Part shown: positions 1 to 64,000 of the stretch, piece by piece
Position numbering within the stretch: position 1 is the stretch's first letter
How the letters are laid out: every line of letters starts with the position of its first letter
Origin: a virus
Length of the DNA stretch: 64,000 nt
IMG/VR virus record: IMGVR_UViG_3300028027_000002
Span: 32,001-96,000 of that record
Direction: 5' to 3' (one strand)
Translations under genes and position numbers: made by a program
Notes under the pieces: generated by a model
Database searches by the model: none
What the model was told of the DNA's origin: nothing
The model's input: only the letters and a program-made list of their open reading frames with translations

Positions 1-3000
1 AAAATACAAGTTTTAGAATTGTTATTAAAATTAATTACATAGACCAGGGAAGCAATGCAGATGACTACGAATTTTTAATTAATGGTGTCACCGCTGGTCA
101 GTGGTCAGAAGAATTTAACTCGTCTTCGCTTGGAGTCGATGGATATTTTGTTCCAAACAATATAGCAATAGAACCCACTTACGGAATTAACGCCAATGCT
201 TATGGACTACAAGACAAAAAAGGATATTATCTTATGTCAAATAAAAGTCTTATGGCAAAAAATACTGGAATCCCTTTAGTGTATGGTGCTTCGAACCTTA
301 CAAAACTTTTACCAAATTCAAACTCTTATGGAATGGTACATGAGGTTCGTAGAGATCCTGACGCCTACCTATTTGCTGGTACATCTAATCCAATAGTTAC
401 AGTTACCCGTGGATCAACTTATACTTTTAGCATGAAGACTCCTGGATACCCACTTGCGATACAAACAGTATCTGGAGAGTACAACTCTGCTAGTGAATAT
501 AATAATGGAATAAATAATTCTGGAGCAGATGTTGGAGATATTACTTGGGTTGTTCAGGAAGACTCTCCAGACAACCTTTATTATGTTTGCAAAAATAATC
601 CAGAGATGAGCGGAATAATAAATGTTGTAGATCCAGCCCCGAAACCTTCACTGATTATTCCAGGGCAAGGGTTTTTGGGTGCTGACGGACAATACAAACA
701 ATACACTTTAGAGGCTTGGGTAAGAATTAACTCAGACTCACAAACATTGAAAAGAATTATTGGGCCAATAGGATCAGATGATGGAGTTTATGTTGAAGGC
801 CCATTCTTGATTTTAAAAATAGGATCAAACTTTGGTTCCTATTATGTTGGAGAATGGTATCGCCCCATGCTTATGCATATTCGAGTTGGAGAAAATAATT
901 CTTCTTTGCTTATTAATGGAGAAGAAGTAATATCATTAAGGTATTTAACCGAAGAGTTGAACTTGCCGACCACAATGGATTCCAATAGAAAAAATCAAGA
1001 TTGGATTGGTTTTTATGCATACGAAGATGTATCCCCAATAGAAATTGACTGTGTTGCATTGTATACTTATAATGTTCCTTTGGTCTTGGCTAAGAAAAGA
1101 TTTGTTTATGGACAGGGAGTTGAGTTTCCAGAGGGAATTAATCAAGCCTATAGTGGTTCATCTATTTATATAGATTATCCATTTGCAGAGTATGCAAATA
1201 ATTATTCATACCCCAACATAGGAAACTGGTCTCAAGGAATAGTTGATAATTTAAAAACAGATAGTGGGCTTTTATCTACTCCAGATTATAAGTTGCCAGA
1301 CATTGTTCTGTCAGGGTTTTCTGTAGAAAATCTTTCTTCTAGTTTTTATCCACAAGACGAAGATGGTTTATCTTTTTCTTTTGGAGAACTTCAAGGATCA
1401 TATATGTATTTTGACAACTTAAACTTTTTAAAAGAAAAGGTTAAGTCTTTTTATGGGTCTTTTAAATTTACCTCTGTTCCAGAAACAAAGCAGGTATTGT
1501 TCAGGGCTGAGTCAAAAACATCAACAAACTATTTTGAAATATCTTGTACAGGAACATCAATAGTTTATACCTTAAACTATAATCAAATAGAAGAGGTTCT
1601 GCTAACCTTATCTCCTGTAGCGCTTGAAGAAATATTCTCTGTAGGTGTAGATGTAGAAACTATCTCTAAGTATTTTGGAGGAAATGTTGCATCTTTCTTT
1701 GGTAACTTTAGCAGTCTTGGCTTTTATATTGCAGGAAGTTCAAATCCATCAGAAACATTTTCTGGTAAAGCATACAGGGTGGGTTTTTGTACTTCTAGAA
1801 ATCACAGATACATTAAAGATTTTTTTAATGAAAAGGGTATTGTTATAGAAAATGATAGCGTGTTCTTGGAGTATATTCAAACTCCAGACGTAGAGTACAA
1901 CTCTACAGAAGATTACTTTGGTAATAATCCTGCAGAGTGGGATTCAATTGTCGATTCAGGAATGTTAACTGATGTGTCCGCAAATACCCTTCAATCACAC
2001 ACAGCAAGTTATACCCTGTCTCCAATAATTAATTTTGGATCTTACTCCCTAGACATTGATGTCCAAGGATATTGGGAGGACTATGTCCCACTTACTTATT
2101 TTGCTAAGTATATAACCGATAGTAAAAATAAACCGTACTATGACTTAGATTTTATTCAGTTTAACATAAACTATCCAGCACCATCTGTTTTTATAGAAGA
2201 AGAGCAGTTTGGGTCTTGGACATATGAAGAACTATATGATGAATACAGCGTTCCAGTGCAAAGAGACTATGCTTCATTAGACAATCAACTTTTTAACGGA
2301 TATCTAGATTATACAGACCTAAGAGATAGAGCCTTTAGAAACTATAAGTATGACACATCAAACTCTTTAGTAAAATCTTACATTACATTTCAATATATCA
2401 AGAATGGTGCAAACCTTTCGTCAGAAAATTTTATAAATATTCAAAAACCGTCTAATGATTCTTTTGTTATTCCAGGTGAAGACTGGAGAACAACAAAGTA
2501 TGAGGTTGTAGATAACATGGTTATATATACTCCAAAAGATGTCAGCAATCTAGATATTGCAATAGTTACACATCTTGAGTTTAATGTAAAGGGTATACTA
2601 AAGAACAAGGTTGCTCTTAGAACGCTAGAGTATTGCTCTCAAGCATTTAACAATACATCTACAAATCCTGTTGGTACCAGGTTTGGTCATAATCTTTATC
2701 CTTATAAAAAATCTGGATTCTACTACGACTACAAGTCTGAAAATCCTTTTACAATTTATAAAGGAACTTCTCCGTATTTATATTTAACAAGATATAGCGG
2801 TATAGGAATAAAGGGAGTAATAGATCCAAAGGTTAACAGAGGACTATCTGTTTCAATTAATAAAGAAAAATCAGACAACTTTAAAGTTATGGCTATGCAA
2901 ATGGCAGTTAGATATGACAAAGACTCTTTCCCATATGGATCTGTAGAGGTGTTCGAAATTAAGTCAAAAGACAGACATATAAAGTTTTACATGTCAGCAA

Positions 3001-3548
3001 TTCATCCAACTGGTCAAAGAGCAAAAATCTACGCAGTAGATGTAAATACTGGAAGAATAGAAAACAAGGTCAGGTTTTATCTTAATGGCAGTCCAGTTAA
3101 AGACCCAGTTTTAACAGTCAAAGAGTGGGCCTTTTTGGGAATATCTTTTTCAAAAGTTTTAGATTTCAAGAATAGGGTTGGAACTATTAATTTAAATGGT
3201 CCACTCACATTTAACACAATCTCCTACTATGAATCAACCAACCTTCAAGATGTTCAAGAGACAGAGTTTAGAAAGTGGTTTGGTGTAAAGTATATTGCCC
3301 CAGAAAATATAGAGTGGAATTACTGGCTAACAGGCGGTTCTGACTGGGACGGAGTTGCAGTACTATCTAAAACTAATTATTATGGGGTTGATCCTTCAAC
3401 AATTTATAAGAGTTATACTGGAACAAATAAGATTATTATAGATAGTGAGGCCTCTTTGGTCATTAATAATGAAAGATCTCTAACAGACTATGAGTATAGG
3501 CTCTATTCTGGTATAAAGTCGAAGACAATAACCGTTACTGCTATCTAA
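1..3548 (+). CDS. Large virion structural protein (LamG/ConA-like beta domains with inserted cupredoxin-like domain); 5' end lies outside the window
   Basis: Frame is open from position 3 to the ATG at 234, so the gene is truncated by the window. LamG-like segments (YTLEAWVRIN; WAFLGISF); located upstream of the portal. Confidence 0.6.
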   Translation, partial: NTSFRIVIKINYIDQGSNADDYEFLINGVTAGQWSEEFNSSSLGVDGYFVPNNIAIEPTYGINANAYGLQDKKGYYLMSNKSLMAKNTGIPLVYGASNLTKLLPNSNSYGMVHEVRRDPDAYLFAGTSNPIVTVTRGSTYTFSMKTPGYPLAIQTVSGEYNSASEYNNGINNSGADVGDITWVVQEDSPDNLYYVCKNNPEMSGIINVVDPAPKPSLIIPGQGFLGADGQYKQYTLEAWVRINSDSQTLKRIIGPIGSDDGVYVEGPFLILKIGSNFGSYYVGEWYRPMLMHIRVGENNSSLLINGEEVISLRYLTEELNLPTTMDSNRKNQDWIGFYAYEDVSPIEIDCVALYTYNVPLVLAKKRFVYGQGVEFPEGINQAYSGSSIYIDYPFAEYANNYSYPNIGNWSQGIVDNLKTDSGLLSTPDYKLPDIVLSGFSVENLSSSFYPQDEDGLSFSFGELQGSYMYFDNLNFLKEKVKSFYGSFKFTSVPETKQVLFRAESKTSTNYFEISCTGTSIVYTLNYNQIEEVLLTLSPVALEEIFSVGVDVETISKYFGGNVASFFGNFSSLGFYIAGSSNPSETFSGKAYRVGFCTSRNHRYIKDFFNEKGIVIENDSVFLEYIQTPDVEYNSTEDYFGNNPAEWDSIVDSGMLTDVSANTLQSHTASYTLSPIINFGSYSLDIDVQGYWEDYVPLTYFAKYITDSKNKPYYDLDFIQFNINYPAPSVFIEEEQFGSWTYEELYDEYSVPVQRDYASLDNQLFNGYLDYTDLRDRAFRNYKYDTSNSLVKSYITFQYIKNGANLSSENFINIQKPSNDSFVIPGEDWRTTKYEVVDNMVIYTPKDVSNLDIAIVTHLEFNVKGILKNKVALRTLEYCSQAFNNTSTNPVGTRFGHNLYPYKKSGFYYDYKSENPFTIYKGTSPYLYLTRYSGIGIKGVIDPKVNRGLSVSINKEKSDNFKVMAMQMAVRYDKDSFPYGSVEVFEIKSKDRHIKFYMSAIHPTGQRAKIYAVDVNTGRIENKVRFYLNGSPVKDPVLTVKEWAFLGISFSKVLDFKNRVGTINLNGPLTFNTISYYESTNLQDVQETEFRKWFGVKYIAPENIEWNYWLTGGSDWDGVAVLSKTNYYGVDPSTIYKSYTGTNKIIIDSEASLVINNERSLTDYEYRLYSGIKSKTITVTAI

Positions 3549-3566
3549 TATGGTATACTTTAGTAT

Positions 3567-3971
3567 ATGAATATGGAAAATCCACGTAAAAAGAAAAAGG
3601 CATTGCCTAAAATGAAGGGGCAAGTGGGTGAGTCCCGTGCAAAAATTATTGAAAAGCACTACGACTGGGGCCTTTATGTATACAAAAAAGCAAATGGCAA
3701 GTGGTTTACTGATGGAAATGGTTCTGTATTAAACATTGAGTCTATGAAGGGTGATATTCTGCAGATATCAAAACTCAAAGATGCTGCTAAATATTACGGG
3801 GATGAAGGAGATGGCGAGTGCATCTTCGTGCCAGGACTAACAAGAATCTCAGAAGAAGAATACTCTGAGCAGAAACAAAGACTTTCAGAAGGCCTGATTC
3901 CTTCTATGAATGACCTTGGAGCAGTACAAGCAGCCAAGGATACTATTGCAAAATATGGAAGTGATGACTAA
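3567..3971 (+). CDS. Hypothetical protein upstream of portal (leaderless)
   Basis: 134-aa ORF; TGGTATACT at 3551-3559 ends 7 nt before the ATG; TAATG overlap with the portal gene. Confidence 0.75.
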   Translation: MNMENPRKKKKALPKMKGQVGESRAKIIEKHYDWGLYVYKKANGKWFTDGNGSVLNIESMKGDILQISKLKDAAKYYGDEGDGECIFVPGLTRISEEEYSEQKQRLSEGLIPSMNDLGAVQAAKDTIAKYGSDD

Positions 3972-5578
3972 TGAGTGAAGACAAAGAATTTTTTATTAGA
4001 GCAAAGACAGATACCCCACTTCCAGAGGATGATACTTTTACAAAGCAGGATCCATTTAATCAGTCTTGGGATGTAATAAAAGATTTGCAGGGACTTGACA
4101 GTAACTTTAAAAGAAGAACTTCTCGAATCATTAAAGGAGAAGCAACTCAGGCATACATGGACAGTTCAAGAGCAGACAGCGTTGGAATCAATGGAGCAAG
4201 ATCTAAAGAGATAAACTCAGGAACTGTATTTAGAAATGCTTATGGTTTGTTTGATGTTATTACCCCACCATGGAACTTGTATGAACTTGCAAGTTTCTAC
4301 GATACATCATTTGCTAACCATGCTGCAATTGATGCTAAAGTAGAGAACATTGTTGGACTTGGGTATGAGTTTAAAATTTCAAAAAGAACTATGCTTAAGT
4401 TAGAGGCATCTGAACCAAAGACTTCAGAAAATGCAAGAAAAAGAATTGAAAGAGCAAAGATTGAAATGACTGATTGGCTTGAGTCACTAAACGACGAAGA
4501 CTCATTTACAACAACCATGGAAAAGGTCTTTACTGATCTTCAGTCAACTGGTAACGCTTACCTTGAAATTGGCAGAACCACTCGTGGAGATATTGGATAT
4601 GTTGGTCATATCCCATCTACAACAATGCGTGTTCGTAGACTTCGTGATGGTTTTGTTCAGGTTATTGCAAACAAGGTTGTTTATTTCCGTAACTTTGGTG
4701 CAACGAATCCCAACCCGCTTGGAACAGATCCAAGACCAAACGAAATCATTCATTTTAAAGAATACTCACCTCTAAATACTTTTTATGGAGTTCCAGACAT
4801 CATGTCTGCAATTGGATCATTGCACGGAGATCAACTTGCGTCACAGTACAACATTGATTATTTCCAAAACAAAGCAACTCCAAGATATGTTGTAACTCTC
4901 AAGGGTGCAAAGTTATCTGCCGAAGCAGAGGACAAGATGTTTAGATTTTTGCAGACAGGGCTTAAGGGTCAAAATCACAGAACTCTTTATATCCCACTGC
5001 CAGGAGACTCTGATACCAACAAGGTAGAGTTTAAGATGGACCCTGTAGAAAATGGCGTTCAGGAAGCATCATTTAGAGAATATAGAAAGCAGAATAGAGA
5101 CGACATTCTTGTTGCTCACCAAGTTCCTCTTTCTAAGATTGGTGGATCTGACTCTTCAGCAATTGCTGCTGCGCTCTCACAAGACCGCACATTTAAAGAG
5201 CAGGTTGCAAGACCAGCACAGAGAAACCTTGAAAAGATGATCAATAAGATCATAAAAGAAAAAACAGATATTCTTGAGTTTAAGTTTAATGAACTTACAC
5301 TTACAGATGAAATTGCTCAATCACAGATTATCGAAAGACTTGTAAAGACTCAGGTAATGCTTCCAAATGAAGGTCGAGAACTTCTTGGTCTTCCGCAGAT
5401 AGAAGGTGGCAACGAGCCTTTTGATCCAAAGCCAGAACAAGCAGCAAACGATAATGCGGACAGAGCAAGGGATACTGAAAGAACTAACAACCAGTCTGAT
5501 GGACCAGCCACAGTAAGTGGAAGAAATCCAAAAGGTGAAGGTCGTAAAGTTGATGATGTGCCCGAAATGTCCAAATAG
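3971..5578 (+). CDS. Portal protein (HK97/PBSX-like)
   Basis: 535 aa; motifs TGNAYLEI, EIIHFK..FYGVP, ILVAHQVP, PNEGRELLGLP; position before protease and capsid genes. Confidence 0.92.
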   Translation: MSEDKEFFIRAKTDTPLPEDDTFTKQDPFNQSWDVIKDLQGLDSNFKRRTSRIIKGEATQAYMDSSRADSVGINGARSKEINSGTVFRNAYGLFDVITPPWNLYELASFYDTSFANHAAIDAKVENIVGLGYEFKISKRTMLKLEASEPKTSENARKRIERAKIEMTDWLESLNDEDSFTTTMEKVFTDLQSTGNAYLEIGRTTRGDIGYVGHIPSTTMRVRRLRDGFVQVIANKVVYFRNFGATNPNPLGTDPRPNEIIHFKEYSPLNTFYGVPDIMSAIGSLHGDQLASQYNIDYFQNKATPRYVVTLKGAKLSAEAEDKMFRFLQTGLKGQNHRTLYIPLPGDSDTNKVEFKMDPVENGVQEASFREYRKQNRDDILVAHQVPLSKIGGSDSSAIAAALSQDRTFKEQVARPAQRNLEKMINKIIKEKTDILEFKFNELTLTDEIAQSQIIERLVKTQVMLPNEGRELLGLPQIEGGNEPFDPKPEQAANDNADRARDTERTNNQSDGPATVSGRNPKGEGRKVDDVPEMSK

Positions 5579-5616
5579 TGATACTTTAGCAAAAAAGGGT
5601 ATATAATATAATAACC

Positions 5617-6975
5617 ATGATTATCTCTAAAGCCAATTGGAATACAGATGGAGACAACCTCCGCCTATCTATGCCACTTACTAAGGTGGATAAAGAGCGT
5701 CGAATCGTTTCAGGATTTGCATCTCTAGACAATATTGATAAGCAAGATGATATTGTAACAGCAGAAGCATCAATGGATGCATTTGCAAAATTCCGTGGGA
5801 ACATTAGAGAAATGCACCAGCCATTAGCAGTAGGCAAGATGGTAGACTTTAAAGCAGAAAAGTATTTCGATCCAGAATCAAAGAAGTTTTATAACGGAGT
5901 ATTCGTATCCGCATATGTTTCAAAAGGTGCACAAGATACTTGGGAAAAAGTTCTAGACGGAACACTTGCTGGTTTTTCTATTGGCGGAAGAATGAACAAG
6001 TGGGATGATGCTTATGACGAGAAGTCAGATAAGTCAATCCGTGTTATTAAGCAGTATGATTTAGTTGAGTTGAGTCTTGTAGATTCCCCAGCAAATCAAT
6101 TTGCAAACATCGTATCTGTTGAAAAGGTAGATGGCGTAGATGTAATTAAGGCTGATGAAACAGTTTTAGAAAATGTATTTTATGATAAGGAAAATGGAAT
6201 AGTCCTTGCATCTGAAAATGAATCAGAGTTAAGCCCAATAACTGGTGAGCAAATGGAAAACATAGGTTTCGTTGAAAAAACGGATAACGAAAAACTAAAT
6301 ATGATAAAATTCTTAGTCGATAGTGCTAAAGGCATTAATACTTCTAAGATTAACAAGGAGGAAAACCTTATGGCAAAATCAACAAAAAACACAGTTGAAG
6401 AGATCGTTGAGAAATCTGATATTGCAGTTGAAGTAACAGAGGTCGCTCCAGAGGCAGATGCGAAAGCAGATGTAGTAGAGACTCCAGCAGAAGAAGTTTC
6501 AACAGAGAAGGCTGCGAAAGCACCATCTTCTGGCGAAGAAGATGCTGAAGAAGATGCTGCGGAAACTCCAGCAGATGAAGAGGCAGAGGCTAAGAAGCCA
6601 ATGGCTCCTAAGTCAGATGAAGTAGTTGTAGAAGCACCAGTTGCAGAAACAGTTACAGAAACAACTGATGGTCTTGAAAAAGCCTTTAGCGATCTAGTAG
6701 AAGTTGTCAAATCATTACAAACAGAGGTAGAACTTTTGAAGTCTACCAAGGTTGATATTGAAGTGGCACAAACATCATTTGAAGCAGTTGCAAAAGATAT
6801 TGCATCAGCAACAAGTGTATTTAATGAATTTGGTAAGCGTGTGGAACTTGTAGAGCAAGACACTGCTTTCCGAAAGTCTGGCGATCTCGGCGAGATAGTA
6901 CAGAATCAGCCTGAAACGGTTGAAAAATCCCTATGGGGCGGTAGTTTCCTCAAAACAGCCGACTTATTCAATTAA
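5617..6975 (+). CDS. Prohead maturation protease fused to scaffold domain
   Basis: HK97-type protease motifs (VSGFAS..D.Q.D, REMH, GFSIGG, LVELSLVDSPAN) followed by an acidic Ala/Glu-rich coiled-coil tail. Confidence 0.88.
   Translation: MIISKANWNTDGDNLRLSMPLTKVDKERRIVSGFASLDNIDKQDDIVTAEASMDAFAKFRGNIREMHQPLAVGKMVDFKAEKYFDPESKKFYNGVFVSAYVSKGAQDTWEKVLDGTLAGFSIGGRMNKWDDAYDEKSDKSIRVIKQYDLVELSLVDSPANQFANIVSVEKVDGVDVIKADETVLENVFYDKENGIVLASENESELSPITGEQMENIGFVEKTDNEKLNMIKFLVDSAKGINTSKINKEENLMAKSTKNTVEEIVEKSDIAVEVTEVAPEADAKADVVETPAEEVSTEKAAKAPSSGEEDAEEDAAETPADEEAEAKKPMAPKSDEVVVEAPVAETVTETTDGLEKAFSDLVEVVKSLQTEVELLKSTKVDIEVAQTSFEAVAKDIASATSVFNEFGKRVELVEQDTAFRKSGDLGEIVQNQPETVEKSLWGGSFLKTADLFN
6370..6975 (+). 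CDS. Nested in-frame scaffold protein (internal start)
   Basis: AAGGAGG (6355-6361) precedes an in-frame ATG at 6370 at the protease/acidic-tail boundary; analogous to lambda C/Nu3. Confidence 0.6.
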   Translation: MAKSTKNTVEEIVEKSDIAVEVTEVAPEADAKADVVETPAEEVSTEKAAKAPSSGEEDAEEDAAETPADEEAEAKKPMAPKSDEVVVEAPVAETVTETTDGLEKAFSDLVEVVKSLQTEVELLKSTKVDIEVAQTSFEAVAKDIASATSVFNEFGKRVELVEQDTAFRKSGDLGEIVQNQPETVEKSLWGGSFLKTADLFN

Positions 6976-7011
6976 AAAACAAATAAGTAAAAAATCACAG
7001 GAGGTGACAAT

Positions 7012-8160
7012 ATGTCGGAACAAAATATAGAAAAGAACCAGCCTGGAACATCAGGTAATCTTGGTGGAACAGCACCAGGACTGTATCAGGGACAAGGTGC
7101 ATTCGCATCAGGCTCAGACGCAGGTTCAAACGTACCAGGTAATTACACCGATGGTGGCGTGTTAGGAAATATCCCAACAGCACTATCAGGCGTTACATCT
7201 GGACCAAATGCAGTTAACCCTTCAGGTGAGGCTGGATCAGGTATCCTACGCCCAGAGCAAGCACGTCGTTTTATTGACTACGTGTGGGATGCAACCATTC
7301 TCGCCCAAGATGGCCGTCGCGTTACAATGAGAGCCAACACAATGGAACTCGAAAAGGTAAACGTCGGAGAGCGTGTAATTCGTGCAGCAGCGCAAGCAGT
7401 TGGCGACTACACAAACGCAGGTGCAACATTCTCAAAGGTTGAATTGACTACAAAGAAGATTCGTCTTGACTGGGAAGTATCTGCAGAAGCACTAGAAGAT
7501 AATATCGAAGGAGCAGCACTAGAAGATCACATTGTCCGTTTGATGACAAATGCTTTTGGTAACGATATCGAAGACCTTGCTATTAATGGTACAGGTTCAG
7601 GTAGCGATGCATTCCTTGGAATTATGAACGGTTTCGTAAACCGTGTTAAGACTGATGGAGATGCACATGAGTCTGTTGTAACAGTCGCTAATAACGCCTG
7701 GACACCAGAAGTTATGCAGAACATCATTCTAGCAATGCCACGTAAGTATCGTGCAATCAAGAACAATCTAAAGTTCTATGCTGGTACAGATGTATTCCAG
7801 GGAATCGTTAAGAATAACGGTACTTTGGCAGACGCAGTTGCTGAAGCATTTGCTTCACGTGCTGGTGGTACTCCAGGAAATCGTCAAGCATACCTTGATG
7901 GTGGAGCACAGACATTCGGTGGAGCACGTACAACACGTGTTCTCGGAGTAGACGTACAAGAAGTTCCTTACTACCCTGCAGGATATGTCGACTTGACATT
8001 CCCACAGAACCGTGTATGGGGATTCCAGCGTGACATCACTGTAAACCGTGAATACAAGCCAAAGAAGGATACTGTAGAATACACAGTCTTCGTTCGCTTC
8101 GGTCTTCAGTGGGAAGAGCAAGATGCAATCGCATTCGCTGACGCTGCATCAGATGCATAA
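7012..8160 (+). CDS. Major capsid protein (HK97 fold)
   Basis: 382 aa after the scaffold; strong SD AGGAGG; GILRPEQARRF, EALEDNIEG, EDLAINGT motifs; followed by a terminator. Confidence 0.92.
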   Translation: MSEQNIEKNQPGTSGNLGGTAPGLYQGQGAFASGSDAGSNVPGNYTDGGVLGNIPTALSGVTSGPNAVNPSGEAGSGILRPEQARRFIDYVWDATILAQDGRRVTMRANTMELEKVNVGERVIRAAAQAVGDYTNAGATFSKVELTTKKIRLDWEVSAEALEDNIEGAALEDHIVRLMTNAFGNDIEDLAINGTGSGSDAFLGIMNGFVNRVKTDGDAHESVVTVANNAWTPEVMQNIILAMPRKYRAIKNNLKFYAGTDVFQGIVKNNGTLADAVAEAFASRAGGTPGNRQAYLDGGAQTFGGARTTRVLGVDVQEVPYYPAGYVDLTFPQNRVWGFQRDITVNREYKPKKDTVEYTVFVRFGLQWEEQDAIAFADAASDA

Positions 8161-8178
8161 TCTGTAAACAGTACAATT

Positions 8179-8214
8179 TAGGGGGAGTAGGAGTTAGTTC
8201 TCCTGCTCCCCTTA
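8179..8214 (+). terminator. Hairpin terminator after major capsid gene
   Basis: GGGGAGTAGGAG/CTCCTGCTCCCC 12-bp stem followed by TTATTACTT. Confidence 0.75.
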
Positions 8215-8250
8215 TTACTTATAATGATATAATACTAACAAGGAGGAATT

Positions 8251-8700
8251 ATGGAAAACATTAATGAAAATCCAATTGTAGAAGAAACAACATACGAATC
8301 ACCAGTTTTTGAAGCACCCGTTGTAGAAGAACCTGTTGTAGAAGCCCCAGTGGTTGAGCATGTAGAAGAAACTCCAATTGTAGAAGAGGCTGCTCAAGAA
8401 GTAGTTGAAGCACCTGCATACCAGGCACCTGAAGAAGTTCAGGCACTTGGATCAGTAGCAGCAGGAGTCATTGGAGCAACAACAGCACCAAAGGCAACTG
8501 AAAGAAAGAAGAGCGCAAAGGTTGCAGAGCCTAAAGAAACTGTAGCACTTTACTCAACAAAGAATGTAACATGGTCAGAGGTGGGTAAGGTCTATCGTGG
8601 CTATAACATTGTTAGCAAGGATGCTGCTGAAAAGTGGCTTACTCGTTCACACATTCGCATAGCAACCCCAGAAGAAGTTGCCAAGGAATTCGGTAAGTAA
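8251..8700 (+). CDS. Hypothetical head-region protein with acidic (E/A/P/V) repeat N-terminus
   Basis: SD AAGGAGG; promoter TGATATAAT 8225-8233; VEEP/VEAP repeats. Confidence 0.75.
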   Translation: MENINENPIVEETTYESPVFEAPVVEEPVVEAPVVEHVEETPIVEEAAQEVVEAPAYQAPEEVQALGSVAAGVIGATTAPKATERKKSAKVAEPKETVALYSTKNVTWSEVGKVYRGYNIVSKDAAEKWLTRSHIRIATPEEVAKEFGK

Positions 8701-8703
8701 TTC

Positions 8704-9624
8704 ATGGAGATATTGAGAGTTCCGCCATACGATGACATTGTTGTAAATTTTGTTGTACCTTCAGGGTACGAAGATGCAGATATTTACGCAAGGGTAACAG
8801 ATATGGCGGACCTTTCAGTACAAACTTTAGATTTTAATGGTTGGTCAACAGGTGATAACATAAACATATATCTTCCTGGAAGGTATGATAATAACTACAG
8901 AGTAGAGATTTTTACAATTGGCGAGGGTGAAGAATTAATTCACGAAGAGTACTACGAACTAGTTCGACCATATGTAGATCCAAACACATTAGGAACAACT
9001 GCATCAGAGATTGCAGAATATAAAATTTTAGAATTAGTAGCAAGATCCATGATAGACACATTTGTGCCAGAAGGATTTTATAACAAAAAGATAACAATAG
9101 TTGGAACTGGTAACGGATCAGATTACTTTTCTTTATGGGAAAAGGTTTACAGAATATTTAAGGTTTATGAGAACAATGTTTTAGTTTATGATAGATCAAA
9201 TCCAGACTTAGGTGACTATCAATATGCAATAACACCAGATAAGACTGCTATACAAAGAGTTCGTGCAGATGTGCTTGAGTTAAATAGGTATGAGTCAACA
9301 GCACAAAATCTACCAGTAGCAAGTGGAGACCTTGGCTACTATGGATACGAAGGAATATCTTTCCCGTCAGGATATGACTACACATTTGTTGTAGACCATG
9401 GATATTTGAATGTTCCTGACGATGTTGTGCATGCAGCCAAGTTATTAATTGAAGATCTTAAGTGTGGAAAGTTAGATTATTACAAGAGATACATAACAGC
9501 ATATAATACAGATCAGTTTAGAATTCAGTTTGATAAGGCAATGCTTGGCGGTACTGGTAACTTCTTAGTTGATAAGATACTTGACAAATATGTTAAGACC
9601 ATTGTCAAGCCAGGGATAATTTAA
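8704..9624 (+). CDS. Putative head-tail adaptor
   Basis: Position; C-terminal HGY..VP.DV..A..LL and TGN..VD.ILDKY motifs typical of adaptors. Confidence 0.6.
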   Translation: MEILRVPPYDDIVVNFVVPSGYEDADIYARVTDMADLSVQTLDFNGWSTGDNINIYLPGRYDNNYRVEIFTIGEGEELIHEEYYELVRPYVDPNTLGTTASEIAEYKILELVARSMIDTFVPEGFYNKKITIVGTGNGSDYFSLWEKVYRIFKVYENNVLVYDRSNPDLGDYQYAITPDKTAIQRVRADVLELNRYESTAQNLPVASGDLGYYGYEGISFPSGYDYTFVVDHGYLNVPDDVVHAAKLLIEDLKCGKLDYYKRYITAYNTDQFRIQFDKAMLGGTGNFLVDKILDKYVKTIVKPGII

Positions 9625-10070
9625 TGATATGCGAAGAGCCAGACTTTATATTCCCAATGCTTGCAGATGTCTATCATCCAATAGTTGAGCAGGGAGTTTA
9701 CGGTAACGTAGAAAAGACATGGATTCTAGATAGAACAATTGCCTGTTCTTTCGCACCAGCAGGCGGAGCATTTAAAGAAGAAGTAACTCCCAATGTAAAT
9801 ATAACACAAGATAAAATTCTTATTGGCAGAGCAAAGACAGACATAAGAATGTCAAGCCTTGAAGCAAAAAACTCAATTACAAATGTTATAGTTACAAACC
9901 TTAGAGACAAAAACTGTAACGAAATACACTTAGAAACATCTGGTCCCCGTGCAGGCAAGTCTACTATCTTTGAGATTGCAACACAAGATCCTTTCGTAGG
10001 TCCATTCGGTTCAACAGAGTATTACAAGTTAATCATAAGAAGGTCTGAGAATCAGGCGGTAGATGTATGA
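9624..10070 (+). CDS. Putative head-closure (stopper) protein
   Basis: 148-aa beta-rich ORF in canonical neck gene order; translationally coupled. Confidence 0.5.
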   Translation: MICEEPDFIFPMLADVYHPIVEQGVYGNVEKTWILDRTIACSFAPAGGAFKEEVTPNVNITQDKILIGRAKTDIRMSSLEAKNSITNVIVTNLRDKNCNEIHLETSGPRAGKSTIFEIATQDPFVGPFGSTEYYKLIIRRSENQAVDV

Positions 10071-10741
10071 TTAAAGTAAAGTTTAACAATAGACAGTTTA
10101 ATAAAGATATGAAAAACATTATTGATTACTCAACTGGTTTTGCCGAAGGGATACAAAAAGGTAAAAAAGATTTTCTTAATAATCTAGGTGCTGACGTATC
10201 AGAAATAGCCTCACAGTTCATTGATACAAATGCTAGAGTGTCTCCAGATACCCTGCATCACGTATACGAGTGGTATAAAAACGGTAGCCCAGAAGCAAGA
10301 CTATTTGACATACAGTATACAGTTAGCAACATAGGGCTTTCTTTTATATCACAGTTTAAACAATCTAACTCAGTTAAAGAAGGGTCTAATGAACCTTTTC
10401 GTGATAAGGCTATAATCATGGAAACTGGTACTTCTGTCGTAATAAGGCCACGTAATGCAGAGGCTTTAAGGTTTGAAGTTGATGGACAAATAGTTTATAC
10501 AAAGAACCCAGTTGTTGTTCAGAATCCAGGTGGAAACACTCAGGGAGAGTTTGAAAAAGCATTTGATATGTTCTTTAGTAGATATTTTACTCAAGCATTT
10601 TTAAATAGTGGGAATCTTAAACAGTACTTTGAGAACCCATCAGTATACAAGAAAAACTTAGGAAAGGGCAAGCGTGGCGGAAGATCAACTGGTATTTCTA
10701 CAGGGTATCGTTGGGTCGCTAATGCTTCGGTGGCATCATAA
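10067..10741 (+). CDS. Putative neck / tail completion protein
   Basis: Position; METGT..VIRP...ALRF motif resembling HK97 gp10-like proteins. Confidence 0.5.
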   Translation: MIKVKFNNRQFNKDMKNIIDYSTGFAEGIQKGKKDFLNNLGADVSEIASQFIDTNARVSPDTLHHVYEWYKNGSPEARLFDIQYTVSNIGLSFISQFKQSNSVKEGSNEPFRDKAIIMETGTSVVIRPRNAEALRFEVDGQIVYTKNPVVVQNPGGNTQGEFEKAFDMFFSRYFTQAFLNSGNLKQYFENPSVYKKNLGKGKRGGRSTGISTGYRWVANASVAS

Positions 10742-11280
10742 TGACAGAGCCTTTATCAACTTTAAATACACCAGTTTTATGGATTAATAAATACCTTCAA
10801 GAAAAGATTGAAGAATTTGCATCTAATGGGGATCCAATAGCATTTTTCCCAACGTCCCCGTCAACAATAGATCAGTTGACACAAAGTTTTCCAGATGGGG
10901 GAGGAGCCTTTTGTGTATATGACAGAATGTTTAGAATGCGTAGAGGACCCTTTCCTCATATCAAATGTGAGCAAATATTGTATTATTTTTATGCACAGGG
11001 TAGTGCCCCAACAGTACAAATGCTTAAGATACAGGAGTCAGTTCTTAGATTGATGGACCGTGGAGATGAAACTGCTGAAGACATAAATGCCTGGGCCAGG
11101 GATAAGACTTTTGACGGTATGACATGCAAGTTCTATTTTCACAACTTTAAGATTTACCAACTAGAAGAAGCAAGAGACATAGTCGATTTTGGAACAGCCC
11201 GAACATATGCGGGTAACAAAATAATTATTGACTACGACTATCATCAAAGACAAGATATTATAGACTCAGTAAACGCTTAA
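10741..11280 (+). CDS. Putative tail terminator protein
   Basis: 179 aa directly upstream of the tail tube gene. Confidence 0.5.
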   Translation: MTEPLSTLNTPVLWINKYLQEKIEEFASNGDPIAFFPTSPSTIDQLTQSFPDGGGAFCVYDRMFRMRRGPFPHIKCEQILYYFYAQGSAPTVQMLKIQESVLRLMDRGDETAEDINAWARDKTFDGMTCKFYFHNFKIYQLEEARDIVDFGTARTYAGNKIIIDYDYHQRQDIIDSVNA

Positions 11281-11320
11281 AAAAGGGCTGTATAATTAAC
11301 TTGAGGAAACAAGCCCTTTT
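11281..11320 (+). promoter_or_regulatory. Inverted repeat/terminator-like hairpin enclosing the -10 element for the tail tube gene
   Basis: AAAAGGGCT(11281-11289)/AGCCCTTTT(11312-11320) with TATAAT at 11291-11296 in the loop. Confidence 0.6.
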
Positions 11321-11350
11321 AATCCAAAAGAAAAAAAAGAGGTGAAAAAT

Positions 11351-11995
11351 ATGGCATATACACGTGGTAGCAGCAACAATATTATTGTTGGAGCAGCAGC
11401 CCTCTTCACACATGAAGACGGCGTACTAACAGAAGCAGCCCTTCCAGGTTACGTAGCAGGAGACTCTTTCAAGGATACCCTTGAAGCAGATGCTGATTTC
11501 CGTAACATTGGTTACACAATGAATGGTTTGGAAATTCAATTCCAGCCAGACTTTGGTGAGGTTGCAGTAGATCAGGTTCTTGACGTTGCTAAGTTGTTCA
11601 AGCAAGGCATGCAGGTAAACCTAAATACTACATTCGCAGAATCAACACTAGAGAATCTTCTATTTGCATTAGCAGGTAAGGATTCAGATCTAGGTGCAGT
11701 ATCAGGAACAGGACTAGGTGCAGGCTCTGCATCACTTAACCTTTCAGCAGGAGACATTGGCGAATGCCCAGTCGAACGTGGTTTGGTTGCAGTTGGTCCA
11801 GGAACTGGAGATTGCGAAGCAGGATCTTCAATCGAAAGAATCTATGTAGCATACCGTGCACTTTCAATCGAAAGCGTATCAGTATCTGCAAAGAGAGACG
11901 AAGCGACAATGTTCGAAGTATCATTCCGTCTTCTTCCAAACGATAACGCATCATACGGTAAGATCGTAGATCGCACTATCCCAGCAGGCGCATAA
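11351..11995 (+). CDS. Major tail (tube) protein
   Basis: SD GAGGTG; NIIVGAA, IGYT.NG, VDQ.LD, T.FAE.TLENL motifs; followed by a terminator. Confidence 0.85.
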   Translation: MAYTRGSSNNIIVGAAALFTHEDGVLTEAALPGYVAGDSFKDTLEADADFRNIGYTMNGLEIQFQPDFGEVAVDQVLDVAKLFKQGMQVNLNTTFAESTLENLLFALAGKDSDLGAVSGTGLGAGSASLNLSAGDIGECPVERGLVAVGPGTGDCEAGSSIERIYVAYRALSIESVSVSAKRDEATMFEVSFRLLPNDNASYGKIVDRTIPAGA

Positions 11996-12017
11996 TACAA
12001 CTTAATATATACAGTTT

Positions 12018-12046
12018 AGCCCAGGCCCTAAAAAGTCTGGGCTTTT
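12018..12046 (+). terminator. Intrinsic terminator after tail tube gene
   Basis: AGCCCAGGC/GTCTGGGCT stem plus T tract; abuts the TGTTATACT promoter at 12048-12056. Confidence 0.75.
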
Positions 12047-12062
12047 CTGTTATACTATATAT

Positions 12063-12746
12063 ATGGCAACAACTGTATATAATACAAAAAATATTGTTCT
12101 ACAAGACGGGGTAGAGATAGAACTGTCTCCATTAAAAATAAAATATCTTAGACAACTAATGGATAACTTTGATGAGGTTAGAAATGCACAAGGAGATCTT
12201 GAGGCAATCGTAGCCCTATCAAAGTGTGCAAGAATTTGTATGAAGCAATTTAGACCAGAGATTACTCAAACACAAGAGATGCTAGAAGAATATGTTAACT
12301 TACAGGACATCTATGACATTCTAGACATAACTGCTGGTATTAAGATTAATGATAAATCAGAAGAGCCAGTAAAAAAACAAGCAGTTGATAGTGGTTCATC
12401 TTGGGAAGAACTTGACCTTGCAAAGTTAGAGTCTGAAGTATTTTTGCTGGGGATTTGGAAAGACTACGAAGAACTAGAAACATCACTATCCATGCCAGAG
12501 TTAATGATAACCCTATCTATTAGCAGAGAGTTAAACTACGATGAAAAGAAATTCCTTGCAGCGATGCAGGGTGTAGACCTAGACAAAAATGCTGAAAAAT
12601 CCAATGCCTGGGAAGAAATGAAAGCCAGAGTGTTTAGTGGTGGTCAAGCATCTAACTCAAAAGACATTGTTGCACTGCAAGGATATAACGCAACAAGGGC
12701 TGGATTTGGAATTGGAATGGGCTTAGACTACGAAAAAGTAGACTAA
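12063..12746 (+). CDS. Tail assembly chaperone, long (G-T fusion-like) form, leaderless
   Basis: Between tube and tape measure genes; N-terminal ~100 aa align with the next ORF, and the C-terminal half is an extra domain. Confidence 0.7.
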   Translation: MATTVYNTKNIVLQDGVEIELSPLKIKYLRQLMDNFDEVRNAQGDLEAIVALSKCARICMKQFRPEITQTQEMLEEYVNLQDIYDILDITAGIKINDKSEEPVKKQAVDSGSSWEELDLAKLESEVFLLGIWKDYEELETSLSMPELMITLSISRELNYDEKKFLAAMQGVDLDKNAEKSNAWEEMKARVFSGGQASNSKDIVALQGYNATRAGFGIGMGLDYEKVD

Positions 12747-12794
12747 AAACACGCCTGTTTATGGTATAATTAAACAACTACAATGGAGGAAATC

Positions 12795-13118
12795 ATGGTT
12801 AAAGAAGTAGAAAACAAGAATCAACTGTCCCTTATAGACGGAACAAAGTTTGAGATTAAGCCACTAAAGATATCTCTACTTAAGCCTTTTATGGAGAACT
12901 TTGCTAAACTGCAAGAAGTTGCAGATGATAATAGCAAGTCAATGGATGTTCTTATTGATTGCGTACAAATTGCATTTAAACAATACTTGCCTGCAATTGC
13001 AGACAACAGAGAGGCGATTGAGGAAAATCTAGATCTTCCTACAGTCTACAAGATCATTGATGCTGCTTCAGGAATGCAACTTTCTGATGCAACAGGTCTT
13101 CTAAACTCAATCAAGTAA
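12795..13118 (+). CDS. Tail assembly chaperone, short (G-like) form
   Basis: Own promoter TGGTATAAT 12762-12770 and SD GGAGG; paralogous to the N-half of the preceding ORF. Confidence 0.7.
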   Translation: MVKEVENKNQLSLIDGTKFEIKPLKISLLKPFMENFAKLQEVADDNSKSMDVLIDCVQIAFKQYLPAIADNREAIEENLDLPTVYKIIDAASGMQLSDATGLLNSIK

Positions 13119-13131
13119 AGAGGTGTGCTGA

Positions 13132-16100
13132 TTGGCTGACGTAAATGCAAATATTGGTATTAATTTTGATACCAGTCAAGCCTTAGCACAATTACGTCAG
13201 TTACAGGCTGGTCTCAGCCGTTTTAATCAAACCCTAACTCAGGGTAATGTTGCAGCAATGAATGCACAAAAGGCTCTTAACAGCCAGTTGATGCAGGCCA
13301 TTAATGCAACTGGAAAATTTGTTGCAACTCAGAAAGATGTAGCCACAAGCACATCTTCTTTTACGCAGGCACTTGAAAAAAATCAATTGTCGATGCGACA
13401 ATACTTTAGATACACCGCTGCTGCAGCAACTCAAAATACAAAAGTATTTAAGGGTATGTTTGCACAAGAGCGTGAGACTTTAACACGTGCTAGTAAAGAT
13501 AGAGTAAAACTCCTACAGTCTCAGTATATCCAGATGCAGGCTGCAAATGGAAATATGATCAAGGTTCTTCAGGTTATTCCAAAGCACCTAAAGATGGTCA
13601 ATGGACAGTATGCAGATTATGCAACACGAATGCAAATGGCTGCACAAAGACAGCAATTTTTAAATAAACTATTAAGTCAAGGCTCAACCCAACTCCTGAA
13701 TTTTGGTAAGAATACTCAGTGGGCAGGTCGCCAGTTAATGGTTGGTTTAACTATTCCTCTTACGATTCTAGGATCAACTGCAGCAAAAACATTTATGGAA
13801 ATGGAGCAGGCAGTAACCAAGTTCTCCAGAGTATATGGAGATATGACAACTGGAAATGATGCGACAAACAGAGCAATTGCAGACATTCAACTACTTGCAA
13901 AAGAATTTACAAAGTATGGCATTGCAGTAAAAGATACTGTAGAGATGGCTGCAACAGCAGCAGCAATGGGTTTAACTGGAGGGGCTTTAAATGCACAAGT
14001 AATTCAAGCAACTAGGCTTGCAGTACTTGGACAGGTAGAACAGCAGCAAGCGCTAGAGACAACAATCTCTCTTACAAATGCTTTTGGAATTGCTTCTGAA
14101 GATCTAGCAAAAAAGATTAACTTTCTTAACGCAGTAGAAAACCAGACTGTTCTTTCTATTGAAGACTTAACAATAGCAGTTCCAAAGGCTGGTCCAGTTA
14201 TTAGGCAACTTGGAGGATCTGTAGAAGACCTAGCATTCTTTATGACTGCAATGAAGGAAGGTGGAATTAACGCATCAGAAGGTGCTAACGCACTTAAGTC
14301 TGGTCTTGCTTCTATGATTAACCCTTCTAAGAAGGCTAGTGAATTTCTTGCTGAACTTGGAATTAATATTACAGGAATTGTTAACGCAAATGCTGGAGAC
14401 TTAAAGGGAACTGTTATAGGATTTGCTAGAGCCTTAGATACACTAGATCCCCTTAACCGTGCCCGTGCAATTGAGCAAATGTTTGGTAAGTTCCAGTTTG
14501 CACGTCTTTCAACACTATTCCAAAATATAACAAAAGATGGAAGTCAGGCTTCTAGAGCACTTGGACTTGCTGGTGCATCAGTTGAAGAGTTAGCAATCTT
14601 GTCTGAACGAGAACTTGGCAAGGTTGAAGATATGACTGGTGCTAAGTTTAAGAAGTCTATGGAAAATCTTAAACTTCAGTTAATCCCAATAGGTAAAGCA
14701 TTTTTGCAAGCAGTAACTCCTATAGTTAATTTTGTTGGAAGAATTCTAGAAAAGTTTAATACTTTAAGTGATGGAACTAAAAAAGTTGTAACAGTTATCA
14801 TTGGAGTTATTGGCGGTCTTGCACCAGTTGCGTTGATGACTTTTGGTGTTCTGATGAACGCAGTTGCAAATGGAATTAAATTATTTGCAAAACTTCGTGG
14901 AGGAATTGCTCAACTTAATGGATCAAACAATGTTCTTGGTGGAGGGTTTGAATATTTAACTAACGAGCAAACTGAAAACGTTGCACAGGCTAATGCTTTA
15001 CACACATCTCATAGTCAACTAATTTCTACATTTAATGTTGAAGCAGCATCAGTTCAAGCATTAGCAGCAGCATATCAAACTGCAGCATCTCAGGCAAGAG
15101 CCCTTGCTCAATCATCTCCAGGATTATTTAACACGGTACCAGGACCAACAGGAGCAGTAGCAGGACTACCAAAGAAGTTTGCAAGAGGTGGAGTTGTTCC
15201 AGGTACAGGAAATAAAGATACTGTGCCAGCAATGCTTACTCCAGGAGAAGTTGTTCTATCAAAAGATATGGTCAAAAATAATCCAGAACTTATTGCTGGA
15301 ATTATGAATGGCAGTGTTAAAAAGTATTCACAATCAACAAACGTAGAGGGTGGTGGATTTTCTGCAGAGGGTCTAGCAATACGAGCAGCACAGATGAAGG
15401 AAGTTTACCTTGGCACTGGTAGCGAAGGGTTTGACAAGAGAGTCAAAGGACTTATAGATGGGGCAATTTCTGTTGGAGAGGCAGGAGTTAAAAGAATAAT
15501 TGAGTTTGCTAGAGCATCTGGAGAAGAGATTGTAGCGTCACAAACAGAGGCTATGAATCGTTGGCGAAGCGCAATGCTTGATGAAGCAGATGCAGCCCTT
15601 GCTGCTGTACCAGATAGATCTGCTTCAAAGGATGAAATAAAAGAGTTTTTAAAGACTAGAGCGCTTGGCTCATCAAATGCTTTTGATACGCTGGATACTC
15701 ATGGAGGACAAAACAAAGCAAAAACTTTTGCACATACAGAACTATCAACGCCAGTTTCTTATGAAGAAGCATTGCGTGTGTCTAGCCAAAGTAAAAGAGT
15801 TTCTGACAGAATTAAGTTAATACAAGGGGGGGCAGACTGGGCCAATAATCTTCCAGATAGCGATCCAAGAAAACCTAAAACTCCAATTACACCAGAGTTT
15901 AGAGCAGTTTCTGCTGCAGGTTTTGAGGGAATTACACAAGAAACAAATAAAGAACTAGACCTAGGCACAGCAAGTGTTACTAAGTTTGTTGATGAATTTA
16001 CTAATTTAGATCCAATTGAAAAGTGGGGGACAAGTCTTAGAAATGCTGGACTTGATATTGATGCTCATGCAGAAGATATCAGGCAACTCGATGCAATTTA

Positions 16101-19100
16101 TCAAGAGCACCTAAGAACTTTTGCTGAGAGTAACACCTCTGGTGTAATGAGTGACTCAGACCTAGCAACAATTAGAGAGCAAGCACTAAATGATCCTAGG
16201 TCAAATCCAACTGTAGTCGCAGCAGCAAGAAGATCTTCTAATAATGTTTCAGGAATAAGATCAAGCGGTGTTGGACAAGAGCAAGAAGATATGATTATGG
16301 AGGCATACGCAAATGGAGAGATCCCTCTTCCAGAAGGTGTAGACTCTGTACCTGAAAAATTATTTCCAAAATCAGGCTCAGCAATTGGTGGAGAAGCAGG
16401 AAGAAAGAAAAGACTTGGAGTATTTGATCAAGAAGTAGAAGATCAGTTAGCCCCACTTGTTGTTGCTACTCCAGAAGCAGAAGCAAATGCTGAAGCAGAA
16501 GGTGAAAAGATTGGTAAAGCGGCGACAAGAGGTGTAAAGAAGGGTGCAAAAACAGAATCTCCTTCTACAGATGGAATTGAAGTTGGTAAGGATATTGCAG
16601 AAGGGGTTGTCATTGGTTTGCAAGAAGGAGAGGCTTCAGTTGCTTCTCAGGGTGCACAACTTGGTTCTTCTGCTGTACCTAAAAAACCAAGAACTGCAGC
16701 AGAAACACAAGCAAGAGTTGATAAGATGGATCTTGACAACAAGGCTTTCTACGATGACCTTGATACTCCAGAATTTCGTGATGAAAGACAAGTTCTTAAG
16801 TCTTTAGATAGACAAAGAAGAAAGCGTGGCGCTACGGGAACCGTAGGCAGTGGTCCAGCAACACCACCAGTCCCAGGACCATCTTCTTTAACTGTTGCCT
16901 CAACAGCAAGAACTGAAGCAGCAGCAGAAGATTTAGCGGTAAGTACAGAGCAGGCTGCAACAGCGCAAGCACAAGTTGTGCAGCAAATTAATGATGAAAG
17001 TAGATCAAGAGTTACTATCAAGGGTAATACTGTTAACATTCAAAAGGCTCGTGAAGAAGCAGACAAGGCTGAAAACGAAGCAGCAATTACAAGAGCACGT
17101 GCCCATGCACTTGAAAGTGAGCAGTTAAAGCAAAAGAAGTCTAATTCACCAACCACCATCACTGATGAACAAGTCCTGGCTGCTAAAGAAAAGGCTAATG
17201 CTGCAGAACTAGAGTATGCAAGAATAAGACAAGAACTAGCAGAGCAAGGAATCACTGCAGCACAACCAGGAGAGATGCAAGAAGTTGCTATACAGGATCC
17301 AGTTAAGACTCCAGCAAAGGTTAAAAAAGCAGAAGATATTATTTCTAACGGAACAGTCGAGCAAGGAGATGGCCTAAGACGAATTGTTGATGGCACAGAG
17401 GACACAGCAGATTCAACTCTGCTAGTTGCAGAACAAACAGATGAGATTGCAACAGTAACTGGAGATATTATTCCAGCACAGACAGATAACTTAGATAATG
17501 TGATAACAACAGCATCACTAAACGATGCAATTGTAAACACTACTGGAGATATTCACGGATCAACAATAGAAACAGCAATGTCTCAAGAAGAAATAGTTGC
17601 ACTACAAGAACAAGAACAGGTTTTAAGAGAGCAATTAAATGCAAATCTTAGACGACAAAGTGATGCTGTTTTATCAGGTAGTGACCTTAGCCCAACAGGT
17701 AAAAGGAGACTAACCGAGCAGGAAGCACTAGACGAAGCATTTGGAAGAGATCCAGGAACAAATGGACCAGACGACTTAGGTCAAAAGGGGTACACAAGAA
17801 ATAAAAAGGGAGAAATATTATTTGATCCAGAAACTGGTCAGCCAACAACTATGGATGAAAAACAAATAACTAAAAAGAAACGTGGTATGCGTAAAGAGAA
17901 GGTTGGAAAGTTTTCTGGTAAAGCAGCAGGTGCTTTGGGTATGGCAACAATGGTTGCTGGAGCAGTTGGTGCACCACCACAAGTTACAGCAGCATTAGGA
18001 ACAGCAGCGACAGTTGCACAATTTGCCCCAATGATTGCTGGAATGGGTCCAGTAGGTCTAGCAGTTACTGCAATCGCAGCAGTTGGTGTTGGTCTGATGG
18101 CATTGAATAAGAGACTTCAAGCGTCCTATGATGCTCAAGCAAAGTTTGTTCGTGAAACATCTGCATCAACAAAGAAGATGGCAGAAATCGGAGCAATCAC
18201 TGGTAAAGTTGGTGCTTCTGAAATTATGGCCAAAAAGAGGGCAACTGGAACCACAAGAGACTATATTGTTAGAGAAAGAGCGGGATCTTCATTTGGAGAC
18301 ACCTTTATGCAATCTGATACTGGTAAAGCAATGTCAAAAACTCTTCAGGCAAATATTACAAAGTCTGGAGCAAAAGAAGCAGCAGAAACATTTGCAACTG
18401 AGATCGCAGCATATGTTCAAGATGGAGTTTTAACTGCAGAGCAGGCTCAGGACATTGCATATCAAATTGGTGTTAACTTTAAAGATACATCTCTTGGAAT
18501 TAAAGTTGATGCAAACCTTTCAGCATTAATCGGACCAAATGGAGAAGATCTTGCAAAAGATCCTATGGTTGTCGGAATGAGGCTTGTACAGTCTGCAGAA
18601 AGAGGCTCTTTAAATTCAGTTAAAAGTATTGATGAAGCAAAAAGCCATGGTCTATCTGGAGCAACAGAAGCAGCAGATCTTGGTGCAAGAGAGGCCGTTG
18701 CTATGCAGATGGCTCAGATGCAAGCAGACGCAGTTGCCAGAAGGTACGATGATGAAATCAGAGCATTAGAAGCACAAGTTGCACAAACTAAAAATAAACA
18801 AGAACAGATAAAACTTGAAGATAAACTAACTGCTCTAAAAGAAAAAGCATATGATGCAGAATCTCAGATGAACAACATAGTTGCTAATCAAACAGATATG
18901 GCAATGCAAAGATTTACTGAAGAAATTCAGCACCAAAGTGTAGTTTGGGATGCTGTAACACTTGGACTGTATAAACTTTGGGGAGCAGGAAACCAAAGAG
19001 AAGCAGCATATACTCGAGCACTTAATGGGGCAATAACTGATAAGTATGCAAATACAGAACAAGCAACTGAAGCAGCAACAGTTTCGGACAGACTTGCAAA

Positions 19101-22100
19101 GTTTGCTGATGGTAAGACTCTTGGTTTTGGTACAAATAATTATGAAGACGCAGGGTTTGCAGGGGGCAAAGAGGCTCAGCAGTTTGAAGTAAAGATGAAA
19201 CTATTGATGGCAAATGGAACGCTTACTCCAAACCAAACAACAGCGATGCTTGACTTATTTGAAGGTAACCTTCCAAGACTTGAAACAGTGTTAGATATTG
19301 GAACAAGAATGCACGGAGCATCTGCAACAGCAGAAATTATAATGCTATTGACAAACTTCCAAGATAAAGAGTATGCACAAAAAATAGCCTTAGAAGTAAC
19401 TACACAAGACAATGAGTCATTTAAAAAGTTGTCAGATATTTTTGGACTTGCAGCCCAACTTGATGGTAAAGAAATTAACATGGAAGTTGTTGTTACAGAA
19501 GTGGGTGGGGTTGCTGGATTAGAATACTATATTGAAAGACTTGACGAACTTGAAACAAAAATAAAGGGACTTAAAGGTAAGTCTATAACACAAGAAGATG
19601 TTGCTCAATTTACAAAAGATACAAATGTAAAGGTAGACGACGGTTTCCTTGACTATATAAATACAGAGTTTAAAGGTGATGGAAAGAAGCAAGCAGATGC
19701 AATAAGAGCCTATACCCTTGTATACAAGCAAATTATGTCAATGGACTATGCAAGTGAAGAAGCAAGAGACTACTTTAGATCACAAGCAGGTCAGATGGCA
19801 GTTGATAAATTAAATGAACTTAGAAAAGCAGGAAATGCTCCAGCAGATATTGAGACATATATAAAGAACCAAACAGAAATTGAGATTGATGCTTTAATTA
19901 CAAAAGTAAAGGTCGATCCAACAGCAGTTACAGGTGACAAAGTTGAGACTTATCTAGGAACCAAACCAGTAGTTGATAGCAATACTGGACCTGGCGGTAA
20001 TAAAGATGGAGGAACAAAGAAAGAAGATCCTCTAGCATTCTTAGAATCTCTTGCTATGCGTATCAAGATGGTTAGAGATCAGGCATTTAACGCAAAGAAG
20101 CCAATTGAGTCAATGCTTGCAGCATTCAATAGTCCTGCTGCAAAGAAAAATGTTGCAAACATGTTTACACTATTTGACGGGTTACAACAAAAACTTATTG
20201 CTCTAAAGGTTCCAGAAGAATTTAGAGACTATATTGCAGGATTAGATGCCCAGCAACTTGAGGATTTGAAAAAGGCTGACCTTGACAAAAAGAAAAAGGG
20301 ACAGCAAGGAATATTCCTTTATGGTGAAAAGAAAGACAAAGATGGAAAAACTGTAAAGGATAAAAAGGGTAATGTTGTTTATGATACTTCAAGAATTGTT
20401 GGAATATCAAAAGAAGGTAAGGCTATTATGGCAGCCTATAACGAAGCCCCACTGGACAAATTTAATATTGCACAGCGCAAGGTAGTAACTGACACTGACA
20501 TGCAGTTTAAGGCTTTTAATAAATTAAAGGCAGCAGGAATAGATACAGGAGTTGCTCTAGAAACTGTCTCAGACTCAGTTCTTGCAGCATCCATTGCTTC
20601 AAGTGCTCTACAGGGAACTGACCTAAAAATATTCATTGATGATTTAAAGAAATCTGCATCTGCAGCAGAAAAGGCTGCTGTCATGGCAGACTTACTAAAA
20701 AAGAACGCAGACTTTAAATTTAAGAACGAGACATTCCCTAAACTTGCTTCTTCATTAAAGATTGCAGGGCTTTCTGCTGAAAACATTGCAACAGTACTTC
20801 AAGATCCAGCATTAGCAAAGCAGTTAATGGCAGACCTAGAAGATGGAAAGATAGACTCTAAGGCAATTGCTGATTACTTAAATAGTATAAAAGAAGAAAA
20901 AATTGTTGAGATTCGTGGTAAGTTTAATGCTGGAGATTTTGCTGCAGCAGCAGCACCAGGCATGGAACTTGTTAACAAGATGTTTGCAACGCAGGAAGCA
21001 TTGATTAGAACTGGTATTGATGGTAGATCTAAAGCCATGGTTGCAAGACTTAAGGATTTAAAGGAAGTTAACGAAAACCTACAACTTGATATACAAAAAA
21101 TAACTTTTAATCTAATACGACCACTAGAAAAGGCTATTGAGAAGGCAACTAGAGATCTTGAAATAAAGGTTACTCGGAAGATCGAGGCTTATCAAGAAGA
21201 AGTAAGTGACCTTCAAAGAATTATTGAAATTGCTTTTGAAAGACCAATAGCAGCGATCAATGCAGAAAATACAATCATGTCTAATGACATGGAAATAATG
21301 AACAAGGCTGCAGAAGAAATCAACAAGAGATATGACGAACAGGCAGAAGCGTTGTCTAAGGTTGCAGCAATTAATGCTGAAATTGTTGCCCAAGAAAAGG
21401 AACAACTCGATCTAGCAGACGCACTGTCTAAGGGTGATATAGCAGCAGCAGCAAGAGCAGTTCAGTCTATACGAGCATCACAGGCTGCAAAAAATGCAGA
21501 CAATGCGTCAAAGGCTTTAGAGCAATCACGTAAAAATGAAGTTGATAGTCTTAGAGGTCGTGACTCTGGCCTAAGCAAAGACGAGATTACTGAAAGACAA
21601 TATCAGAATGCTCAGGCAATTTATGATCTAGAAAACAGAGCGACAACAGATGTCAACGGCAAGTTGATGACAAGGCTTCAAATACTAGATGATATTCAAA
21701 AGAAGAATGATGAAATTTATAAACTTGAAGAAGATCGTGAGGCAAGACAACTTGCTATCCGTGCACTTGAAGATAAGATTTACGATATAAATGAACAACA
21801 AATTAAGCCAAAGCAAGATATAATTGACGCCAATGCTCTTCAGATTGCTATAGATGAAGATGCACTACAAGACCTTGTAGACAACATTACAGTACTTGGA
21901 AAAACAAGAGATGTTTGGGATGGCATATCTGCAAAGATTGAAGCGTCATCTCTTGCTGGACAAGACTTTGATGGATTAATGGGTGGAATGCTTGCGTCTG
22001 TTGATCAAATCGATAAGGGCTGGAAGAGCATAGAAAACACACTAAGTAAGTATTCTTCAGAATCCGCTGCAGCAGAAGGCTCAGCAATGGATGCAATGAG

Positions 22101-23607
22101 AGATAGACTCAACGAAGAACTTGCCTTAAATGAAAAAATTGCAAAAGAAAGAGCAGATGCTGCAAAGGCTGCACAACTTGCAGCAGAACAAAAATACGCA
22201 ACTGACAAGGCTGCATACGATGCAGAAGTTGCTAACATCAAAAAACTAAGGGGTTATGGGGTTCCAAGTTTTATTACGGACTCAATGGAGGCAGCACTAA
22301 AGGCACCAGTTGCTCCAGGCCCAACTTCAGCAGCCGATAATCCGAATGTAGACTACAACGACCCTACAAAAAATGCTGCAAATGATATTTATAAAACTGG
22401 ATTATTTGATGGTAAAACAACAAGTAGTGCTGGAGGAAAATCTAGTACTACTGGTGGTGGAACTACTGGTGGTGGAACTACTGGTGGTGGAACAACTGGT
22501 GGTGGAACAACTGGTGGAACAACTGACCCAGTTCCAAGTCCTGGGCAAAAGACTCCTCCAGGAGGGGTAAAGAAAAATACTAATGCTGATACTGCTGCAG
22601 GTACAGCAATGACCCAAGAAGAAAAAGCAATTTTGCAAATGGCATCCACAAAACGAATGGATCAACTAAAAAATATAGCAATTAACAGACCAAAGTTTGC
22701 TCTTAGCAACATGAAAATAAAGTATGGAACTAATACTAAAGATAGTGATATATACAAAAACTTAACTGGAGAAAAAAGAGTATCCTTTGACAAAGACTAC
22801 GCAGCGTATGAGGCTCTTAAAGAAGAGGCCACTAAATGGACAACAACCGATGATGGAGTTACTACTAGTTATGCTTATTCTTCTGCAGCAGGTGAGGCTG
22901 AAGAAGCAAGACTTCTTAAACTTTTACCCGATTGGGTGCAAAAAGCGGTAGAGTTAGTAGACAAAAGAACTGATCTAGCGAATACAGATTTTGCAAAGTT
23001 TAAAGAAGTAAGAGATAGATACTACGATGCAAAAGATGAAATGAAGATTGGGCCCAACTGGTCATTTAAAGACATTGAAGCATACGAACCATTTATGAAG
23101 AAGTATGGAAGTCTATATAGAGAGTATAGAGCAATCCATTCAAAACTACAAGATACAAACAACGCCACGGACTTGGCCAGAGAGAACCTACTTAAGGCTG
23201 GATACAATGACCAAAACTTAGGCTGGGCTTTTAAGAGTGCTACAAGTGCTTACCGATTTACTAATCAAACACCAAAAGGCTTTGTGCCATCTACTAGTTT
23301 TAATTATTATTCTAAGGGTGGGTCTGTTGCTTCTAGATTTGCACAAAGTGGATTAAGTATAGGAACAGACACGGTTCCAGCCATGCTTACTCCTGGTGAG
23401 TTTGTCATGAGTAAGTTTGCTGTACAATCACATGGCACAGAAAAAATGAAGGCAATAAATAATGGCTCATCAGTAGGTGACGCAGTGTATAATTATAGTA
23501 TTAGCGTAAATGTTAAGTCTGAGTCAAACCCAGATGAGATAGCAAGAACAGTCATTGCCCAGATAAAGAGCGTTGACGCACAGAAGATTAGAGGAGTTAG
23601 AATATAA
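13132..23607 (+). CDS. Tape measure protein (3491 aa)
   Basis: TTG start with SD GAGGTG; TP901-type core (GINASEGANALKS), Ala/Gln-rich helices, hydrophobic segments, two DTVPAMLTPGE motifs. Confidence 0.93.
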   Translation: MADVNANIGINFDTSQALAQLRQLQAGLSRFNQTLTQGNVAAMNAQKALNSQLMQAINATGKFVATQKDVATSTSSFTQALEKNQLSMRQYFRYTAAAATQNTKVFKGMFAQERETLTRASKDRVKLLQSQYIQMQAANGNMIKVLQVIPKHLKMVNGQYADYATRMQMAAQRQQFLNKLLSQGSTQLLNFGKNTQWAGRQLMVGLTIPLTILGSTAAKTFMEMEQAVTKFSRVYGDMTTGNDATNRAIADIQLLAKEFTKYGIAVKDTVEMAATAAAMGLTGGALNAQVIQATRLAVLGQVEQQQALETTISLTNAFGIASEDLAKKINFLNAVENQTVLSIEDLTIAVPKAGPVIRQLGGSVEDLAFFMTAMKEGGINASEGANALKSGLASMINPSKKASEFLAELGINITGIVNANAGDLKGTVIGFARALDTLDPLNRARAIEQMFGKFQFARLSTLFQNITKDGSQASRALGLAGASVEELAILSERELGKVEDMTGAKFKKSMENLKLQLIPIGKAFLQAVTPIVNFVGRILEKFNTLSDGTKKVVTVIIGVIGGLAPVALMTFGVLMNAVANGIKLFAKLRGGIAQLNGSNNVLGGGFEYLTNEQTENVAQANALHTSHSQLISTFNVEAASVQALAAAYQTAASQARALAQSSPGLFNTVPGPTGAVAGLPKKFARGGVVPGTGNKDTVPAMLTPGEVVLSKDMVKNNPELIAGIMNGSVKKYSQSTNVEGGGFSAEGLAIRAAQMKEVYLGTGSEGFDKRVKGLIDGAISVGEAGVKRIIEFARASGEEIVASQTEAMNRWRSAMLDEADAALAAVPDRSASKDEIKEFLKTRALGSSNAFDTLDTHGGQNKAKTFAHTELSTPVSYEEALRVSSQSKRVSDRIKLIQGGADWANNLPDSDPRKPKTPITPEFRAVSAAGFEGITQETNKELDLGTASVTKFVDEFTNLDPIEKWGTSLRNAGLDIDAHAEDIRQLDAIYQEHLRTFAESNTSGVMSDSDLATIREQALNDPRSNPTVVAAARRSSNNVSGIRSSGVGQEQEDMIMEAYANGEIPLPEGVDSVPEKLFPKSGSAIGGEAGRKKRLGVFDQEVEDQLAPLVVATPEAEANAEAEGEKIGKAATRGVKKGAKTESPSTDGIEVGKDIAEGVVIGLQEGEASVASQGAQLGSSAVPKKPRTAAETQARVDKMDLDNKAFYDDLDTPEFRDERQVLKSLDRQRRKRGATGTVGSGPATPPVPGPSSLTVASTARTEAAAEDLAVSTEQAATAQAQVVQQINDESRSRVTIKGNTVNIQKAREEADKAENEAAITRARAHALESEQLKQKKSNSPTTITDEQVLAAKEKANAAELEYARIRQELAEQGITAAQPGEMQEVAIQDPVKTPAKVKKAEDIISNGTVEQGDGLRRIVDGTEDTADSTLLVAEQTDEIATVTGDIIPAQTDNLDNVITTASLNDAIVNTTGDIHGSTIETAMSQEEIVALQEQEQVLREQLNANLRRQSDAVLSGSDLSPTGKRRLTEQEALDEAFGRDPGTNGPDDLGQKGYTRNKKGEILFDPETGQPTTMDEKQITKKKRGMRKEKVGKFSGKAAGALGMATMVAGAVGAPPQVTAALGTAATVAQFAPMIAGMGPVGLAVTAIAAVGVGLMALNKRLQASYDAQAKFVRETSASTKKMAEIGAITGKVGASEIMAKKRATGTTRDYIVRERAGSSFGDTFMQSDTGKAMSKTLQANITKSGAKEAAETFATEIAAYVQDGVLTAEQAQDIAYQIGVNFKDTSLGIKVDANLSALIGPNGEDLAKDPMVVGMRLVQSAERGSLNSVKSIDEAKSHGLSGATEAADLGAREAVAMQMAQMQADAVARRYDDEIRALEAQVAQTKNKQEQIKLEDKLTALKEKAYDAESQMNNIVANQTDMAMQRFTEEIQHQSVVWDAVTLGLYKLWGAGNQREAAYTRALNGAITDKYANTEQATEAATVSDRLAKFADGKTLGFGTNNYEDAGFAGGKEAQQFEVKMKLLMANGTLTPNQTTAMLDLFEGNLPRLETVLDIGTRMHGASATAEIIMLLTNFQDKEYAQKIALEVTTQDNESFKKLSDIFGLAAQLDGKEINMEVVVTEVGGVAGLEYYIERLDELETKIKGLKGKSITQEDVAQFTKDTNVKVDDGFLDYINTEFKGDGKKQADAIRAYTLVYKQIMSMDYASEEARDYFRSQAGQMAVDKLNELRKAGNAPADIETYIKNQTEIEIDALITKVKVDPTAVTGDKVETYLGTKPVVDSNTGPGGNKDGGTKKEDPLAFLESLAMRIKMVRDQAFNAKKPIESMLAAFNSPAAKKNVANMFTLFDGLQQKLIALKVPEEFRDYIAGLDAQQLEDLKKADLDKKKKGQQGIFLYGEKKDKDGKTVKDKKGNVVYDTSRIVGISKEGKAIMAAYNEAPLDKFNIAQRKVVTDTDMQFKAFNKLKAAGIDTGVALETVSDSVLAASIASSALQGTDLKIFIDDLKKSASAAEKAAVMADLLKKNADFKFKNETFPKLASSLKIAGLSAENIATVLQDPALAKQLMADLEDGKIDSKAIADYLNSIKEEKIVEIRGKFNAGDFAAAAAPGMELVNKMFATQEALIRTGIDGRSKAMVARLKDLKEVNENLQLDIQKITFNLIRPLEKAIEKATRDLEIKVTRKIEAYQEEVSDLQRIIEIAFERPIAAINAENTIMSNDMEIMNKAAEEINKRYDEQAEALSKVAAINAEIVAQEKEQLDLADALSKGDIAAAARAVQSIRASQAAKNADNASKALEQSRKNEVDSLRGRDSGLSKDEITERQYQNAQAIYDLENRATTDVNGKLMTRLQILDDIQKKNDEIYKLEEDREARQLAIRALEDKIYDINEQQIKPKQDIIDANALQIAIDEDALQDLVDNITVLGKTRDVWDGISAKIEASSLAGQDFDGLMGGMLASVDQIDKGWKSIENTLSKYSSESAAAEGSAMDAMRDRLNEELALNEKIAKERADAAKAAQLAAEQKYATDKAAYDAEVANIKKLRGYGVPSFITDSMEAALKAPVAPGPTSAADNPNVDYNDPTKNAANDIYKTGLFDGKTTSSAGGKSSTTGGGTTGGGTTGGGTTGGGTTGGTTDPVPSPGQKTPPGGVKKNTNADTAAGTAMTQEEKAILQMASTKRMDQLKNIAINRPKFALSNMKIKYGTNTKDSDIYKNLTGEKRVSFDKDYAAYEALKEEATKWTTTDDGVTTSYAYSSAAGEAEEARLLKLLPDWVQKAVELVDKRTDLANTDFAKFKEVRDRYYDAKDEMKIGPNWSFKDIEAYEPFMKKYGSLYREYRAIHSKLQDTNNATDLARENLLKAGYNDQNLGWAFKSATSAYRFTNQTPKGFVPSTSFNYYSKGGSVASRFAQSGLSIGTDTVPAMLTPGEFVMSKFAVQSHGTEKMKAINNGSSVGDAVYNYSISVNVKSESNPDEIARTVIAQIKSVDAQKIRGVRI
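22447..22524 (+). repeat. 15-bp tandem repeat (ACWACTGGTGGTGGA, ~5 copies) encoding TTGGG
   Basis: Directly visible tandem array inside the tape measure gene. Confidence 0.9.
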
Positions 23608-24266
23608 TGGCAACTAATGCATATATGGCAGGTCGTAAAAAATATCAAAGACCTCAAGGACTTCTCTTTGCAGATAACCAGGGTATCAAGGTAGACGGAT
23701 TTCATATCCCAGAGGGAGACGAGATAGGGTCATTAGCAGCCTCTACAGACGGATATGGAGAGTTCTTAATACTTTCCGATAATAATAGGTCACCCATAGA
23801 CTTTAAGACCACTAGAATTGAAAAAAGAGAAAGAATGATTAATGGTCGTATGAGGTCTTACCATACTGCTGACAAACTAACTATTACAGTATCCTGGGAT
23901 ATGCTCCCATCAAGAGCCTATGATACATACGCAGGGTTTAATTCTAATGGAGATCCAAACCTAGTAAAAAATATAAATACCAGACCAAACCCATTAGAGT
24001 TTACTACAGATGGTGGAGCAGGTGGAGTAGAACTGCTTGACTGGTATAAAAATCATAGCGGATCATTTTGGGTTTATCTTGCTTACGACAAATACACTAA
24101 CTTTAAAGACACGTACGAGACTGCACCAGATGAAAGATTTAATAATATAAACAAATATAATGAAGTTATAGAAGTATTTTTTTCAGACTTTAACTATTCA
24201 GTTCAAAAAAGAAGCGGATTAAACTTTGATTTCTGGAATGTATCTTTAACTTTGGAAGAAGTATAA
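23607..24266 (+). CDS. Putative distal tail protein
   Basis: First gene after the tape measure; ends WNVSLTLEEV as in Dit-like proteins. Confidence 0.6.
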   Translation: MATNAYMAGRKKYQRPQGLLFADNQGIKVDGFHIPEGDEIGSLAASTDGYGEFLILSDNNRSPIDFKTTRIEKRERMINGRMRSYHTADKLTITVSWDMLPSRAYDTYAGFNSNGDPNLVKNINTRPNPLEFTTDGGAGGVELLDWYKNHSGSFWVYLAYDKYTNFKDTYETAPDERFNNINKYNEVIEVFFSDFNYSVQKRSGLNFDFWNVSLTLEEV

Positions 24267-27200
24267 TGTTTCAAGACAAAGATTTACTAAATCATATAGA
24301 GACAAGTTCGTCTATTAAGACACAGTCTGCAGTTATTGCTGAATGGAATATGAATATACATACAAATATTCTAGCAGTTGGAAATTATAGGTACCGTCCA
24401 AACCAATCATCTTCTATTTATAGAACAATTCCAAATACTTTTGCTTTAGAAAATAAAAATACTACTACAGCATTCTACTACGGTGCAACTGATGCAGATG
24501 TAGTTGTTGACGCAGGGTTTGAAAACAATGACTTACCAATGAGACTTGTTCCTAAAAAAGATAAACTAAAAATGCTTTACTCTTTAGAAGATTGCTTAAA
24601 GTCATTTAGACCAAGGTCTGGAATCAATAAGGCAATGTTTTTGGACGGAAGATTTCTTCACAATCCAGATATAAACATGGCTAGAAAACCAAGATATTAT
24701 ATGCCAGACAAAAATGATCCATTTAAATATTGGACATCATATAGAACTGAAAATGGAACTGAATATGGCATATCTAATAAGACAATCAATGGAAGACATG
24801 CAATTGAAGATGCTGCTCCATTTGTTGTTTATAAAGAAAAGATTCCAGCAAATAGAATTGTCGTAAAGATGCAAACAAACACAGGAGATATTAATTCTGG
24901 AGTATACACAAAAAAGTCTGGGTCTTTTTCAGATCCCTATTTTGGAGAACTAAATCAAACCACTCCAAGTGTTTGGAAAATTCAAGTATTAAAAAATAAT
25001 AGTTGGGTCGATGCATTATCATTCTCTGATCAAACCAGAAGAAAAGATGGAACACCAATAATACAGTCAGATGGATATGTTGAAATATCTTATGGTCTTG
25101 TAGTACCAAAAATCTATTCAGAAGTTTTTACTTATCGTGGAGAACTTTCATCAGTATCTCTTAAGCCAATTGTTGGAACAAGAGAAGGTGATGCCTTCCT
25201 AGTTATTGAAAATTCTGGGGATATTGGAGAGTATCATATTTGGTATAAGGATGAGTGGAAGATATTCGTTCCAACCTATGGCTGGAAGTTTCAAGAGCCA
25301 GAAGTTGATAGTTTTACAAATTTTGTTACTGAGTTGTCAGATCCTACAAAGTATATAGTAAGCGGAGAAACAAAATATAAAGAGTTTGAATATATTTCTG
25401 GAATAAGAGTTGTTGTTGATAGCATGAAGAAGTTTGACTCATCTTTTGACCTTATCGAACTTTCTCCAAGACTGACTGCAGACCTTTCAGACAGGGTAAC
25501 ATCTTTTAATATTAATAAAAGTGCTTCAGATTTAGGTGTAAGCGGTATGCCAGTAGGACAACTTCTTGCTTCTACTGGTAGCATTTCTTTTTTTGATTTT
25601 GATGATTCATTTAACGATAACAACATAAAAAGCATTGTTGCTAATAAAAAAATAAAAAATGTTCAAATTAAAATATATGAAGTTTTAACAGACGCCATTG
25701 GTATAAGTTACTATGTTCCAGTCAAGACAATGTATTCCGATGGATTTCCAAAAACAAACAATCAGTCAAAAGAGGTTTCTTTAGATTTAAGAGATCTGTA
25801 TTTTTATTTTGAGTCGCAAACTGCTCCAGAAATATTATCTACAAGCACATCCGTAAGTGCTGCAGTGTCATTACTTCTTGACTCTATTGGGTTTTCTAAT
25901 TACATATTTAAAAGGGTAGAGGGAGAATCTGAAATGGTAATTCCATATTTTTTCATTCCTCCAGACAAAAGCGTTGCAGAAGTCCTAGAGTCATTAGCCA
26001 TTTCTACCCAGACAGCAATGTTCTTTGATGAGTATAACAATTTTGTAATGATGAGCAAAGATTATATAATGCCAACAGAAGCACAAAGACCTACGGACCT
26101 AACATTTTACGGTTCATCAGACTCTGACGATGTCGAAGTTATAAAAAATAAAACAATCAAACCTAAACTTTCAAACATTATTGAGTTAACTAGTCAAAAC
26201 AATCAGGTTTATAATGGCGGGCAAATATCCTACACCACAAGGCATATACAAAGATCAGTTGGAACTATTAAAGAAGCCCTTATGGTTGACAGAGAAAGAT
26301 CTTATACATATAAACCAGTTCCTCTTTGGGAAGTCTCTGGGACAGAGTTTACAAAATCAATAAACCAAGAAGTTGGAAACATGTCTAGTTATTCTCTTAG
26401 CGCAATACCTTTAAACTCTTCACTCTCTTCTCTGGTTCCAACAGTTTCTAGCGGTAGGATTATTAACAATACTATCGATCTAGGGGAAGCAATATATTAT
26501 ATATCAAGATACAATGGATATTTTTACGCAAATGCAGAAATTATAAAGTATGATGCAGTTCAGTATAATGTTTCAGGTTCTGGAGATGTATGGATTAACA
26601 GTGTTGAGGAATACAGCAAGTACTTTGCGTCACTGCCTTTTAATGGGAAAATATATCCAACAGGTCTTATAAGAATATACTCTGAGCCAAACTATGAAGA
26701 AGTTAATGGTTTTTCTAGATTAAAAAATGGCGAGGTTGCAAAGCATGGAAGAGGACAGTTTGGAACTCCTGTTGTAGAGCATACGGCTGGACTAAGTGAT
26801 CACTGGTCAAACAATGATAACGTAAGAGGATGTAATATGGAATCTAAGTATTTGTTTAGGTTTAATCAGACTCTTCCAGCAACGACTCAAGATGTCTCAG
26901 CGGGAATCAACAATACTCTTGCTACAAAAACGACTAGAAACGGAATTATTAAAAATTTTTATTCTTCCAAATATATTGCAGAGTCTGAGATTAACAAAAT
27001 GCTTTCAGTTCAGGCAGGCACTGTACAGTCCTCAGCCCTAGTAATGAATGGTGCAGGATTCAAAACAACAGAATCCCCTACAGACTTTATCTCTTATGTA
27101 TACAAACCCCTAGACAACAACTATAAGCATTTTGGAACAAGGCTTAGAGTGATAGGAAGAATTAATGATAATGAAAAAAACGGTCAAACCCCAGTAGGAC

Positions 27201-28564
27201 TGGCAGAACTATACACTGTACCAGGTAAGACAGCGGATGAAAAAATAACTATATCTGGTGGTGGTGGAGGCCTTGGAATCATGGTTGATCCAAAAACAAA
27301 CGCTGGATACTTTTTTGAGATAATTGCTCTTGATGCAACTAAATTAACAGACAAACAAAGACAAAATGTTCATAACATTATTTTTTATAAAACTGCTCGT
27401 AAAGCAACAGAAACTGATCCAACCAAGCCAGCAATTCCAATTAAACTATATGAGGGTCTTGCAAACATATCTGTAGATGGAGGAGATTTTGCAGGACAGT
27501 ATAGGCTATCTGCTGAGCAAGATCCAACTGTGTATGACCTATCAGTAGAGTATCAGGATATTGGGTCAAGAAGAAAGTTTTTCTTATATTTAAATAATAA
27601 TCTTATTGCTACAGTATTTGATGATTCGCCACTAAAGGTATATAACAATGTTGCTCTTTTTGTTAGAGGGTCATCCAGAGTTATGTTTGAAAATGTATAT
27701 GCATTAGCAAATAACTACTCTCAAAATACTTCATTCGAACTAAACACTCCAATATCAAGTGTATTCGGTGACTCGAATGTAAATGCACACGACTCATTTA
27801 GAAAATATTCGATGAGCGGAATGGTTCAGGCATCCTATCTTTCTGGCATAGGTTCTTCACAGCCACCAAAGTTTAGCATGTACTTTGATGAGTTCGGAAC
27901 TATAATGAGAGAAGCCTCATCATTTAATTTTAAATATGATTTGGCATATCCAGCACTTTATGCAGAACTATCTCCGACTTTTAACAAACTAAAAGGATAT
28001 GTAGTTTCTGGATTTAGGGCAAGATCTTATGGAGCAGAGTTTTTAGTTTTCAATACAACAGATACTGCTTTAAATTTAGACGAAACAAGTCAAAACTATT
28101 TGAGAGTTCAGGGAGTTGCTTTTACTAATCAATCTCCAAACAACTTTACTGTTGACGAATACTTTTTAAAAAATAGTGACATGTCAGACCCACAGTTTGA
28201 CTCAACTGGTTTAATAACATCGGTAGGCAAAATAGCAAAGAACTATCAAGACATAAAGGCAAGCAGAATGCTATACGGAAGAAAAGATTTTTCTTTAGAT
28301 GTCCCATATGTTCAATCCAAAGACGATGCTGAATCATTAATGTCTTGGCTTGTACAGAAAATAACAAAGCCAAGAAAGTCTATAGGTCTTAAAATATTTG
28401 CAAACCCTATGATACAACTTGGGGATATTGTAAAGGTAGACTATGTAGAAAAGGGTATAAACAAAATTGACGAGGATGACTCTAGGTTTGTAGTGTACAA
28501 TATAGAGTATTCAAAAACAAAAGATGGCCCAGAAATGTCTATATTCTTAAGTGAGGTATTGTAA
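24266..28564 (+). CDS. Large tail tip / baseplate hub protein
   Basis: 1432 aa; C-terminal hub motif ANPMIQLGDIVKV; internal lectin-like segment. Confidence 0.65.
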   Translation: MFQDKDLLNHIETSSSIKTQSAVIAEWNMNIHTNILAVGNYRYRPNQSSSIYRTIPNTFALENKNTTTAFYYGATDADVVVDAGFENNDLPMRLVPKKDKLKMLYSLEDCLKSFRPRSGINKAMFLDGRFLHNPDINMARKPRYYMPDKNDPFKYWTSYRTENGTEYGISNKTINGRHAIEDAAPFVVYKEKIPANRIVVKMQTNTGDINSGVYTKKSGSFSDPYFGELNQTTPSVWKIQVLKNNSWVDALSFSDQTRRKDGTPIIQSDGYVEISYGLVVPKIYSEVFTYRGELSSVSLKPIVGTREGDAFLVIENSGDIGEYHIWYKDEWKIFVPTYGWKFQEPEVDSFTNFVTELSDPTKYIVSGETKYKEFEYISGIRVVVDSMKKFDSSFDLIELSPRLTADLSDRVTSFNINKSASDLGVSGMPVGQLLASTGSISFFDFDDSFNDNNIKSIVANKKIKNVQIKIYEVLTDAIGISYYVPVKTMYSDGFPKTNNQSKEVSLDLRDLYFYFESQTAPEILSTSTSVSAAVSLLLDSIGFSNYIFKRVEGESEMVIPYFFIPPDKSVAEVLESLAISTQTAMFFDEYNNFVMMSKDYIMPTEAQRPTDLTFYGSSDSDDVEVIKNKTIKPKLSNIIELTSQNNQVYNGGQISYTTRHIQRSVGTIKEALMVDRERSYTYKPVPLWEVSGTEFTKSINQEVGNMSSYSLSAIPLNSSLSSLVPTVSSGRIINNTIDLGEAIYYISRYNGYFYANAEIIKYDAVQYNVSGSGDVWINSVEEYSKYFASLPFNGKIYPTGLIRIYSEPNYEEVNGFSRLKNGEVAKHGRGQFGTPVVEHTAGLSDHWSNNDNVRGCNMESKYLFRFNQTLPATTQDVSAGINNTLATKTTRNGIIKNFYSSKYIAESEINKMLSVQAGTVQSSALVMNGAGFKTTESPTDFISYVYKPLDNNYKHFGTRLRVIGRINDNEKNGQTPVGLAELYTVPGKTADEKITISGGGGGLGIMVDPKTNAGYFFEIIALDATKLTDKQRQNVHNIIFYKTARKATETDPTKPAIPIKLYEGLANISVDGGDFAGQYRLSAEQDPTVYDLSVEYQDIGSRRKFFLYLNNNLIATVFDDSPLKVYNNVALFVRGSSRVMFENVYALANNYSQNTSFELNTPISSVFGDSNVNAHDSFRKYSMSGMVQASYLSGIGSSQPPKFSMYFDEFGTIMREASSFNFKYDLAYPALYAELSPTFNKLKGYVVSGFRARSYGAEFLVFNTTDTALNLDETSQNYLRVQGVAFTNQSPNNFTVDEYFLKNSDMSDPQFDSTGLITSVGKIAKNYQDIKASRMLYGRKDFSLDVPYVQSKDDAESLMSWLVQKITKPRKSIGLKIFANPMIQLGDIVKVDYVEKGINKIDEDDSRFVVYNIEYSKTKDGPEMSIFLSEVL

Positions 28565-29073
28565 TGGCAGTAGATGCAACAGCAAATCAGGCAACAACAA
28601 CTTGGGTATCTGACTTTGGTCGCAGTTCTGTAAAGGATCCAATTAAAGTAGCAACCCCAAATTTGGTAGAAATATTAAATCCACCACTTGACTACAATAC
28701 CATGACAGAACTTATATTTCAGGATATAGGTGGGCAAGAAATGATTAATATTTCTAGGTCTGATGCAATTAATGGACAAAATATTATGTATAGCATTATA
28801 AAAAATTTAAAAAATATAATGCTTGACTATAATTCTAATAATATAATCAAACTTCAGGGCACCTCCGATGTATATTTTAAGAACTTTGCAATAAGGCTTG
28901 AGGACAAACTGCCTATTCAGGCCTCATCAGAGCAGACACCAAACGTATATATTGAAAACAGCACTAACAATATAGTGGTTGAGTTAGTTAATCTTGAAGA
29001 AGATGAGCAGGTAGAGATCGAGATAATAAGCCAAGGATCTTACTTTGATGATATAATTGAGGATGGGGAATAA
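28564..29073 (+). CDS. Putative minor tail protein
   Basis: Coupled ORF in the tail-tip cluster. Confidence 0.5.
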   Translation: MAVDATANQATTTWVSDFGRSSVKDPIKVATPNLVEILNPPLDYNTMTELIFQDIGGQEMINISRSDAINGQNIMYSIIKNLKNIMLDYNSNNIIKLQGTSDVYFKNFAIRLEDKLPIQASSEQTPNVYIENSTNNIVVELVNLEEDEQVEIEIISQGSYFDDIIEDGE

Positions 29074-29076
29074 TAG

Positions 29077-30240
29077 ATGATAACTAATGAAGGTAAAGGT
29101 ATTTTAGCAAAATATCTTGTAGGTCAGGCTCCAGCATTTGCTTCTTTTATTGCTATTGGTTGTGGAGCAACGCCAGTCTCTTCCTCCCACATTTTTTCAA
29201 ATTCTGAATTAAATGAAATAAAAAATAAAAAATCTTTAGACTTTGAGATGTTTCGTGTACCAGTAACCTCTAGAGGATATGTTACTGAAAACGGTGTAGA
29301 CAAGATTGTCTTTACTGGAGAACTCCCTACACTAGAAAGATATGAAATAACAGAAGTTGGACTTTGGTCAGCAGGATCTAATCCTAGCGCAAACTTTAAT
29401 GACAGTCGACCAATATTTTTGTTTAATGAGAATGAGTCTTGGCAAAATGTTAACACTCCTGGATCAGTAGTTGAACTAACACCATATACTGACAGACTAG
29501 ACTTAGATGGTGTACTAATCCCTACTGAAAAATCATTTATAACAAATTCAGACAACCCAACCTTCTTAAGACCAAAACGCTCTGGTAAGTATGAAGGATC
29601 TAGATTTTTAAATAATGTTATAGTTCTTAGAGGAGACCTATCAAAGATAGATACAGATCCAGATACTGGAATTTTGGAAATAAATCCAACCTCACCTAGC
29701 CATTTAAGACTAACGGCAGCGACACTAGATTTTGACAAGTCATCTCCAAAAGATGAGTTCAGATTGGCATTTTCTGTAATAAACAAAGATGAAGACAGGG
29801 ATAATATACAGCCTGAGAATGTAAAAATTGTTATAGAGTTTTCAGATAAGGATGTATTAGATGATAGTGAAAAAGAATATGCAAGGTTTGAAACAGTTCT
29901 TAATAAAGATGATGTTGACTTTGCAAATCAAAGATACTTTGTTTCTGTTACAAAATTTGAAGATCTATCTAGGAGTCCTGGTTTTACATGGAAGATAGCA
30001 AATTTGGTAAAAATTTATGTAACGATAGAGGAAAAAAATCCAAACACAAATATTGTTGCTATATCTGATCAATACTATGTTTGTCTTGACGCACTAAGAC
30101 TAGAAAATACAACGAACCTTAATCCTATATATGGATTAACAGGGTATTCAATTATAAAGACTGTAGACTCAAAACCTATTGTAAAAATTTCTAACAGTTC
30201 AAACCACATTGAATTTAGATTTGGTCTGGATGTTTTGTAG
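29077..30240 (+). CDS. Putative minor tail/baseplate protein
   Basis: MITNEGK..LAK..IAIGCG and ITEVGL motifs of tail-collar/baseplate-type domains. Confidence 0.55.
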   Translation: MITNEGKGILAKYLVGQAPAFASFIAIGCGATPVSSSHIFSNSELNEIKNKKSLDFEMFRVPVTSRGYVTENGVDKIVFTGELPTLERYEITEVGLWSAGSNPSANFNDSRPIFLFNENESWQNVNTPGSVVELTPYTDRLDLDGVLIPTEKSFITNSDNPTFLRPKRSGKYEGSRFLNNVIVLRGDLSKIDTDPDTGILEINPTSPSHLRLTAATLDFDKSSPKDEFRLAFSVINKDEDRDNIQPENVKIVIEFSDKDVLDDSEKEYARFETVLNKDDVDFANQRYFVSVTKFEDLSRSPGFTWKIANLVKIYVTIEEKNPNTNIVAISDQYYVCLDALRLENTTNLNPIYGLTGYSIIKTVDSKPIVKISNSSNHIEFRFGLDVL

Positions 30241-30740
30241 TGCTAGATCAAGGAATAAAAAAGGCGACAGTGTCAGAAGAAGACTTACCTTCTTTTAATG
30301 CAAGCAACTTGGGATATTTTGTTAGGTATAGAATTATCTCTAGTGATAAAAATAGATATTCACACTGGTCTCCATACTATTTTTTGCTTAAAGGGATAGT
30401 TCCAAAAGTTCCTTGCTCTGTTAGTGTTACAGGCACCTCTCTAAAGGTTATTAATATGGTTTGGCAACATCCAAAAATTTCAGATGATGCCGAAGAAACT
30501 GAAATATCGATATTTAAAGAATATGACATATACATAAGGACAAATCTTACATTTGACCCACTAGATCTTGACGATCCTTTGAATGGTTTTATTAGTATTG
30601 GAAGTTCTTCATCAACTCAGTTTTCAACTCTAGCACCTTCTGGCATATCTTGGTTTCAGGTTGCAATCCAGGTTCCTGTCTATCCAAAAGCCTATTCTTC
30701 AAATGCTGCAATTTTTACTTCAGCACAGACAAGCCTTTAG
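30240..30740 (+). CDS. Putative minor tail protein (FN3-like)
   Basis: GTG start; YFVRYRI..RYSHWSP FN3-like signature. Confidence 0.45.
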   Translation: MLDQGIKKATVSEEDLPSFNASNLGYFVRYRIISSDKNRYSHWSPYYFLLKGIVPKVPCSVSVTGTSLKVINMVWQHPKISDDAEETEISIFKEYDIYIRTNLTFDPLDLDDPLNGFISIGSSSSTQFSTLAPSGISWFQVAIQVPVYPKAYSSNAAIFTSAQTSL

Positions 30741-30755
30741 TGGTATAATTATAGT

Positions 30756-31199
30756 ATGGCAAAAATACCCTTACCTGAGCGTGGTCAACCACTAGACGTT
30801 ACATATATCTATGAAATGGCACAAGCAATAAATGATTTGTCTAAAGAAGTATCTCCAGCCACCTATGACTATGTGACTGTTCAAACAGCAGACAATGGCC
30901 CACAAAACAGAAAGATTACAGAAGTCAGAATGCTTGGGGCATTGGCCAAGGTTGCAAGCAGCAGATCCGTTCTTGCTGGGGATCAATTGCCATTCAGTGT
31001 TTCTTTTGCTGGAGAGTTTAGGTTTCCACCAATTGTTACTGCAACTGCAGTCAATGCTGGTCAAACCCCAGCAGGTGCAAATGTCACATTAATTTTAAAT
31101 GATCCTTCAACATCTTCTGTTAATGGATTTGTTAAGTTTAACACTTCTGGTCTAGTGTCAGTCAATGTTAACTTAATGATTATGGGAATACCAAATTAA
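30756..31199 (+). CDS. Putative virion protein with H-type lectin-like C-terminus (leaderless)
   Basis: VSF...F..PPIVTAT motif; TGGTATAAT ends 6 nt before the ATG. Confidence 0.5.
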   Translation: MAKIPLPERGQPLDVTYIYEMAQAINDLSKEVSPATYDYVTVQTADNGPQNRKITEVRMLGALAKVASSRSVLAGDQLPFSVSFAGEFRFPPIVTATAVNAGQTPAGANVTLILNDPSTSSVNGFVKFNTSGLVSVNVNLMIMGIPN

Positions 31200-31390
31200 T
31201 GCTTAAGTGTACAAAGTGCAAAGGAAGAATGTTTCTTGACAGACAGTACAGCACCATTGGTCACCTTGAAACATATTGCATGTCTTGTGGGAACAGAATT
31301 TTTTTTAATCCACCAACAAGTTCTGCGGAGGGTTTATGGCTATTAAAAAGGGAAGTATCGAGAGCGAAGGCTACAATGTCCTCCCTGTAA
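31199..31390 (+). CDS. Small zinc-ribbon protein
   Basis: CTKC...CMSCG; coupled start. Confidence 0.65.
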   Translation: MLKCTKCKGRMFLDRQYSTIGHLETYCMSCGNRIFFNPPTSSAEGLWLLKREVSRAKATMSSL

Positions 31391-31878
31391 TTCCAGGGAA
31401 TCAAAAAGTTTGGTTTCTTAATGGAGACCTTGTAAGAGTTTACCATCTAAACAAGTCTAATGGAATAATGTCTGTTTACAATATCACAAAAGATCAGATT
31501 GAAAGTTGTTTAATTTCTGATTTTAAAAAGAATCGTGAAAGAGCATACACTGTTAGAGAGACTGCTGATTTAGTTAATCGTCACAAAAAATATATGCCAT
31601 CATTAATGAAACGAGGAGTCATTCCGTTTCCAATGGGGTCTCAAAAGGGTGGTGCAAGAGGATTTCAGGTAAGATCATATTACTCAGAATCGCAAGTAAG
31701 AGAGATACGTGATATACTTGCTACATACCATATTGGTAGACCAAGAAAAGATAATTTAATAACAAATGATATCACCCCAAGCAAGCAAGAGTTGACACGA
31801 AGAATGGGCGATGGTATACTTACATATACAAGAACTGAAGATGGTCGATTCATTCCAATCTGGTCTGAATCTATTTAA
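31336..31878 (+). CDS. MerR/excisionase-like HTH DNA-binding protein
   Basis: AYTVRETADLVNRH...GVIP..RSYYSE motif; SD GGAGG. Confidence 0.65.
   Translation: MAIKKGSIESEGYNVLPVIPGNQKVWFLNGDLVRVYHLNKSNGIMSVYNITKDQIESCLISDFKKNRERAYTVRETADLVNRHKKYMPSLMKRGVIPFPMGSQKGGARGFQVRSYYSESQVREIRDILATYHIGRPRKDNLITNDITPSKQELTRRMGDGILTYTRTEDGRFIPIWSESI
31792..31820 (+). promoter_or_regulatory. Consensus sigmaA promoter embedded in coding sequence
   Basis: TTGACA-17 nt-TATACT with extended TG, upstream of the replication genes. Confidence 0.75.
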
Positions 31879-31891
31879 CGAAGGGTATGAA

Positions 31892-32098
31892 ATGGAAAAC
31901 GAAGACACAAAGGTATCTGTTACACTTGGATACACACTTAACCTTGGCAACTTTCAATCGCTAAGACTTGATCTTGGAATTGTTGACTCAAGACGTAATG
32001 GAGAAACCGCAGATCAGGCTTTTGAGCGTGTTTACAAGTTTGTTGAAGATAAGTTAACAGATAAAATTAACGAAGCAAAGGCAGAGATTAACGAATAA
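31892..32098 (+). CDS. Hypothetical phage protein
   Basis: VTLGYTLNLGNFQSLRLD; coupled to the next gene. Confidence 0.7.
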   Translation: MENEDTKVSVTLGYTLNLGNFQSLRLDLGIVDSRRNGETADQAFERVYKFVEDKLTDKINEAKAEINE

Positions 32099-32406
32099 TG
32101 GCTGAGCGCAAAGACCGAATGGCTTTGCTTTCAAGATACAGCAAGTATCATACCGCAAGGTACGAATCAAAGCCATCCCTTAATCTAAATGTAGAACAGT
32201 GGGCTTCAGATGCCCTTGTTGAATCATATGGCATTTCAGGATGTTACGATATACTTGAGTATTACTTTAAGGTTGCAGAGAATCCTTCTTGGAACTACTT
32301 TGCATACAATGCAGAAAAGATTTTACAGGCACAAAAAGATAAAAGCAGAGACGATAACGAGAGAGCAGAGCGTAGAAGAATGGCGAAGGAGTGGCTAAGT
32401 GAATAA
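32098..32406 (+). CDS. Hypothetical protein (possible helicase loader)
   Basis: 102 aa overlapping the helicase start; function inferred from position only. Confidence 0.55.
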   Translation: MAERKDRMALLSRYSKYHTARYESKPSLNLNVEQWASDALVESYGISGCYDILEYYFKVAENPSWNYFAYNAEKILQAQKDKSRDDNERAERRRMAKEWLSE

Positions 32407-33619
32407 TACAGAGTCCAAACTAATTACTGCAGTTCTTCAAGACAAGCAGATCCATGTGCTACTACAAGCAAATGTAGACAATCTTCTTAGAACTCATGGA
32501 GATATCTGGAACTTTATAAGGCTATACTTTGAAAACAATAAGTCTCTTCCTCCTGCAGAACTTGTTACAGAAAAGTTTAGAGACTTCTCTCCAATATCAA
32601 ATGTTGGAGCAACTAAGCACCACCTTGAAGAGTTGCAGGGTGAGTACTTAAACGATAGTTTAAAAGATATTTTGCGTTCAGCAGCAACTAATGTTCAAAA
32701 CAATCAAGGTAATGTCGCATTAAATGATTTAATTACACAAACCTCAGAGTTAAAGAAAAACACTTCAGCAATCCGTGATATTGATGTAACAGACCTAGAG
32801 TCTGCAATTGCATACTTTGAAAACTTAAAGATCCAGCAAGCAGCAGGTCATGTTGGAATCAAAACAAATCTGCCAGGGTTTGACAACTATCTTCCATCTG
32901 GAATTATGCCAGGGCAGTTAGGAGTCTTTCTAGCATACCCAGGTATAGGAAAGTCATGGATGGCTTTGTACTTCGCTGTACAGGCCTGGAAGCAGGGTAA
33001 GACACCCCTTGTAATTTCTCTTGAGATGTCAGAGACAGAAGTTCGTAATCGTGTATTTACAATTATGGGTGAGGGTCTTTGGTCTCACAGAAAGTTAAGC
33101 AATGGAGATGTGGAACTAGATACTTTAAAGGCTTGGCATGCTAAGCATCTGCAGGGCAAGCCAGAGTTTCACATTATCTCTAACGATCAGGGTGGAGAAA
33201 TTAATCCATCAGTTCTTCGTGGAAAGATTGACCAGTACAAGCCAGACTTTGTAATTGTTGACTACCTTCAGTTAATGGCTCCTAATCAGAAGTCAGATAA
33301 TGAAACGGTACGAATGAAGAACCTTTCAAGAGAACTTAAACTCATGGCTATTGGCGAAGAGGTTCCTATTATTGCTATCTCTTCTGCTACACCAGATGAT
33401 GTTAATGATCTTAGTGGTGTTCCTACTTTGGGACAAACTGCTTGGTCAAGACAGATTGCATACGATGCTGACTGGGTTATTGCCTTGGGACGAGCATCAA
33501 ACAGCGATATCATTGAGTGCGCCTTTAGAAAGAACCGTAATGGCTTTATGGGAGACTTTTTGGTTCAGGTTGATTTTGACAAGGGATACTACAGGTATAA
33601 AGATTATGAAGATAAGTAG
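32399..33619 (+). CDS. dnaB: Replicative DNA helicase (DnaB family)
   Basis: Walker A AYPGIGKS, ISLEMS, VIVDYLQLM, YDAD, KNRNG. Confidence 0.93.
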   Translation: MNNTESKLITAVLQDKQIHVLLQANVDNLLRTHGDIWNFIRLYFENNKSLPPAELVTEKFRDFSPISNVGATKHHLEELQGEYLNDSLKDILRSAATNVQNNQGNVALNDLITQTSELKKNTSAIRDIDVTDLESAIAYFENLKIQQAAGHVGIKTNLPGFDNYLPSGIMPGQLGVFLAYPGIGKSWMALYFAVQAWKQGKTPLVISLEMSETEVRNRVFTIMGEGLWSHRKLSNGDVELDTLKAWHAKHLQGKPEFHIISNDQGGEINPSVLRGKIDQYKPDFVIVDYLQLMAPNQKSDNETVRMKNLSRELKLMAIGEEVPIIAISSATPDDVNDLSGVPTLGQTAWSRQIAYDADWVIALGRASNSDIIECAFRKNRNGFMGDFLVQVDFDKGYYRYKDYEDK

Positions 33620-33631
33620 GTATAATATGGT

Positions 33632-33985
33632 ATGTCGAAAAGTACGGAGAATGCTCCACCTACCTTCTATCATCATAAGCCTATCAAAAAGTTTTATCTT
33701 GATGGGGTTATACACGATGAGTCGGCACTTGGTAGGCTTAAAGCAGAGTATGTCAGACTCCTTGAGTCAGAGATGCGACTTTCGGGGTATGTTCCAAGAA
33801 TCGATATATTACCAGACTTTACATTAGACTATAACCACAAGAAAAAATATTTTGAATTTCAATTAACAGTACACGGAACATATACGGGGAGAAAACAAAG
33901 CGAATGGATAGCAGGAATAGACGGAAGCACAGCAATCTATACACAAAAGAGCAAATCAAAAGAGTTCTCACAGGAACAGGTGTAA
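33632..33985 (+). CDS. Hypothetical protein (leaderless)
   Basis: TATAAT 33621-33626 ends 5 nt before the ATG; overlaps the primase start. Confidence 0.65.
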   Translation: MSKSTENAPPTFYHHKPIKKFYLDGVIHDESALGRLKAEYVRLLESEMRLSGYVPRIDILPDFTLDYNHKKKYFEFQLTVHGTYTGRKQSEWIAGIDGSTAIYTQKSKSKEFSQEQV

Positions 33986-34848
33986 CGATTGAGTCTGAGG
34001 TTGACTCAGACTATATTATTTTCTGTCCATATCACAACAACAACAGAACCCCAGCAGGAGAAATAGATAAGAACAATGGAACTTTCTTTTGTTTTGCATG
34101 TCACCACGTAACTGGATTTATCGAATTTGTTATGCACATGTCAAACAGGACATACTTTGAGGCTGCAAGATTTATAAAGAGCAAAGAGACAGAGACAAGT
34201 ATTGAAACAGACATTGACAAGGCTCTATATAAAAAGCCAGAGTTTATAATGTTTGATGAACTAGTTCTTAAACGATTGCACAACAATCTTATTTTATCTG
34301 ATAGAGCAAAAGATTATTTTACTTATAGAAAAATAACAAAAGAGTCTGCCTCTAAATTTTCTTTAGGGTATTCAGATAAACAAGACATGGTAACTGTTCC
34401 AGTTCATAGTCCAGATGGTTTGCCAATTGGTTTTGTTGGAAGATCAATTGAGGGCAAGGAGTTTAAGAATACCCCAGGACTTCCAAAGTCTAAAACATTA
34501 TTTAATTTGCATAGAGTAAAAAGTTCTGGAACAGTCTATGTTGTTGAGTCATCGTTTGATGCTATCAGACTTGACCAAGTAGGGCTTCCTGCAATTGCTA
34601 CCCTTGGATCAAATGTTTCTAACATACAAATAGATTTGCTTCAAAAGTACTTCAATGATATAATTGTTATTGCGGATAATGATGAAGCAGGTGGAAATAT
34701 GAAAACTAAGATAGTTGAAAAACTTGGTTCTCGTGTATCCGTAATACAACTAAATAAGCAATATAAAGATATAGGCGACATGGACGATAAGTCAATTAAA
34801 GAACTGGATTTCCAGTTTGACAAATCAATACAGTCTATGCTAAACTAA
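33904..34848 (+). CDS. dnaG: DNA primase (CHC2 zinc finger + TOPRIM)
   Basis: CPYH...CFAC; GFVGR; VVESSFD; ADNDEAG. Confidence 0.92.
   Translation: MDSRNRRKHSNLYTKEQIKRVLTGTGVTIESEVDSDYIIFCPYHNNNRTPAGEIDKNNGTFFCFACHHVTGFIEFVMHMSNRTYFEAARFIKSKETETSIETDIDKALYKKPEFIMFDELVLKRLHNNLILSDRAKDYFTYRKITKESASKFSLGYSDKQDMVTVPVHSPDGLPIGFVGRSIEGKEFKNTPGLPKSKTLFNLHRVKSSGTVYVVESSFDAIRLDQVGLPAIATLGSNVSNIQIDLLQKYFNDIIVIADNDEAGGNMKTKIVEKLGSRVSVIQLNKQYKDIGDMDDKSIKELDFQFDKSIQSMLN
34817..34846 (+). promoter_or_regulatory. SigmaA promoter for ssb within the primase 3' end
   Basis: TTGACA-18 nt-TAAACT with extended TG. Confidence 0.6.
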
Positions 34849-34872
34849 CATAACACAGAAAAGAGAAAACAA

Positions 34873-35526
34873 ATGGCAATACTAAGAGGAATCAAAGAAA
34901 TGGGCCCAGTACTAGACGGCCCAAAGGGTGGCGACGGCCCAAAGGTTAAGTGGCTAAAACTTGCAGATGGACAGTCTGTAAAGATTAGATTCGTAGAAGA
35001 ACTTGATGAGGACTCAGCAAACTACAGTCCTGATCGTGGTCTAGCAATCGTTGTATCAGAACACACAAATCCAAAGGACTACAAGCGTAAGGCTGTAGAC
35101 ACAATGGACACAGAAGGTCGTGACTGGGCAGAAGAGATGCATCGTAAGGATCCAAAGGCTGGCTGGAGAGCCCGTCTTCGTTTCTATTGCAACGTAGTTG
35201 TAGATGACGGCATTGAAGCACCTTATGTTGCAATCTGGTCAATGGGTATTAGCAAGCAATCATCATTCAACACAATTCGTGAGTATGCACTTGAAACAGG
35301 AAGCATCTCAAATGTACAGTGGAAGTTAAAGCGTAATGGTCAGGGAACTGAAACAAATTACACATTGATTCCATCTGCACCAGATAAGGAACCATTCAAC
35401 TGGGGAGACATTAAGCCTTACCCACTAGAGTCTGCACTACGCAAGGTTCCATACGCAGAACAAGAAGCGTTCTACTTGGGCTTTGACGGCCCATCTGCCA
35501 CTTCAGCAACAAACGCTGATTGGTAA
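34873..35526 (+). CDS. Single-stranded DNA-binding protein (gp32-like)
   Basis: WLKLADGQSVKIRF...KRNGQGTETNY; C-terminal acidic/aromatic tip (ADW); between primase and polymerase. Confidence 0.7.
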   Translation: MAILRGIKEMGPVLDGPKGGDGPKVKWLKLADGQSVKIRFVEELDEDSANYSPDRGLAIVVSEHTNPKDYKRKAVDTMDTEGRDWAEEMHRKDPKAGWRARLRFYCNVVVDDGIEAPYVAIWSMGISKQSSFNTIREYALETGSISNVQWKLKRNGQGTETNYTLIPSAPDKEPFNWGDIKPYPLESALRKVPYAEQEAFYLGFDGPSATSATNADW

Positions 35527-35527
35527 T

Positions 35528-38500
35528 ATGAACTACGTCGGCTTACATGTCCACACCCATTTTAGTTTATTTGATGGGATTGCTACTCCAGAAGAATACG
35601 TTGAACGTGCAGTTGAGTTAGGGATGCCAGCAATTGCCATCACTGACCACGGTACTTTATCTGGGCATAGGGAACTGCACCGTATTGCAAAAGCAAAGGG
35701 CATTAAGCCAATTCTAGGTCTAGAAGGATACATGTGTTCAGACATATCTGATAAAAGAGATAAGTCTGAAAGAGAAGGTCAACAAGATCTTGTCTACAAT
35801 CACATTATCCTTCTAGCCAAGAATCAAATTGGTTTAGAAAACCTCAACAAGATTAGTGAACTATCTTGGACAGATGGTTTCTTTAAAAAGCCACGATTTG
35901 ACTTTACTATTTTAGAAAAATACAAAGAAGGAATCATTGTTTCCTCTGCTTGCCCAAGTAGCGTTTTAGTTAAAGCACTTGAAGAAGAAGAGTTTGCTCT
36001 TGCTAAGAAGTACATCTCTTGGTTTAAAGAGCGCTTTGCAGATGATTATTATATTGAGGTAATGCCTCACAATGAAGCACACATTAACAAATATCTCATA
36101 GAACTTGCAGATGAGTTTGGCATTAAGGTTATTGTAACCCCAGACTGCCACCATGTTGATCCATCACAAAAAGAAATTCAAGAGTTTAAGTTGCTAATGA
36201 ATACACATGGTAAGTTCGTAAAAGATGCAACATATGAAAAGTCAAAGAAAAAGGGCAGCATGATGGAGCGCCTTGACTATCTATATGGCGAAGATCGTCA
36301 GATGTCATTTAATAAATTTGACATCCATTTGCTATCTTATGAAGAGATTAAAGCAGCCATGGAAGCGCAGGGTATTGATCGACCAGACATTTACTCAAAC
36401 ACAATACTATTAGCAGAGACAGTAGGAGACTATGGCATTCAAGAAGGACTAAACCTTCTACCAGTACAGTACAAGAGTCCTGACAAGGAACTTGCAAAGG
36501 TGGCATTAGAAGGTTTGGCAGAGCGAGGTTTGTCAGAGAATCAAGAGTACCTTGACAGACTTGAGGAAGAGTTGCAGATTATTAAGGACAAGAAGTTTGC
36601 TCCATACTTCCTGGTTGTAAGCAATATGATTAACTGGGCTAAGAAAGAAGAGATTATGGTAGGACCAGGTCGTGGTTCATCTGCTGGCTCTCTTGTTTGC
36701 TACGCATTAAAGATTACAGACATTGATCCTATCGAGCATAACCTCTTATTCTTCCGTTTTATTAATCCAGAGCGTAACGACTTCCCAGATATTGATACAG
36801 ATATTCAGGACACTCGTCGTGAAGAGGTAAAGGATTATCTTGTTAGACAGTATCGGCATGTTGCATCTATTGCTACCTTCCTTGAGTTCACAGGTAAGGG
36901 AATTGTTAGAGATGTTTCAAGAGTTCTAAATATTCCTTTGTCAGATGTAAACAAGGTTTTGAAAACTGTAGACTCATGGGATGATTTCTGTACATCAAAA
37001 TCAACATACGAGTTTCGTGAGAAGTATCCAGAGGTAGAGGTTTACGGAGAACAACTTCGTGGTCGAATTCGTGGCACAGGTATTCACGCTGCTGGTGTTG
37101 TTACTGCAAAAGAACCAATCTTTAGGTATGCACCACTTGAAACAAGATCATCTACTGGGTCTGACGAAAGAATTCCAGTAGTTGGTGTTGACATGGAAGA
37201 GGCTGAAAGAATTGGTTTAATTAAGATTGATGCACTTGGTCTTAAGACTTTGTCTGTTCTTAAGAACACAATTGATATTATTAAAGAGCGAGATGGCAAA
37301 AAGATTGATCTTCTTAAGATCAAGATGGACGATGCAAATGTATATCAGATGCTATCAGATGGATATACAAAGGGTGTATTTCAGTGTGAAGCAGCACCAT
37401 ATACAAACCTTCTTGTTAAGATGGGTGTAAAGAATCTAAATGAACTTGCAGCATCAAACGCACTTGTTCGTCCAGGTGCAATGAATACTATTGGAAAGGA
37501 CTATGTTGATCGTAAACATGGTCGTCAGAATATTTCTTATACACACCAAGTACTAAAACAATTTACGGAGGACACTTATGGCTGTATTCTTTACCAGGAA
37601 CAAGTTATGCAAGCATGCGTACACCTTGGCGGTATGTCCATGTCGGAAGCAGATAAAGTTAGAAAGATCATTGGCAAGAAAAAAGATGCTAAAGAATTTG
37701 ATCAGTTTAAAGAGAAGTTCGTAGAGGGTGCATCAAAGTTTATTTCGCCCAACCTTGCTCGTGATCTATGGCATGACTTTGAGGCTCACGCAGGGTACTC
37801 ATTTAATAAGTCTCACGCAGTAGCATACTCAACGCTATCATATTGGACAGCATGGCTAAAGTATTACTACCCACTTGAGTTTATGTACTCAGTGCTAAAG
37901 AACGAAAAGGATAAAGATGCGAGAACTGAATATCTTATTGAAGCAAAGAGAATGGGCATTAGCGTTAAGTTACCTCACATTAACGATTCGGATATCGATT
38001 TTAAAATTGAGGGTAAGGGTATTAGGTTTGGGCTCACTGCTATCAAGTTCATATCTGACAAAATTGCAGAAAGATATATTGCAGCACGACCATTTGGTTC
38101 GTACAAAGAACTTGAAGAGTTTACATTTACCAAAGGCAACGGAGTAAACAGTCGTGCACTTCAAGCACTTAGGGTAATCGGTGCAGCAACATTTAATGAT
38201 AATCCTAGAAATGATCAGGAGATTAAAGAGAACCTGTATGAATACTTAAACCTTCCAGAGTTTAATATTACAATACCTTCTCACTACTATGCCTTCATTC
38301 AGGATATTGTTGACTTTGAAGAAAAAGGGTCATACATTTTTATGGGTATGGTAAAATCAATTAAACGAGGAACAGGATGGTCACGAGTTGAAATTTTGGA
38401 CAAAACTGGCAGTGTCGGTATATTTGATGATGAAAATACGACTATTGAGACAGGTCGTTCTTATCTGGTCTTGTGTAATGATAACAGGATTGTTTCTTTC

Positions 38501-38803
38501 ATACCTTCAGATGAGATAAAAGAATCATCACACGCTCTTGTAAAGTTCTTAAGTTATAAGCAACTTCCATACAAGGATGATGAGATGTTTGTGGTTTCAT
38601 TTAAGCCAAGAATTACAAAGACTGGAAAGAAGATGGCATCTCTTACTCTTGCAGATACAAGCAGGGACCTGCATTCAATTACAGTTTTCCCTACATCGTT
38701 TGCAAAAGCATACATGCATATCGAAGAAGGAAAATCTTATAAGTTTGATTTTGGCAAGACTAAAGACGGAACAGTAACATTGGAGGATGTACATGTCAGT
38801 TAG
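35528..38803 (+). CDS. dnaE: DNA polymerase III alpha subunit
   Basis: PHP HVHTHFS/TDHG; GRGSSAGS; PDIDTD; KIDALGL; FNKSHA; no intein evident. Confidence 0.96.
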   Translation: MNYVGLHVHTHFSLFDGIATPEEYVERAVELGMPAIAITDHGTLSGHRELHRIAKAKGIKPILGLEGYMCSDISDKRDKSEREGQQDLVYNHIILLAKNQIGLENLNKISELSWTDGFFKKPRFDFTILEKYKEGIIVSSACPSSVLVKALEEEEFALAKKYISWFKERFADDYYIEVMPHNEAHINKYLIELADEFGIKVIVTPDCHHVDPSQKEIQEFKLLMNTHGKFVKDATYEKSKKKGSMMERLDYLYGEDRQMSFNKFDIHLLSYEEIKAAMEAQGIDRPDIYSNTILLAETVGDYGIQEGLNLLPVQYKSPDKELAKVALEGLAERGLSENQEYLDRLEEELQIIKDKKFAPYFLVVSNMINWAKKEEIMVGPGRGSSAGSLVCYALKITDIDPIEHNLLFFRFINPERNDFPDIDTDIQDTRREEVKDYLVRQYRHVASIATFLEFTGKGIVRDVSRVLNIPLSDVNKVLKTVDSWDDFCTSKSTYEFREKYPEVEVYGEQLRGRIRGTGIHAAGVVTAKEPIFRYAPLETRSSTGSDERIPVVGVDMEEAERIGLIKIDALGLKTLSVLKNTIDIIKERDGKKIDLLKIKMDDANVYQMLSDGYTKGVFQCEAAPYTNLLVKMGVKNLNELAASNALVRPGAMNTIGKDYVDRKHGRQNISYTHQVLKQFTEDTYGCILYQEQVMQACVHLGGMSMSEADKVRKIIGKKKDAKEFDQFKEKFVEGASKFISPNLARDLWHDFEAHAGYSFNKSHAVAYSTLSYWTAWLKYYYPLEFMYSVLKNEKDKDARTEYLIEAKRMGISVKLPHINDSDIDFKIEGKGIRFGLTAIKFISDKIAERYIAARPFGSYKELEEFTFTKGNGVNSRALQALRVIGAATFNDNPRNDQEIKENLYEYLNLPEFNITIPSHYYAFIQDIVDFEEKGSYIFMGMVKSIKRGTGWSRVEILDKTGSVGIFDDENTTIETGRSYLVLCNDNRIVSFIPSDEIKESSHALVKFLSYKQLPYKDDEMFVVSFKPRITKTGKKMASLTLADTSRDLHSITVFPTSFAKAYMHIEEGKSYKFDFGKTKDGTVTLEDVHVS

Positions 38804-39803
38804 TATAGAAGAAGCGTTAGCACAACTTGATCCTAAGTTGAGAAAGAGATTAGGTAGCGGAGTAGGGGTTAACTATGAATATCAGCCTACACCTAGTTTT
38901 GGTTTAAACCGTGCTTTAGGAGGAGGACTGCCTTATGGTAGACAAGTTCTTATCTGGGGCTCTAAGTCTTCTGCAAAGTCCTCTATGTGCCTTCAGATGA
39001 TTGCTCTAGCACAAGCAGAGGGAAAGTTGTGTGCTTGGATTGACTCAGAGATGTCCTACTCAGAAGACTGGGCTAGAACACTTGGGGTAGATCCAGAAAA
39101 ACTAATCTATTCACAAGCAAGAACTATTAGCGATATGGTGGATGTAGGTGTTGGATTAATGAATGCAGGAGTTGATTTAATTGTGGTAGACTCTATTACA
39201 TCGATGCTTCCTGCAATTTATTTTGAAAAGGATACAGATGAGATGAAGGCTTTGGAAAACACAAAGCAGATTGGAGCAGAATCCCGTGACTTTAGTAACG
39301 CATGGAAAATGCTTAACTATGCAAACAATAAAGTTAAGCCAACTTTGCTTGTTCTTATTTCTCAGTCTCGTAATAATATTAATGCTATGTATACTAGCCA
39401 GCAGCCTTCTGGTGGTCAGGCTACTAAGTTTTATTCCTCATGTATTATTAAACTCTTTTCTTCAGAGTCAGACAATCAAGCGATTAAGGGCAAGATTAAG
39501 GTAGGAGATAAATTAATTGAAGAAAAAATTGGTAGGACTATTAAGTGGGAACTCCAGTTCTCCAAAACCTCTCCAGGGTTCCAGTCTGGTGAGTACGATT
39601 TTTATTTTAGAGGTGACGATATTGGTCTTGATACCATTGGTGATCTGGTTACTACCGCAGAACTAAATGGTATTGTAGAGCGCACAGGAGCATGGTATAT
39701 ACTTCCTGACGGATCAAAAGTGCAGGGCAAAGAAGCATTTGTTAATCGTGTAAGGGAGGATCTTGATTTGCAAGAATCAATCAAGGCTAAACTAAATGCC
39801 TAG
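38793..39803 (+). CDS. recA: RecA/UvsX-like recombinase
   Basis: ALGGGLPYGR, P-loop GSKSSAKS, WIDSE, VVDSI, GGQATKFYSS, GAWY. Confidence 0.92.
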   Translation: MSVSIEEALAQLDPKLRKRLGSGVGVNYEYQPTPSFGLNRALGGGLPYGRQVLIWGSKSSAKSSMCLQMIALAQAEGKLCAWIDSEMSYSEDWARTLGVDPEKLIYSQARTISDMVDVGVGLMNAGVDLIVVDSITSMLPAIYFEKDTDEMKALENTKQIGAESRDFSNAWKMLNYANNKVKPTLLVLISQSRNNINAMYTSQQPSGGQATKFYSSCIIKLFSSESDNQAIKGKIKVGDKLIEEKIGRTIKWELQFSKTSPGFQSGEYDFYFRGDDIGLDTIGDLVTTAELNGIVERTGAWYILPDGSKVQGKEAFVNRVREDLDLQESIKAKLNA

Positions 39804-39972
39804 TTATACAGTCTATAATGGAAAGTTTGTTTGTCATGAATGCAAAGCAGAAGTTAAATCTCTTAGGCTTTATGCTGAGACAAAGACAATGACCTGGATG
39901 TGTCCAGCAAAACATCTAAGCACTGTCAAGTTTGGTAAGCAGAAATATAAAGGCAATGACAGAGAAAAGTGA
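39796..39972 (+). CDS. Small zinc-binding protein (58 aa, not in ORF track)
   Basis: MPSYTVYNGKFVCHEC...WMCPAKH; fills the gap between recA and the next gene with overlaps. Confidence 0.65.
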   Translation: MPSYTVYNGKFVCHECKAEVKSLRLYAETKTMTWMCPAKHLSTVKFGKQKYKGNDREK

Positions 39973-40237
39973 GTCTAAGAGAATAGGTGCCAAGCAGCAC
40001 AAAAACTCTGGTCGTAATACTCAAAAAGGAGATGCCTCCTGGAAAAACTTTGTCGTAGATTTTAAAGAAGTTGGAAAGTCTTTTACTTTAAATAAAGAGG
40101 TTTGGGCAAAGGCTACTACTGATGCCATGAAGAATGGCAAAGACCCTGCCATAGTTGTCGTGATGGGCGAGGGTAACTCCAAAGTAAGACTTGCTATAAT
40201 TGAGATGAGTATATTAGAAGATCTAGTGGAGGAATAA
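39956..40237 (+). CDS. Putative Holliday junction resolvase (PD-(D/E)xK)
   Basis: SE...NSG...KGD...VDFKE motif. Confidence 0.6.
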   Translation: MTEKSESKRIGAKQHKNSGRNTQKGDASWKNFVVDFKEVGKSFTLNKEVWAKATTDAMKNGKDPAIVVVMGEGNSKVRLAIIEMSILEDLVEE

Positions 40238-40542
40238 TGGAACAACAAGGAACAACGATAGATATGGTGAATGGTTTGGCAGAGATTGCAGACTATATGC
40301 AAGACGAAGAACTTACAGTTGCACTTACAATGATTGCTAAACTAATTATAAAGCCAGACATCCCAATCAATGTTGCTCACGTAGAGATTGTAAGACTACA
40401 AGCAATCGCTGCTAAGATGGCTTTCAAGGCAACCTGGATGGCCAATGTTGACAAGTCGGATCGTGGAAAGAAGAATCTTTATTACACGGCAGCAGAGTCG
40501 TTAAACAATTTAGTATCTGCGCTAAAGTATATTACACGGTAA
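40237..40542 (+). CDS. Hypothetical helical protein
   Basis: SD GGAGG; TGCTATAAT at 40192-40200. Confidence 0.7.
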   Translation: MEQQGTTIDMVNGLAEIADYMQDEELTVALTMIAKLIIKPDIPINVAHVEIVRLQAIAAKMAFKATWMANVDKSDRGKKNLYYTAAESLNNLVSALKYITR

Positions 40543-40577
40543 TATGCTATACTTATACTAATAGAAACGAGCAAAAT

Positions 40578-41378
40578 ATGACAAAAAGTTTATTACAACA
40601 AATTATGGTTAAGCAGGAAAAGCCACCAGTACACTCAATAGATGTTGCTGGTTTGACTGAAAAAATTCAGTCTGGATATACTGTTAATCGTATTGAAAAA
40701 CAAACACAGAAGAAAACCTTTGCGCCATCTACTATTGCCTATGGTCATGGAGAATGTCCAAGATATTGGTACTTAGCGTTTGACGGGCAGATGTTTGAGG
40801 ATGATGCAACTCCATATAGTGCAGCAAATATGACAGCAGGAACTAAGTCTCATGAAAGAATTCAGGAAGCAATGGGAAATGTTCCAGACTTCCTTGTTGA
40901 TTCAGAATTTAAAATAACAAATAACGATCCGCCAATCTTTGGTTATGGAGATGTTATTGTTAACTGGCAAGGAGAAGAACTTCTTGGTGAAATTAAAACA
41001 ATGATGAATGAAGGTTTTGAGTACCGCAAGGCTCACATGAAACCAAAGACTGGTCACCTAGTCCAGTTACTTATCTACATGAAGATTCTAAAGAAGCCTA
41101 AAGCAGTTCTTATTTATGAAAATAAAAACAATCATGAGTTGCTTATCCTTCCAGTAGAAGTAAATGATTATTATCGTCGGTGGGTAGACCAGACGTTTGA
41201 ATGGATGAGATCAGTTCGTAAGGCTTGGGTCGACAGAACCCTGCCTGAAAAGAATTATCGCTCAAATTCAAAAATTTGCAAATCATGTCCTATTAAAAAG
41301 GCTTGTGCAGATGCTGGCAAGGGAGACTTTAAACTAAAGTCCTTGGAGCCTATAGATGAAGCATTGTCAATGGTGTGA
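40578..41378 (+). CDS. Cas4/RecB-like exonuclease (stand-alone)
   Basis: CPRYWY, GTKSH, GD..EIKT, QLLIY, CKSCPIKKAC Fe-S cysteines. Confidence 0.85.
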   Translation: MTKSLLQQIMVKQEKPPVHSIDVAGLTEKIQSGYTVNRIEKQTQKKTFAPSTIAYGHGECPRYWYLAFDGQMFEDDATPYSAANMTAGTKSHERIQEAMGNVPDFLVDSEFKITNNDPPIFGYGDVIVNWQGEELLGEIKTMMNEGFEYRKAHMKPKTGHLVQLLIYMKILKKPKAVLIYENKNNHELLILPVEVNDYYRRWVDQTFEWMRSVRKAWVDRTLPEKNYRSNSKICKSCPIKKACADAGKGDFKLKSLEPIDEALSMV

Positions 41379-41631
41379 TAAACAATTTAAAACAGATATA
41401 ACATATCAAATATATTGTTCACCAGAGTGTAGAGACATGTCAACAAAAGAAAAAATTGCTGCAAGGTATATGATTTCTAGAAGACAAAAAAGAAAAGGCA
41501 GGGAAAGAAATTGTAAGTCATGCAAAGAGCCTTTGTCAATATATAATGATGAAAGTCTTTGTGTAAAATGCAATGTCAATCCTTCCGATGTAGCAAAAGC
41601 ATTAAAAGAAATTAAGGATAACTTAAAATGA
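41356..41631 (+). CDS. Cys-rich zinc-finger protein
   Basis: CQWC, YCSPEC, CKSC, CVKC. Confidence 0.7.
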   Translation: MKHCQWCDKQFKTDITYQIYCSPECRDMSTKEKIAARYMISRRQKRKGRERNCKSCKEPLSIYNDESLCVKCNVNPSDVAKALKEIKDNLK

Positions 41632-42224
41632 AATTAGCAGAGGCAATAGGAACTAAACTTCCAAAAACTATTTGTGCTATAGACGCAAGCACGAATAGCC
41701 TTGCCTTTGCTATTTTCGATACTCAACAAAAAACTTTAGAGTCAGTAGGAAAGATTACTTTTAAAGGCAAGAACACTTACGAAAAGGTTATGGATGCAGG
41801 ACAAAAGGTTAAACTATTCCTTGATATGTATGGTGGATTTGAGGCAATTGTAATTGAGCATACTGTATTTATGAATAGCCCTAAGACTGCTGCAGACCTT
41901 GCACTAGTTCAGGGTGCAATTCTTGGATCAGCAGGTCAGTCTGGAACCAAGACTATTGGCAAGGTCGCACCTATTACTTGGCAAAACTTTATTGGCAATA
42001 AGAAAATATCTAAAGATGAAAAACTATTTATTAAATCACAAAATCCAGGGAAATCAGAGTCATGGCTTAAATCTTATGAGAGAGACCTAAGAAAACAAAG
42101 GACTATCAACTTTATTAACATTAACTACGACAGATCAATCACTGACAATGATGTAGCAGATGCCTGTGGAATAGGCCATTGGGCATTAAAAAACTGGAAC
42201 AAGGCAATAGGAGAGGACATATAA
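41628..42224 (+). CDS. RuvC-like resolvase
   Basis: AIDASTNSLAFA, VIEH, DNDVADA.GI. Confidence 0.8.
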   Translation: MKLAEAIGTKLPKTICAIDASTNSLAFAIFDTQQKTLESVGKITFKGKNTYEKVMDAGQKVKLFLDMYGGFEAIVIEHTVFMNSPKTAADLALVQGAILGSAGQSGTKTIGKVAPITWQNFIGNKKISKDEKLFIKSQNPGKSESWLKSYERDLRKQRTINFININYDRSITDNDVADACGIGHWALKNWNKAIGEDI

Positions 42225-42868
42225 TGCCAGAGTTAAATGCAAACATTCCACCAATACACTGTTATGTAAGAGGAAACTACTTAAGAAACCATCAAGATAG
42301 CCACGATAAATATTTTGAATGTGTGGTATTTGGTGTTTCAAGTTTAAAGTCTAGAAGCCCTTTGTTTCATATCCTGATGCCAGATGGTGGACTTTGGTGG
42401 AGACTTCCAATTTCTGCATTCTGTACTGAGCCAGGCATACCTGAAGTAGATCTTCACAATTTAGTTTTGTGGAACTCGTTTAGCCACCATGTGTCCGTAA
42501 CTCAGTTTGAAAACTTAACAAACCTTAGAATGTCTTACATAGATAGAACAAAGACAATGCATAAGGGCACCTACCTGTTTACACTAGACTGGCACAACCC
42601 AGATACAAATGTTTTGGATGATGGGTATTCAGAGAGTCCAGCAGACCATAAGTGTGGTCATGTTATACAAAGAGATGACGGAAACTTTGCTATTCAGCCT
42701 AACAATAGGGTTAGGGTATACGAGCCATCCTTTACTCTTGAAAAAGAGTATTTGATTGATAGAATTATTAATGAAAGAAAATATGATGTTGAAAATCAAG
42801 ACAAGTGGATCATGGAAAACTCTGATAGGTTTAACTATGATATTAGCGAGAAAGAAGTTGACAATTAA
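42224..42868 (+). CDS. Hypothetical phage protein
   Basis: MPELNANIPP...YLFTLDW...HKCGH...QPNNR; SD GGAGAGG. Confidence 0.75.
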   Translation: MPELNANIPPIHCYVRGNYLRNHQDSHDKYFECVVFGVSSLKSRSPLFHILMPDGGLWWRLPISAFCTEPGIPEVDLHNLVLWNSFSHHVSVTQFENLTNLRMSYIDRTKTMHKGTYLFTLDWHNPDTNVLDDGYSESPADHKCGHVIQRDDGNFAIQPNNRVRVYEPSFTLEKEYLIDRIINERKYDVENQDKWIMENSDRFNYDISEKEVDN

Positions 42869-42872
42869 TACC

Positions 42873-43028
42873 ATGGGTAGTAGAATGTATACATCAGAAG
42901 TTTTTATGCGTAAGAGATATCTTGTGGATAAAAAAACACCAGAAGACATTGCAAAGGAATGCGGTTGCTCATTGGAGACCGTCTATGTCTACCTTGCTAA
43001 ATTTGGATTAAGGAAGTCAAAGCGATGA
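42873..43028 (+). CDS. Small HTH protein
   Basis: KTPEDIAKECGCSLETVYVYLAKFGL. Confidence 0.7.
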   Translation: MGSRMYTSEVFMRKRYLVDKKTPEDIAKECGCSLETVYVYLAKFGLRKSKR

Positions 43029-43147
43029 AAAAGATTAAATATGTTTTGTTTATACTGTCACTTGTTGCAGCGGTTGGTATCTCATATGCAACTTTGACAC
43101 TAAAGGGAATGCCAGATACTTTTGAAATGGAGGACGATGATGAGTGA
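43025..43147 (+). CDS. Small single-TM membrane protein (40 aa, not in ORF track)
   Basis: MKKIKYVLFILSLVAAVGISYATL...EDDDE; ATGA overlap. Confidence 0.6.
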   Translation: MKKIKYVLFILSLVAAVGISYATLTLKGMPDTFEMEDDDE

Positions 43148-43382
43148 AAGTCTAAATATCACAGTTGATCAAGTAAACAATCCACTACACTACACTTCAG
43201 ATCCATCTGGCATTGAGTGCATAGAGATTACTAGACACCGTAATTTTAATATTGGGAATGCTTTTAAGTACCTTTGGAGAGCAGGCCTCAAAGATGAAGA
43301 GAAAACTATTCAAGATTTAGAAAAAGCAATCTTTTATATCAAGGATGAAATCAATAGGTTAGAAGGTAAGTATGTCAACTGA
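43140..43382 (+). CDS. DUF3310 (SaV-like) protein
   Basis: VNNP.HY...ECIE...GNAFKYLWRAG.K...DLEKA.FY. Confidence 0.85.
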   Translation: MSESLNITVDQVNNPLHYTSDPSGIECIEITRHRNFNIGNAFKYLWRAGLKDEEKTIQDLEKAIFYIKDEINRLEGKYVN

Positions 43383-43914
43383 AGATGATTTAGTCAAGCA
43401 CCTTGATCAAGTGAATCAGGTAGTAGAAGAATACCTAAAGGGCAATGACCCAACAGTTATTTCTAAGCAACTTGCAATACCACGACAAAAGGTTGTCACA
43501 CTTATTAATGAGTGGAAAGTTATGGCATCTGCTAACGATGCTATTCGTGCTCGTGCTAAAGAAGCCCTTGCTGCTGCAGACACACACTACAGCAAGTTAG
43601 TATCTCGCACATACGAAGTTATTGATGAGGCATCAATGACAAACAATCTTAGTGCTAAGACTGCAGCAATTAAACTTGTGATGGATATAGAATCTAAAAG
43701 AATTGACATGCTTCAAAAGGCTGGGCTTCTTGAGAACAAAGAACTTGCAGAAGAGATGATTGAGATTGAGAGAAGACAGGAAGTTCTTGTCGGAATATTA
43801 AAAGACATAGCATCTGAACACCCACAAATAAGAGATCTAGTAATGCACAGACTTTCTTCTATTGCAAAAGAAGGTCAGGTAGTAACTATAGTTTCTGAGG
43901 TCCACAATGAGTAG
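43372..43914 (+). CDS. Putative terminase small subunit
   Basis: N-terminal HTH followed by coiled-coil helices, one gene upstream of terL; inferred from position. Confidence 0.55.
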   Translation: MSTEDDLVKHLDQVNQVVEEYLKGNDPTVISKQLAIPRQKVVTLINEWKVMASANDAIRARAKEALAAADTHYSKLVSRTYEVIDEASMTNNLSAKTAAIKLVMDIESKRIDMLQKAGLLENKELAEEMIEIERRQEVLVGILKDIASEHPQIRDLVMHRLSSIAKEGQVVTIVSEVHNE

Positions 43915-44440
43915 TTTAAACCAAATATCTATAATAGAGTTTAAAGATATAGGTTTAGAGTATGTTTTAGAACACTGCAATGATGAATCTTGGAAAGATG
44001 GTGGCGTTGCAAAATCTAGATATTCTGCAGAAAAAGGTGCTGCTATAAATAAAAGTATTAGAGATGTAAGAGTTGCTGACATGCCAAACTCATTTTACAA
44101 GCATTTAGATTCAGTAATCGAACCACATATAAAAAAATATGCTCAAGATAATAGGATAGACATATCAAAAAATACTGCGTACATAGTTACAAGATACAAC
44201 GAAGGTCAGTTTTTTGTTGAGCACACAGATTCAACAGAAGAGTTCCCAAGAAAAGTTTCTGCAATCCTCTACTTAAACGATAATTATGATGGTGGAACAC
44301 TAACATTTACAAAATTTAATAAATCATTTAAGCCTAAAGCAGGCAGTCTTTTTATTTTTCCATCTCACGAAGAGTTTTCCCACTCCGCTGATCCAGTTAC
44401 GAATGGAACTAAATATGTTATAGTTGGGTTTTGGGAATAA
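43907..44440 (+). CDS. 2OG-Fe(II) oxygenase (prolyl-4-hydroxylase-like)
   Basis: HTD...YLNDNYDGG...FP...H...K. Confidence 0.88.
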   Translation: MSSLNQISIIEFKDIGLEYVLEHCNDESWKDGGVAKSRYSAEKGAAINKSIRDVRVADMPNSFYKHLDSVIEPHIKKYAQDNRIDISKNTAYIVTRYNEGQFFVEHTDSTEEFPRKVSAILYLNDNYDGGTLTFTKFNKSFKPKAGSLFIFPSHEEFSHSADPVTNGTKYVIVGFWE

Positions 44441-46221
44441 TGGCAGACATGTTTGACGAATTCCTTGAAGCACTACAGGATGATCACTTTCAAGAGATGC
44501 CAGTAGACGCAAGAACATTTGTTGAGGGTGAGGCATACCTTGGCCAACCACCATTGTCTGATATCCAGTACGATATTGTTGAGGCCATGAGCCAAATCTA
44601 TCGTAAAGAAGATTTAATAAATCTTTTAGGTGAAGAAAAAGGATCAAGGTACTACGACAAGTACACAAAGAATGAAATCATTCTGCAACTTGGCAAGGGA
44701 TCTGGAAAAGACTTCACATCAACAGTAGCATGCTCATACATCGTATACAAACTTCTATGTTTAAAAGACCCAGCAAAATATTTTGGCAAGCCATCTGGAG
44801 ATGCTATTGACCTAATCAATGTAGCAATCAACGCACAACAAGCAAAGAATGTTTTCTTTAAGGGCTTCAAAACCAAGATTGAAAAGTCTCCTTGGTTTGT
44901 TGGAAAGTACAATGCAAAAGCAGACTCAGTTGAGTTTGATAAATCAATAACTGTTTATTCTGGTCACTCAGAAAGAGAGTCACATGAAGGCTTGAACTTG
45001 TTACTTGCAGTTCTTGATGAGATCTCTGGCTTTGCTTCTGAGATTGGAACAGGAAATGACCAAGGCAAGACTGCTGACAATATCTACAGAGCATTTCGTG
45101 CTTCCGTAGACTCTCGTTTCCCAGACTTAGGTAAAGTTGTTTTACTTTCATTTCCAAGATATCCAGGAGACTTTATTTCAGAAAGATATGATGCAGTAAT
45201 TGCTGAAAAGGAGTCAATTGAAAAGACTCACAGATTTATTATTAATCCAATCTTGCCAGAAGATGATCCAGATAACTACTTTGATATTTCCTGGGACGAA
45301 GATCAAATCCTTTCATACAAATATCCAGGAGTATTTGCATTAAAGAAACCAACATGGGAAGTAAATCCAACAAGAAAGATTGAAGATTTTAAGATTGCCT
45401 TTTTAACAGACATAGGTGATGCTATGCAAAGATTTGCATGCGTACCAACCTTTGCATCAGATGCATTTTTTAAACAGTCTGAAAAGGTAAGATCCTGCAT
45501 GACATTAAGAAATCCAGTGGACAACTTCAGAAGGTTTGATGAATCTTTTAAGCCAGATCCAGACAAGGTTTATTATGTTCATGCTGACCTTGCACAAAAA
45601 CATGACAAGTGTGCAGTAGCAATTGCTCATGTAGAAAAATGGGTAAATATTCAGGTAATTAATAATTATGAACAAGTTGCACCAATGGTAGTGGTGGATG
45701 CAGTTGCATGGTGGGAGCCAAAGGTCGAAGGCCCAGTTAATCTATCTGAAGTGAAGATGTGGATTCAGAACCTTCGTAGACTTGGATTTAATATTGGAAT
45801 GGTTTCATTTGACCGTTGGCAATCATTTGATATTCAAAATGAACTAAAGCAGGTAGGCATGAGAACTGATACTGTTTCTGTTGCCAAGAAACACTATGAG
45901 GATATGGCTATGCTTGTGTACGAGGAAAGACTTGCTATGCCAGCAATCGAACTTTTGTTTGATGAACTAACACAGTTAAAGATTATGAAAAATAATAGAG
46001 TTGACCATCCACGAAAGAAGTCAAAGGACTTGGCAGATGCCGTGTGTGGAGCAATATTTGGGGCAATATCACACACCCCAAAGGACCAAAATCAGGTCGT
46101 AGAAGTTCATACTATTAGTGATCGACCTAAGCAGGTTGACACAGGTAGAGACAATGTGATAGAATATAAACCTATGCCAGATGATGTAAAAGATTATCTG
46201 GATAGATTCAATCTACTATAA
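44440..46221 (+). CDS. terL: Terminase large subunit
   Basis: Walker A GKGSGKD, Walker B VLDE, nuclease HADLA..D, FDRWQS, DHP...KDLADA. Confidence 0.92.
   Translation: MADMFDEFLEALQDDHFQEMPVDARTFVEGEAYLGQPPLSDIQYDIVEAMSQIYRKEDLINLLGEEKGSRYYDKYTKNEIILQLGKGSGKDFTSTVACSYIVYKLLCLKDPAKYFGKPSGDAIDLINVAINAQQAKNVFFKGFKTKIEKSPWFVGKYNAKADSVEFDKSITVYSGHSERESHEGLNLLLAVLDEISGFASEIGTGNDQGKTADNIYRAFRASVDSRFPDLGKVVLLSFPRYPGDFISERYDAVIAEKESIEKTHRFIINPILPEDDPDNYFDISWDEDQILSYKYPGVFALKKPTWEVNPTRKIEDFKIAFLTDIGDAMQRFACVPTFASDAFFKQSEKVRSCMTLRNPVDNFRRFDESFKPDPDKVYYVHADLAQKHDKCAVAIAHVEKWVNIQVINNYEQVAPMVVVDAVAWWEPKVEGPVNLSEVKMWIQNLRRLGFNIGMVSFDRWQSFDIQNELKQVGMRTDTVSVAKKHYEDMAMLVYEERLAMPAIELLFDELTQLKIMKNNRVDHPRKKSKDLADAVCGAIFGAISHTPKDQNQVVEVHTISDRPKQVDTGRDNVIEYKPMPDDVKDYLDRFNLL
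46136..46165 (+). promoter_or_regulatory. SigmaA promoter inside the terL 3' end driving the surface protein gene
   Basis: TTGACA-18 nt-TAGAAT with extended TG. Confidence 0.65.
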
Positions 46222-46238
46222 ATAAGGAGAAATACCGA

Positions 46239-47378
46239 ATGAATTCATTCAAGAAAATCGCACTAGCCGTGGTTGCAGCCATGACTTTGGGCATGGTCGC
46301 AGTAGCACCTGCAAATGCTACAGTAATGACAGTAGCGGTAACACTAGATTCAGTAGCAAACACTACTAACGGTGTAATCGCAACACCTGCTACATTGCCA
46401 GTCCCAGCAGATAACACAATCGATGCAGCAGATGCACTACGCTTTGTGGCAACAGTAGCAGCAGGAACATCAGTTTCTGCAGTAGCAACTAACGCAACAA
46501 TCGTATCAGCACTACACACATCAGCAGCACCAGTCGGAGCATCGTCAGGATCATCATCTTTGACAATTGCAACAGGCACTGGAACAACTGCAACATTCTA
46601 TGTCTATACAAAGACAACAGCAATTGGCACAGTTGTAATCAACAACGGTGGAACAACTCTTACATACTATGTACAGGGTACTGCTGGCAAGATCAACAAC
46701 CTAACAGTTTCAGCACCTTCAGCAGGCGCAGCAGGAACTAAGCAGGATATCGTTGTAACTGCAACAGATGCATTTGGAAACAAGGTATCTGGCAAGTCAA
46801 TTACAGCAACCGTATTTGCTTCAACAGCAGTTATGGATACAGCAACAGTAACAACTGGTGCTACTCTAACAGACTTTGGAACAGCAACCTTTAAGGCTAC
46901 TCTTCCAACAACAGGAACACGCTCACTAATTACTTTTGCACCAACAACATCATCAGATGCAGTTGCAGCAGCAGTAGTTGGTTTGACTGCTCCAACACTT
47001 GCACCATTCGCAGAGATTGCAGTTCGTGATCTAGTATCAGAACTTGCTGCTGAGAAGGCTGCAAAGGATGCAGCACTTGCTGCTAAGGCTATTTCAGATG
47101 CTGCAGTTGTAAAGGCTAACGCTGATGCTGCTGCTGCACTAGCAACAGAGAAGGCAGCATCTGCTGCTGCTCTTGCTGCTGAGAAGGCTGCTTCTACAAA
47201 GGCTCTTGCTGATGCAAAGGTCGCTTCTGATGCAGCACTTGCTGCTAAGGATGCACAGATTGCCAAGTTGACTGCAGATAATGCAGCAGCACTTGCTTCT
47301 TTGAAGAAGGCATTCAACACACTAGCAAACAATTGGAACAAGAAGAATCCAAAGGCAAAGGTTACTCTAGTTAAGTAA
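46239..47378 (+). CDS. Secreted Ala/Thr-rich surface protein (Ig-like domain + coiled-coil tail)
   Basis: Sec signal MNSFKKIALAVVAAMTLG...ANA; ATDAFGNKV Ig-like motif; AEKAA repeats; SD AAGGAG. Confidence 0.8.
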   Translation: MNSFKKIALAVVAAMTLGMVAVAPANATVMTVAVTLDSVANTTNGVIATPATLPVPADNTIDAADALRFVATVAAGTSVSAVATNATIVSALHTSAAPVGASSGSSSLTIATGTGTTATFYVYTKTTAIGTVVINNGGTTLTYYVQGTAGKINNLTVSAPSAGAAGTKQDIVVTATDAFGNKVSGKSITATVFASTAVMDTATVTTGATLTDFGTATFKATLPTTGTRSLITFAPTTSSDAVAAAVVGLTAPTLAPFAEIAVRDLVSELAAEKAAKDAALAAKAISDAAVVKANADAAAALATEKAASAAALAAEKAASTKALADAKVASDAALAAKDAQIAKLTADNAAALASLKKAFNTLANNWNKKNPKAKVTLVK

Positions 47379-47392
47379 TTTAGTCCAACACT

Positions 47393-47425
47393 AAAGGGGT
47401 TGCCAATTATGGTAGCCCCTTTTTT
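47393..47425 (+). terminator. Intrinsic terminator
   Basis: AAAGGGGTTGCCA/TGGTAGCCCCTTT plus T run. Confidence 0.85.
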
Positions 47426-47484
47426 GTGCAATAAAATGGTATAATCATCCTATCAGACATCAGGTCTGCAAGGGGGAAAGGTAA

Positions 47485-49617
47485 ATTAAAAGACTAATAC
47501 GCATACTAGCAGCCACACTTTTAGCATTCGGCTGGCTCATTATCTCCCCAGAAGGTGCCCACTCTGACGATCCACTCACAGTTGCAGCCCAAGAAATACA
47601 GGAACTTAACGATAGCGTAGACGATCTTGGCTACCAAGATGATTTTATAGATCTTATAGATATAGCAGAAAACAAGTTCACCTATGCCAAAAATGCGATG
47701 GAACTTAGAGATGATTCCTACGATGCTCATGAGTATGCAGTAGAGGCAGAGACCACAGCCTTAGAAGCAAAGAACCTTGCCCAGTCAAATGTGGATGGTC
47801 AGACAGTCACAGTAGCCTTGGCCCTTGAACATAAAGACAACGCTCTTGAAGAAAAGAATGATGCTCAAGATGCACTAAGCATAGCCAATATTAATGTTCA
47901 AACCACTCAATCAAATATGCAGGCTGCTGCAGGGCAAGGTTTGGCATATACTGTCTATTATTTGACGAGAACATTCCCTGGAATAGCAACTCCAAGTGGA
48001 GTTATCTGTTCTGGTACCTGGAACTCAAGCAGCATGCAACTTCCAGTTTGCGGTAATAGATACGAAAACTTTATAGTTAAATTTACTGGACAGATAACAG
48101 TTCCAGAATGGTTCACATCAACAAAATTTGCAGGTTACACAGATGATGGATTCAAGATGTATATTGACGGACAACTTGCTATTGATAATTGGCAAGAGCA
48201 GGGAACAGAGTGGAGCCCATATTCACCAACCTATGATGTTACAACAGATAAGACTTTTAATGTAGAAATCTGGTGGTATAACGGTGGAGGGCCAGGTTCC
48301 TATCATCTTGGCTGGGCTATACCTGGTGGATGGACTGGAGCAGGATGTGATTATGCTGGAAATCCAAGAGTCTGGGGACAAAATTTTAGTTGTAATCTTA
48401 ATACATTTTCTTCTGGATCAGGACCAACTCAATCACAAATAAATGCTTACAATGATGCTGTTGCAGCACAGGCTATAGCACAAACAAACTATAACAATAA
48501 ATTGGCAGTATACAATGACAAACTAAGCGTATACAACTCTGAGAATGCAACACTGTCATCAATGAATCAGGTTTTGCAAACTAAGACACAGGAACATCTT
48601 GATGCCGTTGAAGATACAGAAGATGCTTTAGAGTTGAAGAATAGCAGAATAGAAATATACAATCAGTCAATCCTTGACTTAAATAATGCTATTAGTGATG
48701 CTTGGGAATATTATTATGATCAGGCAGAAAGAGAACTTAATGCTGCTATTGCTCAAGCAGCAGCAAATGCTGCAGCCAATCAGCCTACCCCAGAACCCAC
48801 ACCAGAACCTTCTCCAGAACCGACTGAAGAACCTACACCAGAGCCATCCCCAGACCCAACAGATGAACCGACTGAAGAACCTACACCAGAGCCATCCCCA
48901 GAGCCTACAGTAGACCCTACAGACGAGCCTACACCTGAACCTACCCCAGAGGTTACACCAGATCCAGAACCAACTGAGGAGCCAGTTGTAGAGCCTACTG
49001 AAGAACCTACACCAGAGCCTTCTCCAGAACCTGGACCAGATCCAGAGCCAGAAGATAATCCTTGGACTGAACCAGATGCAGAAATCAAAGATGAAGTATT
49101 GGCAGCCCTCATTCCTGAAAAGGGAACTGGTACATCAGAAGATTTATCTGGAGTTATTGCTAACCTTACAAGCAAGGATAATAAGTTAGTTACTCTTTCC
49201 CCTGAACAAGTTACAGCAGTTAGCCAAACACTCAAAGCATTGACGCAAGAAGCAAAAGTAGAAGTTGCAGAAGACCTTGGTATTAAGCCGTCAGAAGTTG
49301 CACAGATTGCTGAGCAGATGAAGTCTAACCCAGCACTGGCAGAAGCATTCGTTGAGTTTACAGATAGAGCAGAATCAGCAGGGGATACACCAATGCCATT
49401 TACATTAGCAGATGCAGTAACAGAAGTACAAACAGAGGCATTTCTTGAGGATCCACTTGGTGCAGTATTTGAAGTGGATGTAGCAGAACTCCTATCTAAT
49501 TTCTCTGAATTAGGTATGGACATGACAGATGATCAGAGAGAAAAAGCCCAGGAAGTCATTATCCCAGTAATCATTGTTTCACAGATTGCAAATGTAATGA
49601 TTGGGATGAGGAGGTAA
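47485..49617 (+). CDS. Membrane-anchored PA14-domain surface protein (probable ATT start; 710 aa)
   Basis: Frame open from ATT 47485 encodes a signal peptide; PA14 motifs (ENFIVKFTGQI, TDDGFKMYIDG, WYNGGG); Pro/Glu/Thr linker; C-terminal TM. Confidence 0.75.
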   Translation: MKRLIRILAATLLAFGWLIISPEGAHSDDPLTVAAQEIQELNDSVDDLGYQDDFIDLIDIAENKFTYAKNAMELRDDSYDAHEYAVEAETTALEAKNLAQSNVDGQTVTVALALEHKDNALEEKNDAQDALSIANINVQTTQSNMQAAAGQGLAYTVYYLTRTFPGIATPSGVICSGTWNSSSMQLPVCGNRYENFIVKFTGQITVPEWFTSTKFAGYTDDGFKMYIDGQLAIDNWQEQGTEWSPYSPTYDVTTDKTFNVEIWWYNGGGPGSYHLGWAIPGGWTGAGCDYAGNPRVWGQNFSCNLNTFSSGSGPTQSQINAYNDAVAAQAIAQTNYNNKLAVYNDKLSVYNSENATLSSMNQVLQTKTQEHLDAVEDTEDALELKNSRIEIYNQSILDLNNAISDAWEYYYDQAERELNAAIAQAAANAAANQPTPEPTPEPSPEPTEEPTPEPSPDPTDEPTEEPTPEPSPEPTVDPTDEPTPEPTPEVTPDPEPTEEPVVEPTEEPTPEPSPEPGPDPEPEDNPWTEPDAEIKDEVLAALIPEKGTGTSEDLSGVIANLTSKDNKLVTLSPEQVTAVSQTLKALTQEAKVEVAEDLGIKPSEVAQIAEQMKSNPALAEAFVEFTDRAESAGDTPMPFTLADAVTEVQTEAFLEDPLGAVFEVDVAELLSNFSELGMDMTDDQREKAQEVIIPVIIVSQIANVMIGMRR
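48781..49065 (+). repeat. PEPT/PEPS low-complexity repeats including a 48-bp-period duplication
   Basis: GAACCGACTGAAGAACCTACACCAGAGCCATCCCCA at 48817 and again at 48865. Confidence 0.85.
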
Positions 49618-49618
49618 T

Positions 49619-49825
49619 ATGAAAATAATAACAAAGGTTGTGAAGGGATTCTTCACATGGCTAAAAGATGCAGGGGTGGAGATAATCGCACAAGCCTTTA
49701 CCCTCCTTGGCTTCTTCATAGCGTGGCTAACTTTGACGGGATCAGCAAGAGACATTGTTGGTATTGCAGTACTTGCAACCACAATCATCTGGCTAATCAC
49801 AATCCCGCTAAGAAAGGAGGACTAA
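49619..49825 (+). CDS. Small two-TM membrane protein
   Basis: SD GAGGAGG; two hydrophobic helices. Confidence 0.75.
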   Translation: MKIITKVVKGFFTWLKDAGVEIIAQAFTLLGFFIAWLTLTGSARDIVGIAVLATTIIWLITIPLRKED

Positions 49826-49827
49826 AT

Positions 49828-50112
49828 ATGGCAACTAAAAAGGTAGTAGAGCCTCCTAAGAAGGAGCACCCACAAAAGGCAATCACTAATATTTTAATGA
49901 GAATCCTAGCAGTCTTTGCAGCATCTGGTCTATCAGTACTTGGTGCTGGAGCAGTGGTTGGAATTGACACAATGCAGGCAGTATTCTTAGCAGGACTATT
50001 AGGCGTAGCAACAGTCATTGAAAGACTGGCAAGGGCTTTTTTGGACGATGGAAAACTCACATTGGCAGAGATCAATGATGCGTTTAAGACGGTAGACAAA
50101 AAGGCTAATTAG
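49828..50112 (+). CDS. Two-TM membrane protein with EF-hand-like tail (holin-like)
   Basis: SD AAGGAGG; hydrophobic segments, then DDGKLTLAEI. Confidence 0.65.
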   Translation: MATKKVVEPPKKEHPQKAITNILMRILAVFAASGLSVLGAGAVVGIDTMQAVFLAGLLGVATVIERLARAFLDDGKLTLAEINDAFKTVDKKAN

Positions 50113-50128
50113 TCATTATTGACGGTAG

Positions 50129-50192
50129 TTGACAGCCCTCTCTGGGCAATGGTATACTTAAGTATCACCTATCTGGAGAGGGCTTTGTCATG
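50129..50192 (+). promoter_or_regulatory. Promoter inside an RBS-sequestering hairpin
   Basis: TTGACA-18-TATACT; arms TGACAGCCCTCTC and GAGAGGGCTTTGTCA, the latter covering the SD and the A of ATG 50190. Confidence 0.7.
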
Positions 50193-50714
50193 ACCTGTAT
50201 TGTTGCTTTACGCCATGAAGATAAAATTTATATGGCTGGAGATCGTGGAGCATCAGATGATGGTGTTATTCTTTCACTTGAATCACCAAAGGTTTGGAAG
50301 GTTGGACCTTACTTAATTGGATACGCTGGATCAATGGATGGTGACAGAATTAGACACAACTTTAGACCATCAGCACCCAACATTAAAGACACAGATAAAT
50401 ATATGCACACCAAGTTCATTAAGGAACTTCGTGAATTTTATAACGAGTTCTGGATTGACACATCTAAAGATGGCGAACTTAGTTTGATCATTGGTATTCG
50501 TGGAGAAATCTATGAGCATAGTTCTGGAGATATGTCTTTATCCAAGTATTCATTACCATATGTTTCTATTGGCTCTGGATCAGAGTATGCCTATGGTGTT
50601 TTATATGCAACAGACAAGCAAAAAAATGCAAGGAATAGAGTTAATCAGGCAGTATCTGCAGCAATTAAATTTAACCCATCGTGCATGGGACCAGTTGACA
50701 TCATAAGCGCTTAG
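50190..50714 (+). CDS. Ntn-hydrolase protease (HslV/proteasome beta-like)
   Basis: MTCI (N-terminal Thr), AGD, PKV, GYAGS, IGSGS. Confidence 0.8.
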   Translation: MTCIVALRHEDKIYMAGDRGASDDGVILSLESPKVWKVGPYLIGYAGSMDGDRIRHNFRPSAPNIKDTDKYMHTKFIKELREFYNEFWIDTSKDGELSLIIGIRGEIYEHSSGDMSLSKYSLPYVSIGSGSEYAYGVLYATDKQKNARNRVNQAVSAAIKFNPSCMGPVDIISA

Positions 50715-50729
50715 GGGTATACTTAATAT

Positions 50730-50933
50730 ATGAATCACACACATGATGATTTGTCACCTGAAGAACAAGAGTTCGGTATATGGCTTGAAAATGGTATTGA
50801 AAGAGGATGGGTAACTCCACCATACTGCAATACTCATGATGGCGGATACGAGTATATGGGTGAAGAAGAAATTGAGGAGTGGGACCAAGGTGGTGACCCG
50901 TGTTGTCATGTCGTAAGACTGATGATCTCATAA
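50730..50933 (+). CDS. Hypothetical protein (leaderless)
   Basis: W..GIERGW..PYCNTHDG...GGDPC; TATACT ends 6 nt before the ATG. Confidence 0.7.
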   Translation: MNHTHDDLSPEEQEFGIWLENGIERGWVTPPYCNTHDGGYEYMGEEEIEEWDQGGDPCCHVVRLMIS

Positions 50934-50949
50934 ATAGAAAAGGAATAAA

Positions 50950-51810
50950 ATGAAAAAAGTACTACTAGCACTACTATCAGTTGCAATTGCATTTACAGCA
51001 ATCGCACCAGCACAAGCACAAGATCAAAAGGTTTTAGCAATCATTGATTCAGCAGTCGATTACAAGAAGATTCCTTCAGTAATCTATGAAGCATGTTTCA
51101 CAACTAATCTTTCATGTCCAAATAAAACAAACTTTATGGAAGGCAAGGGGTCTGCAAATTCAAATGTATGGCCTTCGTCAATTATTAATTCTATTTATCA
51201 TGGTCACAACATGACTCAGGCTGCACTTACAGTAGACCCAAGCATCAAGATCGTCTTTGTTAGAGTTGCCAATGTTACAAGTTCTGGTAATATTCTTCAA
51301 GATACTAAGTCTTTGCGATCAGCAATTGACTGGGTATCAAAGAACGCTGAAAAATATAGCATCGATGCAGTTTCAGTTAGTTTATCCTCTATATCTAAAA
51401 ACAATCTAACCGAATGCACAACAGACTCTGTTGTTTTGACAGCAGTGTCTTATCTTAATTCAAAAAATATTCCAACATTTGCAGCAACTGGAAATGATGG
51501 CTCATTGAATGTAGTTGGATATCCGTCATGTGTCTCTGGTGTAATTGGAGTTGGAGCATCATGGTTTGACACTACAACAAAGTCTCACATTTTTGCAAAG
51601 TCTACAAATCGTGGTCCTGGTCTTGACATTCTTGGTGTAGCAGAAGCACTAGTTGTAAGATACCACGGAACAACAGTAGAGACATCTGGAACTTCTGGAG
51701 CAACTGTTCTTACGGCAGCAAAGTATGTTTCTAAAAATACATACAAAACCTTTGGAGAATATGTATCATCTCTTCCAAAGATGCTATCATATCCATATAA
51801 CGGCAAGTAG
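50950..51810 (+). CDS. Secreted subtilisin-like (S8) serine protease
   Basis: Signal peptide; triad motifs IIDS, HG.NM, ATGN, SGTS.AT. Confidence 0.85.
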   Translation: MKKVLLALLSVAIAFTAIAPAQAQDQKVLAIIDSAVDYKKIPSVIYEACFTTNLSCPNKTNFMEGKGSANSNVWPSSIINSIYHGHNMTQAALTVDPSIKIVFVRVANVTSSGNILQDTKSLRSAIDWVSKNAEKYSIDAVSVSLSSISKNNLTECTTDSVVLTAVSYLNSKNIPTFAATGNDGSLNVVGYPSCVSGVIGVGASWFDTTTKSHIFAKSTNRGPGLDILGVAEALVVRYHGTTVETSGTSGATVLTAAKYVSKNTYKTFGEYVSSLPKMLSYPYNGK

Positions 51811-51815
51811 TTTTA

Positions 51816-51842
51816 AGTCCTAGGCATGACTAAAACTGCCTA
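51816..51842 (+). ncRNA. Small H-type pseudoknot motif, copy 1
   Basis: AGTC-C-TAGGCA-T-GACT-AAAAC-TGCCTA; covaries with the copy at 60024-60055. Confidence 0.6.
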
Positions 51843-51846
51843 ACCT

Positions 51847-51919
51847 TGCCCTATAACTCAGTTGGTAGAGTGCCGAACTGTTAATTCGGATGTCCCTGGA
51901 TCGAGGCCAGGTGGGGCAG
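51847..51919 (+). tRNA. tRNA-Asn(GUU)
   Basis: Cloverleaf: TGCCCTA/TGGGGCA acceptor, CCGAA-CTGTTAA-TTCGG anticodon arm; atypical T loop ATCGAGG; no CCA. Confidence 0.88.
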
Positions 51920-51960
51920 CGTGATATAATTGTATTGTCATACCTACAAGGAGGAATATC

Positions 51961-52599
51961 ATGGCAGCAAAAGGTAGTTTAGAAGCAATCATTGAGGTTG
52001 CAAAGAAGGAAGTGGGAACAATTGAAGGCCCTAAAGATAACGAAACAAAGTACGGTGCATGGATCAAGGTTAATTTTCAGCCATGGTGCCAGTCCTTCGT
52101 TTCTTGGTGTGCATTTACTTCGGGAGTAAAGTCATTCCCTAAGTCTGCATCAACAGTTGCAGCAGCAGACTGGTTCAAGAAGGCTGAGCGTTGGTCAGAT
52201 GCTCGCAACGATGATCCACAAGCAGGAGATTGGATCTATTTTGATTTCCCAGAAGATGGTGTAAATCGTATTTCACATGTTGGTCTTTGCATTAAGAACA
52301 ACGGAGATGGAACAATCCAAGTTATTGAGGGAAATACTTCAGGAACTGCAAAGGGAGATCAGCGCAATGGCGGAATGTGCGTAGAAAAAACTCGTGCATA
52401 TGTAAAGAATAACAAGAAGAAGTTAGTTAACGCTGTAGTTGGTTGGGGCCGTCCAGTCTATACTGGTGAAGAGAATGCTCCACTACTAAACAAGGTAGTT
52501 GCATCTGCAACAACTGCAGCACCAGTTAAGAAAGCAGCACCAAAGCCAGCAGCAAAGAAGTCTTCTGGTGGCGGAGGAAAGGGCAGTGTGGCACTATAA
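51961..52599 (+). CDS. CHAP-domain cell-wall hydrolase (endolysin)
   Basis: QPWCQSFVSW, SHVG, IEGNT; SD AAGGAGG; Lys/Ala-rich tail. Confidence 0.85.
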   Translation: MAAKGSLEAIIEVAKKEVGTIEGPKDNETKYGAWIKVNFQPWCQSFVSWCAFTSGVKSFPKSASTVAAADWFKKAERWSDARNDDPQAGDWIYFDFPEDGVNRISHVGLCIKNNGDGTIQVIEGNTSGTAKGDQRNGGMCVEKTRAYVKNNKKKLVNAVVGWGRPVYTGEENAPLLNKVVASATTAAPVKKAAPKPAAKKSSGGGGKGSVAL

Positions 52600-52799
52600 T
52601 GGAATCAACTAAGAGGTCATCACTTAAAACAATTAGTTGGGAAACATTTCACCTTGTAGTTCTTGCTGGAATCATTTACATATTTACTGGTGAATGGGAG
52701 TACGCAAGTCTTGGTGCAATTCTTTACATCGCTATTGAAGCATTAGGATACTTTGTACACGAAAGACTGTGGGCAAGGTTTGGAAAGAAGGTAAAGTAA
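52599..52799 (+). CDS. DUF2061 small membrane protein, copy 1
   Basis: RSSLKTISW...YFVHERLW. Confidence 0.8.
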   Translation: MESTKRSSLKTISWETFHLVVLAGIIYIFTGEWEYASLGAILYIAIEALGYFVHERLWARFGKKVK

Positions 52800-52903
52800 T
52801 GAGAATTAAAATTATTAAGTTTGTAGTAAAGGCTTTGGGTTATGAGTGGGGTGGAGACAAACTAAACCTACCTTATTGGACAGTAAAAGCAAAGAAGAAA
52901 TAA
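52799..52903 (+). CDS. 34-aa hypothetical protein (not in ORF track)
   Basis: MRIKIIKFVVKALGYEW...; TAATG coupling; fills the gap exactly. Confidence 0.55.
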   Translation: MRIKIIKFVVKALGYEWGGDKLNLPYWTVKAKKK

Positions 52904-52905
52904 AC

Positions 52906-53091
52906 ATGGCCTTGTACGAATATGATTGTATGCCATGTGCACAAAGATATATAAAGGAACGGTCTATTAAGGACAATGATCCTGGATATACATGTGAAAC
53001 TTGCAATACTTCTTTGGTTCGTGTATACTCTAATGTAGGAGCAGTTTTCAACGGTAGTGGATTTTATTCCACTGATAACAGAAAGAAATAG
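52906..53091 (+). CDS. FmdB-family zinc ribbon protein
   Basis: MALYEYDC..C...C..C...F.GSGFYSTD. Confidence 0.85.
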   Translation: MALYEYDCMPCAQRYIKERSIKDNDPGYTCETCNTSLVRVYSNVGAVFNGSGFYSTDNRKK

Positions 53092-53101
53092 GCAGTATAC
53101 T

Positions 53102-53329
53102 ATGAATACCATGATAGAAACACCTGAAGAAATCAAAGAATGGGTGCTTAAGGCAACCGATAGATGTGATTCATGTGCAGCAGAAGCCTTAGTTCAAGTT
53201 GTTGGGCTAAATGGAGAACTGTTATTTTGTGGTCATCACTACAATAAGATTATGGATGATTCAGTCGGATATGAAAAGATGATGAAGTTTGCAATTACTG
53301 TTACTGACGAACGAGAAAAGTTAAGATAA
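53102..53329 (+). CDS. Small zinc-binding actinobacterial-type protein
   Basis: DRCDSC.A.A...LLFCGHH. Confidence 0.7.
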   Translation: MNTMIETPEEIKEWVLKATDRCDSCAAEALVQVVGLNGELLFCGHHYNKIMDDSVGYEKMMKFAITVTDEREKLR

Positions 53330-54172
53330 GTGCTAAAGTTTCACTACATGTTTAGAGGAAATCCCTTAGACGCTAAAGGTTTGAGGGATCTTTCTTTTCA
53401 ATTAGAGTCTTTTGGGTATGAATCGGTTCTATTGACATTTCATTCAGACTCTCCAGACTATCTTGTAAAAAGTGCTGCTGCACTTGTTCCAGGACAAAAG
53501 TTAAAATATATGATTGCTCTAAGGCCATACCATATAAGCCCACAATATTGTGCCATGGTAACAGAGGCCTTTAATCAAATAGAGCCCGATAGGTTAATTT
53601 TTAACTGGATCGCTGGAGATGAAAAAAGTACCTCTGGAGAAAAACCACAGATGGATGTCTATGGAGACACAGAAGCATTAGATAGTATAGTAAAAAGAAC
53701 AACATTTTTAAGGAATTTTATTAAACAATATAATGAAATGCCAGTGATAAGTAAAAAACCAGAAATGGTATTTAGTGGTTTTTCAGAGTATACAGTAGAG
53801 ACTGCTAGAATGTTTTCTGAAACTTCTTTATCAGTTATTGATGATTACAAAAATAATATGGACAGGTTTAAAGGAATAAAAAAAATAATGGTTATGGCTA
53901 CACCTGTTATACTAGAAACAGAAAAAGAAGTTGAAGATTACAAAGAGTACCTATTTAAACAAAGTTCTAGATTTCTAGATATGTCAACAATTGGTACAAG
54001 AGATAGCGTAAAAAAACAACTTCTTGAACTTGAAGAGTATGGAGTATCAGATGTTCTGATCAACACTCACAGGTGGGACTTGTTTGGAAAAGATAGCCCG
54101 TTAAAAGAAAAAGATAATATTTTAATTAATGATTTAATTAAAGAAATAAATGAAGAGATGGGAAAAAAATGA
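53330..54172 (+). CDS. Luciferase-like (SsuD-related) flavin monooxygenase homolog, copy 1
   Basis: E..GYESVL, LKYMIALRP..ISP, RLIFN.IAG, IGT...V..QL..L...GV. Confidence 0.7.
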   Translation: MLKFHYMFRGNPLDAKGLRDLSFQLESFGYESVLLTFHSDSPDYLVKSAAALVPGQKLKYMIALRPYHISPQYCAMVTEAFNQIEPDRLIFNWIAGDEKSTSGEKPQMDVYGDTEALDSIVKRTTFLRNFIKQYNEMPVISKKPEMVFSGFSEYTVETARMFSETSLSVIDDYKNNMDRFKGIKKIMVMATPVILETEKEVEDYKEYLFKQSSRFLDMSTIGTRDSVKKQLLELEEYGVSDVLINTHRWDLFGKDSPLKEKDNILINDLIKEINEEMGKK

Positions 54173-54927
54173 TTATTCAGATTATAGGTCTGCCAGGTGC
54201 AGGCAAGACAGAGTTAGCCAAGGCACTCAAAGAAAGAATTAACGCTATTCATCTTAATGCAGATGAGGTTCGTGCAACAGTAAACTCAGACCTAGGCTTT
54301 AGCCCTGAAGACAGAATTGAGCAGGCACGGCGCATGGGAGATATGGCTCGCCTTATCTCTAAGCAAGGTGTTGCTCCAGTAATTGTTGACTTTGTATGCC
54401 CAACAGACTTGACTCGTGCAGCATTTGGCAAGCCAGATATTTTAGTTTGGGTAGACAGAATTGAGTCTGGAAGATTTGAAGATACAAACAAGATGTGGGA
54501 AGATCCAGAGTCCTGCGATGTCCGAATCCCTTGTGGTATGACAGTAGAAGAAGAGGCTGATTTAATCATTGCTGCTTGCCAGTTACACGATTGGACAGCC
54601 CCTACAACCCTTATGCTGGGCAGATATCAGCCATGGCATGAAGGACACCACGCCCTTTACAAAGAGGCAGGTAAGAGAACAGAGCAGGTTTTGCTGGGAG
54701 TTCGTAATACCTATAATACCAGTGAGAAAGATCCACTTAAGTTTGATCAGGTAAAAGAATATATTGCCAAGGACGACTTTATGGATGGTGCATTAGTACT
54801 AAGACTACCTAACATTACTAACATCGTATACGGTAGAGATGTAGGATACAAGATTGAACAAGTAGATTTGGGGGCAGACATTCATGCTATTTCGGCTACT
54901 GAAAAACGCAAGCAGTTGGGTCTTTAA
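54169..54927 (+). CDS. cysC: Adenylylsulfate kinase-like domain fused to HxGH nucleotidyltransferase
   Basis: GLPGAGKT, LNADEVR...DLGFS.EDR; C-terminal GRYQPWHEGH. Confidence 0.8.
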   Translation: MIIQIIGLPGAGKTELAKALKERINAIHLNADEVRATVNSDLGFSPEDRIEQARRMGDMARLISKQGVAPVIVDFVCPTDLTRAAFGKPDILVWVDRIESGRFEDTNKMWEDPESCDVRIPCGMTVEEEADLIIAACQLHDWTAPTTLMLGRYQPWHEGHHALYKEAGKRTEQVLLGVRNTYNTSEKDPLKFDQVKEYIAKDDFMDGALVLRLPNITNIVYGRDVGYKIEQVDLGADIHAISATEKRKQLGL

Positions 54928-55012
54928 TTATTTAGAAGAGTCTGGTCGCTTAATGAACGAAGCAGAAGAGCGAATAATGTTTGGAGACAAAGATGAGCGT
55001 AAAGAAAAGTAG
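54884..55012 (+). CDS. Possible 42-aa protein overlapping the cysC end (not in ORF track)
   Basis: MLFRLLKNASSWVFNYLEESG...; G-rich SD; bridges the gap to the next gene. Confidence 0.4.
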   Translation: MLFRLLKNASSWVFNYLEESGRLMNEAEERIMFGDKDERKEK

Positions 55013-55196
55013 ATCACTTGTTAAGTCTTTAACATGGAGAGTTGTCGCAATGGTTTCAGGGTTTGTAACTCTTTATGCTTTGAGCGAAGATATTAGTCTG
55101 GCTACTATTGCTACACTAATAACCAATGGGGTTAACTTTGTGGCATACTATTATCATGAAAGAATTTGGAATGCTGTTGGGTGGGGCAAAGAATGA
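54993..55196 (+). CDS. DUF2061 small membrane protein, copy 2
   Basis: RSLVKSLTWR...YYYHERIW..VGWG. Confidence 0.85.
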   Translation: MSVKKSRSLVKSLTWRVVAMVSGFVTLYALSEDISLATIATLITNGVNFVAYYYHERIWNAVGWGKE

Positions 55197-55396
55197 AAGT
55201 AACCAAAACAAGATCATTTGTTAAGGCATTAAGTTATCGCATATGGGGAACACTTTCCTCTGTTGCTGTTGCCTATGTCATAACAAGAAATACTGCTCTT
55301 TCTGTAACGATTGCGTTTTGGGAAACGGTAGTTAAAATATTCATCTACTACGCACATGAGCGTGGATGGAACTATATACAATGGGGGAGAAAGTAA
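55193..55396 (+). CDS. DUF2061 small membrane protein, copy 3
   Basis: RSFVKALSYR...YYAHERGW..IQWG. Confidence 0.85.
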   Translation: MKVTKTRSFVKALSYRIWGTLSSVAVAYVITRNTALSVTIAFWETVVKIFIYYAHERGWNYIQWGRK

Positions 55397-55803
55397 TGTT
55401 TGAATATTATGTAAAGAAAGTAACAAAGGTCGTTGATGGAGATACCATCGATGTCGATATTGATTTAGGGTTTGACATTTCTTTTAGTTCTAGAGTGAGA
55501 CTGGCTGGTATCGACACGCCTGAGTCTCGCACAGCAGACAAGGCTGAAAAGGCTTTAGGACTGGAAGCAAAGGCTTATTTGAAGGCTGCTATTGACAGTG
55601 CTAAGTCTGTAGTCATCAAGACAGAGAAGATGGACTCTTCGGAGAAGTATGGTCGTATTCTTGGCTGGGTATACCTTGATGGAGATACAGAGTCTATCAA
55701 TGACAAGATGATTAATGATGGTCATGCTTGGGGCTATATGGGGGAAACAAAGATCAAAGATTTTCAAGCACTTGCAAAGGCTAGAAAGATTTCTGGAAAG
55801 TGA
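55396..55803 (+). CDS. Thermonuclease (SNase family)
   Basis: VVDGDT, VRLAGIDTPE, KYGRILG. Confidence 0.9.
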   Translation: MFEYYVKKVTKVVDGDTIDVDIDLGFDISFSSRVRLAGIDTPESRTADKAEKALGLEAKAYLKAAIDSAKSVVIKTEKMDSSEKYGRILGWVYLDGDTESINDKMINDGHAWGYMGETKIKDFQALAKARKISGK

Positions 55804-56426
55804 TCACAAAAAATATTTTAGAAAAAAATGTATACTATTATGAAAATGTTATACAAGATCCTTTAAAGTTGGTTGAGGATATAGAAAAAATAGATCACCT
55901 ATTAACAGATAAAACTGGAATTTCTAAATGGTTCAAGTGGGCAGCATATCAGTCTACATATGTATTTGGAAAACAAAAGATGATAAGAGAACATCTTTTT
56001 GATAAAAATCATGAAGCATATAGCCAATGTAGGGACATAGAAAAGCAAATAACTGATGCAATACTCTATGCATCAAAAGACTATGAGTCTTTTCATACTG
56101 GACTTAGTATTGGTTTGCTATGTCCAATATCAATAAGCAAATATTCTGTTGGAGGTGAGATGGGCAAACATACAGACACCTATGATGACGATAAGTCAAG
56201 AACTATCTCTGTTGTTCTTTATTTAAATGACGACTACACTGGTGGTGAGATTGAATTTGAAGATCAAGGTATTTTTATAAAGCCAACTGCTGGAAGCATT
56301 ATGGTGTTCCCATCAAGGAAGCCTTACTTCCATGCTTCAAAGCCAGTTCTCTCAGGAGAAAAGTATATTGTTCCAGGGTTCTGGGAAAATAGAGTTGAGT
56401 TTCAGACTGGATGGCAAAATGGATGA
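55800..56426 (+). CDS. 2OG-Fe(II) oxygenase
   Basis: HTD...YLNDDYTGG...FPS...H...K. Confidence 0.88.
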   Translation: MITKNILEKNVYYYENVIQDPLKLVEDIEKIDHLLTDKTGISKWFKWAAYQSTYVFGKQKMIREHLFDKNHEAYSQCRDIEKQITDAILYASKDYESFHTGLSIGLLCPISISKYSVGGEMGKHTDTYDDDKSRTISVVLYLNDDYTGGEIEFEDQGIFIKPTAGSIMVFPSRKPYFHASKPVLSGEKYIVPGFWENRVEFQTGWQNG

Positions 56427-56748
56427 GTTTGATGAAATAGACAGGCTTATCCTTAACGGATGTTTGGAGGTTGCAGGGATAGATATTGAAACTGGGGAAC
56501 CATTGTACAACTTTACAGAAAAATTAATTGAAGTAAATCCACAACTTCACGAAGAAATATCAAGATATTTTTCTAACGAAGCAATGTCGTTGTGGAGTGA
56601 AGGATTTTTAGACATGGATGTGACAGAAAAAAATCCAATGGTAAGCCTTACACCAAAGGCATTGAATGAAGAAGAGGTTGCAAAACTAACTAAAGATAAA
56701 CAGTACACGCTAAAAGAGATCATGCGTGTTATTGGTTTAGATAGGTAG
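56419..56748 (+). CDS. Hypothetical protein
   Basis: Coupled ORF; LEVAGID.ETGE.LY.FT. Confidence 0.7.
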   Translation: MDEFDEIDRLILNGCLEVAGIDIETGEPLYNFTEKLIEVNPQLHEEISRYFSNEAMSLWSEGFLDMDVTEKNPMVSLTPKALNEEEVAKLTKDKQYTLKEIMRVIGLDR

Positions 56749-56769
56749 TATAATTGTTGTGGAGGAACT

Positions 56770-57189
56770 ATGGAATATTTTCTTGGATCTGCAATAACTA
56801 TGATAGCCATGTTCGTAACAACACGGCTAATTTCTTCCCAAAAAACAAACATTAAAAAGAATGATTTTGTATATAGACAAAGCCATATACATGAAATCAT
56901 TTCTCCATTAATACCATACATGATGCCACATAAAAAAGAAATAGTTAGACAGTCCAGCAACCATGAAGAAAAAACAAACATAAAGGTTGTTATTTTTGAC
57001 AACAAGGCCTATTTTGTTAAGGATGGTACATTTTATTGTGCAGAAATGCACGGTACAGATATAGATGGGGCCAACGCAACCCTAGTTGACACGATGGCTA
57101 TGGATAAGGTACAATTAGATAAGATGCTGTTTATAATGGATCAACTTAGAGATGGGAAGAAAAATGATAGTGGGGATTCAAGGAACTAG
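56770..57189 (+). CDS. Hypothetical protein with N-terminal membrane anchor
   Basis: SD GGAGG; TATAAT 56749-56754. Confidence 0.7.
   Translation: MEYFLGSAITMIAMFVTTRLISSQKTNIKKNDFVYRQSHIHEIISPLIPYMMPHKKEIVRQSSNHEEKTNIKVVIFDNKAYFVKDGTFYCAEMHGTDIDGANATLVDTMAMDKVQLDKMLFIMDQLRDGKKNDSGDSRN
57086..57115 (+). promoter_or_regulatory. SigmaA promoter embedded in CDS, upstream of the whiB operon
   Basis: TTGACA-18 nt-TACAAT. Confidence 0.6.
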
Positions 57190-57514
57190 TAGTTTTGATG
57201 ACTACCAGGTTTTTCTTAGAGCCATGGCCGTTACGATGTCTTCTTTAAAAGAAGGTGATCCGTACTTCTATCTCTATTCTGCAGGACCAGCCAATATTAA
57301 CTTAATGGCTATGGAGTTTGCTAATCTGTCAGAGAGAGGTCTTAAGGCTCGTGGTAAAAGTATTAAGTATAAGGCTGTGCCACCTTCGTGGATTACAGAA
57401 AATATTTTAGATATAAACTACTTTGCTTTTTTAAGTAAGGAAAGAGAACAGGTGTCAAAACTTGTTGACGATGCAAAAACAAATAATGTCGAATACGGCA
57501 TTTTTAGGTACTAG
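57164..57514 (+). CDS. Hypothetical protein (weak SLOG/YspA-like N-terminus)
   Basis: MIVGIQGTSSFDDY start motif. Confidence 0.55.
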   Translation: MIVGIQGTSSFDDYQVFLRAMAVTMSSLKEGDPYFYLYSAGPANINLMAMEFANLSERGLKARGKSIKYKAVPPSWITENILDINYFAFLSKEREQVSKLVDDAKTNNVEYGIFRY

Positions 57515-57523
57515 GAGATCATA

Positions 57524-57733
57524 ATGGAAATCAAGTCATTAGAACAAATGGAAACAATTGTTAAGAATAACAAGGGTTTGGTATGGGATGGGTGGACAGT
57601 AGTTAATTCTTATCCTTCTGAGAAGGGTAGAACAGCCCCACAAGGGGCATTCGTGGATGGTAAATGGCATCTGCAGCGTCGCTTTGTACCTTCTAAGAAT
57701 GGATGGGATATACCAGACAAGTTTGTGAGTTAA
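57524..57733 (+). CDS. Trp-rich hypothetical protein
   Basis: SD AGGAG; LVWDGWTVV...GKW...GW. Confidence 0.7.
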   Translation: MEIKSLEQMETIVKNNKGLVWDGWTVVNSYPSEKGRTAPQGAFVDGKWHLQRRFVPSKNGWDIPDKFVS

Positions 57734-57734
57734 T

Positions 57735-58019
57735 ATGCCAAAGCACGAATGGAAAGATGATGCTTTGTGTTTAGATTACGACACAAATATATTCTTTGAA
57801 AAGTATGAAGATGATGAACTTCTAAGACCTGCAGTAGACAAACTTTGTTCTATGTGTCCAGTGTCTAAGATGTGTTTTGCTGTTGGTGTTTCACAAAAAG
57901 AGTGGGGTATCTGGGGTGGAGTTTATCTCGAAGGTGGACAAATATCTAAAGAGTTTTCAAAACATAAGTCTAAAACAGACTGGGCAAATACTTGGCAAAG
58001 ACTAACAACGGAGCAATAA
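57735..58019 (+). CDS. whiB: WhiB-family transcription factor
   Basis: W...ALC...FF...LC..CPV...C...GIWGG. Confidence 0.92.
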   Translation: MPKHEWKDDALCLDYDTNIFFEKYEDDELLRPAVDKLCSMCPVSKMCFAVGVSQKEWGIWGGVYLEGGQISKEFSKHKSKTDWANTWQRLTTEQ

Positions 58020-58020
58020 T

Positions 58021-58257
58021 ATGTATACAGATTCAATGAGACGAGCCTTTCGATCACTTAGGGGACCAAAAGGATTTGAACTTCAAATAGTTGATAATGA
58101 CAACTTCTTGACTGTAAAAGCAAGTGAGAAGCAGTTTATGAGTCTTTCTGGAGAAGAAAGAAAACAGGCTGTAGAGTATATGGTTCGTGCAAAAAAAGCA
58201 CTTGAGGATAATGGTGCGATTGTTTTGTTGGTTAGAGAGGGTGGGGAAGAATTGTGA
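58021..58257 (+). CDS. Hypothetical protein
   Basis: 78-aa ORF in the operon. Confidence 0.7.
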   Translation: MYTDSMRRAFRSLRGPKGFELQIVDNDNFLTVKASEKQFMSLSGEERKQAVEYMVRAKKALEDNGAIVLLVREGGEEL

Positions 58258-58679
58258 TAGAGTTAATTTCATTTTCTATTTTTATTATTTTGTTCTTTAT
58301 GTTAATTTTTAACAATGTTAGATTAAACATAAAGTTGTCTGAACTTAGGCTTGAAGTTATAAAGGCTTACCTAGAAAAAACAATCGTATCTGAAAAGTTA
58401 ATAGAAATATCTGAAGAAAAAAATAAAAAAGACGACTATTCATCTGAAGCATTCTTAAAATTTATTTCAGATTCTAGAGACTGGGCATATCAGTATATAG
58501 ATGAAGTTCAAGAAGGAATAAATAAGTTTGTTACTGATATTGAGCCTGAAATATCATACTTTGATGAGTATGGCGCAGTTGGTTCTGCGTATCCTCACTA
58601 CCACTCTATGAAGAAAATTTCTGGGGCATATAAAGAACTAAAGAAACTGATACCAGAAGACTATGATAGAATAGAGTAA
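58254..58679 (+). CDS. Membrane-anchored hypothetical protein
   Basis: N-terminal TM; FLKFISDSRDWAY.YI..VQ. Confidence 0.7.
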   Translation: MIELISFSIFIILFFMLIFNNVRLNIKLSELRLEVIKAYLEKTIVSEKLIEISEEKNKKDDYSSEAFLKFISDSRDWAYQYIDEVQEGINKFVTDIEPEISYFDEYGAVGSAYPHYHSMKKISGAYKELKKLIPEDYDRIE

Positions 58680-58828
58680 TGATCGTACTTAAATCAACTA
58701 AAAATCTTAACATGTTTATATGTGAAGAAGAGTTGTGCCAAGATGAAAGCACAAAAGTTTGGGCAAATTCTGAGAGCAGAATCGCAGACCTTTGCGATTT
58801 CCATTATTCTGAGGCAAGTAAGCCATGA
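58679..58828 (+). CDS. 49-aa Cys/His protein (not in ORF track; leaderless)
   Basis: CEEELC...LCDFHY; TGATAGAAT ends 6 nt before the ATG; ATGA overlap downstream. Confidence 0.55.
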   Translation: MIVLKSTKNLNMFICEEELCQDESTKVWANSESRIADLCDFHYSEASKP

Positions 58829-59619
58829 ATTTTTTTTGGTTTGAAAGATCAAATTCTTATGATATAAAAGAAATATCTTTAGAGTTAGAAAAATCTGGTT
58901 TTTATGGGGTTCTTTTGGTGTACTCGTTTTATAGTGATGATCAATTTGTAAAAATAGCAAATGCAATAGATGTAAATCAAAAAATAAAATATATGGTTGC
59001 CATAAGACCTCATGTTATATCTCCACAATATTTGTCTATGATAAACAATTCATTTCAAAAAATATCAAAAGACAGAATCATAATTAATTTTATAACTGGT
59101 TGGATATCGGAATATGACAAACAGGTGGGTGGAATTCAAGGTGAAGTAAATGACCTTTCTTCAAACCTAGAAAGATCTGAGAACTTGGTAGAATATTTAA
59201 AGGTTTTAAAAAATACCGCTGGAGAAACACCAAACTTTTATGTGTCTGTTACTAATCCTATTTTACTGGAAAAGGTTTCTGGCGATAAAGTTATTATTCC
59301 ATACCAGTCATACAAGCAAAACAATTTTAGCACTAATGATTCAAGCAAAATAATGATCTATATTTCTCCAGTAATAAGAAAAACAAGAGAAGAACTTTTA
59401 CCACTGATAGAAAAAAATACAAGAAGTGATGTTCAGCACTTTACCTTTGATGAGTTTGAAGCATTATTAAACGAATTAAAAAATAAAAATATAAACAATA
59501 TTTTAATGGACGAAGCAGAACCCAACGAATATATAGAAAAAAAGCACACGCTAAGTTTTGTTAGTTATTTTACTAACAAAGAAACAAATATCCTAGGAGG
59601 AAAAAATGACACACCATAA
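58825..59619 (+). CDS. Luciferase-like (SsuD-related) monooxygenase homolog, copy 2
   Basis: LEKSGFYGVL, IKYMVAIRP..ISPQY, RIIINFITG; paralog of 53330..54172. Confidence 0.65.
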   Translation: MNFFWFERSNSYDIKEISLELEKSGFYGVLLVYSFYSDDQFVKIANAIDVNQKIKYMVAIRPHVISPQYLSMINNSFQKISKDRIIINFITGWISEYDKQVGGIQGEVNDLSSNLERSENLVEYLKVLKNTAGETPNFYVSVTNPILLEKVSGDKVIIPYQSYKQNNFSTNDSSKIMIYISPVIRKTREELLPLIEKNTRSDVQHFTFDEFEALLNELKNKNINNILMDEAEPNEYIEKKHTLSFVSYFTNKETNILGGKNDTP

Positions 59620-59923
59620 CGAAACAAACTCACAGATCAAGGCAGCACTTGCATCATACGGACGCTCAGTCCTTGGTGCAGCAACAGCGATGTATGCATC
59701 TGGAGTTACAGATCCGCAGACACTAGCATACTCACTACTTGGAGCACTTGTGCCCGTAGTATTAAGAGCAGCCAACCCTAATGACAAGGCATTTGGAAAG
59801 ATGCCTTCAGTAGATGAGGTAGACGCAGCAGTTAAGTCTGCAAAGGTAGTAAAGAAGACCGCTAAGAAGGCTCCTGCAAAGAAGTCATCAGGCGGAGGCA
59901 AGACAACCAATCAAGTAAAATAA
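59606..59923 (+). CDS. Putative holin
   Basis: Two hydrophobic helices, NPND.AFG motif, basic C-tail; SD AGGAGG. Confidence 0.55.
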   Translation: MTHHNETNSQIKAALASYGRSVLGAATAMYASGVTDPQTLAYSLLGALVPVVLRAANPNDKAFGKMPSVDEVDAAVKSAKVVKKTAKKAPAKKSSGGGKTTNQVK

Positions 59924-59941
59924 TATAGTATAATTTATACT

Positions 59942-60057
59942 ATTCCGATCTAAGACTTTAAAAGGTTTTACAACGGATGCTCTTATGAGAAGAGAGTTAG
60001 CAGGAGTCGAACCTTCGTGGCTAATAGACCTGAGCAGTCGTCTATAAACTGCTCATT
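59942..60057 (+). ncRNA. Candidate structured ncRNA (three hairpins + 3' pseudoknot, copy 2)
   Basis: TATAAT 59929-59934; stems TCCG/CGGA, CTCTT/AAGAG, TTAGC/GCTAA; pseudoknot 60024-60055. Confidence 0.55.
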
Positions 60058-60076
60058 TCTTATGCTATAATATTAA

Positions 60077-60131
60077 TACCTGCCCAAATGGGGGGTAAAT
60101 TAACTTATTCGCTTGAAAGGGGAATAACATG
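60077..60131 (+). promoter_or_regulatory. ROSE-like RNA thermometer 5' UTR of hsp20
   Basis: Promoter TGCTATAAT 60063-60071; two hairpins, the second TTATTCGCTT/AAGGGGAATAA occluding the SD with a UCGCU motif. Confidence 0.55.
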
Positions 60132-60533
60132 GTAAAAACAGCACTGGATCTTTTTAATGATCCATTTTTCAATACCTTCTCAAATTTTCAGAAGGTAACA
60201 ACAACAACAAACTATCCACCTTATAACCAAATCAAACTAAATGATACAGAGTATATTCTTTCATTTGCCTTGGCTGGGTTCTCTAAGGATGATGTCTCAG
60301 TGTCGCTAGACAATCGCAAACTTACAATCAAGGGCGAGAAGCAGGATGCTGAGTTACCAGAGGGTGCGGAGTATCTACATAAGGGCATTGCTGCTCGTAA
60401 GTTTACTGATATCTTTACCCTTCCTGAGTTTGTTGAGGTAGTTGGGGCTGAGTTTAAGGATGGTATCTTAGATATCAGACTTGAAAAGCAGATCCCAGAA
60501 GACAAACTGCCAAAAACAATCGCAATTAAGTAG
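60129..60533 (+). CDS. Small heat shock protein (Hsp20/IbpA-like)
   Basis: YPPYN, ALAGFSK, YLHKGIAARKF, DGIL. Confidence 0.93.
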   Translation: MVKTALDLFNDPFFNTFSNFQKVTTTTNYPPYNQIKLNDTEYILSFALAGFSKDDVSVSLDNRKLTIKGEKQDAELPEGAEYLHKGIAARKFTDIFTLPEFVEVVGAEFKDGILDIRLEKQIPEDKLPKTIAIK

Positions 60534-60545
60534 TACAATATAAAT

Positions 60546-60630
60546 GTCCCCACACAGGACCTTAGTGATGGATTAGTTACCCATTGGATAGAGACCGTGG
60601 CGCAAGTCAGGTGAATTGCCTGTGTGGGGC
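60546..60630 (+). ncRNA. Candidate ~85-nt structured small RNA
   Basis: TACAAT 60534-60539 upstream; 11-bp closing stem CCCCACACAGG/CCTGTGTGGGG enclosing a multi-branch interior. Confidence 0.55.
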
Positions 60631-60657
60631 TTAATATTTGGCGGTATACTTAGATTA

Positions 60658-60927
60658 ATGACTGACAAAGAGTTAGACCATTATAATAAGCAGCAGTATA
60701 AAAAGATGCTTGCTAAAATAAAAGAAGATTCTGGCTGTGTAGATTGTGGTGTTGGTAACCATATAATTTTAGACTTTGATCACATAAGAGACAAAAAATA
60801 TAACATATCTAGAATGATCCACGATGGGTTTTCATGGAAGGCTATTAAGAAAGAGATAGAAAAGTGTGAGGTGGTTTGTGCCAACTGCCACAGAATAAGA
60901 ACACACAACAGACTTAATGAGCAGTAG
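60658..60927 (+). CDS. Small HNH endonuclease-like protein (leaderless)
   Basis: CVDCG...FDH...CANCH; TATACT ends 7 nt before the ATG. Confidence 0.8.
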   Translation: MTDKELDHYNKQQYKKMLAKIKEDSGCVDCGVGNHIILDFDHIRDKKYNISRMIHDGFSWKAIKKEIEKCEVVCANCHRIRTHNRLNEQ

Positions 60928-60941
60928 TATTTATTACTTAA

Positions 60942-61517
60942 CTATCTAGTCCACCAAGAAAGACTATATCGTGTTGTCTTCATAACCTCATTAACACCAT
61001 GCTCATATTCTTTATTGCCTGGATGCATTACGAGAGACAAAGGCTTTGGCTTAATAGATAAACCCTTTTGAGGATAGAATATTTCTCCGCCTTCATAATC
61101 ATCATTTAAATAAACAACAAACCCATGAGTTATTATTTTTTCTAATGGATTATATTGAGGATGATCTGGGTGAATTTCATCTGTGTGAACGCCAAGACCT
61201 GGACCTATTCTTCTAGAAACAGAGTTTATTGGTAGATAGTAGAACTCAGAAATCCCATACTCGCTAGAAAATATAGGCTTTGATCTATCCTGAAGCATAT
61301 ACATAAAATCATTATATTCTTTATATTTTTCTTTTAGATTAATTGAGTCAATTCTTAGTTGATTGCCATACCATTCTTTTAGACCAGATCCATCGTTGGA
61401 CCCATCCCAAAGTTTTGGATCCTCTGTGGCCAGAGCAAGAACATAGTCTGCTTCAGCCTGTGTTAAAAAGTCTTCAACTACTACAATTTCGTTGTCAAAA
61501 GGTCTTATTATATTCAT
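60942..61517 (-). CDS. 2OG-Fe(II) oxygenase (leaderless)
   Basis: HTD...YLNDDYEGG...H...R; TATAAT ends 6 nt before ATG 61517. Confidence 0.88.
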   Translation of the reverse strand: MNIIRPFDNEIVVVEDFLTQAEADYVLALATEDPKLWDGSNDGSGLKEWYGNQLRIDSINLKEKYKEYNDFMYMLQDRSKPIFSSEYGISEFYYLPINSVSRRIGPGLGVHTDEIHPDHPQYNPLEKIITHGFVVYLNDDYEGGEIFYPQKGLSIKPKPLSLVMHPGNKEYEHGVNEVMKTTRYSLSWWTR

Positions 61518-61559
61518 ACAACCATTATACACTATATAAGATTATGGTATACTGGATAT

Positions 61560-62438
61560 ATGTTAAAAGAAGGCGACTTTGTTATGGGATCAACCTCTGA
61601 GGGGGTTGTGCATGGTGTTATAGAGCACATTATGATAGAAGGCGGAGTATACGGAGTTCCTGGAACAGAGTATGCAATCCAGTCGATGCCACCAGATAAC
61701 CCAGCAATGGCTGTTAGAATTTACGAACAAGAAGATGGTGAGTGGGAGCCAACAGCGTACAGTATTGGTATGATGTATCAAGACGCTACAAAAGTAGAAA
61801 TGGAAACAAACACAATGGATTCAGAAACAGAAATGGCTATGTTTGATGCACAAATAGGCAAGACAGATGATTCAATGATGCCAACAAATACCTATCAAAG
61901 CAACAAGCAGGCACCGTGCTGGGATGGATATGTACAGCGTGGAATGAAGCCAGGAGCAGACGGAGGTCCAGTTCCTAACTGTGTTCCTGCTGCAAAAGCA
62001 GATGATCTATTTGAAGATGACGACACAGTTGAATACGATACAGACACAGTATCAAAGGCTGAAGGTTACTCTCCACCAGCAGGAGCAAGATCTGCTGCTC
62101 GTAGAGCAATTAAGTTTAAAGAAGATGGAAAGGCTAATGGTGCAGGAACTGCAGTTGGCTGGACTCGTGCAGGGCAGTTAGCAAGAGGAGAATCAATCTC
62201 TCTAAGTACTGTTAAGAGAATGTACTCATACTTCTCACGACATGAAGTAGACAAGAAGGGCAAGGACTGGGGTAACTCAGAAAACCCATCTAACGGATAC
62301 ATAATGTGGCTTGCATGGGGTGGAGACGCAGGCTATTCATGGTCAAGAGGAATTGCTAATCGTGAAAGAGACAAGTCTCTGTTTGCTGATTTTGGTAAAG
62401 ATTACACAAAAGTACAAACAGAAAGACACTCACTATAA
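61560..62438 (+). CDS. Modular hypothetical protein, possible internal head protein (leaderless)
   Basis: N-terminal beta domain; PCWDGY...VPNCVP module; RAGQLA..TVKRM.SYFSRH..AWGGDAG module. Confidence 0.65.
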   Translation: MLKEGDFVMGSTSEGVVHGVIEHIMIEGGVYGVPGTEYAIQSMPPDNPAMAVRIYEQEDGEWEPTAYSIGMMYQDATKVEMETNTMDSETEMAMFDAQIGKTDDSMMPTNTYQSNKQAPCWDGYVQRGMKPGADGGPVPNCVPAAKADDLFEDDDTVEYDTDTVSKAEGYSPPAGARSAARRAIKFKEDGKANGAGTAVGWTRAGQLARGESISLSTVKRMYSYFSRHEVDKKGKDWGNSENPSNGYIMWLAWGGDAGYSWSRGIANRERDKSLFADFGKDYTKVQTERHSL

Positions 62439-62566
62439 TGCCAAAGAAAAAAGCATCAGCATTTAATCCTGTTCAGATCAAAGATGGCTGGATTGTTAGA
62501 CTATATAAAGATGGACGAGTAAAGTCTAAGATAGCACCATACGAACCAAAACATCCTACAAAGTAA
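62438..62566 (+). CDS. 42-aa basic protein (not in ORF track)
   Basis: MPKKKASAFNPVQIKDGWIVRLYKDGRVK; TAATG coupling. Confidence 0.6.
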   Translation: MPKKKASAFNPVQIKDGWIVRLYKDGRVKSKIAPYEPKHPTK

Positions 62567-62568
62567 AG

Positions 62569-62640
62569 CACCCCTGGCAGGAATCGAACCTGCGACAAAC
62601 GGATTAGAAGTCCGCTACTCTTCCGCTGAGTTACAGAGGT
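62569..62640 (-). tRNA. tRNA-Arg(UCU)
   Basis: Reverse-strand cloverleaf; anticodon arm GCGGA-CTTCTAA-TCCGT; T arm GCAGG-TTCGATT-CCTGC. Confidence 0.9.
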
Positions 62641-62644
62641 ATTG

Positions 62645-62717
62645 TATCTCCAACGGAATTCGAATCCGTGTTGCTGCCGTGAAAGGGCAGAGTCCTAGGC
62701 CACTAGACGATGAAGAC
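62645..62717 (-). tRNA. tRNA-Glu(UUC)
   Basis: CTGCC-CTTTCAC-GGCAG; T arm ACGGA-TTCGAAT-TCCGT. Confidence 0.9.
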
Positions 62718-62721
62718 TTAG

Positions 62722-62795
62722 TACATCTGGAAGGACTTGAACCTTCGGCTCTCTGCATATAAGGCAGGTACTCTAACCAACTGAGTTACAGATGT
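62722..62795 (-). tRNA. tRNA-Ile(UAU)
   Basis: Perfect ACATCTG/CAGATGT acceptor; anticodon loop CT-TAT-AT; T arm GAAGG-TTCAAGT-CCTTC. Confidence 0.85.
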
Positions 62796-62799
62796 GTAG

Positions 62800-62874
62800 T
62801 ACACCAGGTAGGACTTGAACCTACGAATAACCGAATTATGAGTTCGGGGCCTTAACCAACTTGGCTACTGGTGC
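62800..62874 (-). tRNA. tRNA with CAU anticodon (elongator Met or Ile2)
   Basis: CCGAA-CTCATAA-TTCGG; paired 1:72 and no GGG/CCC anticodon stem, so not an initiator. Confidence 0.88.
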
Positions 62875-62880
62875 TAGACC

Positions 62881-63024
62881 TTATGATACTAGTATGCCAA
62901 GAAGCATTCCAATTATGAAACATAGTGTTCCAACTGTCCAGTGATAATATGTTTTCATATGCTCTTTGATAATATAACGCTTTAAATCTTTTGATATTTT
63001 TTCAAACTCTTTATTGTATGTCAT
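62881..63024 (-). CDS. 47-aa membrane protein upstream of tRNA cluster (not in ORF track; leaderless)
   Basis: MTYNKEF...WTVGTLCFIIGMLLGILVS; consensus promoter ends 6 nt upstream. Confidence 0.6.
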   Translation of the reverse strand: MTYNKEFEKISKDLKRYIIKEHMKTYYHWTVGTLCFIIGMLLGILVS

Positions 63025-63030
63025 ATACTA

Positions 63031-63059
63031 AGTATATCAAAAAGAATTACCATTGTCAA
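63031..63059 (-). promoter_or_regulatory. Consensus sigmaA promoter driving the small ORF and tRNA cluster
   Basis: TTGACA-17 nt-TATACT on the minus strand. Confidence 0.8.
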
Positions 63060-63187
63060 TTCTTGTCTGTGTTTTTTAAATCAACACTGTCTTTTGTTTC
63101 GTCTGCAGGGTTTTTGACTATCTTATCATTGTGAGTGCCATCACAATATGGATATATTTTTGATCTACCACAGGTACATTGTCTCAT
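63056..63187 (-). CDS. CDGSH iron-sulfur protein (43 aa, not in ORF track; leaderless)
   Basis: CTCGRSKIYPYCDGTH matches C-x-C-x2-S-x3-P-x-C-D-G-[ST]-H. Confidence 0.85.
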   Translation of the reverse strand: MRQCTCGRSKIYPYCDGTHNDKIVKNPADETKDSVDLKNTDKN

Positions 63188-63193
63188 TATTTA

Positions 63194-63222
63194 ATTGTAT
63201 CACATGCGAAACAACTAGTCAA
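63194..63222 (-). promoter_or_regulatory. SigmaA promoter for the CDGSH gene
   Basis: TTGACT-17 nt-TACAAT with extended TG; ATG 6 nt downstream. Confidence 0.7.
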
Positions 63223-63236
63223 GGTGTATTTTTTAT

Positions 63237-63896
63237 TTAGTACTTATTGTTTTCGTAAAAATCTTTTGTCTTAATAAATCCAACAACAACATATCTCATT
63301 GGTCCATCTTTAACAAAATTTACACCATGATGAAACTCTTCTGAGCCTGGGAATATTACCAGGGTTCCTGGTTTTGGTTTTAGTGTTACATTAATTTTAT
63401 CAAAGAACAATTCTCCACCAACATAGTCATCATTTAGGTATAGGATAGCAGCGTACTGAATGGATGGGTCCGTATCCTGGTCCGTATGAGCATACAGTTG
63501 AACACCAGCATACATTCTTTGTAATATGTTAGTGCCGTTTACTATTAAATTTGGATCTGCCATTTGAATAATGCTAACTATTTTATCGTCTATCTTTTTT
63601 GTAACATAATGATCTGAAATAGCAAGATTTTTATCTGTCCAGTTTTGAGTAATTTGCAATTTACCCTCTGCAACAAGATTGTCTATGTCATCTCTTCCAT
63701 GCTTAAGTTTTGCAAATGCTTTTAAATTGTTTAGATAAATTTGTCCCCACTGCTCTTCAGTAGTGTTATTGATAACATCAAACAAACTATCTATATCTTC
63801 TTTAGATATGAAGTTTTCTATTGAAAGTATCCCGTTTGACACTTCCTCAAACTTTATTCCAAGTTCAGTTAACTCTTTAGAAAAAAATGTACTCAT
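63237..63896 (-). CDS. 2OG-Fe(II) oxygenase (leaderless)
   Basis: HTD...YLNDDYVGG...FPG...HGV...R; TGGTATCAT ends 6 nt before the ATG. Confidence 0.88.
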   Translation of the reverse strand: MSTFFSKELTELGIKFEEVSNGILSIENFISKEDIDSLFDVINNTTEEQWGQIYLNNLKAFAKLKHGRDDIDNLVAEGKLQITQNWTDKNLAISDHYVTKKIDDKIVSIIQMADPNLIVNGTNILQRMYAGVQLYAHTDQDTDPSIQYAAILYLNDDYVGGELFFDKINVTLKPKPGTLVIFPGSEEFHHGVNFVKDGPMRYVVVGFIKTKDFYENNKY

Positions 63897-63923
63897 ATAC
63901 TAATGATACCACATATTGAAATA

Positions 63924-64000
63924 TTAGGATTTATCCCCATCCCATGTCCCAATTTTGGTTGTAGAAATCCCGTACTCTTCCCAAAGTCTTATAACATTTG
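63924..64000 (-). CDS. 3' end of a gene truncated by the window (possibly a PNK-phosphatase-like HAD protein)
   Basis: Reads NVIRLWEEYGISTTKIGTWDGDKS*. Confidence 0.35.
   Translation of the reverse strand, partial: NVIRLWEEYGISTTKIGTWDGDKS

Follow-up and report, generated by a model that had tools for sequence, protein, structure and literature searches.

Putative G- and GT-type tail assembly chaperones encoded by two genes, with no conserved slippery site, in a clade of uncultured phages

The frameshift that yields the tail assembly chaperones G and GT counts among the most conserved recoding events, and the fixed product ratio that it provides is held to be its purpose. In systems of the lambda type the long form arises from a programmed slip, mostly -1 and rarely +1, on a slippery sequence close to the 3' end of G; the short form is in large excess, and neither form is found in the virion. 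Both the gpG/gpGT pair of phage lambda and the conserved frameshift of tail assembly chaperone (TAC) genes are said to have been described by Levin (1993) and by Xu, Hendrix and Duda (2004, 2013, 2014). The lambda tape-measure protein is the partner of G and of the G part of GT, and the tube protein that of T, at a ratio of about 30:1; the conservation of this -1 frameshift in the tail assembly chaperones of long-tailed phages has been reviewed (PMC5009743). In the locus analyzed here, the tube gene and the tape-measure gene are separated by one long gene (L) followed by one short gene (S). The observation itself is confirmed below, and its interpretation is supported: in our judgment it is quite likely that L and S are GT and G chaperones made from two genes, with expression signals and not recoding setting their amounts.

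Two genes between the tube and tape-measure genes

The window, i.e. the whole stretch of 64,000 nucleotides that was analyzed (positions 32,001 to 96,000 of IMG/VR record IMGVR_UViG_3300028027_000002), belongs to a complete virus record of 111,870 bp with direct terminal repeats and a G+C content of about 38%, from an uncultured freshwater phage. Its + strand carries the tube gene, L, S and the tape-measure gene (TMP) in this order (Table 1), which is the same in all related loci, and both L and S are located between positions 11995 and 13132, i.e. they are two separate genes between tube and tape measure, just as the original prediction had stated. The flanking genes can be recognized by their homologs in Streptomyces phages: the tube protein is 46-47% identical to annotated major tail proteins of these phages, and the N-terminus of the TMP product is homologous to their annotated tape-measure proteins. 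Relatives also keep the AGAGGTG-type Shine-Dalgarno (SD) sequence before TMP together with a TTG, GTG or ATG start.

Two of the start codons given by the ORF finder had to be reconsidered. For the tube gene the program chose GTG 11342, while the alignment consensus of the tube protein begins MAYxRG; since relatives begin at the methionine of MAY, ATG 11351 is the likely start. For S it chose an ATG at 12783, which gives an ORF of 111 aa and overlaps the GGAGG at 12785-12789. Relatives have no ATG at this position, and the first methionine of L aligns with the fifth residue of the longer S, also a methionine, so that ATG 12795 is taken as the true start. The length of 107 aa originally given for S therefore stands, but the start coordinate originally given for the pair, 12048, is part of the -10 box of L and is not coding.

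Table 1. Features of the tube-L-S-TMP region (window coordinates; aa, amino acids)
Feature	Position	Strand	Remarks
Tail tube (major tail) gene	11342/11351..11995	+	phrog_2175, E 9e-31; weaker match to phrog_885, major tail protein
Intrinsic-terminator-like hairpin and T-run	12018..12049 (hairpin 12018-12043)	+	9 pairs, 6 of them G-C; just 3' of the tube gene
Extended -10-like box TGTTATACT	12048..12056	+	ends 6 nt upstream of the L start codon; not followed by a Shine-Dalgarno
Gene L, putative in-frame GT-type tail assembly chaperone, 227 aa	12063..12746	+	
G domain of L	aa ~1-100 = 12063-12362	+	
Linker of L	aa 101-113 = 12363-12401	+	
A7 run, gtA AAA AAA Caa	12371..12377	+	G/T junction of L
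T domain of L	aa 114-227 = 12402-12743	+	
Extended -10 box TGGTATAAT, consensus hexamer	12762..12770	+	L-S spacer; predicted promoter of S and TMP
Shine-Dalgarno GGAGG	12785..12789	+	5 nt before the ATG of S
Gene S, putative stand-alone G-type tail assembly chaperone, 107 aa	12795..13118	+	
Shine-Dalgarno AGAGGTG	13119-13125	+	precedes TMP, directly after S
TMP gene, 3491 aa	13132..23607	+	TTG start

The two genes share a domain. Residues 1-99 of L align with residues 5-104 of S (in the 111-aa numbering) at 32% identity and 57% positives with a single gap (BLASTP, E=6e-18), so that the similarity predicted between the N-terminal half of the 227-aa ORF and the whole of the ~107-aa ORF is significant, and both proteins match the same family, phrog_10504 (E 1e-18 for L and 7e-18 for S). 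Beyond this G-like part L runs on in frame for about 120 residues, as had also been predicted, and this extra domain has a PHROG match of its own (phrog_10474, at L residues 131-189, E 7e-13). The PHROGs matched by L and S are described as "unknown function". Across the G domain of L (L-G) and S, 26 alignment columns are at least 85% identical, including a PLKI..LR.FM..F core. Mean pairwise identity is 0.59 for L-G and 0.63 for S, and dN/dS is 0.23 for L-G, 0.28 for the linker, 0.14 for T and 0.15 for S, i.e. all parts are under purifying selection. The pairwise divergences of L-G, S and T are correlated with one another (r of about 0.63-0.65, with 0.64 for L-G and S). As the identity between L-G and S is the same within genomes (38.7%) as between genomes (38.5%), there has been no gene conversion between them, and, being only about 32-39% identical, unlike the identical G parts of lambda, L-G and S may not remain interchangeable.

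That L and S would be tail assembly chaperones is suggested by their position, by homology to annotated frameshifted genes and by the architecture of two forms that share one domain. Among curated Pfam TAC families none reached threshold; Phage_TAC_19 was found below it in three of 69 members, with a best E-value of 0.0088. In the AlphaFold2 models (pLDDT 76.9 for L and 80 for S), S and the G domain of L have the same layout of two strands plus helices, confidently predicted in both. HK97 (2OB9) and YqbN (3KLU) are examples of the spiral helical fold of TACs. When the S model was compared by Foldseek with 350,542 PDB chains, the top match was the HK97 tail assembly chaperone (2ob9_A), although a weak one (E 0.62, TM 0.36, 98 columns), and VIA-align gave a Z of 4.8 over 79 aligned residues for YqbN (3klu_A), which stands among many helical matches with Z around 5. 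The full L model had no Foldseek match in the PDB at E <= 0.001, and phmmer and hmmsearch against PDB sequences gave no meaningful match. A predicted complex of the tube protein with the T domain scored 0.58, versus 0.52 for the control, which we count neither for nor against their binding.

The fused gene in the clade and the frameshift in its relatives

Related loci were collected in four IMG/VR scans, with the best 80 matches taken per scan, which gave 246 loci, some contigs being fetched twice. Among these matches, 243 of the 246 loci carry G and T as a single continuous reading frame. The fused gene is followed by a second short G, S, in 235 of them, while in eight more the contig ends before S could be reached, so that among the matches listed S is kept in every locus with room for it. 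These loci come from lake, freshwater and subsurface metagenomes and comprise at least 144 distinct nucleotide sequences and at least 131 distinct protein sequences of intact fused genes, whose identity to the window is 47-100% in the G domain and 62-98% in the T domain. The remaining three loci are L244, which is cut by the end of its contig, L236 and the conventional L092 (see below). Since G and T of L236 had been scored as lying in different frames, this locus was considered as a possible intermediate and then rejected: its fused gene is broken later, inside T, at a duplicated stretch (ESEVFLIGIW is repeated), most likely by an assembly error in an old metagenome. No intermediate that combines a frameshift with an extra G was present among the matches listed (246 loci, best 80 per scan), and a scan for relatives with the query P0017 gave no confirmed relative.

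A hard-wired GT plus a stand-alone G, with the long gene first, as the original prediction had proposed for this single genome, is therefore the rule in this uncultured clade. Such an arrangement could have been a norm already documented for these phages, yet we found no published description of it for this group.

The wider family is organized differently. A tblastn search with L against 50,697 phage records matched 130 of them, 127 being Streptomyces phages (Stanwilliamsviridae), whose TAC genes cover residues 1-190/222 of L with E-values down to 3e-33. Among the 40 matches listed, L was always matched in two pieces, and the genes at these places carry the annotation tail assembly chaperone. 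For Coruscant, EGole and TunaTartare, the first piece corresponds to a G gene of about 115 aa with a stop codon at its end, and the second, T, which has a SWEELDLAKLE-like start, is in the -1 frame relative to G; in TunaTartare the two are annotated as a joined CDS. S matches the same 127 Streptomyces phage records, in exactly one place in each, which implies that these cultured relatives carry a single G. The C-terminal half of L is 54% identical to the T of Coruscant and 58% identical to that of L092, i.e. it is homologous to the gpT-type extension that relatives reach by a -1 frameshift, as was expected for a fused GT. A HMMER search of 1.84 billion cluster representatives points the same way: among the best 150 clusters (at 50% identity) 95 are T-only ORFs, 43 are G-only and 12 are G+T, several of the latter being fragments. 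From this pattern, together with that of the Streptomyces phages, a separate T frame, and thus the frameshift, is the usual state of the wider family.

The locus L092 has the order tube gene, terminator, TGCTATAAT, G, T in the -1 frame, TGGTATACT box and tape-measure gene. Its G ends agC CCA AAA gta cag gga taa, and the T frame opens just upstream of the C CCA AAA heptamer. There is no second G, and the TGGTATACT box before TMP is at the place where S and the S promoter are found in the window. The G of L092 is 44% identical to S versus 39% to L-G. L092 probably gives a picture of the ancestral locus, and, like Coruscant, EGole and TunaTartare, it has kept the frameshift and one G.

The G/T junction of L itself, with its A7 run, gives rise to two explanations other than a genuine in-frame fusion. 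In E. coli dnaX (tau/gamma) it is the shorter product that results from frameshifting, and L could in the same way make both forms by recoding, through -1 or transcriptional slippage on 12371-12377, with S being an extra chaperone that has another role. The run indeed has the form of a slippery heptamer, a perfect in-frame X XXY YYZ at the position of the C CCA AAA site of L092, and a -1 slip on it would stop after three codons (aca agc agt TGA), which, as in dnaX, would leave a truncated, G-only product. However, in a codon alignment of 56 distinct relatives the junction varies, with synonymous and non-synonymous changes occurring freely at the A7 site: close relatives have AAG AAA, AAA AAG or CAA AAA, distant ones AAA GAT or AAG TCT, and others are found as well. 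Moreover, in 30 of 50 diverse members an X XXY YYZ heptamer is absent from codons 81-130, and S, for which such recoding would leave only another role, is conserved in each locus listed that has room for it. Since the run is not conserved in relatives, we do not take it to be a programmed site; recoding of this kind is highly improbable as an account of the locus, and as a mechanism of the clade it is ruled out by the codon variation and the absence of the heptamer. The homopolymer might also have been miscounted in sequencing or assembly, falsely fusing G and T, for with six As the sequence would read A AAA AAC and G would meet a stop 18 codons later. We consider this next to impossible, as there are at least 144 distinct intact fused versions, most of them without an A-run, as the stretch 12318-12782 recurs with 0 differences and 0 gaps in contigs of three independent DNA studies, and as the second G copy is present regardless. 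The codon alignment, the independent contigs and the distinct intact versions together refute an artefact, and L is a fused gene without a conserved slippery site.

Signals for transcription and translation

In relatives, an explicit search for a hairpin followed by a T-run found this combination between the tube gene and L in 105 of 113 distinct spacers, where the stem has 50 different sequences, but in only two of 123 L-S spacers and in none of 108 S-TMP spacers. Before L, a TGnTAnnnT motif ends 6-9 nt upstream of the ATG in 111 of 113 distinct upstream regions, and an SD-like motif was found in none of the 113. The hexamer of this -10 box is TATAAT in six of the 113 and non-consensus in the other 107 (TAGAAT, TATACT and TAAAAT). 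Before S, the exact TGnTATAAT is present in 99 of 111 distinct L-S spacers, and AGGAG or GGAGG followed by an ATG in 104 of 111. These counts provide comparative support for the earlier suggestions that each gene has its own promoter, that the long gene is leaderless and that the short one has an SD: the mRNA of L is predicted to be leaderless, and TGGTATAAT is the predicted promoter of S and TMP, with no terminator separating L, S and TMP.

The promoter calls for L and S are based on conservation among relatives, as a two-hexamer sigma-70 scan gave no promoter before either gene, the boxes being -10-only or extended -10. TGNTATAMT is observed 19 times in the window versus 7.3 expected, and the layout of a -10 box, 6-7 nt and an ATG recurs at 3551, 30741 and 61545. 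From such signals we infer that promoter and initiation strength determine how much S is made relative to L. One should bear in mind that "leaderless" need not mean "rare", as Actinobacteria are able to translate mRNAs of this kind well.

In the RNA run X15, the contigs on the tube gene are of very high word depth and hardly any contigs are found past 12010, depth and uncovered parts of this kind being no evidence of expression level or of termination; one RNA contig from this run spans 12274-12523, unchanged.

Origin of the pair and comparison with known systems

A maximum-likelihood tree built from 102 G domains puts the S genes to one side of a branch with an SH-aLRT of 84 and the L-G domains to one side of a branch with 89, and it sets both apart from the Streptomyces-type G (81), these supports being moderate; the G of L092 is at the base, in a polytomy with S and L-G. 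The equal identity of L-G and S within and between genomes, together with the correlated divergences, fits one old event followed by co-inheritance. In the scenario that we propose, a single ancestral locus would have given much G and, through a -1 slip of the ribosome close to the 3' end of G, a little GT, as Streptomyces phages and L092 still do. On the way to the present clade a second copy of G would have arisen, while the first was locked for good into the frame of T and lost its slippery site. If lambda is taken as a model, S, as the free G, would coat the very long tape-measure protein, whereas the G domain of L would sit on this protein and its T domain would recruit the tube protein. 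The terminator 3' of the tube gene would cut read-through, L would be expressed from its mostly non-consensus extended -10 box as a leaderless mRNA, and S and the tape-measure protein from the consensus TGnTATAAT promoter, S with a strong SD; S would also be carried on any L transcript. In this scheme we infer the chaperone activity, the binding partners, the transcript starts and the excess of S over L.

The divergence of the two G copies allows for other views of their history and present roles. L-G and S may have become a sub-functionalized pair, in which S coats most of the 3491-aa tape-measure protein and L-G recognizes one site on it, for instance at the end where tube polymerization starts. 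This is a refinement that is compatible with our main reading, and the low identity of the copies, kept apart without gene conversion, the faster evolution of L-G (higher dN/dS and lower mean identity than S) and the fact that the one G that L092 has is more like S than like L-G are all in its favor; nevertheless, the columns conserved across both paralogs suggest a common mode of binding, and the difference in rate is modest, so that we think of it as possible but on the doubtful side. Its stronger form, in which L-G has a unique address to recognize on the tape-measure protein and S covers the remainder, so that specific recognition and not chance incorporation at a low ratio positions GT, is in our opinion rather doubtful, but if true, address-based placement of GT would be a control of tail assembly beyond the reach of a system based on frameshifting. 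As for history, the second G could be a xenolog, acquired through recombination with a related phage whose locus was conventional, with the same present function. The greater resemblance of S to the G of L092 than to L-G, the polytomy that these three form and the TGGTATACT box standing in L092 where the window has S with its promoter could all be read in this way. However, faster evolution of L-G after fusion explains the asymmetry equally well, the best tree gives one origin to S and one to L-G, the two have diverged together, and no intermediate or donor lineage was found among the loci listed; we consider capture unlikely, but both it and duplication in place would fit these data.

The locus resembles lambda G/GT in several respects: the genes are found between the tube gene and TMP, an N-terminal G-type domain is common to the short and the long product, a T extension is added in the latter, and there is sequence homology to the TACs of Stanwilliamsviridae, which do use the frameshift. 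In contrast to lambda, separate genes, of which the long one comes first, encode the two forms, and both a frameshift and a conserved slippery site are absent. The G domains are about 32-39% identical, whereas the G part of GT in lambda is identical to G, and it is presumably promoter and initiation signals that determine the amounts. The locus thus lacks the frameshift by which lambda-type G/GT is defined: it would work alike but is encoded otherwise. Since a large natural clade dispenses with the frameshift while close relatives (L092 and the Streptomyces phages) keep it, the frameshift appears to be replaceable.

A permanent fusion has also been obtained by mutation. In the TP901-1 mutant gpGfsT a one-base insertion permanently fuses G and T, and the particles are non-infectious (PMC4493119). 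As in L, G and T are there in one frame; the mutant, however, has no separate G, whereas the natural clade has S, which is probably the source of free G. Given that the permanent fusion in TP901-1 is non-infectious, a fused GT would need a separate source of G, which would account for the natural fusion being found together with one.

Comparing the clade with L092 and the Streptomyces phages provides a matched comparison of the two solutions, and a natural test of whether it is the ratio alone that matters or the identity of the G parts as well. There are also practical consequences for annotation, as pipelines that seek a slippery site will mislabel the genes of this clade, and a predictor of frameshifts whose training relied on "two adjacent TAC genes" will report false positives in it.

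Short and long TAC genes in T4-like phages have reportedly been the subject of a study by Vladimirov, Gautam and Davidson (2022, Virology 566:9). According to a summary of that work, in some T4-like phages one short and one long fused TAC gene replace the frameshift (PMC10885494, citing Vladimirov et al. 2022). As far as this summary describes it, our locus is like the two-gene T4-like case (gp26/gp51 type) in that, beside the short gene, a second and longer one carries the short part joined to an extension. The T4-like phages, however, are myoviruses and their proteins are chaperones of the baseplate hub, whereas the present locus is of siphovirus type. Only one of 69 members matched the Pfam family PF12322 (T4_baseplate), at an E-value of 0.14, which is at chance level, and since no sequence relation is detectable the two cases would have independent origins. 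The novelty of the arrangement is limited, because the principle had already been reported for T4-like phages. Our case differs in having known sister lineages in which the frameshift persists and in that the regulatory signals are conserved and readable; what it adds is a conventional sister lineage, signal statistics for a whole clade, and a pair of G domains that have diverged without gene conversion and may have specialized.

Putative leaderless starts and tube genes

Three more genes in the window, at 3551, 30741 and 61545, carry an extended -10 box that ends 6-7 nt before the ATG and lack a Shine-Dalgarno sequence. The phage thus seems to use leaderless expression routinely, which is consistent with an actinobacterial host. 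Of the two tube gene starts in the table, the ATG is probably the true one, and the methionine of MAY is the first residue of tube proteins in relatives. In L092, an IMG/VR contig with a conventional G/-1 frameshift/T arrangement, there is a tandem pair of tube-like genes (L092:780-2537); the second encodes 313 aa and differs from the 217-aa window tube protein by about 100 extra residues inserted in the N-terminal half.

Features located in the window
Feature	Window position	Strand	Remark
Tube gene start region	11342-11353	+	GTG 11342 (ORF finder) vs ATG 11351 (MAYTRG...)
GFGIGMGLDYE, C-terminal tail of T domain	12702-12743 (residues 214-227 of the fused GT-type chaperone)	+	Conservation
Tape-measure gene	13132-23607	+	TTG start, 3491 aa product

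The T domain tail and frameshifting in relatives

The GFGIGMGLDYE tail is invariant or nearly so both throughout the clade of related loci with fused G and T and a second G and in the T-only ORFs of distant relatives. Despite this conservation its AlphaFold2 pLDDT is below 50; the tail probably serves as a short linear binding motif. In the G/T overlap of the three Streptomyces phages examined (L001:3270-3350, L002 and L003), which reads for instance caa gct ggg aag aac tag, no canonical X XXY YYZ heptamer was seen, and their frameshift site may be non-canonical.

Tape measure and distribution

The tape measure exceeds the ~2100 aa of that of Streptomyces phage Coruscant. Tail length is usually converted at 1.5 Å per tape-measure residue, so that 3491 aa implies a tail about half a micrometre long. 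A VPAMLTPGE(V/F)V(L/M)SK motif is near-repeated in the protein, at about residue 690 and close to the C-terminus, and a GGTT/GGGTT repeat run is also present.

Public DNA runs of at least nine studies contain sequence near-identical to window 11300-13400, sharing 0.24-0.99 of its words, so that the phage or its close kin is widespread. The matching runs carry the labels subsurface, lake water and freshwater metagenome, and two of them possibly represent the source sample.

Follow-up and report, generated by a model that had tools for sequence, protein, structure and literature searches.

The window, the whole 64,000-nt stretch analyzed here, spans bases 32001-96000 of one 111,870-bp viral contig and carries two copies of a small intergenic element whose fold as a classical H-type RNA pseudoknot is supported by covariation in each of its two helices. 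The earlier note had read the two copies as a recurrent pseudoknot; our analysis confirmed this reading and extended it to a family that is distributed across phages of many host phyla. The genomic context suggests that the element acts as a host-independent RNA roadblock at gene ends, stabilizing the upstream RNA against 3' exonucleases, a role to which we assign a probability of about 45%. The element comprises 27-32 bases with the consensus NNNC-C-UGAGCA-W-GNNN-(N)AAAC-UGCUCA, that is, S1 (3-6 bp, free sequence), a C (L1), S2a (UGAGCA or UAGGCA), 1 nt, S1', an A-rich loop (L3) ending in AAAC, and S2b. The two copies and their adjoining features in the window are as follows.

50950-51810, plus strand: ORF of 286 aa, upstream of copy 1
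51816-51842, plus strand: pseudoknot copy 1, AGTC-C-TAGGCA-T-GACT-AAAAC-TGCCTA (S1 51816-51819/51828-51831; L1 C51820; S2 51821-51826/51837-51842, of the UAGGCA/UGCCUA type; junction T51827; L3 51832-51836, AAAAC)
51847-51920, plus strand: tRNA-Asn(GTT), starting 4 nt 3' of copy 1
51922-51930, plus strand: extended -10-like box TGATATAAT, a putative promoter between tRNA-Asn and the endolysin gene
51961-52599: endolysin gene, 3' of tRNA-Asn and the TGATATAAT box
59929-60055, plus strand: candidate ncRNA of about 115 nt, with a -10 box (TATAAT) at 59929-59934 and a predicted start near 59941
60024-60055, plus strand: pseudoknot copy 2, ATAGAC-C-TGAGCA-GTC-GTCTAT-AAAC-TGCTCA (S1 60024-60029/60040-60045; L1 C60030; S2 60031-60036/60050-60055; junction 60037-60039, 3 nt; L3 60046-60049, AAAC)
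60063-60071, plus strand: extended -10-like box TGCTATAAT, a putative promoter 8 nt 3' of copy 2 and 5' of hsp20
60129-60533: hsp20, 3' of copy 2

Both copies were read from the window with the positions and sequences that had been described for them, and covariance model R1 scored copy 1 at 34 bits (E = 2e-7) and copy 2 at 33.8 bits (E = 2.2e-7). The ORF upstream of copy 1, earlier labeled 'protease', was without a PHROG or Pfam match; its TAG stop lies 5 nt from S1 and 9 nt from the L1 C, a gap that is both the minimum and the mode across the family (among the matches listed). Copy 2 lies in a 205-nt spacer that separates ORF 59606-59923 from the phage hsp20 gene at 60129, and nine other contigs carry copies identical or near-identical to it. 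The proposal that the element is intergenic at likely RNA 3' ends was borne out at both sites, copy 1 being located 4 nt before tRNA-Asn and copy 2 at the end of the candidate ncRNA. No canonical terminator was found at the two window copies.

A generic scan for the bare 4+5-bp H-type topology returned approximately 60 distinct sites in the window. Since such a topology is common by chance, the case rests on the shared architecture and sequence of the copies and on their homologs. Among the listed matches, the four S1 pairs of 125 S2-anchored instances were Watson-Crick in 115, 116, 114, and 88 cases, respectively; pair 1 was mainly C-G with compensated switches to G-C or U-A, pair 2 was UA (66), AU (39), or CG (10), and pair 3 was GC (50), AU (23), CG (22), or UA (19). 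When S2a was UAGGCA and S1 was present, S2b was UGCCUA 86 times, UGCCCA nine times, and never UGCUCA, the otherwise dominant S2b (all among the matches listed). A sequence-free scan over 3.1 Mb of collected loci gave 288 unique copies, including nine further fully compensated S2 variants as compared with 0-3 matches in shuffled controls. In alignment A2, whose 150 rows were selected for pairing, 97.4% of the paired cells were complementary versus 76.7% in shuffles and 22-36% with slid partners, double-change cells numbered 335 versus 111 in shuffles, and all four S1 pairs and four of the six S2 pairs covaried. Because A2 was chosen for pairing, the unbiased tests are the S2-anchored S1 counts and the UAGGCA/UGCCUA swap. 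The covariation that had been noted in both stems was recovered as compensated changes in S1 and S2 among the homologs.

There was effectively no variation in the two outermost S2 pairs, the L1 C, or the AAAC of loop 3, and S2a positions G4, C5, and A6 were conserved at 95%, 89%, and 100%, respectively (among the matches listed). The suggestion that C, GCA, and AAACTGC are invariant held family-wide with small qualifications: G4 and C5 vary slightly, and the L1 C and AAAC were preset by the search patterns, with no real variants lacking them in the flanks. L1 was a single C in 239 of 308 scan matches, the rest nearly all resembling opposite-strand mirror readings that were not separated singly, and L3 was 5-6 nt in 235 of the 308. 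According to the groove-crossing rule of Pleij, a 1-nt L1 spans an S2 of 6-7 bp, and an L3 of at least 3-4 nt spans an S1 of 4-5 bp; the loop lengths of the element fit these rules. A G at +1 or +2 after the motif was present in 1-2% of the matches listed. Since a G at these positions would extend S2 onto C-C and undo S1, both helices appear to be jointly selected. Nested folding yielded the S2 hairpin alone, at -5.6 to -9.8 kcal/mol. The counts of G-U versus A-C in S1 were indecisive for the strand, which is fixed by the asymmetric loops and the gene orientation.

The ends of the contig share an identical 99-bp overlap (1-99 and 111772-111870), a sign either that the genome is complete and was assembled as a circle or that it has a short terminal repeat. 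This genome was found in runs from subsurface and lake metagenomes and encodes a 3491-aa tape measure protein, a large DNA polymerase, an endolysin, and six tRNAs. The tape measure match of the 3491-aa ORF (window 13132-23607) was confined to the first ~650 residues, and the unusual length of the ORF implies a very long tail or added domains. No RNA polymerase was detected among the ten large ORFs scanned; on this result and on the tape measure and gene content, the phage seems siphovirus-like and dependent on the host polymerase. We rejected an N4-type hairpin promoter for a virion RNA polymerase as an identity for the element, given that the 3491-aa ORF is a tape measure gene and that the ten large ORFs were without an RNA polymerase.

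A search of the whole genome with model R1, the kind of search that had been suggested, identified six copies with E values from 1e-9 to 1e-5, the next match having an E value of 0.17; hundreds of covarying homologs were found elsewhere by pattern scans. The four copies outside the window are as follows.

Genome 106582-106610, minus strand: pseudoknot copy (R1)
Genome 105352-105380, minus strand: pseudoknot copy (R1)
Genome 107121-107149, minus strand: pseudoknot copy (R1), copy 6 below
Genome 296-324, minus strand: pseudoknot copy (R1)

Of the six genome copies, four are located among the small genes of a minus-strand block at 105-112 kb and 0.3 kb. Two of these minus-strand copies outside the window were also detected, as perfect copies, by a structure-aware scan, one of them 4 nt before tRNA-Asp(GTC). 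All six genome copies are followed by a promoter-like box within about 15-100 nt, either directly or past a tRNA. In three RNA-labeled runs, relatives of the region were present as assembled contigs with 85-95% identity, a form that shows neither RNA ends nor strand.

Two further observations were made in the minus-strand block. Copy 6 (107121-107149; region L122 11090-11330, genome 107090-107330) is located ~150 nt past the nearest ORF stop; a GATAAT box and a hairpin rich in GC lie before it, and a perfect TTGACA-17-TACAAT promoter lies 13 nt after it. This region may specify a second short RNA with the knot at its end. A second repeated motif follows three of the minus-strand copies (genome 105200-105270, 106530-106580, and 250-295, corresponding to L122 9200-9270, L122 10530-10580, and L120 250-295, respectively). 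A T-run comes first, then a GACGTC palindrome with G/C on either side, and 40-60 nt farther on a TTTACGATAGG-Y-TGA-like box; the motif may be an early promoter or operator of this phage.

The candidate ncRNA at 59929-60055 had no Rfam match and was conserved in at least nine other viral contigs. An alignment of nine contigs (A1) contained three covarying helices, with pseudoknot copy 2 as the 3' terminus of the RNA and with compensatory changes in a CUCCC/GGGAG hairpin, the loop of which contains an invariant UGA, and in a GUUAGC/GCUAAU stem. In two relatives (L106 and L109), a TTGACT -35 box begins 2 nt 3' of the pseudoknot, leaving no space for a separate terminator.

The family is large. 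The pattern C-TGAGCA-N(4-14)-AAAC-TGCTCA matched at least 119 loci in IMG/VR with at least 136 matches; among those listed, the gap was exactly 7 nt in 86 of 136, an adjacent S1 of at least 3 bp was present in 116 of 136, and the remaining matches mostly had a longer loop 3. The pattern of the copy 1 type (C-TAGGCA ... AAAC-TGCYYA) matched at least 118 loci in IMG/VR. A stricter pattern applied to one genome per prokaryotic species matched at least 119 loci, against ~9 chance matches calculated, and S1 was present in 108 of the 119 listed. Carriers among the matches listed included Saccharibacteria, Lactobacillaceae, Nocardia, Bacteroidota, Clostridia, Cyanobacteria, several Proteobacteria, and Methanobrevibacter MAGs, and copies were seen in prophage-like regions of assemblies from Lactobacillaceae, Saccharibacteria, Bacteroidota, Actinomycetota, Cyanobacteria, Proteobacteria, and others. 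Where the neighbors in prokaryotic assemblies were checked, they were phage genes (encoding an SPP1 gp7-like minor head protein, Ant, and DUF932), and the carrier phages originated from freshwater, marine, soil, and gut habitats.

No Rfam family corresponds to the element. A cmscan search against Rfam 15, proposed previously as a check, found no family at the gathering threshold other than five tRNAs (the models searched include preQ1-I/II/III, SAM-II, pistol, and tRNA-like RNAs), and at E <= 10 the elements at both sites were overlapped only by weak unrelated matches. We found no literature description of a phage pseudoknot of this kind, and the csRNA catalogue (PMC10690425) may hold it unnamed. 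A BLAST search of both loci against GenBank phages matched the tRNA alone, and no copy was detected in T4, T5, SPP1, Syn9, S-PM2, P-SSM2, HTVC008M, or crAss001. The sole cultured-phage carrier that we located, via its tRNA-Asp, is Synechococcus phage S-CRM01, a cyanomyovirus in which the element could be tested in culture and for which a search gave no transcript data. Three pseudoknot-like copies lie in the large tRNA region of S-CRM01 (NC_015569, 129325-132431; L377): one at locus positions 299-326, separated by 2 nt from tRNA-Tyr upstream and by 27 nt from a start codon downstream; one at ~1013-1040, after an unannotated tRNA-like T-arm; and one at ~1496-1526, which is 4 nt before tRNA-Asp and has one S2 mismatch.

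The position of the element relative to genes was characterized among the matches listed, to which all of the counts in this paragraph apply. The element is intergenic and in the same orientation as the genes, with one of 158 listed copies inside a same-strand ORF. Its start is at least ~5 nt past the stop codon upstream, the shortest distance being also the commonest, and the distance from the end of the stop to the L1 C has a floor of 9 nt (21 listed copies at 9 nt, 14 at 10 nt, and none below); the same floor was observed for the listed matches of the prokaryotic-genome set and of the pooled viral-plus-prokaryotic set. In long spacers, the upstream stop was no more than 20 nt away from 37 of 86 listed copies, whereas the next start was no more than 35 nt away from 8 of the 86, and 26 listed copies were at convergent gene ends versus 7 at divergent starts. 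The distance from the knot to the next start codon had a mode at 20-30 nt. Close placement after stops is partly expected of any intergenic element in a compact genome. The stop codons themselves were biased: TAA and TAG were favored immediately before the knot, and TGA accounted for 9 of 81 listed stops (11%) as compared with 692 of 2093 control ORF ends (33%; Fisher p ~1e-5), a control set that includes some spurious ORFs.

A tRNA gene started within 20 nt downstream of 27 copies and ended within 20 nt upstream of one (among the matches listed). These 27 tRNAs were specific for Asp (15), Asn (3), Arg (3), Trp (2), and Leu, Gln, Ser, and Thr (1 each), and the spacing from the knot to the tRNA was 3-13 nt. 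The upstream genes were diverse, the largest group being DUF932 (17 of 115 listed), and no shared neighboring protein family was found. A module of DUF932 (phrog_1221), knot, and tRNA-Asp recurs in many unrelated contigs and is present here at genome 105273-106506 on the minus strand; in the first locus set, the knot was located no more than 12 nt upstream of 14 of the 16 tRNA-Asp genes listed.

Downstream of the motif, the first 8 nt were G-poor and A/U-rich, a T-run of at least 4 occurred within 14 nt in 26 of 131 copies, and a hairpin plus T-run occurred within 70 nt in 8 of 286 (all among the matches listed). A downstream hairpin was not apparent, the mean MFE of positions +1 to +30 being -2.23 kcal/mol versus -2.18 kcal/mol for shuffles (n = 287 listed). 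CCA directly followed the motif in 17 of 131 listed copies versus ~1.6 expected by our own arithmetic, and many of these listed cases represent one homologous DUF932-knot-tRNA-Asp module. Two general rules for the 3' flank were considered and rejected among the matches listed: a promoter after the knot (2.8% of 284 copies versus 2.5% of control gene ends) and a canonical terminator after the knot, which was rare (8 of 286).

We propose a protein-independent roadblock as the most economical reading of these results. In the predicted structure, the short and variable S1 is closed by C-G, the single C would bridge the deep groove of the 6-bp S2, and, with one junction nucleotide, the A-rich AAAC loop would be placed in the S1 minor groove through a putative tertiary contact. 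Such an anatomy would resemble that of small triplex pseudoknots that resist mechanical unwinding. The knot would belong to the end of the upstream transcript segment, set as near to the stop codon as a terminating ribosome permits without unwinding it. With a 4-bp S1, the 9-nt floor would put the first pair at ~+12 from the P site, just beyond the position at which the ribosomal helicase is said to open mRNA in work by Takyar and colleagues from 2005, so that a terminating ribosome would leave the knot folded. The RNA would then be cut by an endonuclease in the spacer or by RNase P at the tRNA 5' end; at tRNA-Asn, RNase P cleavage would yield an upstream RNA whose 3' end lies 4 nt beyond copy 1. 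Exonucleases that degrade RNA in the 3'-to-5' direction would halt at the knot, and the upstream coding RNA or ncRNA would be stabilized. An analogy is offered by T7, in which RNase III sites leave 3' hairpins that stabilize the upstream mRNAs.

A role at gene ends and RNA 3' ends is favored by the anchoring to stop codons, the 27:1 ratio before versus after tRNAs, the ncRNA end, and the 26:7 ratio of convergent ends to divergent starts. With respect to the functions put forward in the earlier note, the context argues for an exonuclease block or a processing signal at RNA 3' ends, whereas a ligand aptamer appears unsupported in view of the 3' UTR or intercistronic position, the lack of a match to any riboswitch model in the search, and the 1-nt loops with no obvious pocket. 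Given its covariation and breadth, the element would be among the most widespread uncatalogued cis-RNAs of phages, and in uncultured phage genomes it can serve as a practical marker of where genes and transcripts end. Should it prove to block exonucleases or helicases, phages would set the lifetimes of mRNAs and sRNAs independently of the host, and the element would be a portable, very small stabilizer for synthetic biology.

The main rival would give the block the opposite polarity. As in coremin, the knot would arrest machinery that moves 5' to 3' (RNase J, translocating Rho, or ribosomes past the stop) and shield or insulate the downstream RNA. The Watson-Crick-style coremin model has its architecture in common with the element (PMC10520033, PMC10321173). 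The S-CRM01 copy that lies between tRNA-Tyr (2 nt away) and a start codon (27 nt away) fits such a block and counts against a 3' block, since it would cap a 5' end; the 20-30-nt mode of the distance to the next start (among the matches listed) points in the same direction. However, knots in long spacers follow the upstream stop (37 versus 8 of the 86 listed), convergent ends with nothing downstream to protect outnumber divergent starts (26 versus 7 listed), copies precede rather than follow tRNAs (27:1 among those listed), and the second hairpin (hp2) that coremin needs is absent. Many carrier assemblies are labeled as taxa for which we know of no 5' exonuclease, a point tempered by the unreliable binning of phage contigs into MAGs. 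These positional statistics disfavor a 5' block, and we consider it unlikely. Sequence identity, as opposed to shape alone, might instead be read by a conserved protein or by the translation apparatus, as a binding site for a regulator of termination, recycling, or re-initiation or for an RNA-binding protein of the phage or host. An ordinary GC hairpin is enough to stop PNPase and RNase II; a 3' block by itself thus leaves the strict conservation of S2, L1, and L3 unaccounted for, and a specific partner might be its cause. Near-invariance is seen in the terminal S2 pairs, the L1 C, and AAAC although helices are free to vary, the stop distance peaks at the limit of the ribosome footprint, and TGA is scarce before the element (9 of 81 versus 692 of 2093; both among the matches listed); a specific partner, possibly tied to termination at stop codons, would explain the sequence invariance and the stop bias better. 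Against this stand the want of a common neighbor family (DUF932 at most, in 17 of 115 listed) and a spread over host phyla that argues against one dedicated partner unless it is universal, while coupling to termination is difficult to reconcile with copies that precede tRNAs, that end ncRNAs, or that lie as much as hundreds of nucleotides from any stop. We regard a specific partner as rather improbable.

Transcription termination or pausing is a third kind of function that the position would allow, with the knot replacing the hairpin and U-tract. The promoter-like boxes after all six genome copies with no canonical terminator visible, the -35 box 2 nt past the knot in relatives, and the G-poor, A/U-rich 8 nt after the listed motifs would suit such a signal. 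Yet a T-run of at least 4 within 14 nt is found in only 26 of the 131 listed copies, promoters are about as frequent after listed knots as after control gene ends (2.8% versus 2.5%), many copies within apparent operons are ~20 nt away from the cistron that follows, and we know of no pseudoknot terminator for bacterial RNA polymerase, which together make this role a poor prospect. A coaxial stack of S1 and S2 could also mimic a tRNA acceptor arm in the manner of TYMV and punctuate polycistronic phage RNA for RNase P, RNase Z, or the CCA-adding enzyme. The two stems would form a helix of ~10-11 bp with a free 3' strand, tRNA adjacency is repeated and extends to copies inside the S-CRM01 tRNA region, and CCA after the motif exceeds expectation (17 of 131 listed versus ~1.6). 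Nevertheless, CCA is missing in the large majority, many CCA cases stem from the single DUF932-knot-tRNA-Asp module, the Rfam tRNA and tRNA-like models gave no match, and a cut on the 5' side would sever L1 and destroy the knot, so we hold mimicry to be very improbable. Finally, we give almost no credence to a signal in the DNA (an operator or an ssDNA hairpin for replication or packaging) or to chance similarity. The near-palindrome of S2 (TGAGCA/TGCTCA) could serve as a dimer-binding site, but S1 covaries with only part of it falling within the palindrome spacer, L1 and L3 lack symmetry, the orientation is always that of the genes, and the 9-nt floor after stops points to RNA and the ribosome; hundreds of covarying copies exclude chance.

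The preferred reading, a gene-end roadblock that protects upstream RNA, can be compared with known small pseudoknots and gene-end signals. Like the element, the preQ1-I riboswitch (RF00522) is a ~34-nt pseudoknot with an A-rich 3' tail; however, its loop 2 has 5-6 nt including a ligand-pairing C, whereas loop 2 of the element has 1 nt, and it is located in 5' leaders rather than after genes. A preQ1 riboswitch was considered because the element adjoins tRNA-Asn and tRNA-Asp, which are Q-modified; it was rejected on the absence of a cmscan match at E <= 10, on the wrong loops, and on copies that precede Arg, Leu, Ser, Gln, Trp, and Thr tRNAs. An intrinsic terminator consists of a GC-rich hairpin with an immediate U-tract, a combination that the element does not provide (T-run, 26 of 131; hairpin plus T-run, 8 of 286; both among the matches listed). 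The autoregulatory pseudoknot of T-even gene 32 is present as a single copy in the gene 32 5' leader and nucleates gp32 binding. It and the element are both phage-encoded H-type pseudoknots with a 1-nt loop 1 over an S2 of 6-7 bp, but they have no common sequence, and the element is multi-copy, follows genes, and is missing from T4. The gene 32 pseudoknot is mentioned in PMC10690425.

The closest resemblances are to viral pseudoknots of eukaryotes. The element shares with the luteovirus frameshifting knots (BWYV and PEMV-1) its compactness, a C in loop 1, a single junction nucleotide (extruded in luteoviruses), and an A-rich loop 3 ending in AAAC. These luteovirus knots are compact H-type structures of 27-28 nt. 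In this type, loop 3 forms minor-groove triples and the knot lies 5-7 nt downstream of the A-site codon, a placement comparable with that of the element (see also PMC10321173, Fig. 1). The stem lengths are inverted, S2 having 3 bp in BWYV and 6 bp in the element, and the window copies are flanked by a stop, tRNA, or promoter in place of the slippery heptamer and overlapping downstream frame of frameshift or readthrough sites: copy 1 has no X-XXY-YYZ before it and a tRNA 4 nt after it, and copy 2 is 100 nt from any ORF. Coremin, or xrRNA-C, is a motif of plant and fungal RNA viruses that stops Xrn1 and scanning ribosomes as a mechanical block independent of sequence-specific proteins (Dilweg et al. 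2019, PMC6546385; 2023, PMC10520033; PMC10321173). Both coremin and the element are tiny, usually located in 3' UTRs or intergenic regions, and built from a short 5' hairpin (3-4 bp) topped by C-G, a single-pyrimidine L1, a loop that pairs with the spacer, and an A-rich AAAC. The coremin loop 1 is YGAD or YGNNAD, a consensus from which the C-UGAGCA-W of the element departs with U rather than G at the second position. Coremin has a conserved 10-nt spacer (GUUAAACUAC-like), of which AAAC-U alone is common to the element, the remainder in the element being the 3' strand of S2. The S2 of coremin has 3 bp or is non-canonical, in contrast to six Watson-Crick pairs, and coremin depends on hp2, a hairpin of at least 4 bp that follows immediately, whereas no such hairpin follows the element. 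Moreover, coremin acts in eukaryotic RNA viruses and blocks the 5'-to-3' exonuclease Xrn1, whereas the context of the element points to the opposite polarity, the protection of upstream RNA. The element resembles coremin xrRNA-C and the BWYV-type knots and is a member of neither nor of any named family, as judged from the coremin loop and hp2, the window copies without frameshift signals, and the Rfam search.

In MALAT1 and MEN-beta, a triple helix stands beside the tRNA-like mascRNA; RNase P generates the 3' end, and the structure protects it from 3' exonucleases. Like MALAT1, the element would set a compact, A-rich tertiary structure directly before a tRNA or tRNA-like fold, but MALAT1 forms another fold, a U-A-U triple-helix clamp, in a eukaryotic nuclear RNA, and coupling of the element to RNase P is suggested by the 3-13-nt spacing. 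If the roadblock is real, the xrRNA concept would extend from the RNA viruses of eukaryotes to DNA phages. More tentatively, tailed phages of nearly all host phyla may share a 27-nt, protein-free 'RNA end-cap', a minimal triplex that is paired with tRNA genes so that RNase P makes a protected 3' end; such an end-cap would be the prokaryotic-virus counterpart of xrRNAs and of MALAT1-mascRNA, possibly linked to coremin by evolution or convergence.

Follow-up and report, generated by a model that had tools for sequence, protein, structure and literature searches.

MicL and DapZ are enterobacterial small RNAs (sRNAs) that lie at the 3' end of an mRNA, are transcribed from their own internal promoter, work with Hfq and a conserved seed, and finish at a standard terminator. 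Prophage DicF and VpdS of vibriophage VP882 are phage base-pairing sRNAs with conserved single-stranded seeds. The stable RNAs of phage T4 (species 1 and 2, RNAs C and D) are cut from a tRNA precursor transcript and their role is unexplained, and YrlA, a Y-RNA-like RNA of bacteria and phages, is a modular, protein-binding RNA recognized by its shape. Of the phage small RNAs known so far, few rest on comparative structure, and the uncultured phages that abound among freshwater actinobacteria have contributed almost none.

Here we analyze a structured RNA encoded beside the small heat-shock gene hsp20 of a phage. Comparison of related contigs indicates that it is a real phage RNA family outside Rfam, of a kind (phage small RNAs) that is already known; our literature searches returned no description of it. 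Like MicL and DapZ, it is ~100 nt long, its promoter overlaps the last bases of the upstream ORF or lies right next to them, and its 3' end would be common with the upstream mRNA. Unlike them, it has no visible seed, its 3' end is a pseudoknot, and its likely host phylum, the actinobacteria, is not known to have Hfq. It resembles the T4 stable RNAs in being phage-encoded, in size class (~120–140 nt), in its high degree of structure, and in its location in an accessory region with tRNA genes, but it has its own promoter and we found no sequence or Rfam relation to them. With YrlA it shares a length of ~100 nt, paired termini, and a conserved chassis with variable modules; however, there is no Rfam match, no Ro/Rsr gene nearby, and no detected tRNA-like module. 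Possession of a phage gene with its own promoter for a small RNA is common to DicF and VpdS, whose seeds have no visible counterpart here. The evidence for the family is unusually clean, combining a kept promoter, many compensatory changes, two paralogous types, and a persistent link to the phage small heat-shock gene. A widespread gene-end pseudoknot thereby gains a concrete use, capping a non-coding RNA at its 3' end, and the two covariance models that we built can be used for annotating the RNA and for searching lake metatranscriptomes.

Genome setting and likely host

The window, a 64,000-nt stretch of DNA, corresponds to bases 32001–96000 of a 111,870-bp virus record (IMG/VR IMGVR_UViG_3300028027_000002) with direct terminal repeats and a G+C content of 38%. 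The window encodes portal, protease, capsid, family-A-like DNA polymerase, and DnaB helicase genes, and five tRNAs were found in the window with ARAGORN and with the Rfam tRNA model at its gathering score. A gene for a WhiB-family transcription factor lies at 57735–58019 (Pfam PF02467, E = 1.3e-10). Because WhiB proteins are not known outside actinobacteria and their phages, the host is likely an actinobacterium, and the phage likely part of a freshwater actinobacterial phage population. A search of the isolated phage genomes in INPHARED gave no DNA-level match to the RNA/hsp20 region, and only distant hsp20 proteins matched it.

Upstream of the RNA lies a gene for a 105-aa protein (59606–59923), the stop codon of which is 5 nt ahead of the RNA's -10 box; downstream lies the hsp20 coding sequence (60129–60533, plus strand; Pfam HSP20). 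The original prediction placed the RNA between a holin gene and hsp20. This flanking order is true of the window, but most relatives place the RNA just after hsp20, and the holin assignment found no Pfam or PHROG match. The 105-aa protein does have hydrophobic stretches and a Lys/Ala-rich tail, a membrane-like composition that makes the holin label plausible.

A conserved promoter relocates together with the RNA

The predicted -10 box of the RNA gene reads TATAAT at 59929–59934 on the plus strand and is followed by 7 bases and the conserved RNA start at 59942; in most relatives, TAG precedes the box. We found a -10-like hexamer 5–8 nt (mostly 7) before the first conserved RNA base in 136 of 136 distinct contexts. 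The spacer and the DNA ahead of the box are not the same from one context to the next, but the box is kept behind hsp20, behind the 105-aa gene, and behind other upstream genes alike. Most relatives have the order 105-aa gene, hsp20, RNA, with the hsp20 stop codon within the TAGTATAAT box; the last two are swapped in the window and some other contigs, where the RNA lies between the 105-aa gene and hsp20. Promoter and RNA thus relocate together relative to hsp20, and from these differing gene orders we conclude that they form a cassette.

On the 3' side of the pseudoknot, the DNA is variable among relatives and is usually the promoter of the next gene. The genes that follow are of several kinds (hsp20, HNH, 2OG oxygenase, and others), all with a promoter of their own within ~10 nt. 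For hsp20 in the window, this is a separate extended -10 promoter, TGCTATAAT, read at 60063–60071 on the plus strand, and the same promoter-plus-leader block also precedes hsp20 in relatives that carry the RNA elsewhere. Both promoters of the original prediction, one ahead of the RNA and one of hsp20's own after it, are therefore present. Since the promoter sits where the upstream ORF ends, and no terminator comes between that ORF and the RNA, the predicted layout is that of a 3'-end-embedded sRNA with its own promoter.

Compensatory changes maintain the predicted fold

The putative transcript, which we call type A, covers 114 nt (59942–60055, plus strand, both ends inferred) and scores 135.5 bits with covariance model R1; a scan of the 111,870-bp genome with R1 returned this one full copy only. 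At the 5' end, a clamp, P1 (59944–59947 with 59974–59977), encloses a variable hairpin, P1b (59951–59958 with 59963–59970). It is followed by hairpin P2 (59980–59984 with 59990–59994) and by P3, made up of an outer stem (59996–60001 with 60020–60025) and an inner stem (60003–60006 with 60013–60016). The RNA closes with a 3' H-type pseudoknot (60026–60054), in which S1 pairs 60026–60029 with 60040–60043 and S2 pairs 60032–60038 with 60048–60054. A U-rich tail occupies 60055–60063; 6 of its 9 bases are U in the window, 4–6 of 9 are T in most contexts, and some relatives are U-poor. The stems and terminal pseudoknot named in the original prediction can all be located in the sequence. The minimum free energy (MFE) fold recovers the P1 clamp with apical P1b, P2, P3, and the final hairpin, and the minus strand folds worse than the plus strand. 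However, the MFE of -33 kcal/mol is modest when set against chance (z = -1.96, with 10 of 200 shuffles equally good), and the case for the fold therefore rests on comparison.

Homologs were gathered in two ways. With the 105-aa protein as query, a search of IMG/VR yielded 80 related contigs, of which 29 hold the RNA at 81–95% identity, and a scan for the 3' part of the RNA gave at least 118 contigs. Together, the two collections supplied at least 76 distinct type A sequences, which were aligned with MAFFT (alignment A1, 76 sequences). In A1, 95.8% of pair cells are paired, compared with 38–48% for slid partners, and 10 pairs have changed on both sides, a number reached by none of 500 shuffles. 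A model-based alignment of the 46 most diverse homologs (A3) gave 96.6% paired cells against 32–49% for slid partners, with double compensatory changes in 14 of 35 pairs, again reached in 0 of 500 shuffles. Structural conservation, which had been proposed as a check on the RNA, was found among these homologs.

The covarying helices are P1b, with 6 of 8 pairs changed on both sides, P2, with 3 of 5 (for example, C-G to U-A or G-C), and both P3 stems, in which three pairs of the outer stem (99.6% paired) and two of the inner stem have changed on both sides; one G-U pair in P3 is invariant. P1, essentially invariant in sequence, and the pseudoknot show scarcely any variation, and the one variable base of the pseudoknot is the linker at 60039. 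This invariance of the pseudoknot is partly due to the design of the search, and it is also seen in the BLAST-collected set, where no pseudoknot was required. Conserved bases concentrate at helix junctions, while the P1b, P2, and P3 loops all vary. Together, these comparisons indicate that compensating mutations maintain the fold across more than 200 related phage contigs.

Strand, coding potential, and comparison with known RNA families

Pairing reaches 96.6% when the alignment is read on the plus strand and 84.9% on the minus strand, a difference due to 187 G-U cells that point to the plus strand. The 20-codon ORF that had been noticed inside the RNA exists in the window (59985–60047, plus strand), and its conservation would have pointed to a peptide. 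Its ATG, however, is found in 44 of 76 variants and absent from 32, 13 of the 44 are cut to 7 codons, and type B RNAs (described below) have no such ORF. We therefore rejected a small-protein or peptide gene. The minus strand of the window's P3 tip resembles a tRNA T-loop box, which suggested a decayed minus-strand tRNA gene. Here, too, the evidence is unfavorable: ARAGORN found no tRNA or tmRNA at the RNA, the Rfam tRNA model gave none there even at E up to 10, the lower minus-strand pairing is as given above, and the T-box-like word is missing from most relatives. That either the peptide or such a tRNA remnant is the conserved feature is extremely unlikely.

In Rfam 15, a search of the window at gathering score returned nothing beyond the five tRNAs. 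At E up to 10, only chance snoRNA-like matches well under their thresholds overlap the RNA, and likewise for type B, so that the Rfam search proposed with the original prediction yielded no family. A ligand-sensing or self-cleaving RNA, with the 3' hairpin or pseudoknot as expression platform, would be consistent with conserved bases at junctions beside covarying stems, and a pseudoknot with an A-rich third loop is also the architecture of preQ1-I aptamers. We nevertheless consider a riboswitch or ribozyme very improbable: no Rfam riboswitch or ribozyme matched even at E up to 10, the fold contains no multi-helix junction, the downstream genes are inconstant and each have their own promoter, and the same pseudoknot follows ordinary stop codons.

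Two readings made by eye, a T-loop at the P3 tip and a C/D-like kink-turn in type B, were rejected because spacings misfit or loops are unconserved. A type III antitoxin RNA (ToxI-like) was also rejected, as the RNA is a single unrepeated copy whose neighbors are hsp20, an HNH gene, and the gene for the 105-aa membrane-like protein.

The 3' pseudoknot is a gene-end module

The last 29 nt of the RNA form two interleaved stems with a 2-nt pyrimidine first loop and an A-rich third loop, and, at the predicted end of a transcription unit, they fit the gene-end H-type pseudoknot class. A motif scan found 3–4 copies of this pseudoknot in the genome. One occupies 51816–51842 of the window, behind a stop codon and just before tRNA-Asn; another, on the minus strand, follows a stop codon at genome position 106610. 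Both copies keep S1 paired through matching changes in its two arms, and copies in other records do so too. Near-identical 26-nt pseudoknots directly follow stop codons in three MAG contigs labelled Sphingobacteriaceae, Gammaproteobacteria, and Maricaulis (L203, L204, and L205). Because copies close ordinary genes both here and in unrelated records, we conclude that the pseudoknot is a general 3'-end module that caps the RNA. The class motif accounts for this 3' cap only; the remaining parts (promoter, clamp, and three hairpins) belong to the RNA family alone. When examined as a terminator, the 3' end offers a 7-bp stem, a 9-nt loop, and a tail with 6 of 9 bases U, and a terminator consensus scan makes no call.

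These gene ends bear on the possibility that the RNA is a cis element, either an elaborate 3' UTR that stabilizes or terminates the mRNA of the gene before it (hsp20 in most cases), or a protective 5' leader of whichever gene follows. In its favor, transcripts from upstream meet no terminator before the RNA and must read through it; moreover, genes of the related phages L313 and L315 end, without a promoter, in hairpins plus the same pseudoknot. On the other hand, a consensus -10 box stands at a fixed distance in every context, promoter and body shift together between gene ends, the downstream genes vary and have promoters of their own close by, and plain gene ends make do with the pseudoknot alone. 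A purely cis-acting role is thus quite unlikely.

A possible promoter-less counterpart of the RNA is the end of a protein gene in L313 (G005:C1:24400-24850, minus strand), where the same pseudoknot comes after two long hairpins. The pseudoknot is conserved in sequence, beyond shape, across unrelated records that include GC-rich ones. It is also found in the chromosome of Candidatus Tepidiaquacella proteinivora (Ignavibacteriota; L206), which carries a CRISPR array with a 30-nt repeat at 1770–5960. Of the 97 spacers read, four contain the gene-end pseudoknot sequence, always in one orientation, which suggests that this host repeatedly targets the conserved phage pseudoknot motif.

A second, paralogous type occupies the same place

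Many relatives have a different RNA, type B, in this position, with the same promoter ahead of it. The two types have promoter, clamp, and pseudoknot in common and differ in body. The interior of type B is almost invariant and contains one covarying hairpin (alignment A2, 26 distinct sequences). In one contig, L309, hsp20 stands between the two, with type B ahead of it and type A behind. We therefore rejected strict allelism: the types are paralogs, not alleles only. A loose clamp-to-pseudoknot pattern, used in looking for a third type, returned type B and five chance matches only. Weak model matches of 18–24 bits in other contigs proved to be plain gene-end pseudoknots and not further types. 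A likeness to the 23S sarcin-ricin loop sequence was dismissed as chance, since one type B subgroup alone shows it and P1 pairs the bases concerned.

On a tree of the 105-aa gene (77 rows), the RNA type switches at least 11 times; with shuffled labels the mean is 21 and the minimum 16. From these switches we conclude that the region recombines often. The window and L009 provide a further comparison, as their RNAs are 92.6% identical and their Hsp20 proteins only 49%. The divergent hsp20 alleles (60129–60533 in the window and 3422–3838 in L009) stand beside neighbor genes that are 88–96% identical between the two phages. The hsp20 region is also a hot spot of recombination, where HNH and 2OG-oxygenase genes and small ORFs have been inserted.

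The RNA is linked to hsp20

In contexts collected with RNA-only patterns, the RNA directly adjoins hsp20, on either side, in 102 of 116 cases (61 of 71 for type A and 41 of 45 for type B), and in most of the non-adjacent contexts one or two small ORFs lie between them. A complete relative found via its portal gene has the same gene arrangement as the window. Some contigs have hsp20 without the RNA. In a 90%-complete relative, L398 (G007:C1:29802-33068), the 105-aa gene is present and hsp20, RNA, and HNH gene are all missing at the locus. L398 carries instead a 179-aa ORF, which from its sequence may encode a Dps/ferritin-like protein. The linkage is suggestive of a shared function of RNA and Hsp20, but inherited gene order in one close population could also explain it, as the phages compared are close kin with portal proteins 92–100% identical.

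The RNA probably acts through its shape

The prediction of an independent phage small RNA gene is supported by the kept promoter, the mobile cassette, the covarying helices, and the G-U pairs of the plus strand. A metagenome scan for transcript-like short contigs gave 2 matches, which say nothing about a transcript. We think it probable that the locus is a stand-alone gene for a stable, structured sRNA, type A of a two-type family, that acts in trans by its shape. Transcription would start at ~59941–59942, driven by the host-type -10 promoter ~7 nt upstream, and end just after 60054. Clamp and pseudoknot would lock both termini in helices, giving a long-lived RNA shielded from end-dependent RNases. 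The folded RNA would then bind or titrate a protein, possibly in the pathway of the phage Hsp20. With no terminator between the upstream ORF and the RNA, the upstream mRNA would also end in this sequence.

A base-pairing regulatory sRNA, with host or phage mRNAs as targets of its loops or junctions and independent of Hfq as in other actinobacteria, is the alternative to recognition by shape. The gene layout (own promoter, ~100 nt, structured 3' end) is that of known phage and bacterial sRNAs, and types A and B could have different targets. However, the type A homologs contain no invariant unpaired stretch of 7 nt or more outside the pseudoknot that could serve as a conserved single-stranded seed, and the P1b, P2, and P3 loops vary. 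Within the phage genome, the longest antisense complementarity is 11–12 nt, inside the range of 10–14 nt given by shuffled sequences. We therefore regard base pairing as unlikely. As bases are conserved at junctions, loops are variable, and phage complementarity does not exceed chance, recognition by shape is more likely than pairing through a linear antisense seed.

If the RNA does act by shape, a more speculative extension can be formulated, one that we put forward with little confidence. A fixed chassis of promoter, clamp, and pseudoknot cap could serve as a modular platform for swappable A and B bodies, each capturing one host protein, such as a factor of RNA decay or of anti-phage defense. 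Such RNAs would join the phage Hsp20 in an accessory module for host takeover, exchanged by free recombination between phages that circulate together.

A neighboring structured RNA

A second putative promoter-driven structured RNA lies at 60534–60630 of the window, just before a small HNH gene. It has a TACAAT box and a closing stem of ~12 bp around two hairpins, and it too is without an Rfam match. Look-alikes of this second RNA are present in 188 of ~300 loci, and every HNH copy that we detected has one at a fixed distance upstream.
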